Made by a program: the position numbers and the translations under genes. A DNA stretch of 13,409 nt from Enterobacterales bacterium (GTDB taxonomy: Bacteria > Pseudomonadota > Gammaproteobacteria > Enterobacterales > Enterobacteriaceae): positions 1 to 13,409 of the forward strand of contig JAATGH010000204.1 of assembly GCA_015654745.1 (NCBI GenBank), written 5' to 3'. This document shows positions 1 to 13,409 of this stretch, piece after piece. The notes beneath the pieces were generated by a model. It was not told where the DNA came from. It was given only the letters and a program-made list of their open reading frames with translations, and ran no database searches. How positions within the stretch are numbered: position 1 is the stretch's first letter; every line of letters begins with the position of its first letter.

Positions 1-1237
1 CGGGCAAGCCTTCGATCACGCCGGCCGCCTGGGCGCCGGTGGCGAGTACATCGCGGATTGTCACGTCATGTACCCTAGGGGTGGTCGCCGATATCGGCAG
101 CGGGTCGATTGCCGGCAACGCGCCTTTGACCGAGGACTCGCCATTATAAACATTGCTGATAGTGATGGGGACACGCACATCGCGCATGGTCAGATGATCC
201 GCGGTAATAGCGCCGATATCCGAGCCGCGATCGCGCGCAGACTTTATGCGAATCCCGTTTTCCGTACCCTCGAACTGCAGGTGGCTTAGATGGATATGGC
301 CAATCCCGTGCGCCGTCTCACTGCCGATAGAGACACCATGACCCTGGCGGAAAAACGAGTCCCGCACGACGATATCGGTTGACGCCGCGCCCGGTGCCGT
401 CGGAAGCCCGGATTTGATCGCCACGTTATCATCCCCGGAGGCAACGTCGAGATGGCTCAGCAGGATGTGGGACGAGGAAACGATATCGATACCATCGGTA
501 TTCGGCGAGTCGGGAGGATTACGCAGCGTGGTGCCATCAAGGCGCAGATTTTGGCTATTGCGCAGCACCACCGTCCACATCGGCGAATTTTTCAGGTGTA
601 CCGCGCCGATCAGGCCCCGATCAATATGGCTGAATTCGATTAGCCACGGCCGGGGCATCCCATTAGCCAAAGGAATGCCAGGGAAACGTTGCTTAAAGTA
701 GTCGGGATCGCCGCCGCGGACACGTTGACGAACCTTCATGGCCTCCGGCCAGAATAGCGTGTCGCCACTGCCATCAATGGTACCGAAGCCGGTAATTTGC
801 ACATTTTTGGCATCTGCGGCACGGATAAAGGCCTCCCCCGGCTGAGACGGCGAACCGATGAACGCGGCCTTAAAATCACGACCGGCGGTTCCCGTTTTCG
901 GATGGAGAGCCTTAAGCGTGGCGTCAGCGGTCAAATGCAAATTCACGCCCGATTTCAATTCGAGCGGACCGCTTAGGTACACACCGTTGCCCAGCTTGAC
1001 CATGCCGCCACCGGCGGCGGTCGCCTTATCGATTGCCTGCTGAATGGCTAGCGTATTATCGAAGGCGTTATCCGCCTTTGCGCCGAAAATTTCCGGCAAA
1101 AAGACCTGCTGCGCGTCAACCTTTATACTGGAGGACGTCGCCGCCGAAACCGGGGCCAGGGATGCGGTTGCGCATACCAGGCCCGCCATGAGAGAAATCG
1201 AAAGAGTACGTACCAACGGAATGTGACAAGCTGACAT
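1..1237 (-). CDS. Secreted glycoside hydrolase family 28 polygalacturonase (pectinase). Only the N-terminal ~412 codons are in the window; the C-terminus lies beyond position 1.
   Basis: Manual translation of the minus strand from ATG at 1237..1235 (AAGGA Shine-Dalgarno about 8 nt upstream) gives an uninterrupted frame that runs off the window edge. This explains why no long ORF is listed here in the ORF track. The product has a signal peptide (MSACHIPLVRTLSISLMAGLVCATASLA). It then carries the four canonical GH28 catalytic motifs in order: NTDGIDI, GDDNVAIKSG, QGHGVSIGSE and GIRIKS. Confidence 0.85.
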   Translation of the reverse strand, partial: MSACHIPLVRTLSISLMAGLVCATASLAPVSAATSSSIKVDAQQVFLPEIFGAKADNAFDNTLAIQQAIDKATAAGGGMVKLGNGVYLSGPLELKSGVNLHLTADATLKALHPKTGTAGRDFKAAFIGSPSQPGEAFIRAADAKNVQITGFGTIDGSGDTLFWPEAMKVRQRVRGGDPDYFKQRFPGIPLANGMPRPWLIEFSHIDRGLIGAVHLKNSPMWTVVLRNSQNLRLDGTTLRNPPDSPNTDGIDIVSSSHILLSHLDVASGDDNVAIKSGLPTAPGAASTDIVVRDSFFRQGHGVSIGSETAHGIGHIHLSHLQFEGTENGIRIKSARDRGSDIGAITADHLTMRDVRVPITISNVYNGESSVKGALPAIDPLPISATTPRVHDVTIRDVLATGAQAAGVIEGLP

Positions 1238-1316
1238 CTTACCGATCCTTGTGTTGTTTCTTGGGTGTTTTTTTATCTGGCATGGTCGGGTTGCGCCCAA
1301 ACGCAAGCGGCCCCGG

Positions 1317-2762
1317 TTAATTCAAATCAACATTCTTGCTACCGAAAAACCAGGTGGTGATGAATCCCGCCGTATAGGATACCAATAGCCCGGCAATATA
1401 GACCATCATGCCCGGATAGATGCCCTGCGCGGACGTCATCAGCGGAATAGACACGATGCCGGAGGGACCAAAGACGGTATTAAGACCGACAGGTAATCCC
1501 AGATAAGCGATGGTGCCGAGGAAAAAACCGCCGACCGCCCCTCCGATGCAGGCAGTGACAAAAGGTTTTACCCTAGGTAGGGTCACACCATAAATCAGCG
1601 GCTCACCAATGCCGAGGATGCCCGGGATGATGGCACCCTTGATTTGGGTGCGTAGCATCGAACCGGCTTTTGCCCTGACAAACAACGCCATTGACGCCCC
1701 CACCTGTCCCCCACCGGCCATCGCCAGGATTGGAAACAGCGAATTAAATCCTTGGGCATCCATCAAGGCGAAATAAACCGGGACAAACCCCTGATGAATA
1801 CCAAACATGACCGCTAACAGGAACAAACCCGCCAGCACGGCGCAGCCGAAGGGGTTGCCGTTCAGGTGTAAAAACAGCCATGACATGCCTTTGTATAACG
1901 CCCCACCGGCCGGCATGATAACCACAAACGTCACCGCTCCCATGATTAACAGCGTCACAACCGAGGTCAAAATCATATCCAGGTTATCGGGCATAAACCT
2001 CCGTACCTTTCGCTCCACCCAAGCGCCCAGGATCGTGGCGATAAGTACGCCGATAATGCTGCCTCTGGGATCGATGGGCAGGCCAAAAAAGCTGCTGATG
2101 CCTGAATAGTAACCGACCTTGGCGTCCGGCACGTAGCCCAGCACAAACAGCGACGCAATGATGGCGCCATTCACCCCCGTGCCGCCAAACGCCTTTTGCG
2201 CATTATGGCCGATAAGAATACTCAAAAAAGCAAACAGGCCTTTACTGAATACTTTCATGTAGCCGATGATGCCGATCGTCCAGGCATTGGGCGACGCGAC
2301 GCCGATGACCAGGCTTTGTTCAAGCAGCGTGGCAATCCCCAGCAGCAAACCGGCGGCGATAAAACCGGGGATCAGCGGGGTAAAGATGGTGGCAAACTTG
2401 GTGAAAAAATTTTGCAGCGCGCTGGTTTGTCGCGATCTGAGCTGCTTTTTATTCTGTGCCGCAATGGCATCGAGATCCCCGGGGGCATCGGCGACGTCCG
2501 CCTCAGCGCGGCCCAATAGGGTATTCATCATATCCGCCGCGGTTTGTGCCTTACCGGGACCCAGGACGATCTGCACCTGCCGATCGCCGTTGATAACGCC
2601 CATCACGCCGGCGATGTTTTTCAGCGCCGTCTGGTCGACTCGCGCTTGATCGTTAAGCGTGAGCCGCAAGCGCGTCATGCAGTTGCCGCACAGAATAATA
2701 TTGTTGCGGCCCCCAACATGCTCGGCGATGTGTTTGATCGTTGCCTCAGTAATTTTAGCCAT
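1317..2762 (-). CDS. murP: PTS glucose-superfamily EIIBC permease, N-acetylmuramic acid-specific (MurP-like), 481 aa.
   Basis: The N-terminal EIIB domain has the phospho-cysteine motif [11 protein letters not shown] polytopic EIIC domain follows ([36 protein letters not shown]). The B-then-C order and the roughly 475-aa length fit MurP, as does the near-identical EIIB motif and the AAQNK(K/R)QL...QTS...[24 protein letters not shown] stretch that I recall from E. coli MurP. Recognition is from memory. TreB, ScrA and AscF have the same architecture but a different EIIB motif (H-C-x-TRLR). Confidence 0.6.
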
Positions 2763-2848
2763 CGGATAGACGCCCTGTTCGGTTCGTGGTGAGACTGCCC
2801 GGATAAGAGGAGCTCGGCGGATGCCGAAAACCCATGCCCTATCCTAGA

Positions 2849-3658
2849 CTATATTGCCCGGAGCACCACGATCCCCGGCGTCTTCTTGATATAGGCCAGA
2901 AAGGGCGAGTCCACGACTTTCCGATGCGCCGCGCGGGACGATGCGTTGCGTAATACCGGTCCCCGGTCGGTCATGATAAAAATACCGGTATGGGTCACAT
3001 CCATTCCAGCCATCGGGGTATAGATACCGATAAAGTCGCCGCTTCTTAGCCGACCGACGACGGCACTGTTGACCGCCTTGGCCGGTATGTAGGTGATGGC
3101 TCGCGTCTCGACGCCCAACGAGGGAAATACCCTGCCGCCGTCGGCGGTTTGATTGAGCGCCTTAACGATGGTGACGGCGCTGGGGCTGATGGCGCGGGTG
3201 ATATCCGTGGCGTTTAGGGGTGGCAAAGATGACCAGTCGGTAAAAAATTGCTTGCGGTGAGCGTAGCTGACGTCGCCATCGATATACCGGGTCTGCTTGA
3301 GCCGATCGTTAAATTGGTCGGCGTTGGCGGATTTACTCAGCGCATCGACATAGTCGAGATAGGTGAAACAATCGACCCCGCGAAAATCGATGACCAACCG
3401 TTCGGCTACGCGGTCCGATCCCACCAGCCGGTTCGCGACGTAGGGAGTTCCTAAAAAGTCGGCGGAAATGGTCGTGATGCGCTCGCCCAGGCTGTTCTCC
3501 CGCCCGTTGACGCGAAGGTCCGCCACGATCGCGTCGATTTTGGTGAGGGTGTAGCTATCGATATCCGCCGGTTGCGCGCCGGCCTGCGCCATGGGTTGGT
3601 GGCTGGCGGCGCATCCCAGAAGTGAAACCGCCAGCAATGCTGGCATATATTTTCGCAT
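2849..3658 (-). CDS. DUF1460-family lipoprotein with an NlpC/P60-like papain fold. Putative peptidoglycan (MurNAc-L-Ala) amidase or peptidase, about 269 aa.
   Basis: The start was moved from the ORF-track ATG at 3685 to the ATG at 3658. The 3658 start is preceded by GGGAGGAGG 4 nt upstream, and the protein then begins MRKYMPALLAVSLLGCAAS, a lipoprotein signal with lipobox LLGC. Candidate Cys/His catalytic pair lies in GVDCFTYLDY and DVTHTGIFI. The family assignment is from memory of the Pfam DUF1460 / AmiA-like family, not from a search. Confidence 0.5.
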   Translation of the reverse strand: MRKYMPALLAVSLLGCAASHQPMAQAGAQPADIDSYTLTKIDAIVADLRVNGRENSLGERITTISADFLGTPYVANRLVGSDRVAERLVIDFRGVDCFTYLDYVDALSKSANADQFNDRLKQTRYIDGDVSYAHRKQFFTDWSSLPPLNATDITRAISPSAVTIVKALNQTADGGRVFPSLGVETRAITYIPAKAVNSAVVGRLRSGDFIGIYTPMAGMDVTHTGIFIMTDRGPVLRNASSRAAHRKVVDSPFLAYIKKTPGIVVLRAI

Positions 3659-3750
3659 GTCCTCCTCCCTAGAGGGCGTTGGCATGGCGGCCGTTAACCG
3701 TCACCGTGACAAAACCGCGCTATGTTACCGCGCCGGGCCGTTGCCGGAAA

Positions 3751-5715
3751 TCATTTTCGCAGCGGGATATCCGGCGGTTCCTGAGCCCCCAAGGGCTCGT
3801 CAAAGCGCAGCAGTCGCCCCGCATTGCCCAATACCAGAAGGGTGCTGAGATTATGCAGTACCGCCGCGATCATCGCCCCGCCGGCGCCAAGTAGACCAAA
3901 CGCCGCCGCGGCGACGATCAGCAGCGTCCACCCCAAACCGATCAATACATTGACCTGTAGCGTATGCCGGCACCGGCGGCTAAGTCGTACACAGGTACCG
4001 AGACGGCGCAAATCGTCGCCGATCAGCACCACGTCCGCCGACGCCAGAGCGATATCGGCGCCGCCCATGGCCACACCCACAACGCCCGCTTTCAACGCCA
4101 GGGAGTCGTTGATACCGTCGCCAACCACCATCGGCCGGAAACCTTGGCGAATTTCCGCGCCAACGCAGCGTAATTTATCCTCAGGCAACGCCTGGGCAAT
4201 CACCTGGTCAATCCCCACATCGGCCGCAATACGGCTGGCGACCCGCAGTCGATCGCCGGTCAGCAACAGTTGCCGCCGGAGACCCAGTTGGCGTAGTTCG
4301 GCCAGCGCCCGCGCCGCCTCGGGGCGCACCGTATCCGCCAGCAGCAGCCAGGCGCAAAATCGTCCGTTAAGCGCCAGACCGACAATGGGTCCGTCATGAT
4401 CGGGGATCGCGGCGGTACTCATGCCCCGCTGTTCAAACAGTTCGGCCCGGCCTAGCACGACCTCGCCCAGCCCGCTGTCGGCGACGACTCCGAGCCCCTG
4501 CAGTTCAATGATATTCTCCAGCGCGGGATAGTCATGTCGAGGCACCAACGCGGCGAGCGCGCGACTGATAGGGTGGTTACTGGTCGCGCCCAGACCGGCG
4601 GCCACGCGCTGGAGCTGGTCCAGGTCTGTGCCCGGCTGTGGGCGGATCGCGTGCAGGCGCAGCGCGCCATGGGTCAGCGTGCCGGTTTTATCGATCACCA
4701 GAGAGGTGAGATCCGCCAGTTCTTCGAGAAAGGCCGCGCTGCGGATCAATATCCCGTGCCGGGCGGCAACCGCCAGCCCGGCGATGGCCGTGGCCGGCGC
4801 CGACAAGACCAGGGCGCAGGGGCAGGCGGCGACCAGAACCGCCAGCATGGCCTGGGCATTGTTGGTAATAAACCAGGTCGTCGCGGCAATCATCAGCACC
4901 AGTATCAGATACCGTCCGGCATATCGCTCCAATAGCCGGACAATGGGCGGCTTGGCATGTTCGGCTTGCTGCATCAGGGCAATCACCTTGCCCAGCGTCG
5001 ACCCTTCGCCGATGCGGGTTACTTCAATACGCAGCAGCCCGTCGAGATTGATTGACCCGCCATAAACCTCCTGACCTGCGCATACATCCAGAGGCAACGA
5101 TTCGCCGGTGATCGGCGCAGTATCCAGACTACCCTGCCCCTCCAGCACCCGACCGTCGGCCGGCACCCGATCGCCGGCGCGCACTTCCACCCAATCACCG
5201 GCAACCAGTAAGGCATTATCGATTTCGCAAATATGGCCCTCGGCGTCAATGCGTCTGGCCTGGCTGCGGGTCAGTTGGCCCAGTGCCTCGATGGCCTCTT
5301 GCGAACCGATAACGCTACGCTCCTCCAGCACATGGCCGAAGATCATAATAATGGGCAGCAGCGCGGTGGTTAGCAGATCACCGCTGGCCCAGGCACAGAG
5401 CATGGCCAAGGCAATCAGCTGATCGGTAATACCGTGCAGGCTGGGATGTCGCAGGCTATGCCAGGCGGAGCGGAACACCGGCAGCGCCACCAGCAGCGCG
5501 GCGCTGCCCAGCAGTAATTGGCCTACGCCCTGCTGCTCGGGAGCGTACCCGCGCCACAGCAACCCGAGGATCAGCAGCCCCGAGGCAATCATGGCCAGGC
5601 TAAGCTGGCGTGCCACGCTGAGCCGTTCCGCCCGGGTCAGCATCGTCGCGGTGAGATGGGTATGATGATGCCCATGGCCGTCGCGGGAGGAAGAAGACGT
5701 AGCTGACCTGCTCAT
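3751..5715 (-). CDS. P1B-type heavy-metal translocating P-type ATPase, 654 aa. It has a His-rich N-terminal tail and no HMA (CxxC) domain.
   Basis: Phosphorylation motif DKTGTLT. Hinge motif GDGINDSLALKAG. Actuator-domain TGES. Transmembrane CPC motif in the context ACPCALVLSAP. HP dipeptide (SNHPIS). Eight predicted TM helices. N-terminus MSRSATSSSSRDGHGHHHTH. The start ATG at 5715..5713 overlaps the upstream gene's TGA (ATGA overlap). Confidence 0.9.
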   Translation of the reverse strand: MSRSATSSSSRDGHGHHHTHLTATMLTRAERLSVARQLSLAMIASGLLILGLLWRGYAPEQQGVGQLLLGSAALLVALPVFRSAWHSLRHPSLHGITDQLIALAMLCAWASGDLLTTALLPIIMIFGHVLEERSVIGSQEAIEALGQLTRSQARRIDAEGHICEIDNALLVAGDWVEVRAGDRVPADGRVLEGQGSLDTAPITGESLPLDVCAGQEVYGGSINLDGLLRIEVTRIGEGSTLGKVIALMQQAEHAKPPIVRLLERYAGRYLILVLMIAATTWFITNNAQAMLAVLVAACPCALVLSAPATAIAGLAVAARHGILIRSAAFLEELADLTSLVIDKTGTLTHGALRLHAIRPQPGTDLDQLQRVAAGLGATSNHPISRALAALVPRHDYPALENIIELQGLGVVADSGLGEVVLGRAELFEQRGMSTAAIPDHDGPIVGLALNGRFCAWLLLADTVRPEAARALAELRQLGLRRQLLLTGDRLRVASRIAADVGIDQVIAQALPEDKLRCVGAEIRQGFRPMVVGDGINDSLALKAGVVGVAMGGADIALASADVVLIGDDLRRLGTCVRLSRRCRHTLQVNVLIGLGWTLLIVAAAAFGLLGAGGAMIAAVLHNLSTLLVLGNAGRLLRFDEPLGAQEPPDIPLRK

Positions 5716-6776
5716 TTTTTGGTAGGCTCCCGAGGCTCAGCGCCCTGCAAAATCAGTTGGGCATCGTCGCCCGGATTGATAACGGTGACCGAACCGGCCT
5801 TGGCGAAAAGAGTCGCCACCCTGGCGCGATAAAGACGCCAAAGCATTCCCGGGTCGTTTCCACTTCGCTGCGTCTGCGCCAAGTTACTGATATCCGCAGT
5901 CTGCGCTTGAGCACGGGCCATACGTTCACTGGCGCCGGCGTAGGCAACCTGCAGCGTGCGATCGGCGTTTTGGGCCGCGGCCTGGGTCTGCCGCGCCGCA
6001 TCGTTTTGCGCCATGGCGATAGCCTGTTCAGCCCGTTGGCTGGCGGTCAGCACGGCGTTAAAGGCATCCACCGCTTCATTTGGCAACGATGACTGTACGT
6101 CTACCCGTTCTATTTCAATGCCCAGCCCGCCGCCGGCGGTGGCCAACGCATCAAGGCTGCGGTTTATCGCCTGTTGCAAATCGCCGCGCAGCCGCTCACG
6201 GCGCTGGGCCGCGCCGCTGTCACCGCTTACCAGTTCCGGCCGGGCAACCAGGATCGTGTCAAGATCGCGCGAGGCGCAGACCATTACCGCCGCGCGTTCC
6301 ACCAACCGGTTTAGCGCGGGTTCAACATGACTGTCCTCCAGCACCCAGGCATAGGGGTCGGTGATGCGGTAAAAGACGCGGACATCCAGCTGCGCCACGC
6401 CCGCGTCGCCGGTGAGCAAATAACCGGATCCGGCGAGTGCGTCGCCGCTCATGCTGATGTCATAGCGGATCTCGCGCGCTTGGTCCGACCGTAGCAGCGC
6501 TTCCACCCGATGTTCGATAACCCTTCCCGGCGAAGGAAGTATCACTACCTGTTCAAACGGCCGTGGCCACGCCCAAAGCAACCCGGCATGTTCAATACGT
6601 TGCATTGCCCCGAAACGCAGAACCACCGCCTGACTGTCGGGATTGATTTGGCGCACATTGGATATCAGCCAGCCGCACGCGGCCAGCAGCGTCAGCGCGT
6701 ACAGCGCCAGAAACACCAGCCGGCCCGTCTGGATCCAGGGTCCCTGTGGATTCGGCCCTCTCTCCGGCCGGTTCAC
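5712..6776 (-). CDS. SPFH/Band-7 (HflK/HflC-like) membrane protein, 354 aa, with a GTG start.
   Basis: N-terminal TM anchor (LVFLALYALTLLAACGWLI), then an SPFH core (AVVLRFGAMQRIEHAGLLWAWPRPFEQV ... DVRVFYRITDPYAWV) and an Ala/Gln-rich coiled C-terminus. The GTG start at 6776..6774 overlaps the upstream stop (GTGA). A GAGGGA Shine-Dalgarno sits 8 nt upstream. Confidence 0.75.
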   Translation of the reverse strand: MNRPERGPNPQGPWIQTGRLVFLALYALTLLAACGWLISNVRQINPDSQAVVLRFGAMQRIEHAGLLWAWPRPFEQVVILPSPGRVIEHRVEALLRSDQAREIRYDISMSGDALAGSGYLLTGDAGVAQLDVRVFYRITDPYAWVLEDSHVEPALNRLVERAAVMVCASRDLDTILVARPELVSGDSGAAQRRERLRGDLQQAINRSLDALATAGGGLGIEIERVDVQSSLPNEAVDAFNAVLTASQRAEQAIAMAQNDAARQTQAAAQNADRTLQVAYAGASERMARAQAQTADISNLAQTQRSGNDPGMLWRLYRARVATLFAKAGSVTVINPGDDAQLILQGAEPREPTKK

Positions 6777-8017
6777 GGATGCGATCCCTCGGCGGGGGCA
6801 TCGGATGCGGCCCCCGCTGCGGCGGCCGGCGGCCGGTGTCCTGTGGGTGGCGCCGGCTGCGGCGCGGAGGGGGCTATCGGTTGCACTGCGCCACTGGTGA
6901 TGGGTAAGCGCGGCGGGCCGTCAACCAGCACGCGAAACGGCGCGGCGTCGGTACGCAAAACCAGACGGGTAGCGGGAGTAATCAAGGTGCCCAGGGTATC
7001 CAGAGAGCGCAGCAGGTTATATAACTCTGGCGAGCTGGCGTAGGCTTTGCCATAGATATCCGCTGACTCGACCTGCGATCGTGCTTCGATGGCGGCGGCC
7101 TTTACCGTAGCATCGGCTTGTATGATGCGGGCGTCTCGTTCCGCGCCCGAGCGGATTTCCGCCGCCTTGCGCTTCCCTTCCGCCGTGCGTTCGGTGGCGA
7201 TGGTCTCGCGTTCGGCGCGCATGCGATCGACCGTGGCGCCCAGGGTCACCGCCGGCAACGTCAGGCGTTCGATGCCCACGCTGATTAACCGTATTCCGTA
7301 ACTGTCTCGTAGGGGCTGCTCAATCTGCGCGCGTAGGCGTTGTTAAACCTGCGCAAGCTGTACCCGGGCGGGATCGGTGTTCACCAGTCGGTCCAACGCA
7401 AAACCGCTGGTCGTGGTTTCCAGCGCCGATCCGACAAAAGTGCGGATTTGCCGGGCCGCTTCATCCGGCTGATTTTGTACCGCGCGCATAAATCGTTCCA
7501 CATGCCCCGGATCGGCCTGTACCTGCCAAACCGCGTAAGCCTGGATGATAATGCGCAGACCATCGCGGGTGCCAACGTCCTGCAGGCCGCTGGACGTCGT
7601 GCGTAGTCGCAAATCAACCGGGATGGCGGTCTCGAAGGGCATCGGCCAGCGCCAGGCGATGCCCGGCTTAAGCAGCACCCGCACGGGATTACCAAAGCGG
7701 GTGATAACCGTGGCCTCCCCCGAACGAACCTGCACCAGACTGGCGGCGGCGGCAATCACCATGACCAGCGCGACGGCCAGTCCCACGCGCCGCCGCCGCG
7801 ATGCGGGAGTGAGCATTGCGTCATGGTCATGGTCATGGTCATGGTCATGGTCATGGTCATGGTCATGGTCATGGTCATGGTCATGGTCATGGAAGGAATG
7901 GTGCCCTCCATGATCTCCGTGTTCACCATCGTGTTCCGGTGGCTGACCGGAACGGGAGGATATCTGACTCAAAGAAGGTCTCCGGCATCGATTACTGGTT
8001 ATCAATAGACTGGCCAT
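6773..8017 (-). pseudogene. HflK/HflC-like SPFH gene encoding an N-terminal His/Asp-rich tail that includes (HD)12. It is interrupted by a single in-frame TAA at 7345..7343. The ORF track splits it into a 224-aa and a 168-aa ORF.
   Basis: The two track ORFs (7343..8017 and 6773..7279) are in the same frame, separated by exactly 21 sense codons after the TAA. My translation reads ...ARVQLAQV*QRLRAQIEQPLRDSYGIRLISVGIERLTLPAV.... The upstream part has a TM segment plus the SPFH N-terminus (ATVITRFGNPVRVLLKPGIAWRWPMPFE). The downstream part is a typical HflC C-terminal half (VDRMRAERE...AIEARSQVESADIYGKAYASSPELYNLLRSLDTLGTLI). A read-through product would be about 414 aa. This could be a nonsense mutation, a sequencing error or read-through, and I cannot distinguish these from sequence alone. 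Confidence 0.6.
7821..7892. repeat. Perfect hexanucleotide tandem repeat (TCATGG)x12. On the minus strand it reads CATGAC, encoding (His-Asp)12.
   Basis: Seen directly: 72 bp of uninterrupted TCATGG. The flanking minus-strand codons are degenerate copies (gaa cac gat ggt gaa cac gga gat cat gga ggg cac cat = EHDGEHGDHGGHH). It lies inside the 5' part of the interrupted SPFH gene. The plus-strand ORFs reading SWSW..., HGHG... and VMVM... are frame shadows of this tract. Confidence 0.95.
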
Positions 8018-10019
8018 TTGGCGCGTCCGGTCGCTGCGGCGGCGGCGGTCCTAACGGCTGCTTTGCCTGGGGTTTGCCCACATCTGGACCCGCCGCGCCG
8101 GCATCGATCGGCGCGCTGAAATTTCTCAAATCAAGGGTGGGCGACGCGCCCGCGCTGATACGATGATCAAGCAGCAACATGGGCGTATTGGCCAGCGCCT
8201 GGCTAAGACGGCTGAAATAGGTCTCACTAAGAAAGGCTTGTCCGGCAGTTCGCCATGCCTGGCGTTGTGCGGTGAAACGCAGCTCCGCCGCGCGGGCGCC
8301 GGCGATATTCTCATGCGCACCCGCATCGGCCCGATCGGCGCGCATGCCGGCATCGAGCCGGGCGGCGCTGAGCAGCGCTGACGCATTGCCACCTTCGCGC
8401 GCAACCAGCGCCTGCGCCGCGATCTGCGCCGCCTGCACCCCATGGTAAGCATTGGCGGCTCCTGCCGGGGGATGGATAGCCTCAATGACGATGGCCAACA
8501 TTTCCACCCCGCTATTTAGGGCATCCAGCCGGTCTTGCACCTGACGGTGAATATTGTCGGCCAGACCCGCACGCTGGCTGCCCAACACGCCATCGAGCGT
8601 CAAAGACGCAAACTCGCGCACCAATATCTGATTGGCGGTGCTGCGGATTAACGAAGGAATATCGGCGCTGTTGTAGGCGGATGCCAGCGCCGCCGTATCG
8701 GTTAAACCGACGCGATAGATAAAACGCACATCCATATCGACGATCTGAAAGCTTTGCGCATTACCCATGTCGCTGGCAATAACCTGTGATTTCTCATTGC
8801 CGTGAACGCCATCCCACAGCCGGTTGGCGCTCTGTGGCGCGTCGCCTTCCGCCGCCACCGGCTCCTGATGCGCTTCCCCTGCCGCCACCAGCGTGGTCAG
8901 TTCATGCACTTCGCCATTTTCCACTGGCAATACGCGGCCGAACGGCCAGGGTAAACCCACATGCAGACCGGGAACCCATACCGCCGCGGGCTTGCCGAAA
9001 CGTTCATAAATACCGCGGCCGTTAACGGCGACTTCGCTAACGCCCGTCAGCATCCAGGCCACCAGCATCAATAGGATCAGCACCGGCGCAAACGCCCGCC
9101 GCATAAACGAAAAGGCCCAGACCTGGCGAAGATCGATACCAAAACGCTGCTTAATGTCCTCTTGTAGCGACGCCATAGATTGCGGCGGCCAACGCAGTTG
9201 GCCGGCGATAAAACTTGCGCCGATAAGCCGCGGCTCCTGACCAGGCCGTTGGGGATAAAAGAGGGAAAACAGCGCCCTGCCGGCGATTTCCAGCGCCACC
9301 AGCGCCGGTAATAGGCCGGTGAACATGGCCAGGTATGCCGGCCAGGGCAACGACGCGTCGGAAAACCATAAACAAAGCGCACACAACAGCGCCACGGCGA
9401 TCGCCACCCGGAGAAAGGGACCCAGGACCGCGGCCTCCGGCCACTCGGCTTCGGTGAGGGAGGCGAGGTAGCGCTCGAACAGCACTAAGGCAACGGCGGA
9501 CAAGAGCAGCAGGCCGGCGCCGACGTTAATCATCCTGCCGGGACCGGCGCTGGGTATGGCCAACCGCCATCCCAGAAAGACCATCAGCAACGCCAGCAGC
9601 GACAGCCCGATGATCCACAGCGCATCGGTGCCGACGCGCTGCCCATATTTTGCCAGGCGGTCAAGTCCGGCGCTCAGCCAGGTCAGTTTGGCCATACTGT
9701 CGACTACTGGGCCATCGGCGCCGCCCGCCGATGGCGCTGCCATAGACAGCAACGCGGCCGCCCGCCAGCGGGTCACGCCCCAGGCGGACTGAAACATCGC
9801 GATCAGCACCAGCAATACCGCGCTGATATTGCACAGGACCGGCAACCCTATTGAATCGGCGGCGTAAACATCAAACACCAGCGCGATGACGATCAACAGA
9901 CCACAAAGATTGCCCAACCCGAGCAGTAGCCAATACAGCCGCCGCGCCTGCCATTCAGCCTGCAGAAAACGCGGGAGCCGTGCCGGGCTCGCCTGCTCAT
10001 GCTCTGAATTATCGTCCAT
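7992..10019 (-). CDS. Fusion protein of about 675 aa. An N-terminal polytopic membrane domain of about 300 aa (roughly 6 TM, family not recognised) is followed by an SPFH/Band-7 domain and an Ala/Pro-rich C-terminal tail.
   Basis: SPFH core: SEVAVNGRGIYERFGKPAAVWVPGLHVGLPWPFGRV ... FQIVDMDVRFIYRV. The C-terminus is HflK-like and Ala-rich, ending in PPPPQRPDAPNGQ. I prefer the start ATG at 10019..10017, which has GGAG 5 nt upstream. The ORF-track ATG at 10079 has no SD. The 3' end overlaps the next SPFH gene's start by 26 nt. Confidence 0.65.
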   Translation of the reverse strand: MDDNSEHEQASPARLPRFLQAEWQARRLYWLLLGLGNLCGLLIVIALVFDVYAADSIGLPVLCNISAVLLVLIAMFQSAWGVTRWRAAALLSMAAPSAGGADGPVVDSMAKLTWLSAGLDRLAKYGQRVGTDALWIIGLSLLALLMVFLGWRLAIPSAGPGRMINVGAGLLLLSAVALVLFERYLASLTEAEWPEAAVLGPFLRVAIAVALLCALCLWFSDASLPWPAYLAMFTGLLPALVALEIAGRALFSLFYPQRPGQEPRLIGASFIAGQLRWPPQSMASLQEDIKQRFGIDLRQVWAFSFMRRAFAPVLILLMLVAWMLTGVSEVAVNGRGIYERFGKPAAVWVPGLHVGLPWPFGRVLPVENGEVHELTTLVAAGEAHQEPVAAEGDAPQSANRLWDGVHGNEKSQVIASDMGNAQSFQIVDMDVRFIYRVGLTDTAALASAYNSADIPSLIRSTANQILVREFASLTLDGVLGSQRAGLADNIHRQVQDRLDALNSGVEMLAIVIEAIHPPAGAANAYHGVQAAQIAAQALVAREGGNASALLSAARLDAGMRADRADAGAHENIAGARAAELRFTAQRQAWRTAGQAFLSETYFSRLSQALANTPMLLLDHRISAGASPTLDLRNFSAPIDAGAAGPDVGKPQAKQPLGPPPPQRPDAPNGQSIDNQ

Positions 10020-10079
10020 GATCGCTCCGAAGCATGCCGGGGCGACATCCGCAACTTGCCATCGTTTGGCCAACGCCAT

Positions 10080-10236
10080 GAATACAGTGAACGCTGTGCA
10101 TTATAGGAGATCGTCGTGAGTATTTAGCGTAACTTTATAACATCACTAAATACCCGAAAACAGCTTTATTACCAAAACTATGTAACCATACATATAGTTA
10201 GGAACATGCTAGGTTTATGCCCGCCACGCATAAACG
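10080..10236 (-). promoter_or_regulatory. AT-rich 157-bp intergenic region upstream of the SPFH-SPFH-SPFH-ATPase cluster. Probable promoter region.
   Basis: A perfect TATAAT on the minus strand (plus coordinates 10105..10100) sits 20 nt before the ORF-track ATG at 10079 and about 80 nt before the SD-supported ATG at 10019. No good -35 or TG extension. AT-rich in an otherwise GC-rich locus. Confidence 0.3.
10214..10234. other. Perfect inverted repeat TTTATGC-N7-GCATAAA, 3 nt downstream of the ABC ATPase stop codon.
   Basis: Seen directly. The stem is 7 bp and AT-rich, and no U-tract follows on the minus-strand transcript. It is therefore not a canonical intrinsic terminator. It could be a weak hairpin or a protein-binding palindrome. 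Confidence 0.3.
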
Positions 10237-11016
10237 TTAAAGCATATGCCGCCGGGCTTCGACGCGCACCAGGTGCAGGATTTGCTGCTTGATCACAGTG
10301 TAGCCCGGCGCCTGCGCCAGGGTTTCGATATTCCGGTCCCGGCCGAAGGGTAAAATCACTTCATCGACTATTTTGCCCGGCCGCGCGGACATCACCAAAA
10401 TCCGATCGGCGAGAAACAGCGCCTCTTCCACATCGTGGGTAACAAATAAAATCGTCGTGCCGGTCTGCCGCCAGGCATCCCGCAACAGTTCCTGCATCAT
10501 CATTCGTGTTTGCGCGTCCAGCGCCCCAAAGGGTTCATCCATTAACAGCACCTCCGGGTCCGGCAGCCAGGCCCGAGCCAGGGCCACCCGCTGTTTCATC
10601 CCGCCGGACAGTTGCCATGGCGCATGCTGGCCAAAGCCGTCCAAACCCACCCGTGTGAGCCAATCGCCAGCCTGGGCATTGGCCTCGGCTTTCTTTAACC
10701 CGGCCATGCGCGGGCCAAAGGAGATATTGTCCAATACCGATAGCCAGGGAAAAAGATTGGGCTGCTGGAACACCATGCCACGACTCGGATGCGGGCCGCG
10801 CACCGGACGACCGGCGCAAAGGATCCGCCCCTGCTGCGCAAGGGTAAAACCGGCAATCAGGTTCAGTATGGTGGACTTACCGCAGCCGGAAGGGCCGAGC
10901 AGCACCACGAATTCACCTTGGTCCAAGGCGAGCGACACATCGTCCAGTACCCTCAGCGCCTGGGGTTGCCCGGAGAATGTCAGCGTGACGTGCTCCAGGG
11001 TAATATGCTGCGTCAT
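10237..11016 (-). CDS. ABC transporter ATP-binding protein of the NitT/TauT family (TauB/SsuB-like), about 260 aa.
   Basis: Walker A LLGPSGCGKST. Q-loop. ABC signature LSGGMKQRVALARA. Walker B LLMDEPFGALD. H-loop VTHD. The ORF-track 398-aa version is over-extended into the permease gene. The real start is the ATG at 11016..11014, which has GGAAGGA 4-5 nt upstream and forms an ATGA overlap with the permease stop. Confidence 0.85.
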   Translation of the reverse strand: MTQHITLEHVTLTFSGQPQALRVLDDVSLALDQGEFVVLLGPSGCGKSTILNLIAGFTLAQQGRILCAGRPVRGPHPSRGMVFQQPNLFPWLSVLDNISFGPRMAGLKKAEANAQAGDWLTRVGLDGFGQHAPWQLSGGMKQRVALARAWLPDPEVLLMDEPFGALDAQTRMMMQELLRDAWRQTGTTILFVTHDVEEALFLADRILVMSARPGKIVDEVILPFGRDRNIETLAQAPGYTVIKQQILHLVRVEARRHML

Positions 11017-11786
11017 GCGTCCTTCCCTGCCCAGGGTACTAGCCATTTTTGCAATCCCACAATCAGTAAATCCAGTAAATAGCCAATGGCGCCCAGCAGC
11101 AGGATGCCAATCATCACGATATCGGTGCGCAAATAGGCACTGGCGTTGATCACCATCCATCCTAAGCCCGAGGTAGCCGCCACCAGTTCGGCGGCAATCA
11201 GCGAGGTCCAACCGACGCCTATGGACAGCCGCACGCTGGTAAACAGCTCGGGCAACGTATCCGGCAGCACCACGCGCCAAAAAATCTGCCGACGGGAGGC
11301 GCCAAGGGTCTGCGCCACACGGATCCGGGCGCCCCCGATTCGCTCCACCGCGGCGGCGGCGCCCACCACTACGCTTAGGAACGTGGCGATAAAAATCAGG
11401 AAAAATTTCGACGACTCGCCGATACCCAGCCATACCACCGCTAATGGAATCAGGGCGATTTTAGGTAACGGCCGCAAAAACTGGACAAAGGGATTGAGCG
11501 CGGCGGCGATCGGCTGCGACAATCCCATCAGCAGGCCCAGGGGAATGCCGCAGGCGATGGCCACGGTAAAGGCGCTGAGCGCGCGTGCCAGGCTAATGGC
11601 AATATGCTGCCATAACGGTACCTGACGGTAGCCGTCATGGAGCAGCTCAACGGTGGTTTCAGCAATATCGGAGAGCGGAGGCAGCAATAAGGGGTCGACC
11701 CAATGGCGTACTCCGGCGACTTGCCACAGCAGAAAAAACAGCGTCACCGAGACGACGCTGATAGCAACATGATTAACCGCTTTCAT
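11013..11786 (-). CDS. ABC transporter permease of the TauC/SsuC family (binding-protein-dependent inner-membrane component), 257 aa.
   Basis: Six predicted TM helices and an EAA-like loop region (ALSAFTVAIACGIPLGLLMG...). It lies 8 nt downstream of the SBP gene and is ATGA-coupled to the ATPase gene. Confidence 0.8.
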   Translation of the reverse strand: MKAVNHVAISVVSVTLFFLLWQVAGVRHWVDPLLLPPLSDIAETTVELLHDGYRQVPLWQHIAISLARALSAFTVAIACGIPLGLLMGLSQPIAAALNPFVQFLRPLPKIALIPLAVVWLGIGESSKFFLIFIATFLSVVVGAAAAVERIGGARIRVAQTLGASRRQIFWRVVLPDTLPELFTSVRLSIGVGWTSLIAAELVAATSGLGWMVINASAYLRTDIVMIGILLLGAIGYLLDLLIVGLQKWLVPWAGKDA

Positions 11787-11794
11787 AAGTGTGG

Positions 11795-12805
11795 TTATTT
11801 ACCCGCGGCCTGGCGAATAAAACTCGAATCGATGGCGTCTTTCCAGGTGGTGGGGATATCGCGTTTACGCACATCACCGGTACTTTCCAGAAAATGGGCG
11901 GTTTTATCCACCGCTTGGCCAATGCCGCTGCGATCGGTATCGGTGCCGTCGCCCAGCCAGGCGGCGGTGCCCTGCTCGGCAATGGACGGATATTCCAGAC
12001 CCGCCAACGTATTGGTGGCGGTGCTTACCGGCGCGCCAACCTCCTTGGCGACGATAGCGGCGGCAGCCTCGGGATTGCGACGGAACTCATCGACTTTTTG
12101 CTGATGCACTTTGAGGAAATTGATTACCACCTGGGGATATTGTTGGGCGAACGCTTTGCGCACCACATAGTTGTTATAAATAAGATAACCATCTTTCTGC
12201 AGATCTTTGGTGGCAAATACCTGATGGCCGCCTGAGGCCTCCAGCTCTTGGGCGAAGGGCGCCCAAACATAACCGGCGTCGATATCGCCGCGTTTCCAGG
12301 CCGCCACCATTTCCGCCGGGCGCAGAGGGATCAGGGTGATTTTGCTGCGATCAAGCTTATGTACGGCGATCGCCGCTTCCAGCGCATACTGGGACGTGGA
12401 ATTAGGTGGATAACCTACCCGTTTGCCTTCTATATCCTGCAGCCGGTTGATACCCTGCTTGCCAATCAAACGTTCATAGGTGGCGATGACGCCGGACACG
12501 CCGACGATTTCCACCGGCAGCTTACGCACGATGCCGGCGGTGGCCGGGCTGGAGCCGAAGTTGGCAATATCGATGGCATCACTGGCGAAAAAATTCAGCG
12601 CATCGGCGCCCGAGGCGAACTGTACCCATTTAACGTGGGTGCCCAGCGCCTTTTCCAGCGAACCGTCCTTTTTGGCCAGCAGTATCACCTGCGAACCACC
12701 GCTATAGGCAATGCGCACTTCATCCGGCAGCGCCGCAGCGTGAGCCTGGGCCAAAGTGACCAATACACCGGCGGCGCCGAGTATGGCCGTCATTATTTTA
12801 CGCAT
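11795..12805 (-). CDS. Periplasmic substrate-binding protein of the taurine/aliphatic-sulfonate/nitrate (NMT1/TauA/SsuA) family, 336 aa.
   Basis: Sec signal peptide MRKIMTAILGAAGVLVTLAQAHA. AGGGGA Shine-Dalgarno 6 nt before the ATG at 12805. Motifs resemble E. coli TauA as I recall it: NFGSSP...PVEIV, AAWKRGDIDAGYVWAP, YVVRKAFAQQYPQVV. No tauD/ssuD-type oxygenase lies in the window, so the substrate is unassigned. Confidence 0.7.
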   Translation of the reverse strand: MRKIMTAILGAAGVLVTLAQAHAAALPDEVRIAYSGGSQVILLAKKDGSLEKALGTHVKWVQFASGADALNFFASDAIDIANFGSSPATAGIVRKLPVEIVGVSGVIATYERLIGKQGINRLQDIEGKRVGYPPNSTSQYALEAAIAVHKLDRSKITLIPLRPAEMVAAWKRGDIDAGYVWAPFAQELEASGGHQVFATKDLQKDGYLIYNNYVVRKAFAQQYPQVVINFLKVHQQKVDEFRRNPEAAAAIVAKEVGAPVSTATNTLAGLEYPSIAEQGTAAWLGDGTDTDRSGIGQAVDKTAHFLESTGDVRKRDIPTTWKDAIDSSFIRQAAGK

Positions 12806-13290
12806 TTATATCCCCTATAAAAAGATAACACATCGTTTTACCCTAAGGTATATTCTGGCGCACAGTATAAAGGCGCCGCGGTTCATTTATTTAGCTAATA
12901 TCTGGATGTTTATAGTGAATAATCGGCAATAAGGTTGAGTGATATAATAAATCCTGGTTTTTTGATTCTATATTGCGCAAAAAAAAATACGCACTGGGCA
13001 ACAACCCAACATCGGATTGAACATAAAAAAAGCAAGATATCAGCTAAAAACGCTCAGCCACATGAAAAATATATATTTTATTTTTATTTATTAGATATAA
13101 CAAAATAATCGAAACCATGGTCACTATATGATCACACCGCGGCATCGATTAATGTCACTTATCATAATGACTTAAAAAATAGAGCAAAAATCAACTATCG
13201 TTATGCGCTATTTTCATTTTAAGTTCAAATGCCTTGTAGTGTATGGTTTTGACCAGTCCAAGGGGAATGCTTATCTCATATGAGGTTAAA
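12806..13290. promoter_or_regulatory. Divergent 485-bp AT-rich intergenic region between the TauA-like transporter operon (minus) and the M20 amidohydrolase gene (plus).
   Basis: Composition drops sharply from about 60% GC to very AT-rich, for example 13050-13110 atgaaaaatatatattttatttttatttattagatataacaaaataatcg. Contains A9 and T-runs. It must hold both divergent promoters. No ORF larger than 16 codons. No specific operator recognised. Confidence 0.4.
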
Positions 13291-13409
13291 ATGACAATTG
13301 ATAACGCAATTCAACGCATTGATGAGTCCATCGACCGACACCAGGATAACTATATTGCCATCAGTAAGGATATTCACGCCCATCCGGAAACCGGCAATAA
13401 TGAATATTA
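13291..13409 (+). CDS. N-terminal 39 codons of a probable M20-family amidohydrolase/peptidase (HipO/AbgB-like). The gene continues beyond the window.
   Basis: ATG at 13291 with GAGGT 5 nt upstream. Translation: MTIDNAIQRIDESIDRHQDNYIAISKDIHAHPETGNNEY. The IHxHPE(x)4E stretch is the typical N-terminal motif of M20D amidohydrolases. Only a fragment is visible. Confidence 0.4.
   Translation, partial: MTIDNAIQRIDESIDRHQDNYIAISKDIHAHPETGNNEY

What the first reader, a model, noticed from the sequence alone, without database searches (positions are those of the whole stretch)
3751..10236. Tightly coupled cluster of three SPFH (HflK/HflC-like) paralogs and a P1B heavy-metal ATPase
Four co-directional genes follow a single AT-rich upstream region: a 6TM-SPFH fusion, then an SPFH with an (HD)12 tail, then an SPFH, then a P-type ATPase. 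They are joined by a 26-nt overlap (8017/7992), a GTGA start/stop overlap (6776/6773) and an ATGA overlap (5715/5712), the classic signature of translational coupling and stoichiometric co-expression. SPFH proteins are established to form large membrane cages around partner proteins such as FtsH (HflK/C). Here three paralogs are locked to a metal pump. Both the second SPFH and the ATPase carry His-rich cytoplasmic N-termini. I do not know of a described system with this architecture. By inference, it may be an SPFH-caged or scaffolded metal efflux or uptake module. The fact that only one of the three SPFH genes carries a stop suggests recent disruption of an otherwise intact system.
Basis: partly seen in the sequence, partly recalled or inferred. 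Interest (0 to 1): 0.85.

Follow-up and report, generated by a model that had tools for sequence, protein, structure and literature searches.

The report
Zinc-starvation pump with three SPFH partners
This is an enterobacterial-type copy of a gene cluster already known in Pseudomonas aeruginosa (PA2439-PA2435, the hmtA locus): three HflK/HflC-like membrane-scaffold genes joined to a zinc/copper P-type pump behind a zinc-repressor site; how scaffold and pump work together has never been studied.

Summary
Four co-directional minus-strand genes encode a 7-TM HflK-like SPFH protein (A), an HflC-like SPFH protein with a His-rich cytosolic tail (B), an HflK-like SPFH protein (C) and a P1B ATPase (D). 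The B/C (GTGA) and C/D (ATGA) overlaps are real.

It is not an undescribed architecture. A/B/C/D are 50/73/65/76% identical to P. aeruginosa PA2439/PA2438/PA2437/PA2435 (HmtA). That locus is induced by zinc starvation, and purified Zur shifts its promoter. The window carries TGTTATAAAGTTACG upstream of A, one base different from the PA2439 upstream sequence.

The four-gene order holds in 80/80 Pseudomonas species loci, Sodalis, and Rhizobium, Burkholderia and Klebsiella plasmids. On plasmids the linkage is 11/11 in both directions.

Two details fail.
- The 26-nt A/B overlap is probably an ORF artefact. TTG at 7972 has a GGAG in front and matches where orthologues start.
- The in-frame TAA is absent from an independent assembly, which reads GAA like all 83 orthologues. 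"Recent disruption" is therefore unsupported.

Zinc/copper acquisition fits the evidence better than efflux. A physical SPFH-pump complex remains an untested inference, supported by the His tail sitting on B, D or both, never neither. This is a new member of a known but mechanistically unexplored kind.

The parts
10129..10141 (-). Zur-box-like operator GTTATAAAGTTAC. In context it reads TGTTATAAAGTTACG.
   Evidence: It is the only match in the window, with 0.01 expected by chance. The motif GTTATANNGTWAC lies 38-166 nt upstream of gene A in 79/80 Pseudomonas loci, against 8 hits elsewhere in 1.7 Mb. The P. aeruginosa PA2439 upstream region has TGTTATAAAGTTGCG, and Zur shifts that promoter in EMSA (PMC8531726). 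Binding in this organism is inferred.
10120..10153 (.). 34-bp element. A perfect 8-nt inverted repeat (GTATTTAG / CTAAATAC) brackets the Zur-like box.
   Evidence: I2. Its function is inferred: it may be an extended operator.
10100..10105 (-). Perfect TATAAT hexamer 23 nt downstream of the box. It is a candidate -10 element.
   Evidence: Read from the sequence. The consensus scanner found no full promoter on this strand because no good -35 is present, so this is tentative.
7992..10019 (-). Gene A, the PA2439/PaFlo orthologue (675 aa). It has an N-in polytopic domain of 6 TM helices plus the SPFH anchor TM, then a periplasmic HflK-like SPFH and coiled-coil region.
   Evidence: Band_7 at E 4.6e-18 and hflK TIGR01933 at 54 bits, below the 159-bit cutoff. 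Start at M21 by homology and GGAG. TM prediction. 50% identity to PA2439. N-domain model has pLDDT 75.7.
6773..7972 (-). Gene B, the PA2438 orthologue (399 aa if read through). It has a cytosolic His-rich tail, one TM helix and a periplasmic HflC-like SPFH domain. The probable start is TTG 7972; the ORF is open to ATG 8017.
   Evidence: Band_7 at E 5.6e-20; hflC TIGR01932 at 61 bits for the C-terminal half. 73% identity to PA2438. Start site argued.
7820..7892 (-). Perfect hexanucleotide repeat (CATGAC)x12 encoding (HD)12 in the cytosolic tail of B.
   Evidence: TRF reports 12.2 copies at 100% match. Both Logan contigs end inside it, so the copy number is not independently confirmed.
7343..7345 (-). 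In-frame TAA in gene B. It is a single G>T change from GAA.
   Evidence: All 83 orthologues have Glu here (61 GAA, 22 GAG). Logan contig L086 has G at 7345.
5712..6776 (-). Gene C, the PA2437 orthologue (354 aa). It has one TM helix and a periplasmic HflK-like SPFH domain with a long coiled coil. Its GTG start overlaps the TGA stop of B.
   Evidence: Band_7 at E 1.9e-19; TIGR01933 at 92 bits, below cutoff. 65% identity to PA2437. The model's best Foldseek hits are HflK/C chains of FtsH-HflKC cages, though the model itself is of low confidence (pLDDT 62). Junction read.
3751..5715 (-). Gene D, the HmtA (PA2435) orthologue (654 aa). It is an 8-TM P1B ATPase with a short His-rich N-tail, CPC in M4 and HNLST in M6. 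Its ATG overlaps the TGA stop of C.
   Evidence: TIGR01525 at 508 bits. 76% identity to PA2435. Motifs are invariant or nearly so in 85 orthologues. Nearest solved structure is the P1B-4 pump 7qbz. Junction read.

Best explanation
The window holds an orthologue of the Pseudomonas aeruginosa PA2439-PA2438-PA2437-PA2435 (hmtA) locus, apparently in an Enterobacterales-type genome.

**Regulation (inferred for this organism).** Zinc-loaded Zur sits on the TGTTATAAAGTTACG box in the AT-rich leader and keeps the four genes off. Under zinc starvation they are transcribed as one unit. B/C and C/D are translationally coupled through NTGA overlaps.

**The pump.** The product is a P1B-type pump of the HmtA type. 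The literature reports that HmtA raises cellular zinc and copper.

**The SPFH assembly (inferred, not shown).** A and C are HflK-like and B is HflC-like. Their SPFH and coiled-coil parts face the periplasm. By analogy with the HflK/HflC cage, they would form a mixed oligomeric assembly that holds the pump in a membrane microdomain.

**The His tail (inferred, not shown).** The cytosolic poly-His tail of B would act in trans as the pump's metal-binding arm, receiving or presenting zinc at the cytosolic face.

**What is shown and what is not.** Orthology, conserved linkage and the conserved box are shown here. Zinc-starvation induction and Zur binding are shown only in P. aeruginosa. A physical SPFH-pump complex, the role of the His tail and the direction of transport are all inference.
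For: **Orthology**
- Identity to the PA2439/38/37/35 proteins is 50/73/65/76%.
- Gene order is the same in a P. aeruginosa contig that continues into the Pfam 'PA14_33160' gene.

**Linkage**
- A-B-C-D are adjacent in that order in 80/80 Pseudomonas species loci (447 species-level genomes hit in all).
- The same holds in Sodalis sp. dw_96, on a Klebsiella conjugative plasmid next to Tn3, on a Rhizobium plasmid, and on a Burkholderia conjugative plasmid between IS elements.
- In PLSDB the 11 records with an A homologue are the same 11 with a D-type ATPase, about 2.2 kb apart.
- NTGA overlaps are widespread.

**Regulation**
- The box is conserved in 79/80 loci and present once in the window. It differs by one base from the P. 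aeruginosa sequence.
- PA2437-39 rise 9-14x and hmtA 5.6x in a znuA mutant (PMC4542158).
- Zur shifts the PA2439 promoter only with zinc present (PMC8531726).
- The proteins rise under zinc depletion (PMC11761036).

**Assembly**
- A and C match the hflK model and B the hflC model.
- The C model's top matches are full-length HflK/C, stomatin, prohibitin and erlin cage subunits.
- Predicted topology puts all three SPFH domains in the periplasm.

**His tail in trans**
- A His-rich tail is on B, on D or on both, and never on neither. B only: P. fluorescens group and Burkholderia. D mainly: Sodalis and the Klebsiella plasmid. Both: window, P. aeruginosa, Rhizobium.
- A carries six invariant periplasmic His, against none in B and one in C.
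Against: - No experiment links the SPFH proteins to HmtA.
- The P. aeruginosa triple SPFH deletion had only slight phenotypes. It was not tested under zinc limitation (PMC13086221).
- In one study hmtA mRNA stayed low and did not respond to zinc (PMC8531726).
- In P. aeruginosa an extra gene (PA2436) separates PA2437 from hmtA.
- The import claim for HmtA rests on heterologous overexpression, and reviewers call it unconfirmed (PMC10393844). P1B pumps are otherwise exporters, and the nearest solved relative is an exporter.
- The box is a weak Zur match: E = 0.11 in PMC4542158. Its right half departs from the palindrome.
- No canonical -35/-10 pair was found by the scanner.
- The Sodalis locus lacks an exact motif match.
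- The C model has low confidence (pLDDT 62).
Confidence: 0.55

Rival explanations
1. The three SPFH proteins are alternative HflK/HflC-type modulators of the zinc metalloprotease FtsH, made under zinc starvation. The pump is only co-regulated, or is placed nearby to keep FtsH supplied with zinc.
For: The only bacterial client established for HflK/HflC is FtsH. A/C and B match the hflK and hflC models, and the C model matches chains from FtsH-HflKC complexes best. Authors of the zinc studies annotate the genes as FtsH modulators (PMC9431628, PMC11761036).
Against: - All three score far below the equivalog cutoffs (54-92 bits against 134-159).
- The locus is not in the hfq-hflX-hflKC context.
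- P. aeruginosa keeps canonical hflKC as well (PMC13086221).
- The trio travels with the ATPase, not with ftsH, across alpha-, beta- and gammaproteobacteria and on plasmids.
- This reading does not explain the His tail swapping between B and D.
Confidence: 0.2
2. This is a metal efflux or resistance module. The pump exports zinc, cadmium, cobalt or copper, and the SPFH proteins stabilise it.
For: P1B ATPases are typically exporters. The closest solved structures are exporters: 7qbz P1B-4, 4umv ZntA and CopA. The His-rich tails are cytosolic, as in exporter metal-binding domains. The module occurs on conjugative plasmids beside transposons, as resistance determinants often do.
Against: - The upstream box is of Zur type and there is no MerR/ArsR-type sensor gene next to the module.
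- In P. aeruginosa the locus goes up when zinc is scarce (PMC4542158, PMC11761036).
- HmtA overexpression increases zinc/copper content and sensitivity (Lewinson 2009, as summarised in PMC10393844 and PMC8456098).
- The M4/M6 signature (CPC plus HNLST) fits none of the exporter subgroups tested.
Confidence: 0.12
3. The module is decaying in this genome. Gene B is a fresh pseudogene and the system is non-functional here.
For: The window sequence has TAA at 7343-7345 in frame.
Against: - The Logan assembly of SRR10968246 matches the window at 2748 of 2749 positions and reads GAA at that codon.
- A second difference from Logan is also G>T, which suggests an error or a minor variant.
- The rest of B is intact and 73% identical to PA2438.
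- A, C and D are intact.
Confidence: 0.1

Closest known systems
Pseudomonas aeruginosa PA2439-PA2434 locus (hmtA cluster; SPFH genes PaFlo5-7, PA14_33070/33080/33110)
   Same: The gene order is the same: large HflK-like, His-tailed HflC-like, HflK-like, then the P1B ATPase HmtA. Identity is 50/73/65/76%. The upstream box is nearly identical, and B/C has the 4-nt overlap.
   Different: The window lacks PA2436 (144 aa, between PA2437 and hmtA) and PA2434 (DUF4946), as do most Pseudomonas loci. C/D overlap directly here. The His tail of B is a perfect (HD)12 microsatellite. The flanks (murP, tauABC) point to an Enterobacterales-type host.
Escherichia coli HflK/HflC-FtsH cage (PDB 7vhp, 7wi3, 9cz2)
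   Same: It has type-II membrane SPFH proteins with periplasmic SPFH and coiled-coil regions, a K-like/C-like pairing, and adjacent co-expressed genes. It gives the best structural matches for C and sequence matches for A and C.
   Different: There are three paralogues instead of two. One carries an extra 6-TM domain and one a poly-His tail. All score below the equivalog cutoffs. The genomic partner is a P-type ATPase, not hfq-hflX or ftsH. A has His where HflK has R and F.
Stomatin-type SPFH assemblies bound to transport proteins (for example human stomatin with aquaporin 1, PDB 9zd2)
   Same: An SPFH oligomer is associated with a membrane transport protein. These entries appear among the structural matches of C.
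   Different: These are eukaryotic homo-oligomers on the cytosolic face with no genetic linkage. Here any complex with the pump is only inferred.
P1B-4 ATPase sCoaT (PDB 7qbz/7qc0) and ZntA (4umv)
   Same: 8-TM P1B architecture with TGES, DKTGT, xPC in M4 and an H-x-x-ST type M6 motif. They are the best PDB sequence hits (E 5e-76 and 2e-70).
   Different: M4 is CPC rather than SPC, and M6 is HNLST rather than HEGST. The locus is induced by starvation and HmtA is reported to raise cellular metal, whereas these are exporters.

Membership tests
PA2439-PA2435 (hmtA / PaFlo5-7) locus orthologues | Four genes in the order large HflK-like, HflC-like, HflK-like, P1B ATPase on one strand | tested here: met
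   The same order is seen in P. aeruginosa L084 and in 80/80 Pseudomonas loci.
PA2439-PA2435 (hmtA / PaFlo5-7) locus orthologues | Each protein is most similar to its positional counterpart | tested here: met
   A-PA2439 50%, B-PA2438 73%, C-PA2437 65%, D-PA2435 76%. Cross-matches are only about 26%.
PA2439-PA2435 (hmtA / PaFlo5-7) locus orthologues | Zur-type box upstream of the first gene | tested here: met
   The motif is present once in the window against 0.01 expected. It is conserved in 79/80 loci and is one base from the P. aeruginosa sequence. Protein binding was not tested.
PA2439-PA2435 (hmtA / PaFlo5-7) locus orthologues | Induction by zinc starvation and Zur binding | not testable with these tools
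   Known only for P. aeruginosa (PMC4542158, PMC8531726, PMC11761036).
P1B heavy-metal P-type ATPases | DKTGT, TGES, GDGxND, S-x-HP, Cys-Pro-x in M4, 8 TM helices | tested here: met
   TIGR01525 at 508 bits against a 346-bit cutoff. Motifs and their conservation. TM segments.
P1B-4 subgroup (SPC in M4, HEGxT in M6) | The subgroup's M4 and M6 signature residues | tested here: not met
   M4 is ACPCALVLSAP in all 85 orthologues and M6 is HNLST in 80 of 85 (HNFST in 3, 2 gapped). The alignment to 7qbz shows SPC and HEGST there.
P1B-2 subgroup (ZntA/CadA type) | CPC together with a D-x-G type M6 motif and a ferredoxin-like N-terminal metal-binding domain (signature recalled from my own knowledge) | tested here: not met
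   CPC is present but M6 is HNLST. There is no HMA domain hit. ZntA models score far below cutoff (264 bits against 1240).
HflK/HflC FtsH modulators | SPFH/Band_7 domain with type-II topology and a long coiled coil | tested here: met
HflK/HflC FtsH modulators | Score above the NCBIfam equivalog cutoffs | tested here: not met
   A 54 bits and C 92 bits against 159.4 (TIGR01933). B 61 bits against 134.4 (TIGR01932).
HflK/HflC FtsH modulators | Complex with FtsH | not testable with these tools
   No interaction data exist for this trio.
Cation diffusion facilitator (CDF/ZnT/YiiP), considered for the N-domain of A | Six-helix TM fold | tested here: inconclusive
Cation diffusion facilitator (CDF/ZnT/YiiP), considered for the N-domain of A | His/Asp metal site in TM2 and TM5 and a cytosolic C-terminal domain (signature recalled from my own knowledge) | tested here: not met
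   The conserved charged residues in the N-domain are E182, E195, R204, E244 and R248. There are no conserved His or Asp in its TM helices. The domain is followed by SPFH rather than a CDF C-terminal domain. There is no Pfam hit.
SPFH-NfeD operons | Adjacent NfeD-family gene | tested here: not met
   No NfeD hit in any window protein.

The most novel reading that the evidence does not exclude
The three SPFH paralogues build a dedicated periplasm-facing cage around the HmtA pump, making it the first bacterial SPFH cage with a transporter as its client. Ring-arrayed invariant His residues of A would capture periplasmic zinc. The poly-His tails of B (or of the pump itself) would form a cytosolic acceptor ring. 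Together they would make a shielded zinc conduit used only under starvation. Alternatively, the cage would retain exported zinc to load periplasmic zinc enzymes.
Probability: 0.25. Interest if true: 0.8.

Novelty: new member of a known kind. Interest (0 to 1): 0.5.

Why it matters
**Why it matters**
- Outside FtsH-HflK/C, the clients and purpose of bacterial SPFH cages are largely unknown.
- This module offers a genetically defined candidate client, a P-type metal pump. The two travel together across three proteobacterial classes and on plasmids.
- It has a clear inducing condition (zinc starvation) and a built-in His tag on B that could be used for purification.
- The zinc literature and the SPFH literature have each described half of the locus without connecting them.
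- Testing the link could also settle whether HmtA really imports metal, which would be an exception among P1B ATPases.

**For this window specifically**
- The result is mostly ordinary: an orthologue of a known locus in another host.
- The apparent pseudogene is probably not real.

Tried and rejected
- **Leader RNA.** Rfam at gathering thresholds found nothing in the window.
- **Canonical sigma-70 promoter upstream of A.** The scanner found none on the minus strand. Only a TATAAT hexamer was read by eye.
- **Intrinsic terminator after D.** The only hairpin (3629-3645) lies inside the next gene's 5' end. Read-through into the AmiA-like gene is therefore not excluded.
- **Recent horizontal acquisition judged from composition.** Module GC is 63% against 54-57% in the flanks, but GC3 is similar (0.68-0.72 against 0.64-0.72). 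I make no such claim.
- **Pseudogene reading of B.** Rejected on the Logan comparison.
- **Suspected decayed DNA at 1-1316.** It is an intact ORF that runs off the window end.
- **Unavailable resources.** The AFDB50 fold library was not available. Lewinson et al. 2009 is not held, so HmtA transport data are cited second-hand from reviews.
- **Untested distant members.** Context look-up was not possible for the distant N-domain representatives. Linkage in those most divergent members is untested.

Full report
**Observation**

The minus strand of the window carries four adjacent genes.

- **Gene A (7992-10019).** It has a Band_7/SPFH domain (E 4.6e-18) behind about 330 residues that match no Pfam family. 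A hydropathy scan gives seven TM segments. The positive-inside pattern places the N-terminus in the cytoplasm and the SPFH part in the periplasm. The ORF is open to ATG 10079. However, eleven homologues all start at the position of M21, and a GGAG precedes that ATG.
- **Gene B.** It is read in one frame from 8017 to 6773, with a single TAA at 7343-7345. Its N-terminal part hits Band_7 (E 5.6e-20). Its C-terminal part hits the hflC model.
- **Gene C (5712-6776).** It is a one-TM, HflK-like SPFH protein.
- **Gene D (3751-5715).** It is a P1B heavy-metal ATPase (TIGR01525 at 508 bits).

The GTGA and ATGA start/stop overlaps are in the sequence. The (HD)12 tract is a perfect hexanucleotide repeat. 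The leader 10020-10236 is 44.7% GC, against 63% for the module.

**Two details that need correction**

*The start of B.* B most likely starts at TTG 7972, not ATG 8017.
- GGAG lies 7 nt upstream of the TTG. Nothing similar precedes the ATG.
- The TTG aligns with the 'LSQSH...' start region of the Pseudomonas orthologues.
- A and B are therefore separated by 19 nt rather than overlapping by 26 nt.

*The stop codon in B.*
- All 83 orthologues examined have Glu at that codon (61 GAA, 22 GAG).
- A Logan contig assembled from run SRR10968246 matches the window at 2748 of 2749 positions. The single difference is window position 7345, where Logan has G, giving GAA.
- A second Logan contig differs from the window at one position in 3036, again G>T (10271).
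- The stop is therefore an assembly or sequencing error, or a minor variant. It is not evidence of decay.
- Both Logan contigs end inside the (HD) repeat, so its copy number is also unconfirmed.

**What it is**

- Homologues of A are abundant in Pseudomonas (about 50-55% identity) and present in Sodalis-like Enterobacterales.
- A scan of species-representative genomes found relatives in 447 genomes. In all 80 loci returned, B, C and D homologues follow A immediately and in the same order.
- A homologue of C annotated from P. aeruginosa led to a contig with genes of 666, 343, 346, 144, 661 and 151 aa. The next gene hits the Pfam family named PA14_33160. This is the PA2439-PA2434 region.
- The window proteins are 50, 73, 65 and 76% identical to PA2439, PA2438, PA2437 and PA2435 (HmtA).
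- The window lacks PA2436 and PA2434, as do most Pseudomonas loci, where C abuts D.

**What is already known about that locus**

- In a P. aeruginosa znuA mutant, PA2437-39 rise 9-14-fold and hmtA 5.6-fold. A weak Zur site was predicted for the PA2434-PA2439 cluster (PMC4542158).
- Purified Zur shifts the PA2439 promoter, fully only with zinc present. [quoted passage not shown] In the same study, hmtA mRNA stayed low and unresponsive to zinc (PMC8531726).
- Proteomics found HmtA, PA2438 and PA2439 raised under zinc depletion (PMC11761036).
- A chelating drug induces PA2437-39 along with the rest of the Zur regulon (PMC9431628).
- HmtA is described as a P-type ATPase whose overexpression raises zinc and copper content and sensitivity. 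Reviewers note that the import claim needs confirmation (PMC10393844, PMC8456098). I could not read the original paper.
- A 2026 study named the three SPFH genes PaFlo5-7 and noted their patchy, probably horizontal distribution. Their triple deletion gave only slight phenotypes. That study never mentions HmtA, and mentions zinc only once, when describing FtsH.
- No open-access paper co-mentions HmtA and SPFH. The two works that co-mention HmtA and HflK only list the genes.

**Regulatory site**

- The motif GTTATANNGTWAC lies 38-166 nt upstream of A in 79 of 80 Pseudomonas loci. It occurs only 8 times elsewhere in 1.7 Mb.
- The Pseudomonas consensus is cGTTATATcGTAACg, preceded by AAAATTTCAC.
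- The window has exactly one match, GTTATAAAGTTAC at 10129-10141, against 0.01 expected by chance.
- In context it reads TGTTATAAAGTTACG. P. aeruginosa has TGTTATAAAGTTGCG upstream of PA2439.
- Its left half matches the experimentally defined Zur site GCGTTATAGTATATCAT quoted in PMC8456098.
- In the window the box is bracketed by a perfect 8-nt inverted repeat and followed by a TATAAT.
- Zur control in this organism is an inference from these matches.

**Strength of the linkage**

- The module also sits on a conjugative Klebsiella aerogenes plasmid beside a Tn3 transposase, on Rhizobium plasmids, and on a conjugative Burkholderia ubonensis plasmid between IS elements. B/C and C/D show 4-nt overlaps there too.
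- Among 72,556 plasmid records, 11 hold an A-family gene. The same 11 hold the only D-type ATPases at E <= 1e-60, about 2.2 kb away on the same strand.
- An NTGA overlap is available at B/C in 72 of 82 loci and at C/D in 60 of 82.
- The N-domain of A defines about 300 clusters at 50% identity. Full-length members are almost all 600-700 aa, so this domain is essentially always fused to SPFH.

**Anatomy that bears on mechanism**

*The pump (D).*
- TGES, ACPCALVLSAP, DKTGT and FGHVLEERS are invariant in all 85 orthologues. GDGINDS (82 of 85) and HNLSTLLVLGNAGRLL (80 of 85) are nearly invariant.
- Its nearest solved relative is the P1B-4 exporter 7qbz, which has SPC and HEGST at the corresponding sites.
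- HmtA-type pumps therefore form their own signature group: CPC plus HN(x)ST.

*The His-rich tail.*
- B carries a His-rich cytosolic tail in all 80 Pseudomonas loci, and in Rhizobium and Burkholderia.
- D carries one in only about a quarter of loci.
- Where B's tail is weak or absent, D's is rich: Sodalis dw_96 and the Klebsiella plasmid.
- No locus lacks both.
- This either/or/both pattern is what one expects if the two tails serve the same site, meaning B and D act together. That is an inference.

*Periplasmic His in A.*
- A has six invariant periplasmic His. B has none and C has one.
- E. coli HflK has Arg and Phe where A has H516 and H526.

*Structure models.*
- The C model is of low confidence (pLDDT 62). 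It shows the SPFH core and a 73-residue helix. It matches HflK/C cage subunits best, then stomatin, prohibitin and erlin.

**Most likely working model**

1. Zur-Zn represses the operon.
2. Under zinc starvation all four proteins are made in coupled amounts.
3. A, B and C assemble into an HflK/C-like mixed oligomer on the periplasmic face.
4. That oligomer holds HmtA in place.
5. His-rich tails at the cytosolic face accept or present metal.

Orthology, linkage and the conserved box are shown here. Regulation is shown only in P. aeruginosa. The complex, the role of the tails and the transport direction are inferred.

**Rivals**

- *An FtsH-directed role of the trio.* It is plausible by homology. 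It does not explain co-transfer with the pump, and canonical hflKC is also present in P. aeruginosa.
- *An efflux module.* It fits the general behaviour of P1B pumps and the plasmid context. It does not fit the starvation response.
- *A decaying locus.* It is contradicted by the second assembly.

**Verdict**

The architecture is already on record in P. aeruginosa, so this is a new member of a known kind. The idea worth carrying forward is the untested SPFH-pump partnership, now backed by the two-way linkage and the His-tail complementarity.

Noticed in passing
window 7345 and 10271: These are the only two differences between the window and two Logan contigs of run SRR10968246 (5.8 kb compared). 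Both are G>T on the minus strand. One creates the TAA in gene B and the other changes Arg to Leu near the end of tauB. The shared direction suggests a damage or assembly artefact, or a minor strain variant.
   Followed up: partly
window 7820-7892: The perfect (CATGAC)12 microsatellite encodes (HD)12. Both Logan contigs break inside it, so its length is unverified. Orthologues have irregular His-rich tails instead, and P. aeruginosa has a shorter HD run. The tract could vary in length by slippage without a frameshift.
   Followed up: partly
window 10120-10153 and 10100-10105: A perfect 8-nt inverted repeat brackets the Zur-like box, forming a 34-bp element. A perfect TATAAT lies 23 nt downstream of the box. 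The real promoter was not located.
   Followed up: partly
window 10213-10235: A hairpin (GTTTATGC, 7-nt loop, GCATAAAC) lies directly after the tauB stop. It has no T-run, so it is at most a weak terminator.
   Followed up: no
window 2849-3685 and 1317-2762: Immediately downstream of the pump, on the same strand, lie a PF07313 AmiA-like lipoprotein gene (E 1.5e-75) and a murP-like PTS EIIBC gene (67% nt identity to E. coli murP). This looks like a peptidoglycan-recycling pair. No convincing terminator separates it from gene D.
   Followed up: partly
window 1-~1240 (minus strand): An uninterrupted ORF runs off the left end of the window. It has a signal peptide, and by eye it resembles a pectin-lyase-fold/GH28 protein. 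No family search was run on it. The ORF lister omits it because it is cut by the window edge.
   Followed up: no
window 10237-12805: A tauABC-like ABC transporter lies upstream. The 398-aa 'tauB' ORF overlaps tauC and is an ORF-calling artefact. The ABC domain begins at residue 163, and a start near 11013 fits better.
   Followed up: no
gene A, residues 353, 372, 406, 516, 526, 619 (numbered from the ATG at 10019): These six periplasmic His are invariant in 82 loci spanning alpha-, beta- and gammaproteobacteria. B has none and C has one. E. coli HflK has R and F at two of the positions. This may be a periplasmic metal site.
   Followed up: partly
L013, L034, L036, L039, L042 (about 19.8-20.5 kb) and L023 (about 11.98 kb, minus strand): Further Zur-like boxes (ATGTTATATTGTTAC) lie about 4 kb downstream of the pump in P. 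syringae/graminis-group loci. L023 has a perfect palindrome, CGTTATATCGTTACGATATAACG. Neighbouring genes there may also be zinc-regulated.
   Followed up: no
L084 7340-7774 and 9875-10330: P. aeruginosa carries two extra small genes in the cluster: PA2436 (144 aa, no Pfam hit) and PA2434 (DUF4946). Both are absent from the window and from most Pseudomonas loci.
   Followed up: partly
L087, L089: On the Klebsiella aerogenes and Burkholderia ubonensis conjugative plasmids the four-gene module is flanked by Tn3, IS5, IS110 and IS66 elements. A there has a shorter N-terminal domain (568 and 631 aa).
   Followed up: partly

What the first reader, a model, noticed from the sequence alone, without database searches (positions are those of the whole stretch)
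3751..5715. Atypical short P1B ATPase with a CPC motif but non-canonical TM7/TM8 specificity residues
TM6 carries CPCALVLSAP, which matches the Zn/Cd/Pb-type CPC(x)4SxP pattern and also the Cu-type CPC(x)6P. The downstream helices lack the P1B-2 Asn-x7-Lys and Asp-x-Gly residues, and they also lack the Cu-type YN / MxxSS residues. The aligned positions instead read QVNVLIGLGW and AAVLHNLST. There is no N-terminal HMA domain, only a His-rich tail, and the protein is 654 aa. Its metal specificity is therefore not predictable from established signatures, and it may belong to a poorly characterised P1B subgroup.
Basis: partly seen in the sequence, partly recalled or inferred. Interest (0 to 1): 0.55.

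Follow-up and report, generated by a model that had tools for sequence, protein, structure and literature searches.

The report
HmtA-type zinc pump in SPFH operon
The "atypical" metal pump is an orthologue of Pseudomonas HmtA, a zinc-starvation P-type ATPase reported to import zinc and copper, and here as elsewhere it is the last gene of a conserved operon with three membrane-scaffold (SPFH) proteins whose role is unknown.

Summary
Window 3751-5715 (minus strand) encodes an intact 654-aa P1B ATPase. It has CPC in TM4, a His-rich tail and no HMA domain. It lacks the P1B-2 Lys/Asp and the Cu-type YN/MxxSS residues.

It is 72-79% identical to the Pseudomonas proteins that include P. aeruginosa HmtA (PA2435). 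It sits in the same operon as PA2439-PA2435: three SPFH (HflK/C-like) genes followed by the pump. A Zur-box-like site lies upstream.

The TM6 sequence HNLST is the HNxxT hallmark of P1B-6. With CPC in TM4 this matches the "P1B-6-like" type described for M. tuberculosis CtpC. The His aligns with the His of P1B-4 HEGxT and with Asp714 of ZntA.

Literature on HmtA points to Zn (and Cu) handling under zinc limitation. The direction of transport is unsettled.

Beyond the finding:
- The three-SPFH-plus-pump module is conserved down to about 37% pump identity and is specific to this clade.
- In this window the middle SPFH gene carries an in-frame TAA.
- The module looks horizontally acquired by a Sodalis/Acerihabitans-like host.

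Verdict: a new member of a known but poorly understood kind.

The parts
3751..5715 (-). HmtA-family P1B-type ATPase, 654 aa, last gene of the operon. Its start codon overlaps the stop of the upstream SPFH gene (ATGA).
5656..5682 (-). His-rich N-terminal tail (DGHGHHHTH, residues 12-20). Predicted disordered; cytoplasmic by P1B topology (inference).
   Evidence: His-rich tails are common but variable in homologues (median 3 His, range 0-21).
4816..4824 (-). TM4 Cys298-Pro299-Cys300, at the helix break in the model.
   Evidence: Invariant in 119/119 close homologues.
3925..3951 (-). TM5 N589-VLIGLG-W596-T597. T597 occupies the position of ZntA Lys693, and W-T that of the Cu-type Y-N.
3841..3855 (-). 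TM6 H621-N622-L-S624-T625, the HNxxT motif. H621 aligns with ZntA Asp714 and with the His of sCoaT HEGST.
4678..4692 (-). DKTGT phosphorylation motif (Asp342).
5712..6776 (-). SPFH-C: 354-aa HflK-like Band_7 protein with one N-terminal TM helix. Its GTG start overlaps the stop of SPFH-B.
6773..8017 (-). SPFH-B: HflC-like Band_7 gene with a His/Asp-rich N-terminus and one TM helix. It is interrupted by an in-frame TAA at 7343-7345, where 80/80 homologues have Glu.
7820..7892 (-). Perfect hexanucleotide repeat (12.2 copies) that encodes (His-Asp)12 in the SPFH-B N-terminus.
7992..10079 (-). SPFH-A: an N-terminal domain of 7 predicted TM helices with no Pfam family, followed by an HflK-like SPFH domain. 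The ORF from the first ATG is 695 aa. The database version starts at the ATG at 10019 and is 675 aa.
10127..10143 (-). Zur-box-like site ATGTTATAAAGTTACGC, 47 nt upstream of the ATG at 10079 and 107 nt upstream of the ATG at 10019.
   Evidence: The PWM was built from the 9 PAO1 Zur sites. This is the best hit in the window at 17.5 bits, within the training range of 17.4-28.3, and is reached by 3 of 200 shuffles. A homologous GTTATAnnnGTAAC site lies upstream of the first SPFH gene in 74 of 78 Pseudomonas loci by the site list. The P. aeruginosa site is TTGTTATAAAGTTTCGC.

Best explanation
The ORF encodes a catalytically intact orthologue of Pseudomonas HmtA (PA2435). HmtA is a P1B-type ATPase of the 'P1B-6-like' kind, with CPC in TM4 and His-Asn in TM6.

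It is the last, translationally coupled gene of a four-gene operon: SPFH-A, SPFH-B, SPFH-C, pump. A Zur-type operator precedes the operon. The operon should therefore be repressed when zinc is sufficient and expressed under zinc limitation (inferred).

The pump most likely moves Zn(II), and possibly Cu, across the inner membrane. The predicted binding site is formed by Cys298/Cys300 with His621/Asn622 (inferred from alignment). It would work through the ordinary E1/E2 phosphoenzyme cycle.

In P. aeruginosa the reported net effect of HmtA is metal uptake. The direction of transport is the least secure step.

The three SPFH proteins probably form an HflK/C-like assembly facing the periplasm. This assembly would scaffold or enclose the pump. 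The cytoplasmic His-rich tails of SPFH-B and of the pump would serve as metal-binding sites. This is an inference by analogy with HflK/C-FtsH and with PacL1-CtpC.

In this genome the module appears to be horizontally acquired, and SPFH-B is truncated by a nonsense codon.
For: Family identity.
- The pump is 72-79% identical over at least 94% of its length to Pseudomonas proteins, including the P. aeruginosa-group protein P0023 (76%).
- The locus of P0023 reads Band_7 665 aa / 343 aa / Band_7 346 aa / 144 aa / ATPase 660 aa / DUF4946, downstream of a GCV_T gene. This matches the published PA2439-PA2434 cluster.

Synteny.
- The SPFH-A, SPFH-B, SPFH-C, ATPase order is found in 80/80 Pseudomonas loci (SPFH-A in 79).
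- It is also found in the two nearest non-Pseudomonas relatives.

Zinc link.
- A Zur-box-like site lies upstream.
- Zur shifts the PA2439 promoter in EMSA.
- PA2435 and PA2437-PA2439 transcripts rise 5.6- to 14-fold in a znuA mutant.
- PA2435, PA2438 and PA2439 proteins rise under Zn depletion.
- HmtA overexpression causes Zn/Cu hypersensitivity and accumulation (Lewinson 2009, as cited).
- A distant module sits next to a cobW/COG0523 gene.

Pump chemistry.
- All P-type motifs are intact, and the TM residues are invariant in 119 homologues.
- H621 aligns with the metal-site positions of ZntA (Asp714) and sCoaT (His of HEGST).
- HNxxT is the P1B-6 hallmark and CPC+HN is the CtpC type.

SPFH specificity.
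- In a metagenome sample, SPFH genes flank 7/7 pumps of this clade against 1/73 other P1B ATPases (Fisher p=2.5e-9).
- The module persists at 58, 48, 47, 41 and 38% pump identity in look-ups.

Translational coupling. The start and stop codons overlap by 4 nt (GTGA, ATGA).
Against: Nothing was tested experimentally for this gene.

The import claim for HmtA rests on heterologous overexpression phenotypes. A review itself calls for confirmation.

hmtA mRNA was not repressed by Zn in one study. That study's authors suggested a mainly Cu role.

The Zur site is a PWM match only. It scores at the low end of the training range, and 3 of 200 shuffles reach it.

The host is an enterobacterium, and its Zur was not examined.

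SPFH-B carries a premature stop, so the module may be impaired here.

No physical interaction between the SPFH proteins and the pump has been shown anywhere.
Confidence: 0.75

Rival explanations
1. Same family, opposite direction. The pump would be an exporter like every structurally characterised P1B ATPase. Under zinc limitation it would move Zn (or another metal) from the cytoplasm into the periplasm, or into a space enclosed by the SPFH assembly. Its role would be to metallate extracytoplasmic proteins, in the manner proposed for CtpC or for the CopA2/CcoI-type pumps.
For: The fold and motifs are those of exporting P1B pumps. The His-rich tails lie on the cytoplasmic side, where exporters acquire metal (inference). 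The CPC+HN type includes CtpC, a Zn exporter that works with a membrane scaffold carrying a DLHDHDH zinc motif. SPFH domains of single-TM HflK/C-type proteins face the periplasm (own knowledge of HflK/C structures; hits).
Against: HmtA overexpression raised cellular Zn and Cu and caused hypersensitivity, which is the opposite of an exporter phenotype. Induction under Zn starvation fits uptake more simply.
Confidence: 0.3
2. It is a conventional Zn/Cd/Pb efflux pump of the P1B-2 type, as many database names suggest ('Cd2+/Zn2+-exporting ATPase', 'cadmium-translocating P-type ATPase').
For: TM4 reads CPC(x)4SxP. TIGR01512 'cadmium family' scores above its cut-off. Source annotations use these names.
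Against: The TM5 Lys and TM6 Asp are replaced by T597 and H621, both invariant in the family. The ZntA equivalog models score 264-299 bits against cut-offs of 1005-1240. There is no HMA domain. The upstream operator is Zur-like, the homologues are induced by Zn depletion, and CadA/ZntA falls under Zn depletion in the same data set. The clade is separate from the CPC/K/DxG clade.
Confidence: 0.05
3. It is a divergent P1B-4 pump (Co/Zn/Cd/Fe exporter of the CzcP/CoaT/PfeT type) in which SPC has become CPC.
For: The best solved-structure sequence match is the P1B-4 sCoaT 7qbz (E=5.2e-76). The TM6 H..ST aligns with HEGST. Like P1B-4 pumps it has no HMA domain.
Against: TM4 is CPC, not SPC. TM6 is HN-L, not HEG, and is invariant in the family. 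SPC/HEGST representatives form their own clade, closer to the P1B-2 type than to this protein. The margin over ZntA in the PDB search is small. None of the SPC/HEGST loci in the metagenome sample has SPFH neighbours.
Confidence: 0.07
4. In this genome the module is a decaying, non-functional acquisition. The pump ORF would be intact only because too little time has passed.
For: SPFH-B has an in-frame TAA where 80/80 homologues have Glu. The module's GC is 0.62-0.65 against 0.53-0.58 in the flanks. The module is absent from the equivalent murP region of the nearest relative. The host clade (Sodalis-allied) is known for pseudogene accumulation (own knowledge).
Against: The pump, SPFH-A and SPFH-C are full length with all conserved residues. 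The Zur-like site is retained. A single nonsense codon in a draft contig could be a sequencing error, and the two halves might still be made.
Confidence: 0.12

Closest known systems
HmtA (PA2435) of Pseudomonas aeruginosa and its PA2439-PA2434 cluster
   Same: About 76% identity over 95% of the length. Same length class, His-rich tail and lack of an HMA domain. Identical TM4/5/6 residues. Same upstream genes: one HflK-like, one HflC-like and one HflK-like SPFH gene. A nearly identical Zur-like site (TTGTTATAAAGTTTCGC against ATGTTATAAAGTTACGC).
   Different: The host is an enterobacterium allied to Sodalis/Acerihabitans. The window lacks the 144-aa gene (PA2436 position) between SPFH-C and the pump, and lacks the downstream DUF4946 gene (PA2434 position). 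SPFH-B is interrupted by TAA. The SPFH-B tail is a perfect (HD)12 repeat.
CtpC (Rv3270) with PacL1, the 'P1B6-like' Zn exporter and effluxosome of M. tuberculosis
   Same: CPC in TM4 with a conserved HN in TM6. It is encoded with a single-TM membrane partner that has a cytoplasmic His/Asp zinc motif (DLHDHDH) and flotillin-like repeats, and that scaffolds the pump.
   Different: The partner here is three true SPFH/Band_7 proteins, not DUF1490. Regulation is by zinc limitation (Zur), not zinc excess. CPC/xN/HNxGS representatives form a different clade from the window protein (that these are the CtpC group is my guess and was not tested). The published N-x18-HN-x-[ST] spacing is not met.
P1B-6 ATPases (FezB of ferrosomes)
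   Same: TM6 HNxxT motif. No canonical N-terminal metal-binding domain. Encoded in dedicated multi-gene membrane-protein clusters.
   Different: TM4 is CPC, not D[Y/F]SCA, and no representative near the window has SCA. The model has 8 TM helices, whereas FezB is described with 6. The context is zinc, not iron.
P1B-4 (sCoaT, 7qbz) and P1B-2 (ZntA, 4umv)
   Same: Overall P1B fold and catalytic motifs. These are the best sequence matches among solved structures.
   Different: Compared with P1B-4, the window has CPC for SPC and HNLST for HEGST. Compared with P1B-2, the TM5 Lys is replaced by Thr, the TM6 Asp by His, and there is no HMA domain.
HflK/HflC-FtsH complex of E. coli
   Same: SPFH-B and SPFH-C match the HflC and HflK models. 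The SPFH parts match HflK/C and erlin structures. In both systems the SPFH genes are encoded with a membrane ATPase client.
   Different: All scores are below the equivalog cut-offs. There are three paralogues instead of two. SPFH-A has an extra 7-TM domain. The presumed client is a P-type pump, not FtsH, and no complex has been shown.

Membership tests
P-type ATPase, class P1B | TGES, DKTGT, HP, TGD and GDGxND motifs, plus a Cys/Pro motif in TM4 and 8 TM helices | tested here: met
   Motifs at residues 203, 342, 381, 486 and 532, and CPC at 298-300. TIGR01525 at E=3.6e-152. The model has 8 TM helices. Foldseek top hits are P1B pumps.
HmtA family (PA2435 orthologues) | Close full-length sequence similarity to P. 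aeruginosa HmtA | tested here: met
   76% identity over 95% coverage to the P. aeruginosa-group protein P0023. The locus of P0023 matches the published PA2434-PA2439 cluster. The locus tag itself could not be read from a record.
HmtA family (PA2435 orthologues) | Operon with three HflK/C-family SPFH genes upstream | tested here: met
   Found in 80/80 Pseudomonas loci and in the window.
HmtA family (PA2435 orthologues) | Zur-controlled expression, induced by zinc limitation | tested here: inconclusive
   A Zur-PWM site of 17.5 bits lies at 10127-10143 and is conserved in Pseudomonas loci. Binding and expression were not testable here. Published data for PAO1 are mixed.
HmtA family (PA2435 orthologues) | Zn/Cu-selective transport with net import | not testable with these tools
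   Known only from reports on HmtA.
P1B-2 (ZntA/CadA) | CPC in TM4 | tested here: met
   C298-P299-C300.
P1B-2 (ZntA/CadA) | TM5 N(x)7K Lys and TM6 DxG Asp | tested here: not met
   T597 aligns with Lys693 and H621 with Asp714. Both are invariant in 119 homologues.
P1B-1 (CopA) | TM5 YN and TM6 MxxSS; N-terminal HMA domain | tested here: not met
   The window has W596-T597 and H621-N-L-S-T. No HMA domain. TIGR01511 scores 351.5 against a cut-off of 397.
P1B-4 (CzcP/CoaT/PfeT) | SPC in TM4 and HEGxT in TM6 | tested here: not met
   The window has CPC and HNLST. Only the His and the Ser-Thr are shared with sCoaT HEGST. It lies in a separate clade in the distance tree.
P1B-6 (FezB type) | TM6 HNxxT | tested here: met
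   HNLST at residues 621-625.
P1B-6 (FezB type) | TM4 D[Y/F]SCA | tested here: not met
   The window reads AACPCA. No [YF]SCA occurs in any of 134 representatives near the window.
'P1B6-like' (CtpC type, Boudehen et al. 2022) | CPC in TM4 together with a conserved HN in TM6 | tested here: met
'P1B6-like' (CtpC type, Boudehen et al. 2022) | N-x18-H-N-x-(S/T) spacing between TM5 and TM6, as stated in the 2026 review | tested here: not met
   The regular expression has no TM match in the window or in the representatives. N589 to H621 is x31. The published spacing may be counted differently.

The most novel reading that the evidence does not exclude
The three SPFH proteins and the His-type P1B pump would form one conserved machine, widespread in bacteria. 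An HflK/C-like periplasm-facing cage or microdomain would enclose or gate a zinc-limitation pump. Cytoplasmic His-rich tails would hand metal to or from the pump. The uncharacterised 7-TM domain of SPFH-A would contribute a second, possibly CDF-like, metal path. This would be a Gram-negative counterpart of the mycobacterial PacL-CtpC effluxosome. It might also explain how a P1B pump can give net metal uptake. In the searched literature these genes are mentioned only as 'HflK/HflC' neighbours of hmtA.
Probability: 0.3. Interest if true: 0.7.

Novelty: new member of a known kind. Interest (0 to 1): 0.4.

Why it matters
For this gene the result is mostly a correction. Database names such as "Cd2+/Zn2+-exporting ATPase" and motif-based reasoning both mislead. 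Orthology and context point to a zinc-limitation pump of the HmtA type.

The wider point is that HmtA remains one of very few P1B ATPases claimed to import metal, and its mechanism is unexplained. The data here add three things:
- Its TM site is a Cys-Pro-Cys plus His-Asn site shared with the P1B-6/CtpC type.
- Pumps of this clade are almost always encoded with three SPFH scaffold proteins, whereas other P1B pumps are not.
- The association is old, reaching about 37% pump identity.

This gives a concrete, testable hypothesis for the role of the "HflK/C" neighbours and for the direction of transport.

Tried and rejected
- Exact-sequence look-ups of the window proteins gave no names or record. 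The host was therefore inferred from MurP homologues.
- The megablast of the whole window against plasmids found only distant Rhizobium ATPase matches (71% nt) and no near relative.
- The sigma-70 consensus scan found no promoter on the minus strand upstream of the operon.
- NCBIfam has no specific model for this clade or its neighbours.
- The papers of Lewinson 2009 and Smith 2014 are not held. Their content is cited only through other papers.
- The published N-x18-HN-x-(S/T) spacing could not be reproduced.
- Foldseek of the pump model does not discriminate between P1B subtypes.
- Rfam found nothing in the window.
- Literature searches for an SPFH / P-type ATPase / Zur connection found nothing beyond the P. 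aeruginosa omics papers.
- The Pseudomonas Zur PWM finds no site in most distant modules. This may reflect different operators rather than different regulation.
- The distance tree is a neighbour-joining tree without support values and without named reference sequences. Clades were labelled by motif only.
Full report
**1. The observation.**

The window has a 654-aa ORF at 3751..5715 on the minus strand. It is a P1B ATPase. TIGR01525 matches at E=3.6e-152 and TIGR01512 at E=3.3e-141. The copper model TIGR01511 falls below its cut-off, and the ZntA and CopA equivalog models score far below theirs. Pfam finds only the E1-E2_ATPase and Hydrolase domains, so there is no HMA domain.

TGES, DKTGT, HP, TGD and GDGIND are all present. 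An AlphaFold model (mean pLDDT 70.7) shows a disordered tail at residues 1-26. Eight TM helices follow, with the M4 helix broken at the CPC. Its best structural matches are P1B pumps of all subtypes.

**2. The TM residues.**

I used the phmmer alignments to the solved P1B-4 sCoaT (7qbz) and P1B-2 ZntA (4umv).
- TM4 is C298-P299-C300-ALVL-S-A-P.
- TM5 is N589(x)6-W596-T597. T597 lies at the position of ZntA Lys693.
- TM6 is H621-N622-L-S-T(x)5-N631. H621 lies at the position of ZntA Asp714 and of the His of sCoaT HEGST.

The P1B-2 Lys/Asp and the Cu-type YN/MxxSS are absent. These residues are invariant in 119 homologues of at least 72% identity, so they are a family signature and not decay.

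**3. What the protein is.**

The closest database proteins, at 72-79% identity over at least 94% of the length, are almost all from Pseudomonas. They include a cluster of the P. aeruginosa group (P0023, 76%).

The locus of P0023 reads: Band_7 665 aa, 343 aa, Band_7 346 aa, 144 aa, ATPase 660 aa, DUF4946. It lies downstream of a GCV_T gene. This matches the published PA2439-PA2434 cluster, in which PA2435 is HmtA and PA2437-PA2439 are 'HflC/HflK family' proteins.

The window has the same arrangement upstream of the pump:
- SPFH-A at 7992..10079, HflK-like, with a long membrane domain.
- SPFH-B at 6773..8017, HflC-like.
- SPFH-C at 5712..6776, HflK-like.

The start and stop codons of neighbouring genes overlap by 4 nt. 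The same order is found in 80/80 Pseudomonas loci fetched with the pump. It is also found in the two nearest non-Pseudomonas relatives, which have different flanking genes.

**4. The link to zinc.**

I built a weight matrix from the nine published PAO1 Zur sites. Its best match in the whole window is ATGTTATAAAGTTACGC at 10127-10143, just upstream of SPFH-A. The score is 17.5 bits, at the low end of the training range, and 3 of 200 shuffles reach it.

A homologous GTTATAnnnGTAAC site precedes the first SPFH gene in 74 of 78 Pseudomonas loci. In P. aeruginosa the site is TTGTTATAAAGTTTCGC, the best hit in that locus.

Published work on PAO1 reports the following:
- Zur shifts the PA2439 promoter in EMSA.
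- The cluster is up 5.6- to 14-fold in a znuA mutant.
- PA2435, PA2438 and PA2439 proteins rise under Zn depletion.
- hmtA mRNA was not repressed by added zinc in one study.

HmtA overexpression is reported to cause Zn and Cu hypersensitivity and accumulation, hence its description as an 'importer'. A review asks for confirmation of that claim.

**5. Place among P1B subgroups.**

P1B-6 is defined by D[Y/F]SCA in TM4 and HNxxT in TM6. M. tuberculosis CtpC, with CPC in TM4 and a conserved HN in TM6, has been called 'P1B6-like'. The window protein has CPC and HNLST, so it fits the P1B6-like description. It fails strict P1B-6 on TM4. The published N-x18-HN spacing is not met.

I made a neighbour-joining tree of 132 representatives from an exhaustive HMMER search. 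It places the window protein in a large, diverse clade with an invariant TM6 His. In that clade TM6 reads mostly HN but also HT, HS, HV and HF, and TM4 is mostly CPC. The clade is separate from the clades carrying SPC/HEGST, CPC/K/DxG and CPC/YN/MxxSS. The tree has no support values and its clades are labelled only by motif. It is an indication and not a proof.

**6. The SPFH association.**

Look-ups of increasingly distant representatives gave these results:

| Pump identity to window | SPFH genes directly upstream |
|---|---|
| 58% | three |
| 48% | three by my SPFH HMM (two carry a precomputed Band_7 hit); a cobW gene lies nearby |
| 47% | three |
| 41% | three |
| 38% | three |
| 36% | at least one (contig cut) |
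| 41% (a second representative) | none |

A generic metagenome scan returned 80 mixed P1B loci. I scored these with an SPFH HMM built from the known modules. All 7 pumps of this clade had SPFH genes adjacent. In L096 the SPFH genes lie downstream of the pump, whose upstream flank is cut off after 238 bases. Among the 73 other P1B pumps only 1 had SPFH neighbours (Fisher p=2.5e-9). The exception, L128, has the SPFH matches downstream and within the pump ORF itself.

I found no paper in the held library that treats this module as a unit.

**7. The SPFH proteins.**

SPFH-B and SPFH-C each have one TM helix, and SPFH-A has seven. By the positive-inside rule and the odd helix count, all three SPFH domains should face the periplasm, as in HflK/C (inference).

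SPFH-B carries a His/Asp-rich N-terminus, which should be cytoplasmic (inference). His-rich tails are present in the homologues inspected. In the window the tail is a perfect (His-Asp)12 run encoded by a hexanucleotide repeat.

**8. Host and state of the locus.**

MurP, downstream of the module, is 89% identical to Acerihabitans and 86% to Sodalis, so the host is an enterobacterium of that group.
- The module has GC 0.62-0.65 against 0.53-0.58 in the flanks.
- It is absent from the murP region of the nearest relative.
- SPFH-A homologues occur patchily in Sodalis and Acerihabitans as well as in Pseudomonas.

This pattern suggests horizontal acquisition.

SPFH-B contains an in-frame TAA at 7343-7345 where 80/80 homologues have Glu. 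This is either a real nonsense mutation or a sequencing error.

**9. Mechanism.**

Shown directly:
- An intact P1B pump with a conserved Cys-Pro-Cys / His-Asn TM signature.
- Orthology and synteny with the hmtA cluster.
- A Zur-like site upstream.
- Clade-specific linkage to SPFH genes.

Inferred:
- Zn (and possibly Cu) as the substrate.
- Expression under zinc limitation.
- The SPFH proteins acting as a scaffold or cage, and the His-rich tails as metal sites. This is by analogy with HflK/C-FtsH and PacL1-CtpC.

Unsettled: the direction of transport. Reported phenotypes favour import. All structural precedent favours export, so I keep the exporter/metallation reading as the main rival.

**10. 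Verdict.**

The gene is a new member of a known but thinly characterised family (HmtA, P1B-6-like), not a new subgroup.

Noticed in passing
window 7343-7345 (minus strand), within 6773-8017: There is an in-frame TAA in the HflC-like SPFH-B gene. All 80 Pseudomonas homologues have Glu at this position, consistent with a GAA-to-TAA change. The 'Martelella alba' record and a Logan contig have the gene intact (340-341 aa). It is either a pseudogene or a sequencing error.
   Followed up: partly
window 7820-7892: A perfect hexanucleotide repeat (12.2 copies, 100% matches) encodes (His-Asp)12 in the SPFH-B N-terminus. Homologues have irregular His-rich tracts instead, so this looks like a recent in-frame expansion.
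   Followed up: partly
[not shown]
   Followed up: partly
window 2849-3685 and 10237-12805, compared with L091: The four-gene module sits between a NitT/TauT-type ABC transporter and an AmiA-like lipoprotein gene plus murP. The nearest relative (Acerihabitans sp. TG2) has murP and the AmiA-like gene but no module there. The module's GC is 0.62-0.65 against 0.53-0.58 in the flanks. This suggests horizontal insertion.
   Followed up: partly
window 2-1237 (minus strand): A secreted glycoside hydrolase family 28 protein (polygalacturonase-like; Pfam E=7e-38) runs off the left end of the window. This fits a plant-associated host of the Pectobacteriaceae/Sodalis group.
   Followed up: partly
window 10176-10199 (minus strand): An imperfect inverted repeat, AACTATATGTA-TGG-TTACATAGTT, lies about 35 nt upstream of the Zur-like site in the operon's leader region. 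It is not explained.
   Followed up: no
L128:6719-12060: A metagenomic P1B ATPase ORF of about 1100 aa (TM motifs CPC / VN / YHQFGS) itself matches the SPFH HMM and is followed by two more SPFH ORFs. It may be a pump-SPFH fusion in a different P1B clade.
   Followed up: no
L086:9092-10312: A distant three-SPFH-plus-pump module (pump 48% identical) lies next to a cobW/COG0523 gene. That family is typical of zinc-limitation regulons.
   Followed up: no
L081:7538-7972 and 9980-10525; protein P0017: The P. aeruginosa group has an extra 144-aa gene between SPFH-C and hmtA, and a DUF4946 gene overlapping the end of hmtA. One homologue (P0017, 841 aa) has the ATPase fused to DUF4946. Both extra genes are absent from the window.
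   Followed up: no
plasmid records NZ_CP117260.1 and NZ_CP117265.1 (Rhizobium tumorigenes): Plasmid-borne heavy-metal ATPase genes with about 71% nucleotide identity to the window pump show that relatives of this pump occur on replicons outside the chromosome.
   Followed up: no

What the first reader, a model, noticed from the sequence alone, without database searches (positions are those of the whole stretch)
7343..7345. Single in-frame TAA splits an otherwise intact HflK/C-like gene
The 224-aa and 168-aa ORFs are in the same frame, and both halves align to contiguous parts of an SPFH protein. Exactly one stop codon, TAA at 7345..7343 on the minus strand, separates them. This is either a very recent nonsense mutation (pseudogenisation, as is common in host-restricted Enterobacterales such as Sodalis), a sequencing error, or a read-through site. 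The downstream genes are translationally coupled, so premature termination here would also have polar consequences for the SPFH3 and ATPase genes.
Basis: seen in the sequence. Interest (0 to 1): 0.6.

Follow-up and report, generated by a model that had tools for sequence, protein, structure and literature searches.

The report
Unfixed single-base stop in SPFH gene
One base change (GAA to TAA) interrupts an otherwise well-conserved membrane-scaffold gene in this metagenome contig, but an independent assembly from the same deadwood project has the intact codon in otherwise identical DNA, so this is an ordinary unfixed variant or consensus error.

Summary
The minus-strand frame 8017..6773 has exactly one internal stop, TAA at 7345..7343. 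The two halves align to contiguous parts of one SPFH/Band-7 domain.

- **Ancestral codon:** all 81 orthologous loci fetched have Glu here (GAA 66, GAG 15), so the stop is a private G>T change.
- **Intact allele exists:** the window is a whole 13,409-bp NCBI contig. A Logan assembly of run SRR10968246 (beech deadwood metagenome, PRJNA603240) gives a contig covering window 5101..7849. It is identical at 2,748 of 2,749 bases. The only difference is window 7345, where it reads GAA and gives an uninterrupted ORF.
- **No relaxed selection:** dN/dS against the closest relative is 0.09 before the stop and 0.03 after it.
- **No decay nearby:** every other gene in the window is intact.
- **No recoding:** TAA terminates four other genes in the window, three of them as TAAC.
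- **No restart:** no Shine-Dalgarno-preceded start codon follows the stop.

Programmed read-through, a genuine two-gene arrangement and symbiont-style genome decay are therefore not supported. What remains is a very young, unfixed nonsense allele or an assembly or sequencing artefact. Only read mapping can separate these two.

The gene is the middle SPFH gene of an operon of three SPFH genes and a P1B-ATPase, orthologous to P. aeruginosa PA2439-PA2435 (the hmtA cluster).

The parts
7343..7345 (-). In-frame TAA (codon 225 of the ATG-8017 frame). It is a derived G>T change of a GAA Glu codon.
   Evidence: Searches show the stop. In one search, all 81 orthologous loci have GAA or GAG. In some searches, Logan contig L082 has GAA here and is otherwise identical over 2,749 bp.
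6773..7972 (-). SPFH2, an HflC-like SPFH/Band-7 gene, given with its probable TTG start. The longest ORF start, ATG 8017, is probably fortuitous.
   Evidence: Searches give the Band_7 match. One search aligns it to full-length orthologues of 295-391 aa. One search shows that TTG and GGAG are conserved in L081.
7820..7892 (-). Perfect (CATGAC)x12.2 tandem repeat encoding the (His-Asp)n N-terminal tract of SPFH2.
   Evidence: One search finds the repeat. One search shows that L082 ends inside it at 7849.
7992..10079 (-). SPFH1, a 695-aa HflK-like SPFH protein with a multi-pass N-terminal region. It is the first gene of the operon.
   Evidence: Synteny with PA2439 is shown.
5712..6776 (-). SPFH3, a 354-aa HflK/C-like protein. 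Its GTG start overlaps the SPFH2 TGA (GTGA).
   Evidence: An identical protein is found in Logan run SRR10968246.
3751..5715 (-). P1B-type heavy-metal P-type ATPase of 654 aa with a His-rich N-terminus. Its ATG overlaps the SPFH3 TGA (ATGA). It is about 76% identical to the P. aeruginosa protein encoded next to three SPFH genes (the hmtA cluster).
10127..10142 (-). Motif TGTTATAAAGTTACGC, about 48 nt upstream of the SPFH1 start. It is a candidate Zur box, conserved in the P. aeruginosa PA2439 promoter as TGTTATAAAGTTTCGC.
   Evidence: Zur binding to the PA2439 promoter is reported in PMC8531726. Binding was not tested here.

Best explanation
The TAA is a private, unfixed, very recent G>T nonsense substitution (Glu225 GAA to TAA). 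It sits in the middle SPFH (HflC-like) gene of an hmtA-type operon of three SPFH genes and a P1B-ATPase, in a free-living Sodalis/Acerihabitans-clade bacterium from decomposing beech wood.

The contig captured the nonsense allele, probably through the MEGAHIT co-assembly of 25 samples. The intact GAA allele is present in at least one sample of the same project.

In cells carrying TAA, translation would stop inside the SPFH domain. The product would keep the His/Asp tail, the transmembrane helix and about two thirds of the SPFH domain. It would lack the last SPFH strand and the coiled-coil and C-terminal regions that build the oligomeric cage in HflK/C. That would be a loss-of-function allele.

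Termination 567 nt upstream of the SPFH3 start would also uncouple translation of SPFH3 and the ATPase.

Shown here: the base change, its derived state, the intact allele in identical flanking DNA, and the lack of relaxed selection. Inferred: that the variant is real in DNA rather than an artefact, its functional consequence, and the polarity.
For: - **One internal stop** in the frame.
- **Ancestral codon:** Glu in 81 of 81 orthologous loci, GAA 66 and GAG 15. The residue is nearly invariant in the protein alignment.
- **Same population, intact allele:** L082 from Logan SRR10968246 equals window 5101..7849 with a single mismatch, at 7345, and reads GAA. L083 equals window 10869..11951 with no mismatches. 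The two assemblies therefore sample the same population.
- **Provenance:** the window is a whole NCBI contig (13,409 bp). SRR10968246 is sample_133 of PRJNA603240. That project deposited a MEGAHIT co-assembly of 25 samples and four 'Enterobacterales bacterium' MAGs.
- **Read support (from my own knowledge, not checked here):** MEGAHIT and Logan both apply k-mer abundance filters. Each allele was therefore probably seen more than once.
- **No relaxed selection:** dN/dS against L081 is 0.09 for the N part and 0.03 for the C part, against 0.08-0.14 for neighbouring genes.
- **Position of the stop:** inside the single Band_7 domain. It maps to about residue 185 of E. coli HflC, before the last SPFH strand and the coiled coil.
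Against: - No reads could be inspected.
- C>A / G>T is also the signature of oxidative-damage artefacts (my own knowledge). Overlapping mates from one damaged or mis-amplified fragment could give a k-mer count of 2.
- This organism appears to have low coverage. Its Logan contigs are only 1-3 kb long, and only one run yielded them. Errors survive more easily at low coverage.
- That the NCBI contig comes from the 25-sample co-assembly is inferred, not shown.
- The C-terminal fragment protein (168 aa) is on record only from NCBI, not from any Logan assembly. The TAA allele has therefore been seen in one assembly only.
Confidence: 0.5

Rival explanations
1. Assembly or sequencing artefact. The organism's gene is intact (GAA). 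The T in the deposited contig comes from a library or sequencing error, such as 8-oxoG damage or a PCR error seen in both overlapping mates, or from a wrong branch choice by the assembler at low coverage.
For: - An independent assembly from the same project reads GAA, with 2,748 of 2,749 bases identical.
- The only difference in 3,832 compared bases is this one.
- The change is G>T / C>A.
- Coverage appears low, since the Logan contigs of this strain are 1-3 kb.
- There is no sign of relaxed selection.
- The TAA-derived 168-aa product is recorded only from NCBI.
Against: Assemblers with a minimum k-mer count of 2 and bubble popping normally discard singleton errors (my own knowledge). A co-assembly that chose TAA over a GAA branch supported by at least 2 reads suggests that TAA had comparable or higher depth. 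I could not check this.
Confidence: 0.4
2. Fixed pseudogenisation as part of genome decay in a host-restricted Sodalis-like symbiont.
For: The closest named relatives are Sodalis sp. and Acerihabitans. From my own knowledge and PMC8226273, the genus includes symbionts rich in pseudogenes.
Against: - The intact allele exists in identical flanking DNA.
- The source is a deadwood metagenome, where free-living Sodalis are described.
- All nine other genes or gene fragments in the window are intact.
- dN/dS is 0.03-0.09.
- A GH28 pectin-degrading gene and sugar PTS and ABC transporters are retained.
Confidence: 0.05
3. Programmed stop-codon read-through or recoding, or a genuine two-gene arrangement with a restart downstream of the stop.
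For: The stop is followed by C. From my own knowledge, that is a weaker fourth base for termination in E. coli. An in-frame GTG lies 22 codons downstream, at 7279.
Against: - None of 81 orthologues has a stop here.
- TAA ends four other genes in the window, three of them as TAAC.
- There is no Shine-Dalgarno sequence before GTG 7279 or the other in-frame starts.
- The stop is inside one folded domain.
- A restarted C-terminal fragment would lack the transmembrane anchor needed to reach the periplasmic side (inference from HflK/C topology, PDB 7VHP/7WI3).
- The best 120 homologues listed are all 295-391 aa long.
Confidence: 0.03

Closest known systems
P. aeruginosa PA2438, the middle SPFH gene of the Zur-regulated PA2439-PA2435 hmtA cluster
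   Same: The gene order is the same: a long HflK-like SPFH gene, then an HflC-like SPFH gene, then a third SPFH gene, then a P1B ATPase. The proteins are about 73-80% identical to Pseudomonas homologues. A near-identical TGTTATAAAGTT(A/T)CGC motif lies upstream of the first gene. The cluster is up-regulated under Zn depletion and its promoter is bound by Zur in P. aeruginosa (PMC4542158 and PMC8531726).
   Different: The window lacks the small PA2436-like gene and the DUF4946 PA2434-like gene. An AmiA-like (PF07313) gene follows the ATPase instead. In this contig the SPFH2 gene carries a nonsense codon. The host is a Sodalis-clade enterobacterium, not a pseudomonad.
E. coli HflC, in the HflK/C-FtsH cage (PDB 7VHP, 7WI3)
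   Same: Both have an N-terminal transmembrane helix, an SPFH domain, and a coiled-coil and C-terminal region. The sequence match to HflC has E = 1.2e-15.
   Different: It scores 92.9 bits against the HflC equivalog model TIGR01932, below the 134.4 cut-off. The genomic partner is a metal ATPase rather than hfq-hflX-hflK. It also has an extra His/Asp-rich N-terminal tail.
Nonsense-mutation pseudogenes of recently host-restricted Sodalis (S. glossinidius, S. pierantonius)
   Same: A single point nonsense mutation in an otherwise intact gene of a Sodalis-clade bacterium.
   Different: Here the mutation is not fixed, neighbouring genes are intact, selection is not relaxed, and the habitat is deadwood.

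Membership tests
SPFH / Band 7 domain proteins (PF01145) | Significant match to the Band_7 profile over the whole domain | tested here: met
   With Glu restored, the match is 103.5 bits (cut-off 23.6) over profile positions 2-175 of 176. The fragments alone score 72.6 and 21.0 bits.
HflC proper (FtsH protease modulator, NCBIfam TIGR01932 equivalog) | Score at or above the curated equivalog cut-off | tested here: not met
   92.9 bits against a cut-off of 134.4 for TIGR01932, and 77 against 427 for NF008259. It is HflC-like, not HflC.
HflC proper (FtsH protease modulator) | Encoded next to hflK in the hfq-hflX-hflK-hflC context, and associated with FtsH | tested here: not met
   The neighbours are two other SPFH genes and a P1B ATPase. 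Association with FtsH cannot be tested with these tools.
hmtA-type SPFHx3 + P1B-ATPase cluster (P. aeruginosa PA2439-PA2435) | Conserved gene order of three SPFH genes followed by the ATPase, with high identity to the Pseudomonas proteins | tested here: met
   P. aeruginosa locus L084 encodes SPFH 665 aa, 343 aa, SPFH 346 aa, 144 aa and ATPase 660 aa. The window ATPase is 76% identical to that ATPase.
hmtA-type SPFHx3 + P1B-ATPase cluster | Zur-dependent regulation through a Zur box in the promoter | tested here: inconclusive
   A conserved TGTTATAAAGTTACGC motif lies at 10142..10127. The window has no match within 3 mismatches to the 19-nt palindromic consensus I recalled from memory. Binding was not tested.
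Fixed pseudogene of a degrading (host-restricted) genome | The disruptive mutation is fixed in the lineage | tested here: not met
   L082 carries GAA in otherwise identical DNA.
Fixed pseudogene of a degrading (host-restricted) genome | Relaxed purifying selection, and other disrupted genes nearby | tested here: not met
   dN/dS is 0.09 and 0.03 on the two sides of the stop. All other genes in the window are intact.
Programmed stop-codon read-through or codon reassignment | The stop codon is conserved at this site in orthologues, or TAA is not used as a terminator in this organism | tested here: not met
   None of 81 orthologues has a stop here. TAA terminates the PTS, SPFH1, ABC-ATPase and SBP genes.
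Naturally split (two-gene) SPFH arrangement | The split falls between domains and is followed by a restart codon with a ribosome-binding site, conserved in relatives | tested here: not met
   The stop is inside the Band_7 domain. The first in-frame start is GTG 7279, with no Shine-Dalgarno sequence. The homologues listed are full-length.

The most novel reading that the evidence does not exclude
The TAA allele is real and common in several deadwood samples. That would make it a natural knockout of the middle SPFH subunit, with polar effects on SPFH3 and the HmtA-like ATPase, segregating against the intact allele in a free-living Sodalis-clade population. It could serve as a natural experiment on whether the SPFH cage is needed for this metal-importer operon, or as a sign of selection to lose Zn/Cu import in that habitat.
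Probability: 0.1. Interest if true: 0.3.

Novelty: already known. Interest (0 to 1): 0.12.

Why it matters
It matters little beyond annotation hygiene. The gene should be treated as an intact HflC-like SPFH gene with a questionable or unfixed stop. It should not be counted as evidence of genome decay or of recoding.

The useful by-product concerns the operon. The hmtA-type cluster of three SPFH genes and a P1B-ATPase is known from Pseudomonas as Zur-regulated. Here it is also present, with its promoter motif, in a deadwood Sodalis-clade enterobacterium. It may have arrived there by horizontal transfer.

Tried and rejected
- **Exact-protein look-ups that found nothing.** I tried the 224-aa fragment, the ATPase, the PTS protein, the 168-aa fragment and P0121. 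Only SPFH3 and the permease led to contigs.
- **JGI metagenome scans.** Two exact-pattern scans around the codon, with N at the variable base, found nothing. I therefore have no third independent allele.
- **GTDB representative genomes.** The scan returned relatives only, at 81% nucleotide identity or less. The source genome was not among them, so no strain-level comparison was possible there.
- **Zur-box consensus from memory.** It gave no match within 3 mismatches. The candidate motif came from comparing promoters instead.
- **Degraded gene at 1..1317.** I considered this because the ORF listing shows only short ORFs there. I rejected it: the region is an intact GH28 gene that runs off the contig end.
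- **ATG 8017 as the start.** I considered it and rejected it in favour of the conserved TTG 7972.

Full report
**Observation.** On the minus strand, the frame from 8017 to 6773 translates into 415 codons. It has a single internal stop at codon 225, TAA at 7345..7343, and a terminal TGA. The ORF listing gives the two pieces as 8017..7343 (224 aa) and 7279..6773 (168 aa, GTG start), both in the same frame. The N piece matches Pfam Band_7 profile positions 2-119 of 176. The C piece matches positions 131-175. When the stop is replaced by Glu, one continuous Band_7 match covers profile 2-175 at 103.5 bits.

One refinement concerns the start. The conserved start is most likely TTG 7972, preceded by GGAG. 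The closest relative has the same TTG and GGAG and has no ATG at the position matching 8017.

**Context.** The gene is the second of four co-directional genes:
- SPFH1: 10079..7992, 695 aa, HflK-like.
- SPFH2: the split gene.
- SPFH3: 6776..5712.
- A P1B heavy-metal P-type ATPase: 5715..3751.

The same order of three SPFH genes followed by the ATPase is found in P. aeruginosa (L084). That is the PA2439-PA2435 hmtA cluster. It is reported to be induced under zinc depletion, and its promoter is bound by Zur (PMC4542158 and PMC8531726). A motif TGTTATAAAGTTACGC lies about 48 nt upstream of SPFH1, at 10142..10127. It is nearly identical to the sequence at the equivalent place in P. aeruginosa.

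SPFH2 is HflC-like but is not HflC proper. It scores 92.9 bits against the TIGR01932 cut-off of 134.4.

**Is the stop ancestral or conserved?** It is neither. A database search with the joined protein returned full-length homologues of 295-391 aa. In the alignment, the stop falls on a nearly invariant Glu. Across all 81 orthologous loci fetched, the codon is GAA in 66 and GAG in 15, with no stop anywhere. These loci come from GTDB representative genomes and one Logan contig, and cover Pseudomonas, Acerihabitans and a Sodalis-like metagenome contig. TAA is therefore a derived single G>T transversion of GAA.

**The decisive comparison.** The ATPase search showed a 100% identical protein from an NCBI contig of exactly 13,409 bp, so the window is a whole deposited contig. 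The SPFH3 protein is also recorded from a Logan assembly. The look-up returned contig L082 from run SRR10968246. L082 equals window 5101..7849 (2,749 bp) with exactly one mismatch, at window position 7345. The window has A on the plus strand (T on the coding strand). L082 has C (G on the coding strand), which gives GAA and an uninterrupted reading frame of 358 codons up to the contig end. A second Logan contig from the same run, L083, equals window 10869..11951 with no mismatch. Two independent assemblies of the same population thus differ in 1 of 3,832 bases, and that base is the nonsense base.

**Provenance.** SRR10968246 is the metagenome of sample_133 of BioProject PRJNA603240, decomposing Fagus sylvatica deadwood. 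That project made a combined MEGAHIT assembly of 25 samples and deposited 58 MAGs, including four labelled 'Enterobacterales bacterium'. Free-living, deadwood-inhabiting Sodalis are described from the same forest (PMC8226273). It is plausible, but not shown, that the window is a contig of that co-assembly. This would explain how a pooled assembly and a single-run assembly picked different alleles.

**No sign of decay.**
- dN/dS against the closest relative (L081, 81% nucleotide identity) is 0.09 upstream and 0.03 downstream of the stop. This is as low as or lower than SPFH3 (0.08), the ATPase (0.08) and the PTS gene (0.14).
- Every other gene in the window is intact. These are a GH28 gene cut by the contig end, PTS EIIBC, an AmiA-like gene, the ATPase, SPFH3, SPFH1, and an ABC transporter trio.

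**No sign of recoding or a split gene.** TAA ends four other genes in the window, three of them in the same TAAC context. The first in-frame start after the stop is GTG 7279, 22 codons downstream, with no Shine-Dalgarno sequence. A restarted C-terminal piece would lack the transmembrane anchor.

**Consequence if the allele is real.** Alignment to E. coli HflC (PDB 7VHP/7WI3) places the stop near HflC residue 185. That is before the last SPFH strand and the coiled-coil and C-terminal regions. From published HflK/C structures (my own knowledge), those regions form the cage. The truncated product would therefore very probably be non-functional. Termination 567 nt before the SPFH3 start would break the coupling to SPFH3 and the ATPase. 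These steps are inferred.

**Verdict.** The stop is either a very young, unfixed nonsense allele caught by one assembly (about 0.5) or a sequencing or assembly artefact (about 0.4). The tools here cannot separate the two, because no reads can be inspected. Fixed symbiont-type pseudogenisation (about 0.05) and read-through or a true two-gene arrangement (about 0.03) are not supported. The finding is ordinary. Its main practical consequence is that this gene should not be counted as a pseudogene or a recoding site without read-level confirmation.

Noticed in passing
window 7820..7892 (minus-strand coding): A perfect hexanucleotide repeat, (CATGAC)x12.2, encodes a (His-Asp)n tract at the N-terminus of SPFH2. 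Orthologues have His-rich tails of very variable length. The k=31 Logan contig L082 ends inside the repeat, so the copy number may be uncertain or variable. Changes would be in-frame.
   Followed up: partly
window 10127..10142 (minus strand), upstream of SPFH1: The motif TGTTATAAAGTTACGC lies about 48 nt upstream of the SPFH1 start. P. aeruginosa has TGTTATAAAGTTTCGC at the equivalent place before PA2439, and other Pseudomonas loci have TGTTATAwsGTAAC. This is a candidate Zur box, which suggests zinc-responsive regulation is conserved across orders.
   Followed up: partly
window 3751..10079 against the flanks: The SPFHx3-ATPase operon is 61-65% GC and the flanking genes are 54-58% GC. Its proteins are 73-80% identical to Pseudomonas proteins, which is unusually high for Enterobacterales against Pseudomonadales. 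This suggests horizontal transfer of the cluster.
   Followed up: no
L037 (Acerihabitans sp. KWT182) about 9922..12427: The orthologous P-type ATPase appears as two overlapping ORFs in different frames (9922..11685 and 11468..12427). This may be a frameshift or pseudogene in that complete genome.
   Followed up: no
window 7972 against 8017: The longest-ORF ATG at 8017 overlaps the end of SPFH1 by 26 nt and is not conserved. The conserved start is TTG 7972, with GGAG upstream and a 19-nt spacer after the SPFH1 stop, as in L081.
   Followed up: yes
window 10237..11433: The first ~140 codons of the 398-aa ABC-ATPase ORF overlap the permease gene (11013..11786), and the Pfam ABC_tran match starts only at residue 163. 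The real start is probably the internal ATG (MTQHITLEHV...). The long ORF is an artefact of taking the first start codon.
   Followed up: partly
window 2..1321 (minus) and 12806..13240: A GH28 polygalacturonase-like gene runs off the contig start, which fits a plant or deadwood habitat. A 35% GC intergenic stretch precedes a gene fragment at the other contig end.
   Followed up: partly

What the first reader, a model, noticed from the sequence alone, without database searches (positions are those of the whole stretch)
7821..7892. Coding hexanucleotide microsatellite (TCATGG)12 producing a (His-Asp)12 metal-binding-like tail
Twelve perfect 6-bp units lie inside a coding region, which is rare in an enterobacterial chromosome. 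Because the unit length is 6, slipped-strand gain or loss keeps the frame and only changes the tail length, making this a potential in-frame contingency locus. The flanking codons are diverged copies (EHDGEHGDHGGHH), which argues that the tract is translated and selected for His/Asp content. HD- and His-rich tails bind Ni/Zn/Co in HypB, SlyD, UreE and CDF transporters. That fits the neighbouring metal ATPase, which also has an HGHHHTH tail.
Basis: partly seen in the sequence, partly recalled or inferred. Interest (0 to 1): 0.65.

Follow-up and report, generated by a model that had tools for sequence, protein, structure and literature searches.

The report
His-Asp repeat tail on zinc-cassette scaffold
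A perfect 12-unit six-base repeat encodes a (His-Asp)12 stretch in the disordered, probably cytoplasmic and zinc-binding, N-terminal tail of a membrane scaffold (SPFH) protein that travels with a zinc/copper-pumping ATPase; the tail is real and length-variable in related bacteria, but in this genome the gene carries a premature stop.

Summary
The repeat is real: 12 perfect hexanucleotide units at 7820-7892, far beyond chance. On the minus strand it reads (CAT GAC)12 = (His-Asp)12.

It is translated. It lies between a conserved TTG start at 7972 (with GGAG) and an RRRR + transmembrane helix + SPFH domain. The protein is an HflC-like paralogue.

The gene is the second of a four-gene cassette conserved in 80/80 related genomes: large SPFH, His-tail SPFH, third SPFH, P1B ATPase. 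This cassette matches the Zur-bound, zinc-starvation-induced P. aeruginosa PA2439-PA2435 (hmtA) cluster.

98% of orthologues have a His-rich tail. The 12-unit perfect array is an outlier (next longest is 4-5 units), so it is a recent slippage expansion.

In-frame length polymorphism is documented in orthologues: P. aeruginosa strains carry 1-5 HD units on a constant 288-aa core.

Long CATGAC arrays in metagenomes sit mostly in Zn/Ni/Co proteins (CobW, NicO, CDF, ZnuA). An HD motif binds Zn in mycobacterial PacL1.

Caveats:
- In this window an invariant Glu codon is TAA (7343-7345). An otherwise identical contig has GAA.
- Metal binding and copy-number variation in this species are untested.

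Verdict: ordinary in kind, a nice extreme example, with a modestly interesting hypothesis for the SPFH-ATPase cassette.

The parts
7820..7892 (-). Perfect hexanucleotide array. (CAT GAC)12 at 7891..7820 encodes (His-Asp)12, residues 28-51 of the protein.
   Evidence: TRF. Exact matches and shuffle control. Codon view.
7817..7972 (-). Whole His/Asp-rich N-terminal tail (MSQISSRSGQPPEHDGEHGDHGGHHSFH(DH)n...DA; 17 His, 14 Asp in 56 aa). The older part uses mixed codons. The tail is predicted disordered.
   Evidence: Orthologue tails. AF2 pLDDT <50 for the tail of orthologue P0001.
7970..7972 (-). Probable TTG start codon of the His-tail SPFH gene.
   Evidence: Conserved in L082, where the gene caller also starts there (P0001 = MSQISS...). 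The P. aeruginosa orthologue also starts with TTG..
7980..7983 (-). GGAG ribosome-binding site, 7 nt upstream of the TTG.
   Evidence: Read from the sequence. Conserved in L082.
7730..7798 (-). RRRR (residues 59-62) followed by the single transmembrane helix (residues 63-81). The positive-inside rule puts the tail in the cytoplasm.
   Evidence: Hydropathy and charge count. Homology to E. coli HflC TM + SPFH.
6773..7972 (-). Conceptual full-length HflC-like SPFH gene (399 codons, PA2438 orthologue). It is interrupted here by a stop at 7343-7345.
   Evidence: Pfam Band_7. Frame continuity. 2486 homologues. PDB HflC E=1.8e-15.
7343..7345 (-). In-frame TAA replacing an invariant Glu (GAA in sister contig L081). 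It truncates the product to 209 aa: tail + TM + about two-thirds of the SPFH domain, with no coiled coil.
   Evidence: the single mismatch in 2749 bases. (E192 is an invariant column).
7992..10079 (-). Large HflK-like SPFH membrane protein (PA2439 orthologue, 49% identity). The true start is probably the ATG at 10019.
5712..6776 (-). Third SPFH protein (PA2437 orthologue, 65% identity). Its start overlaps the stop of the His-tail gene.
3751..5715 (-). P1B-type heavy-metal ATPase (HmtA/PA2435 orthologue, 74% identity) with a His-rich N-terminus (GHGHHHTH) and a CPC motif.
10128..10142 (-). Candidate Zur box TGTTATAAAGTTACG upstream of the cassette, about 22 nt upstream of a TATAAT at 10100-10105.
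   Evidence: 14/15 identical to the site in the Zur-binding P. aeruginosa PA2439 promoter region. It is the only such site in the window, and 2/20000 shuffles do as well. Zur EMSA is reported in PMC8531726.

Best explanation
The array is the most recently expanded part of a translated, intrinsically disordered, cytoplasmic His/Asp-rich N-terminal tail. The tail belongs to an HflC-like SPFH scaffold protein, the orthologue of P. aeruginosa PA2438.

This gene sits in a conserved four-gene cassette: three SPFH paralogues plus an HmtA-type P1B ATPase. In Pseudomonas the cassette is bound by Zur and induced by zinc starvation.

Shown here:
- The tract is in frame and translated from a conserved TTG.
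- A His-rich tail is a near-universal feature of the family.
- Tail length changes in 2-residue (6-nt) steps among strains of other species.
- The 12 identical CAT GAC units are an outlier, hence a recent replication-slippage expansion.

Inferred:
- The tail binds Zn(II), possibly also Cu, Ni or Co, through alternating His imidazoles and Asp carboxylates.
- SPFH proteins oligomerise into rings or cages, so a dozen or more such tails would form a dense metal-binding collar on the cytoplasmic face. It would lie next to the ATPase and its own His-rich N-terminus.
- That collar would capture or buffer metal delivered by the pump, or sense cytoplasmic metal to gate it.
- Selection keeps His-richness rather than exact sequence, so slippage can freely tune capacity.

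In this particular sequence a TAA at codon 210 truncates the protein before its oligomerisation helices. Here the tail is likely attached to a non-functional fragment, unless the stop is a sequencing error.
For: - Repeat and frame.
- Start codon: TTG and GGAG are conserved in L082; the alternative ATGs are not conserved. P. aeruginosa also uses TTG.
- Family feature: 115/117 top family representatives have >=5 His in the tail. The median is 17 His in 80 species loci.
- Outlier status: the longest perfect period-6 run elsewhere is 28 nt against 73 nt here. The maximum HD run among representatives is 5.
- Within-species polymorphism: P. aeruginosa alleles of 335/337/339/341/343 aa equal (HD)1-5 on a constant 288-aa core, encoded by perfect (CACGAT)n. 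P. faucium and the P. putida group show the same.
- Cassette synteny: 80/80 loci.
- Orthology to the P. aeruginosa cluster.
- Zn regulation in P. aeruginosa: mRNA up 6-14x (PMC4542158); Zur EMSA on the PA2439 promoter (PMC8531726); proteins up (PMC11761036).
- A matching 15-mer lies upstream in the window.
- Topology and fold: one TM helix with 4 Arg on the N side; HflC/HflK are the best PDB matches; the tail is disordered in the AF2 model.
- Metal link of HD arrays: 72 metagenomic ORFs with (CATGAC)>=8 are dominated by CobW/HypB/UreG (15), NicO (11), CDF (6) and ZnuA (4).
- Experimental precedent: the PacL1 motif DLHDHDH binds Zn 1:1 with KD ~6 uM (PMC9374683).
Against: - No metal-binding measurement exists for this tail or any orthologue.
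- No copy-number data exist for this species. The only sister contig (L081) breaks inside the repeat, and the metagenome scan for the flank found nothing.
- A few orthologues (Sodalis sp. RH16, P0012, Acerihabitans L037) have almost no His in the tail. The tail is therefore dispensable in some lineages.
- One study saw no Zn repression of hmtA mRNA (PMC8531726). The direction of HmtA transport is still debated (PMC10393844).
- The gene is interrupted here. The extreme length could therefore reflect relaxed constraint rather than selection.
- A physical SPFH-ATPase interaction has not been demonstrated anywhere.
Confidence: 0.68

Rival explanations
1. Neutral low-complexity drift. The tail only needs to be a short hydrophilic N-terminus. 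His/Asp repeats are tolerated slippage products with no metal function. The 12-unit array expanded because the gene is decaying (pseudogene) in this lineage.
For: - The gene carries a nonsense codon here.
- Some orthologues have nearly His-free tails.
- Tail sequence and length are very poorly conserved.
Against: - Composition is strongly conserved even though sequence is not: >=5 His in 98% of representatives, median 11-17 His, across very different codon and repeat solutions (HD, HG, HS, H-runs). This argues for selection on His content.
- The sister contig is identical except for the stop (1/2749). The stop is therefore very recent, and that contig already carries at least 5 units at its broken end.
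- HD arrays elsewhere are concentrated in metal proteins.
Confidence: 0.17
2. The tract is not translated. It is a 5'-UTR or intergenic microsatellite, and translation begins at the ATG at 7816 (AMLTPAS...). The repeat could then act through its RNA hairpin on translation of the SPFH gene.
For: - An in-frame ATG lies directly after the tract.
- (CAUGAC)n is self-complementary and folds better than shuffles, z=-4.4.
Against: - There is no Shine-Dalgarno sequence before that ATG.
- In the closest relative the ATG is out of frame, while the upstream TTG and GGAG are conserved.
- Essentially every orthologue encodes a His-rich tail in frame.
- Length variants occur only in multiples of 6 nt.
- The upstream gene's stop codon (7992-7994) ends only 17 nt before the TTG, leaving a tight operon junction.
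Confidence: 0.04
3. Assembly artefact. The copy number of 12 (and/or the TAA) is a product of mis-assembly or a sequencing error, not of the genome.
For: - Short-k assemblies break at this repeat: L081 starts inside it, and several P. aeruginosa partial proteins start inside theirs.
- The TAA is the only difference from L081.
Against: - A 72-nt array is spanned by ordinary 100-150 nt reads.
- The window is contiguous with unique flanks on both sides, and the array is in frame.
- The existence of an HD tract here is independently confirmed by L081 (at least 5 units).
Confidence: 0.08
4. Adaptive contingency locus. High-frequency slippage generates subpopulations with different tail lengths and different metal capacity or regulation, and these are selected under fluctuating metal supply.
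For: - 12 perfect units is in the range where slippage is frequent (established knowledge of bacterial simple sequence repeats).
- Multiple alleles coexist in P. aeruginosa, P. faucium and the P. putida group.
Against: - The unit length is 6, so there is no on/off switching.
- In P. aeruginosa one allele (n=5) dominates: >1000 contigs against tens for the others. That looks like ordinary polymorphism rather than rapid switching.
- There are no within-population data and no phenotype linked to length.
Confidence: 0.12

Closest known systems
P. aeruginosa PA2438 ('HflC') within the PA2439-PA2434 hmtA cluster
   Same: - Same gene order: large SPFH, His-tail SPFH, third SPFH, P1B ATPase.
- 72% identity for the tail protein, 74% for the ATPase, 65% and 49% for the other SPFH proteins.
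- Also a TTG start, a His-rich tail containing a perfect hexanucleotide (HD)n array, and RR + TM + SPFH.
- Near-identical 15-mer upstream.
   Different: - (HD)12 encoded by CATGAC here, against (HD)1-5 encoded by CACGAT there.
- The window lacks the small PA2436 and PA2434 genes.
- The host is an Enterobacterales-like genome.
- The gene here carries a premature stop.
E. coli HflC/HflK (FtsH-modulating SPFH cage; PDB 7VHP, 7WI3)
   Same: - Single N-terminal TM helix, SPFH domain and long coiled-coil helix.
- Best sequence and fold matches in the PDB.
- Hetero-oligomeric SPFH partners encoded side by side.
   Different: - Scores fall below the NCBIfam equivalog cut-offs for HflC (92.9 < 134.4) and HflK (54.2 < 159.4).
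- HflC has no His-rich tail.
- The partner gene here is a P1B ATPase, not ftsH.
- There are three SPFH paralogues instead of two.
Mycobacterial PacL1 (DUF1490) with the P1B ATPase CtpC
   Same: - Single-pass membrane protein co-operonic with a P1B ATPase.
- Carries a terminal HD-repeat metal-binding motif (DLHDHDH) that binds Zn.
- Proposed scaffold/chaperone forming high-molecular-weight platforms with the pump (PMC9374683).
   Different: - Unrelated fold (DUF1490 versus SPFH).
- The motif is C-terminal and short.
- The system is an exporter for Zn resistance, not a starvation-induced cassette.
- It is restricted to Actinobacteria.
His-rich low-complexity segments of metal-handling proteins (COG0523/CobW, HypB, UreE, SlyD, ZnuA loop, CDF and NicO loops)
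   Same: - Disordered His/Asp-rich stretches of variable length.
- Long perfect CATGAC arrays encoding (HD)8-27 are found in exactly these families in metagenomes.
   Different: - Those proteins are transporters, chaperones or binding proteins themselves. Here the carrier is a scaffold protein with no known metal chemistry.
- None of the 113 metagenomic HD-frame ORFs (>=60 aa) matched the window's cassette proteins by BLASTP.

Membership tests
SPFH / Band 7 superfamily | Significant match to the Band_7 (PF01145) domain above the gathering score. | tested here: met
   72.6 bits against a cut-off of 23.6 for the truncated ORF. Homologues all carry PF01145.
SPFH / Band 7 superfamily | Architecture: N-terminal membrane anchor, alpha/beta SPFH core, long coiled-coil helix. 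Fold similarity to solved SPFH proteins. | tested here: met
   The AF2 model of orthologue P0001 has TM 38-60, core 120-221 and helix 223-295. Foldseek top hits are HflC, prohibitin and stomatin, probability 1.00. TM-scores are low (0.2-0.3) because the chains are elongated.
True HflC (FtsH protease modulator, TIGR01932 equivalog) | Score at or above the NCBIfam equivalog cut-off. | tested here: not met
   92.9 bits against a cut-off of 134.4; PRK11029 77 against 427. Public annotations of orthologues as 'protease modulator HflC' are therefore by similarity only.
True HflC (FtsH protease modulator, TIGR01932 equivalog) | Genomic pairing with hflK (hflX-hflK-hflC context) and functional partnership with FtsH. 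| tested here: not met
   The context is a cassette with two other SPFH paralogues and a P1B ATPase in 80/80 loci. There is no ftsH or hflX in the window. FtsH interaction is not testable here.
HmtA cassette (P. aeruginosa PA2439-PA2435 orthologous group) | Conserved gene order large SPFH > His-tail SPFH > SPFH > P1B ATPase, with high pairwise identity to the P. aeruginosa genes. | tested here: met
   (49-74% identity over full lengths).
HmtA cassette (P. aeruginosa PA2439-PA2435 orthologous group) | Zur binding and zinc-starvation induction. | tested here: inconclusive
   The window's upstream 15-mer is 14/15 identical to the P. aeruginosa promoter sequence (2/20000 shuffles). A related 17-bp palindrome occurs in 75/82 loci. 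The window site has 4 mismatches to the E. coli-type Zur core. The exact Zur footprint in P. aeruginosa is not given in the papers read. Expression is not testable here.
P1B heavy-metal ATPase (for the neighbouring pump) | Score above the TIGR01525 / TIGR01512 subfamily cut-offs; CPC motif in the membrane domain; DKTGT phosphorylation site. | tested here: met
   508.1 > 346.25 and 471.4 > 313.5. ACPCALV and DKTGTLT are visible in the translation.
Bacterial simple-sequence contingency loci (phase-variable genes) | Repeat changes switch expression on/off (unit not a multiple of 3, or promoter spacing). | tested here: not met
   The unit is 6 nt and in frame. All observed alleles in orthologues differ by multiples of 6 nt and keep the frame.
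Bacterial simple-sequence contingency loci (phase-variable genes) | High-frequency length variation within a strain or population. | not testable with these tools
   Only between-strain polymorphism in other species could be shown. No read data are available for this organism.
His-rich metal-binding tails | Direct binding of Zn/Ni/Co/Cu by the segment. | not testable with these tools
   Indirect only: composition (17 His, 14 Asp in 56 aa), the family distribution of HD arrays, and PacL1 DLHDHDH binding Zn (PMC9374683).

The most novel reading that the evidence does not exclude
The three SPFH paralogues build a membrane cage or ring around the HmtA-type ATPase. The His-rich tails of the PA2438-type subunit (about a dozen per assembly, about 200 His with this allele) would form a dedicated cytoplasmic zinc-receiving and buffering collar. 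The cassette would then be a self-contained 'metal import compartment'. Hexanucleotide slippage in the tail would tune its metal capacity or set-point between strains. This would be a first defined client and mechanism for a bacterial SPFH assembly other than FtsH, and the first scaffold-borne metallochaperone for a P-type ATPase importer.
Probability: 0.2. Interest if true: 0.72.

Novelty: new member of a known kind. Interest (0 to 1): 0.42.

Why it matters
The function of the three SPFH genes co-transcribed with hmtA under zinc starvation is unknown, and the transport direction and role of HmtA are still debated. The papers found by my six full-text searches (seven of them opened) describe these genes only as 'HflC/HflK-like'.

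Two observations here turn a vague annotation into a testable hypothesis:
- The middle SPFH protein almost always carries a His-rich, probably cytoplasmic, tail. That points to a direct role in metal handling next to the pump, analogous to PacL1-CtpC in mycobacteria.
- The tail varies by in-frame slippage even among P. aeruginosa strains.

For genome annotation the finding has three practical messages:
- 'Protease modulator HflC' is a misnomer for this family.
- The TTG start, and hence the tail, should be kept.
- Such arrays break short-read assemblies.

The (HD)12 allele itself is an extreme but ordinary example of a microsatellite-encoded metal-binding tract.

Tried and rejected
- E. coli genomes, near search: no match. 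Plasmids: only distant ATPase hits in Rhizobium. Neither helped to find strains.
- Exact-protein look-ups of the window's PTS and large SPFH proteins: not on record. The source genome and other same-species contigs could not be retrieved. Only L081 (2.7 kb) was found.
- Metagenome scan with the unique 3' flank of the repeat: 0 hits. Copy-number variation in this species remains unknown.
- E. coli-type Zur core TGTTATAWTATAACA at <=3 mismatches: no match in the window. It was replaced by an empirical comparison with the P. aeruginosa promoter and 80 loci.
- The sigma-70 scan upstream of the cassette found no convincing minus-strand promoter. The TATAAT at 10100-10105 was seen by eye only.
- tRNA and Rfam scans of the window: nothing. 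No RNA element explains the repeat.
- The HmtA primary paper (Lewinson 2009) is not held. Statements about HmtA import rest on the reviews and papers that cite it.
- Considered and rejected: 5'-UTR repeat, on/off phase variation (unit of 6), and genuine HflC.
- Organism identity was not pursued with another large protein search. The nearest named relatives of the cassette are Sodalis sp. RH16 and Acerihabitans (Pectobacteriaceae). L082 is flanked by DUF1414- and DUF3413/sulfatase-family genes, an arrangement I recognise from memory as the yejL-yejM pair typical of Enterobacterales.
Full report
**1. The observation**

Tandem Repeats Finder reports a single array at 7820-7892 with period 6, 12.2 copies and 100% identity. 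The 18-mer CATGACCATGACCATGAC occurs ten times in register on the minus strand. It never occurs in 200 dinucleotide-preserving shuffles.

On the coding strand it is (CAT GAC)12 at 7891..7820.

**2. What the tract sits in**

All long ORFs around it are on the minus strand. The tract lies in an ORF whose product is:
- a His/Asp-rich segment,
- then RRRR,
- then one hydrophobic helix (residues 63-81),
- then a Band_7/SPFH domain (Pfam 72.6 bits against a cut-off of 23.6).

The gene order on the minus strand is:
- a large SPFH membrane protein (10079/10019..7992),
- the His-tail SPFH gene (7972..6773),
- a third SPFH gene (6776..5712),
- a P1B heavy-metal ATPase (5715..3751) with a GHGHHHTH N-terminus and a CPC motif.

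So the 'neighbouring metal ATPase' exists. It is two genes downstream in the same tightly packed, overlapping-stop/start operon.

**3. Is the tract translated?**

The closest relative found (contig L082, ~83-86% DNA identity, same synteny) answers it in a DNA alignment:
- It conserves the TTG at window 7972 and the GGAG 7 nt upstream.
- It has ACG where the window has the upstream ATG (8017).
- The downstream ATG is out of frame there.

Its gene was called from that TTG (P0001 = MSQISSRSGQPPEHD...). The P. aeruginosa orthologue also starts with TTG.

Independently, 115 of 117 family representatives carry at least 5 His between the start and the TM helix. The tract is therefore coding, and part of an N-terminal tail.

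**4. The family and the cassette**

The protein has 2486 homologues at E<=0.001 among the 8000 candidates scored. Those that carry a source name are mostly annotated 'protease modulator HflC'; many have no name. Most are from Pseudomonas, and a few are from Enterobacterales (Sodalis, Paramixta, Pantoea, Acerihabitans).

In 80 of 80 genomic loci the four genes occur in the same order and strand.

A P. aeruginosa locus (L203) shows the published PA2439-PA2434 layout. Identity of the window's proteins to it:

| Protein | Identity |
|---|---|
| ATPase | 74% |
| Large SPFH | 49% |
| Third SPFH | 65% |
| Tail protein | 72% |

Literature on that cluster:
- It is up 6-14-fold in a znuA mutant and has a weak predicted Zur site (PMC4542158).
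- Purified Zur shifts the PA2439 promoter in a Zn-dependent way (PMC8531726).
- PA2438 and PA2439 proteins rise under Zn depletion (PMC11761036).
- HmtA is described as an atypical Zn/Cu importer, with reservations (PMC10393844).
- None of these papers discusses the SPFH partners beyond their names, or the His-rich tail.

**5. Not a true HflC**

Against NCBIfam the tail protein scores 92.9 bits, against an HflC equivalog cut-off of 134.4. The large protein scores 54.2 against 159.4 for HflK. There is no ftsH or hflX context.

The fold is nevertheless SPFH:
- The best PDB sequence matches are E. coli HflC (1.8e-15) and HflK.
- An AlphaFold model of P0001 shows a disordered tail (pLDDT <50), a confident TM helix, the alpha/beta core and a 73-residue helix.
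- Foldseek returns HflC, the FtsH-HflK/C complex, prohibitin and stomatin first.

These proteins work like SPFH ring or cage formers (inference). They are paralogues with a different, unknown client.

**6. Topology**

There are four Arg before the TM helix and two basic residues after it. HflK/C extends into the periplasm from an N-terminal anchor (PMC12048511 abstract; topology from established knowledge of HflK/C). Together these place the tail in the cytoplasm. This is inferred, not shown.

**7. Conserved feature versus recent expansion**

Across 80 species the tails have a median of 17 His and 4 Asp but hardly any conserved sequence. They use HD, HG and HS dipeptide runs or His runs.

| Measure | Elsewhere | This window |
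|---|---|---|
| Longest perfect period-6 DNA run | 28 nt | 73 nt |
| Longest HD run among 117 representatives | 5 | 12 |

In the window the older, upstream part of the tail uses mixed codons (CAC/CAT, GAT/GAC). The 12 units are all CAT GAC. This is the signature of a recent replication-slippage expansion on top of an anciently His-rich tail.

**8. Length polymorphism**

No second complete copy of this species' locus could be found. The one sister contig, L081, starts inside the repeat with 5 units, a typical k-mer assembly break.

In orthologues the predicted polymorphism is plain:
- P. aeruginosa proteins of 335, 337, 339, 341 and 343 aa differ only by HHH(DH)nGHG with n=1-5, on a constant 288-aa core.
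- n=5 is by far the commonest (>1000 contigs, against 100 or fewer for each other variant listed).
- The array there is a perfect (CACGAT)n.
- P. faucium ((HD)2-5) and the P. putida group behave alike.

In-frame slippage at this position is thus a recurrent, independently arising property of the family. Whether it is adaptive is unknown. Classic on/off phase variation is excluded by the 6-nt unit.

**9. Why metal, and which metal**

A collection-wide scan for (CATGAC)8 hit more than 120 metagenomic contigs, with arrays of 8-27 units. Of the 125 arrays, 76 lie in His-Asp-frame ORFs with >=150 flanking residues.

A Pfam scan of the 72 distinct ORFs is dominated by metal-handling families:
- CobW/HypB/UreG GTPases: 15
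- NicO: 11
- CobW_C: 9
- Cation_efflux (CDF): 6
- ZnuA: 4

None of the 113 HD-frame ORFs of at least 60 aa matched the window's cassette proteins by BLASTP.

Experimentally, the PacL1 motif DLHDHDH binds Zn 1:1 (KD ~6 uM) and not Mn. PacL1 is a single-pass partner that scaffolds the P1B ATPase CtpC (PMC9374683).

Together with the Zur link, Zn is the most likely ligand. Cu, Ni or Co cannot be excluded.

**10. Regulation in the window**

Upstream of the cassette, TGTTATAAAGTTACG (10142..10128, minus strand) is 14/15 identical to a 15-mer in the P. aeruginosa PA2439 upstream region. It is the only such site in the window, and 2 of 20,000 shuffles do as well.

Most other Pseudomonas loci (75/82) carry a related 17-bp palindrome, TCGTTA-TATCG-TAACGA.

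The site misses the E. coli-type Zur core by 4 positions. The published papers do not print the footprint. Zur control here is therefore a reasonable inference, not a result.

**11. The premature stop**

The frame of the tail gene continues through a single TAA at 7343-7345 to a stop at 6773. L081 comes from another run and matches window 7849..5101 with one mismatch in 2749 bases. That mismatch is this codon: GAA in L081, TAA in the window.

The Glu is invariant in a 52-sequence alignment (E192 of P0001). The window therefore encodes a 209-aa fragment: tail, TM helix and about two-thirds of the SPFH domain, with no coiled coil. The alternative is a base-call error. Either way the mutation is very recent.

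**12. Mechanism proposed**

Shown:
- a translated, variable, His/Asp-rich N-terminal tail,
- on an SPFH paralogue,
- inside a conserved HmtA-type cassette.

Inferred:
- cytoplasmic location,
- Zn binding,
- oligomeric display of many tails next to the ATPase, acting as an acceptor, buffer or sensor for transported metal,
- tail length tuned by slippage under selection for composition only.

Rivals (neutral drift or pseudogene relaxation, UTR, artefact, adaptive contingency) are weighed in the rival list.

**13. Verdict**

The kind of thing is known: a microsatellite-encoded His-rich metal-binding tract, in an orthologue of an annotated, Zn-regulated gene. The specific carrier (an SPFH scaffold) and its within-species polymorphism were not described in the papers found by my full-text searches, and they give a concrete handle on an uncharacterised cassette. 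Interest is moderate.

Noticed in passing
window 7343-7345 (minus strand): An in-frame TAA interrupts the His-tail SPFH gene at a Glu that is invariant in 52 orthologues. An otherwise identical contig from another sequencing run (L081, 1 mismatch in 2749 nt) has GAA. This is either a very recent nonsense mutation (pseudogene) or a base-call error.
   Followed up: yes
window 10128-10142 (minus strand); also 10100-10105: The candidate Zur box TGTTATAAAGTTACG is 14/15 identical to the P. aeruginosa PA2439 upstream sequence. It lies about 22 nt upstream of a TATAAT. A related 17-bp palindrome, TCGTTATATCGTAACGA, sits upstream of the cassette in 75/82 loci.
   Followed up: partly
window 3750-10080 versus flanks: The four-gene cassette is 60-65% GC, while the flanking PTS/AmiA-like and ABC-transporter genes are 53-59% GC. 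The cassette is mainly a Pseudomonas feature, and its proteins are 74-80% identical to Pseudomonas ones. This suggests horizontal acquisition by this Enterobacterales-like genome.
   Followed up: partly
window 10019 versus 10079 (minus strand): The large SPFH ORF is listed from the ATG at 10079. Alignment with the P. aeruginosa orthologue begins at Met21 (ATG at 10019), which has a GGAG 5 nt upstream. The true start is probably 10019.
   Followed up: partly
window 7800-8000 (minus strand RNA/DNA): (CAUGAC)n is self-complementary through its CAUG palindrome and folds into a long imperfect hairpin (MFE -65.8 kcal/mol, z = -4.4 against shuffles). This could promote slippage and might affect translation of the tail.
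   Followed up: no
When they are in the His-Asp frame they sit mostly in CobW/COG0523, NicO, CDF and ZnuA genes: internally in 45, C-terminally in 18 and N-terminally in 13 of 76 ORFs.
   Followed up: partly
L203 7001-7096 and proteins P0121-P0148: The P. aeruginosa PA2438 orthologue has a perfect (CACGAT)n array with n=1-5 among strains. Several NCBI 'partial' proteins begin exactly inside the repeat, showing that it breaks short-read assemblies. The public name 'protease modulator HflC' is below the NCBIfam equivalog cut-off for the window's orthologue (the P. aeruginosa protein itself was not scanned).
   Followed up: yes
window 5712-5715 and L203 9217-9651, 11749-12204: The window lacks equivalents of the small PA2436 (144 aa) and PA2434 (DUF4946, 151 aa) genes of the P. 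aeruginosa cluster. Here the third SPFH stop overlaps the ATPase start.
   Followed up: no
window 6773-6900 and 7992-8060 (minus strand): Both the His-tail protein and the large SPFH protein end in Pro/Ala-rich low-complexity C-terminal tails (…PIAPSAPQPAPPTGHRPPAAAAGAAS…; …KQPLGPPPPQRPDAPNGQ…). These are low-confidence in the AF2 model. A short GC-rich repeat is reported at 6820-6836.
   Followed up: no
window 10237-11433 (minus strand): The ABC-transporter ATPase ORF has an Arg-rich N-terminal extension of about 140 aa that overlaps the upstream permease gene (11013-11786). The real start is probably the internal Met before TQHITLEHV.
   Followed up: no
proteins P0010, P0012; locus L037: The orthologues from Sodalis sp. 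RH16, Acerihabitans and a third, unnamed NCBI sequence (P0012) have almost no His in the tail (1-3 His). The tail has therefore been lost or never expanded in some lineages that keep the cassette.
   Followed up: no

What the first reader, a model, noticed from the sequence alone, without database searches (positions are those of the whole stretch)
7992..10019. Unusual fusion of a polytopic membrane domain to an SPFH domain
SPFH proteins normally have a single N-terminal anchor helix. Here about 300 residues with roughly six hydrophobic helices precede the SPFH core (helices such as LYWLLLGLGNLCGLLIVIALVF, ALWIIGLSLLALLMVFLGW and VLGPFLRVAIAVALLCALCLWF). I do not recognise the family of this domain. 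It is not the NfeD OB-fold partner normally found next to stomatin-like genes. It may be the specificity or partner-recruiting module of the SPFH assembly.
Basis: partly seen in the sequence, partly recalled or inferred. Interest (0 to 1): 0.6.

Follow-up and report, generated by a model that had tools for sequence, protein, structure and literature searches.

The report
Seven-helix SPFH protein of zinc-pump operon
The gene really encodes an SPFH (HflK-like) protein preceded by a conserved, undescribed six-helix membrane domain; it is the counterpart of Pseudomonas aeruginosa PA2439, the first gene of a zinc-starvation operon that always pairs three SPFH proteins with the HmtA metal pump, so the extra domain most likely ties that pump into an SPFH cage.

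Summary
**Observation: confirmed.** Window 7992-10019 (minus strand) is one uninterrupted 675-aa ORF. It has six hydrophobic helices, a conserved cytoplasmic motif (RFGIDLRQxWAF), a seventh helix that is the usual SPFH anchor, and a periplasmic HflK-like SPFH/coiled-coil part.

**Not an artefact.**
- Full-length homologs at 52-63% identity are common in Pseudomonas.
- All 73 complete distant homologs carry Band_7.
- The three apparent stand-alone N-domain genes I checked are frameshifted copies of the fused gene.

**The N-domain has no known family.** It has no Pfam or NCBIfam model and no sequence relative in the PDB. A confident AF2 model (pLDDT 86.6) resembles CDF zinc-transporter membrane domains only weakly and below threshold. 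It lacks their metal ligands.

**Context explains it.**
- The same module appears in 80/80 Pseudomonas loci, 4/4 distant contigs, P. aeruginosa and plasmids: polytopic SPFH, then an HflC-like gene, then an HflK-like gene, then a P1B ATPase.
- This matches the published gene order of the Zur-regulated PA2439-PA2435 (hmtA) operon.
- A Zur-box-like site lies upstream.

**Mechanism (inferred).** The protein is the HflK-type subunit of a heteromeric SPFH cage, and its membrane bundle docks the ATPase.

**Novelty.** The family is known and annotated, but this domain is not described in the literature I could search.

The parts
10128..10142 (-). Zur-box-like imperfect palindrome TGTTATAAAGTTACG, 120 nt upstream of the start codon
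   Evidence: All 81 upstream regions of homologous operons carry GTTATA[TA][CG]GTAAC within 4 mismatches or fewer of the enterobacterial Zur consensus. Only 2 of 258 random control windows do. The window copy alone has 4 mismatches and is not significant on its own (one search found nothing at 3 or fewer). Zur binding to the PA2439 promoter was shown by EMSA in P. aeruginosa (PMC8531726).
10100..10105 (-). Perfect TATAAT hexamer, candidate -10 element
   Evidence: Read directly. The consensus scan did not call a promoter because no good -35 is present. A role as the operon promoter is inferred.
9120..10019 (-). Gene A, residues 1-300: six-helix membrane domain of an undescribed family plus cytoplasmic loops, including the conserved RFGIDLRQxWAF motif
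   Evidence: Residues conserved across 73 diverse homologs are R86, E182, R183, R204, E244 (100%), R248 and D296. All lie on the predicted cytoplasmic half.
9039..9119 (-). Gene A, residues 301-327: seventh helix, the canonical SPFH membrane anchor
   Evidence: W301 and W322 are 93-97% conserved.
8394..9026 (-). Gene A, residues 332-542: periplasmic SPFH/Band_7 domain
   Evidence: PF01145 E=4.5e-18. TIGR01933 hflK scores 54 bits, below the 159-bit cutoff. Conserved His at 353, 372, 406, 516 (100%) and 526.
7992..8393 (-). Gene A, residues 543-675 plus stop: long coiled-coil helix and conserved C-terminal DHR...PTLDLRxF segment
   Evidence: AF2 helix 525-611. The closest solved relative is E. 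coli HflK 7VHP/7WI3, E=5.8e-11, over profile positions 472-619.
6773..8017 (-). Gene B: HflC-like SPFH protein with a His/Asp-rich cytoplasmic N-tail, interrupted by an in-frame TAA at 7343-7345. The likely true start is TTG 7972.
   Evidence: Band_7 and TIGR01932 hflC halves lie on either side of the stop, in the same frame. Homologs have GAA/GAG at that codon in 81 of 83 loci. A (CATGAC)12 array at 7820-7892 encodes the (HD)n tail.
5712..6776 (-). Gene C: second HflK-like SPFH protein (354 aa) with a single anchor helix
   Evidence: PF01145 E=1.9e-19; TIGR01933 92 bits. GTGA start/stop overlap with gene B.
3751..5715 (-). Gene D: P1B-type heavy-metal ATPase of the HmtA type (654 aa). It has a His-rich N-terminus, CPC in the transport helix, and HN where ZntA has its TM6 Asp.
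   Evidence: TIGR01525 508 bits. Sequence. 71.5% identical to the ATPase of the P. aeruginosa module. ATGA overlap with gene C. The ZntA comparison comes from my own recollection of its TM6.

Best explanation
Gene A corresponds to P. aeruginosa PA2439 (PA14_33070). PA2439 is the first gene of the Zur-controlled module PA2439-PA2438-PA2437-hmtA. The protein is an inner-membrane protein with its N-terminus in the cytoplasm. It has a six-helix bundle of an undescribed family, a seventh anchor helix, and a periplasmic HflK-like SPFH, coiled-coil and C-terminal cap region.

Proposed mechanism (inferred): under zinc limitation the three co-translated SPFH paralogs assemble into an HflK/C-type periplasmic cage. 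Genes A and C are HflK-like and gene B is HflC-like. The anchor helices of the cage fence off a patch of inner membrane. P1B ATPases have essentially no periplasmic domain for a cage to hold, so the six-helix bundle of subunit A would serve as the intramembrane and cytoplasm-facing docking platform that keeps the HmtA-type pump inside the cage. Its conserved Glu/Arg cluster (R86, E182, R183, R204, E244, R248) and the FGIDL motif face the cytoplasmic leaflet. There they could contact the pump or the His-rich tails of gene B and the ATPase.

Shown here: the architecture, its conservation, the obligate fusion, the invariant gene linkage and the Zur-like box. From the literature: zinc regulation. 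Inferred: cage formation, the docking role, and the equation of the P. aeruginosa module I retrieved with PA2439-PA2435.
For: Architecture and topology.

Conservation: more than 1,100 homologs, with the best 120 full-length at 52-63% identity. 405 GTDB species representatives carry it. The N-domain profile finds 243 clusters, and all 73 complete members carry Band_7.

Linkage: the same four genes in the same order occur in 80/80 Pseudomonas loci, in four distant MAG or metagenome contexts at 22-34% identity, in P. aeruginosa, and on Klebsiella and Rhizobium plasmids. Genes B/C and C/D overlap by 4 nt.

Link to PA2439: window proteins are 52%, 73-79%, 60% and 71.5% identical to a P. aeruginosa module. 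That module's order of three SPFH genes plus a P-type ATPase matches the published PA2439/PA14_33070, PA2438/PA14_33080, PA2437/PA14_33110 and PA2435 hmtA.

Zinc: transcripts and proteins of PA2435-2439 rise under Zn depletion, and Zur shifts the PA2439 promoter (PMC4542158, PMC8531726, PMC11761036). The Zur-like box is conserved upstream in 81/81 loci. His-rich cytoplasmic tails are present on gene B and on the ATPase.

HflK relationship: the best PDB sequence match is E. coli HflK.
Against: No contact between the N-domain and the ATPase, or among the three SPFH proteins, was tested or could be tested here. Cage formation is extrapolated from E. coli HflK/C. The match to HflK is partial: TIGR01933 scores 54 bits against a cutoff of 159. 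I did not see the PAO1 locus tags themselves, so the identity of the retrieved P. aeruginosa module with PA2439-PA2435 rests on gene order and gene content. The N-domain evolves faster than its partners (42-50% identity against 71-79% for genes B and D), which is unexpected for a tight docking surface. A PA14 triple SPFH deletion had only marginal phenotypes, although it was not tested under zinc limitation (PMC13086221). One study saw no Zn repression of hmtA mRNA. In this window gene B carries a premature stop, so the module may not be functional in this organism.
Confidence: 0.45

Rival explanations
1. The six-helix domain is a degenerate relative of the CDF (YiiP/ZnT) transporter membrane domain. 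It would still conduct or gate ions (Zn2+, H+), making subunit A a transport component rather than a passive adaptor.
Confidence: 0.12
2. The domain acts on the SPFH assembly itself rather than on the pump. It could set the stoichiometry or opening of the cage, organise anionic lipids through its cytoplasmic Arg/Glu cluster, or sense cytoplasmic zinc.
For: Genes A and C are both HflK-like, so they could compete for the same position next to the HflC-like gene B. The conserved residues are charged and lie at the cytoplasmic membrane interface. The most conserved parts are TM4-TM6 and the loop before TM7, next to the anchor helix.
Against: This does not explain why the domain is found only in modules that contain the ATPase. 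No known sensor or lipid-binding motif was detected.
Confidence: 0.25
3. The three SPFH proteins are alternative HflK/HflC modulators of the zinc metalloprotease FtsH under zinc limitation. The polytopic domain would bind FtsH or its membrane substrates, and the ATPase would only be a neighbour.
For: Annotation pipelines and the zinc papers call them HflK/HflC. The nearest solved structure is HflK from the FtsH complex.
Against: Scores to the HflK and HflC equivalog models are far below their cutoffs. The genes are not in the hfq-hflX-hflK-hflC context, and P. aeruginosa has a separate bona fide hflKC (PMC13086221). Linkage to the ATPase holds at 22-34% identity and on plasmids, with overlapping stop and start codons.
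Confidence: 0.1
4. The fusion is an artefact: two genes joined by a frameshift or assembly error.
For: Some public assemblies show a separate N-domain ORF upstream of an SPFH ORF.
Against: In those cases the other reading frame continues without a gap through TM7 into SPFH, so it is the split form that is the error or mutation. The window ORF is continuous, and hundreds of independent genomes share it at full length.
Confidence: 0.01

Closest known systems
P. aeruginosa PA2439 / PA14_33070 (annotated 'HflK family'; one of PaFlo5-7), first gene of the PA2439-PA2434 hmtA cluster
   Same: The P. aeruginosa homolog has the same length class (660 aa) and 52% identity over residues 10-651. It has the same downstream genes: an HflC-like gene with a His-rich tail, an HflK-like gene and an HmtA-type ATPase. 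A Zur-like box lies upstream. Published Zn-limitation induction and Zur EMSA apply to that operon.
   Different: The window comes from a different, unidentified organism; the closest named hits are Sodalis and Acerihabitans. The HflC-like partner carries a premature stop. The Zur-like box is more divergent and sits further upstream. The papers I could read on PA2437-2439 do not describe the polytopic N-domain; PMC13086221, for example, has no occurrence of 'N-terminal', 'topology' or 'ATPase'.
E. coli HflK (HflK/C-FtsH cage; PDB 7VHP, 7WI3)
   Same: SPFH domain followed by a long coiled coil and a conserved C-terminal segment. N-in topology with a periplasmic SPFH domain. Encoded next to an HflC-like partner.
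   Different: HflK has one transmembrane helix, whereas this protein has seven. The TIGR01933 score is 54 bits against a cutoff of 159. The genomic partner is a P1B ATPase rather than hfq-hflX, and there are three paralogs instead of two. His replaces conserved HflK residues in the IHPPAGAANAYH segment; that comparison with HflK is from my memory of its sequence.
CDF transporters (YiiP/FieF, ZnT/SLC30)
   Different: No significant score, no conserved metal-binding Asp/His in TM2 or TM5, no cytoplasmic CTD, and hhalign probability 0.6%.
NfeD-stomatin (e.g. YbbJ/QmcA) operon pairs
   Same: A membrane protein functionally coupled to an SPFH protein.
   Different: NfeD is a separate gene with an OB-fold. 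No NfeD or OB-fold signal is present here, and the membrane module is covalently fused N-terminal to the SPFH anchor.

Membership tests
SPFH / Band 7 superfamily | Match to PF01145 above the gathering threshold | tested here: met
   66.4 bits against a cutoff of 23.6, residues 332-542. All 73 diverse homologs also match.
HflK (FtsH modulator, TIGR01933 / NF008181 equivalogs) | Score above the equivalog cutoff | tested here: not met
   TIGR01933 scores 54.3 bits against 159.4; NF008181 scores 20.9 against 660.
HflK (FtsH modulator) | Single N-terminal transmembrane helix and the hflX-hflK-hflC context | tested here: not met
   Seven hydrophobic helices. The neighbours are two SPFH genes and a P1B ATPase.
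HflK (FtsH modulator) | Physical and functional interaction with FtsH | not testable with these tools
   No interaction data are available here.
PA2439-type subunit of the SPFH x3 + HmtA module | Full-length similarity, including the six-helix N-domain, to the P. aeruginosa protein | tested here: met
   52% identity over residues 10-651 to the 660-aa P. aeruginosa protein.
PA2439-type subunit of the SPFH x3 + HmtA module | Conserved order: polytopic SPFH, HflC-like, HflK-like, P1B ATPase | tested here: met
   Window; 80/80 loci; distant contexts; P. aeruginosa; plasmids.
PA2439-type subunit of the SPFH x3 + HmtA module | Zur-dependent expression | tested here: inconclusive
   A Zur-like box is conserved in 81/81 upstream regions, but the window copy has 4 mismatches to the consensus. 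Regulation was shown only in P. aeruginosa.
Cation diffusion facilitator (PF01545) | Sequence match to the family model, or profile similarity to a member | tested here: not met
   1 of 32 members hits at E=0.009 and the window protein does not. hhalign against YiiP gives probability 0.6%.
Cation diffusion facilitator (PF01545) | Conserved Asp/His metal site in TM2 and TM5 | tested here: not met
   No conserved Asp, His or Cys in the six helices. The conserved residues are Arg and Glu near the cytoplasmic face.
Cation diffusion facilitator (PF01545) | Six-helix fold similarity at a significant level | tested here: inconclusive
NfeD | NfeD or OB-fold domain | tested here: not met
   No such Pfam hit at E<=10.

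The most novel reading that the evidence does not exclude
The four-gene module builds a new kind of caged metal-transport machine. A periplasmic chamber made of three SPFH paralogs and lined by the conserved histidines of subunit A would capture Zn/Cu. The six-helix, CDF-like bundle of subunit A would be the intramembrane conduit or coupling element that lets a P1B ATPase, normally an exporter, work in zinc acquisition. That would explain the long-puzzling 'importer' behaviour of HmtA.
Probability: 0.12. Interest if true: 0.85.

Novelty: new variant of a known kind. Interest (0 to 1): 0.55.

Why it matters
SPFH proteins (stomatin, prohibitin, flotillin, HflK/C) are understood as cage or ring scaffolds held by one anchor helix or a hairpin, and very few clients are known. 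Here the client is defined genetically: a P1B metal ATPase is always encoded with three SPFH paralogs, and one of them carries a dedicated six-helix membrane domain.

HmtA is the only P1B ATPase reported to import metal, and reviews still call that unusual and in need of confirmation (PMC10393844). From what I recall of the original work (not read here), it was studied by overexpression without its three conserved partners. If the partners, and in particular this domain, are part of the working machine, the question of how HmtA contributes to zinc acquisition becomes directly testable. The system would also give SPFH biology a tractable pair of scaffold and client.

The module occurs on conjugative plasmids as well, which is relevant to the spread of metal-homeostasis traits.

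Tried and rejected
- **Family searches on the N-domain.** Pfam and NCBIfam gave no family. At E<=10 there were only scattered single hits.
- **PDB sequence search with the domain profile.** Only two chance hits, at E=0.078 and 0.47.
- **AFDB50 fold search.** The library was not available.
- **Stand-alone N-domain genes.** Twelve short hits from the profile search were read and three were looked up in their contigs. They first looked like separate genes followed by three Band_7 genes. Three-frame translation shows each is a frameshift inside or just before TM7.
- **Strict Zur consensus in the window.** No match at 3 mismatches or fewer. The site was recognised only by comparison with 80 homologous upstream regions.
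- **Sigma-70 scan.** It found no convincing promoter on the gene's strand.
- **E. coli genomes.** No homolog by DNA search.
- **First AF2 run on the full-length protein.** Poor for the SPFH half (pLDDT 60), so it was not used for fold search.
- **Source organism.** I did not identify it beyond the nearest named hits (Sodalis, Acerihabitans).
Full report
**1. What is in the sequence**

The finding lies on the minus strand. Window 7992-10019 is one open reading frame of 675 codons. A longer ORF from ATG 10079 exists. However, 17 aligned homologs begin MRVDLD... opposite MDDNSE..., and GGAG lies 5 nt before the ATG at 10019, so 10019 is the start.

A 19-residue hydropathy scan finds seven hydrophobic segments: 31-49, 57-75, 133-151, 163-181, 198-216, 228-254 and 309-327. 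The seventh sits immediately before the Band_7 match (residues 332-542, E=4.5e-18), so it is the ordinary SPFH anchor. The unusual part is the six helices before it.

Lys+Arg counts are 19 in the N-terminus and the loops after TM2, TM4 and TM6. They are 2 in the loops after TM1, TM3 and TM5. This is a strong positive-inside signal for N-in and C-out, which puts the SPFH domain in the periplasm as in HflK.

**2. The fusion is not an artefact**

- A protein search returned more than 1,100 homologs. The best 120 are all about 650 aa, cover 93-97% of the query in most cases and are 52-63% identical. They are mostly from Pseudomonas, with some from Sodalis, Acerihabitans and Martelella.
- I built a profile of the N-terminal 310 residues only and searched it against 1.84 billion cluster representatives. 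It found 243 clusters at E<=0.001.
- All 73 hits of 567 aa or more that I aligned, down to 20% identity, carry Band_7. By the same crude scan, 53 of the 73 show the 6+1 helix pattern.
- The short hits needed care. Several end in adapter-derived or out-of-frame-looking sequence.
- Three short hits sit in long contigs as a separate ORF followed by three Band_7 genes and a P-type ATPase. Three-frame translation shows that in each case another frame continues without a gap through TM7 into the SPFH domain. One example reads ...AGIAVL | GWLLSGLTEIQLHQRGIYERFG.
- These are therefore frameshifted copies of the fused gene. They may be errors or mutations; one comes from a nanopore assembly and one shift is at a C-run. 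I found no convincing stand-alone form.

**3. What the N-domain looks like**

- It has no Pfam or NCBIfam model and no sequence relative in the PDB.
- With a 32-sequence alignment of diverse N-domains, AlphaFold2 gives a confident all-helical model (pLDDT 86.6, pTM 0.81).
- Foldseek against the PDB finds nothing significant. The best hits are the CDF zinc transporters YiiP, ZnT1, SLC30A10, ZnT3 and ZnT8, with E>=0.34 and TM-score 0.27-0.40.
- A profile-sequence comparison with E. coli YiiP gives a probability of 0.6%.
- Across 73 homologs no Asp, His or Cys is conserved in the six helices. The conserved polar residues are R86, E182, R183, R204, E244 (100%), R248 and D296. By the predicted topology they all lie in the cytoplasmic half, next to the conserved FGIDLRQxWA motif before TM7.
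- TM4-TM6 and that loop form the conserved core. TM1-TM2 and the loop at residues 95-130 vary.
- I treat the CDF resemblance as a lead only, not as homology.

**4. The surroundings explain the gene**

Four genes follow each other directly on the same strand.

- **Gene A:** the polytopic SPFH protein described above.
- **Gene B (6773-8017):** HflC-like.
- **Gene C (5712-6776):** a second HflK-like protein with a single anchor helix.
- **Gene D (3751-5715):** a P1B heavy-metal ATPase. It scores 508 bits on TIGR01525 and has a His-rich N-terminus and a CPC motif.

B/C and C/D overlap by 4 nt (GTGA and ATGA), which suggests translational coupling.

The same four genes occur in the same order in these places:
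- all 80 GTDB loci retrieved, out of 405 positive species representatives;
- four distant MAG or metagenome contexts where gene A is only 22-34% identical;
- a P. aeruginosa assembly;
- plasmids of Rhizobium, Burkholderia and Cupriavidus, and a conjugative Klebsiella aerogenes plasmid where the module lies next to a Tn3 transposase.

None of 5,426 complete E. coli genomes has it.

**5. Link to published work**

The window proteins are 52% (A), 73-79% (B), 60% (C) and 71.5% (D) identical to the P. aeruginosa module. That module's order matches the published cluster: PA2439/PA14_33070, PA2438/PA14_33080, PA2437/PA14_33110 and PA2435 hmtA. I did not retrieve the PAO1 locus tags themselves, so this equation rests on gene order and content.

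In P. aeruginosa:
- the genes are induced 5.6- to 14-fold in a znuA mutant (PMC4542158);
- the proteins rise under zinc depletion (PMC11761036);
- Zur shifts the PA2439 promoter in a zinc-dependent way, and PA2439 is named as the first gene of the locus (PMC8531726).

A 2026 survey of P. aeruginosa SPFH proteins calls the three proteins PaFlo5-7. It notes their patchy, HGT-like distribution and finds only marginal phenotypes for the triple deletion. It did not test zinc limitation, and it does not mention the ATPase, the topology or an N-terminal domain (PMC13086221). Reviews of HmtA describe its importer behaviour as unusual and unconfirmed and do not discuss the SPFH partners.

**6. Signs of zinc control and metal handling in the window**

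- All 81 upstream regions of the homologous operons carry GTTATA[TA][CG]GTAAC, within 4 mismatches or fewer of the enterobacterial Zur consensus. Only 2 of 258 control windows do.
- The window copy is TGTTATAAAGTTACG at 10128-10142. It is weak on its own and sits upstream of a perfect TATAAT at 10100-10105.
- Gene B has an N-terminal cytoplasmic (HD)n tail, encoded by a perfect (CATGAC)12 array at 7820-7892.
- His-rich tails are also present in the Pseudomonas and P. aeruginosa orthologs and on several of the ATPases. They are absent from the most distant modules.
- The periplasmic part of gene A has six conserved histidines: H353, H372, H406, H516 (100%), H526 and H619.

**7. Mechanism**

Shown here:
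- a conserved 7-helix SPFH protein;
- its obligate fusion;
- its invariant linkage to two further SPFH paralogs and a P1B ATPase;
- a conserved Zur-like box.

Zinc-limitation induction in P. aeruginosa comes from the literature.

Inferred by analogy with E. coli HflK/C, the nearest solved relative (E=5.8e-11): the three SPFH proteins form a heteromeric periplasmic cage whose anchors enclose a membrane patch. A and C are both HflK-like and B is HflC-like, so A and C may occupy the same kind of position next to B.

P1B ATPases expose almost nothing to the periplasm. A cage therefore needs a membrane-embedded element to hold such a client. The six-helix bundle, with its conserved cytoplasm-facing charge cluster, is the obvious candidate. 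I give this docking model about 0.45.

The rivals are:
- a role in cage assembly, gating or lipid organisation (0.25);
- a degenerate CDF-like conducting module (0.12);
- alternative FtsH modulators (0.10);
- an artefact (0.01).

**8. Verdict**

The proposed stand-alone survey came back negative.

The gene family is already in databases, annotated 'protease modulator HflK', and its operon is a known member of the Zur regulon. The window gene is therefore a new member of a known family. The polytopic domain itself has no family model and is not described in the literature I could search. A polytopic SPFH protein tied to a metal pump is an unusual variant of the SPFH theme.

Interest is moderate to good (0.55). 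It gives a concrete, testable handle on how HmtA works and on how an SPFH scaffold selects its client.

Noticed in passing
window 7343-7345 (minus strand), inside the HflC-like gene 6773-8017: An in-frame TAA splits the SPFH domain of the HflC-like gene into ORFs of 224 and 168 aa in the same frame. 81 of 83 homologous loci have GAA or GAG (Glu) at this codon, so it is a single G-to-T nonsense change. It could be a pseudogene, a strain mutation or a sequencing error.
   Followed up: partly
window 7820-7892: A perfect hexanucleotide array (CATGAC on the coding strand, 12.2 copies, 100% matches) encodes an (HD)n run in the cytoplasmic N-tail of the HflC-like protein. Such an array is prone to slippage. 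Orthologs have His-rich tails of different sequence.
   Followed up: partly
window 10128-10142 and 10100-10105 (minus strand): A Zur-box-like site (TGTTATAAAGTTACG) lies upstream of a perfect TATAAT. The motif GTTATA[TA][CG]GTAAC is present upstream of all 81 homologous operons examined, mostly about 50 nt from the start codon, but 120 nt here.
   Followed up: yes
window 6773-6776 and 5712-5715: 4-nt stop/start overlaps (GTGA and ATGA) link the HflC-like gene to the HflK-like gene, and the HflK-like gene to the ATPase gene. This suggests translational coupling.
   Followed up: no
window 7992-9026 (periplasmic part of gene A): Six histidines are conserved across 73 diverse homologs: H353, H372, H406, H516 (100%), H526 and H619. 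They are possible periplasmic metal ligands. The IHPPAGAANAYH segment stands where, as I recall it, HflK has ARPPEEVKAAFDD.
   Followed up: no
L093, L095/L096 and L097 (loci from public assemblies): Frameshifted copies of the fused gene are called as a separate N-domain ORF plus an SPFH ORF, each broken in or just before TM7. One shift is at a C-run and one is in a nanopore assembly. They could mislead domain-architecture surveys.
   Followed up: yes
L091 (K. aerogenes plasmid pYD-K10_1) and L092 (Rhizobium tumorigenes plasmid); 36 PLSDB records in all: The whole four-gene module occurs on plasmids and chromids, once on a conjugative MOBF/MPF_F plasmid beside a Tn3-family transposase. Gene D of the window is about 75% identical to Pseudomonas ATPases although the closest named hits to gene A are Enterobacterales. 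Both points fit horizontal transfer.
   Followed up: partly
L084/L085 (metagenome contigs): In a distant version of the module, a TonB-dependent receptor is encoded divergently upstream and a FUR-family gene lies a few genes downstream. A TonB-dependent receptor also precedes the module in L097.
   Followed up: no
window 10237-11786: The listed ABC ATPase ORF (10237-11433, 398 aa) overlaps the permease ORF (11013-11786) by 420 nt. The ABC_tran domain starts only at residue 163, so the true start is probably much further downstream. Together with the NMT1/OpuAC-type binding protein (11795-12805), these form a taurine/sulfonate-like ABC importer unrelated to the finding.
   Followed up: no
window 3751-5715 (ATPase): The ATPase has CPC in the transport helix, but its last helix reads LHNLSTLLVLGNAGRLL, with His-Asn at the position of the metal-binding Asp of ZntA-type pumps (comparison from memory). 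This suggests a distinct P1B subgroup for HmtA-type pumps.
   Followed up: no
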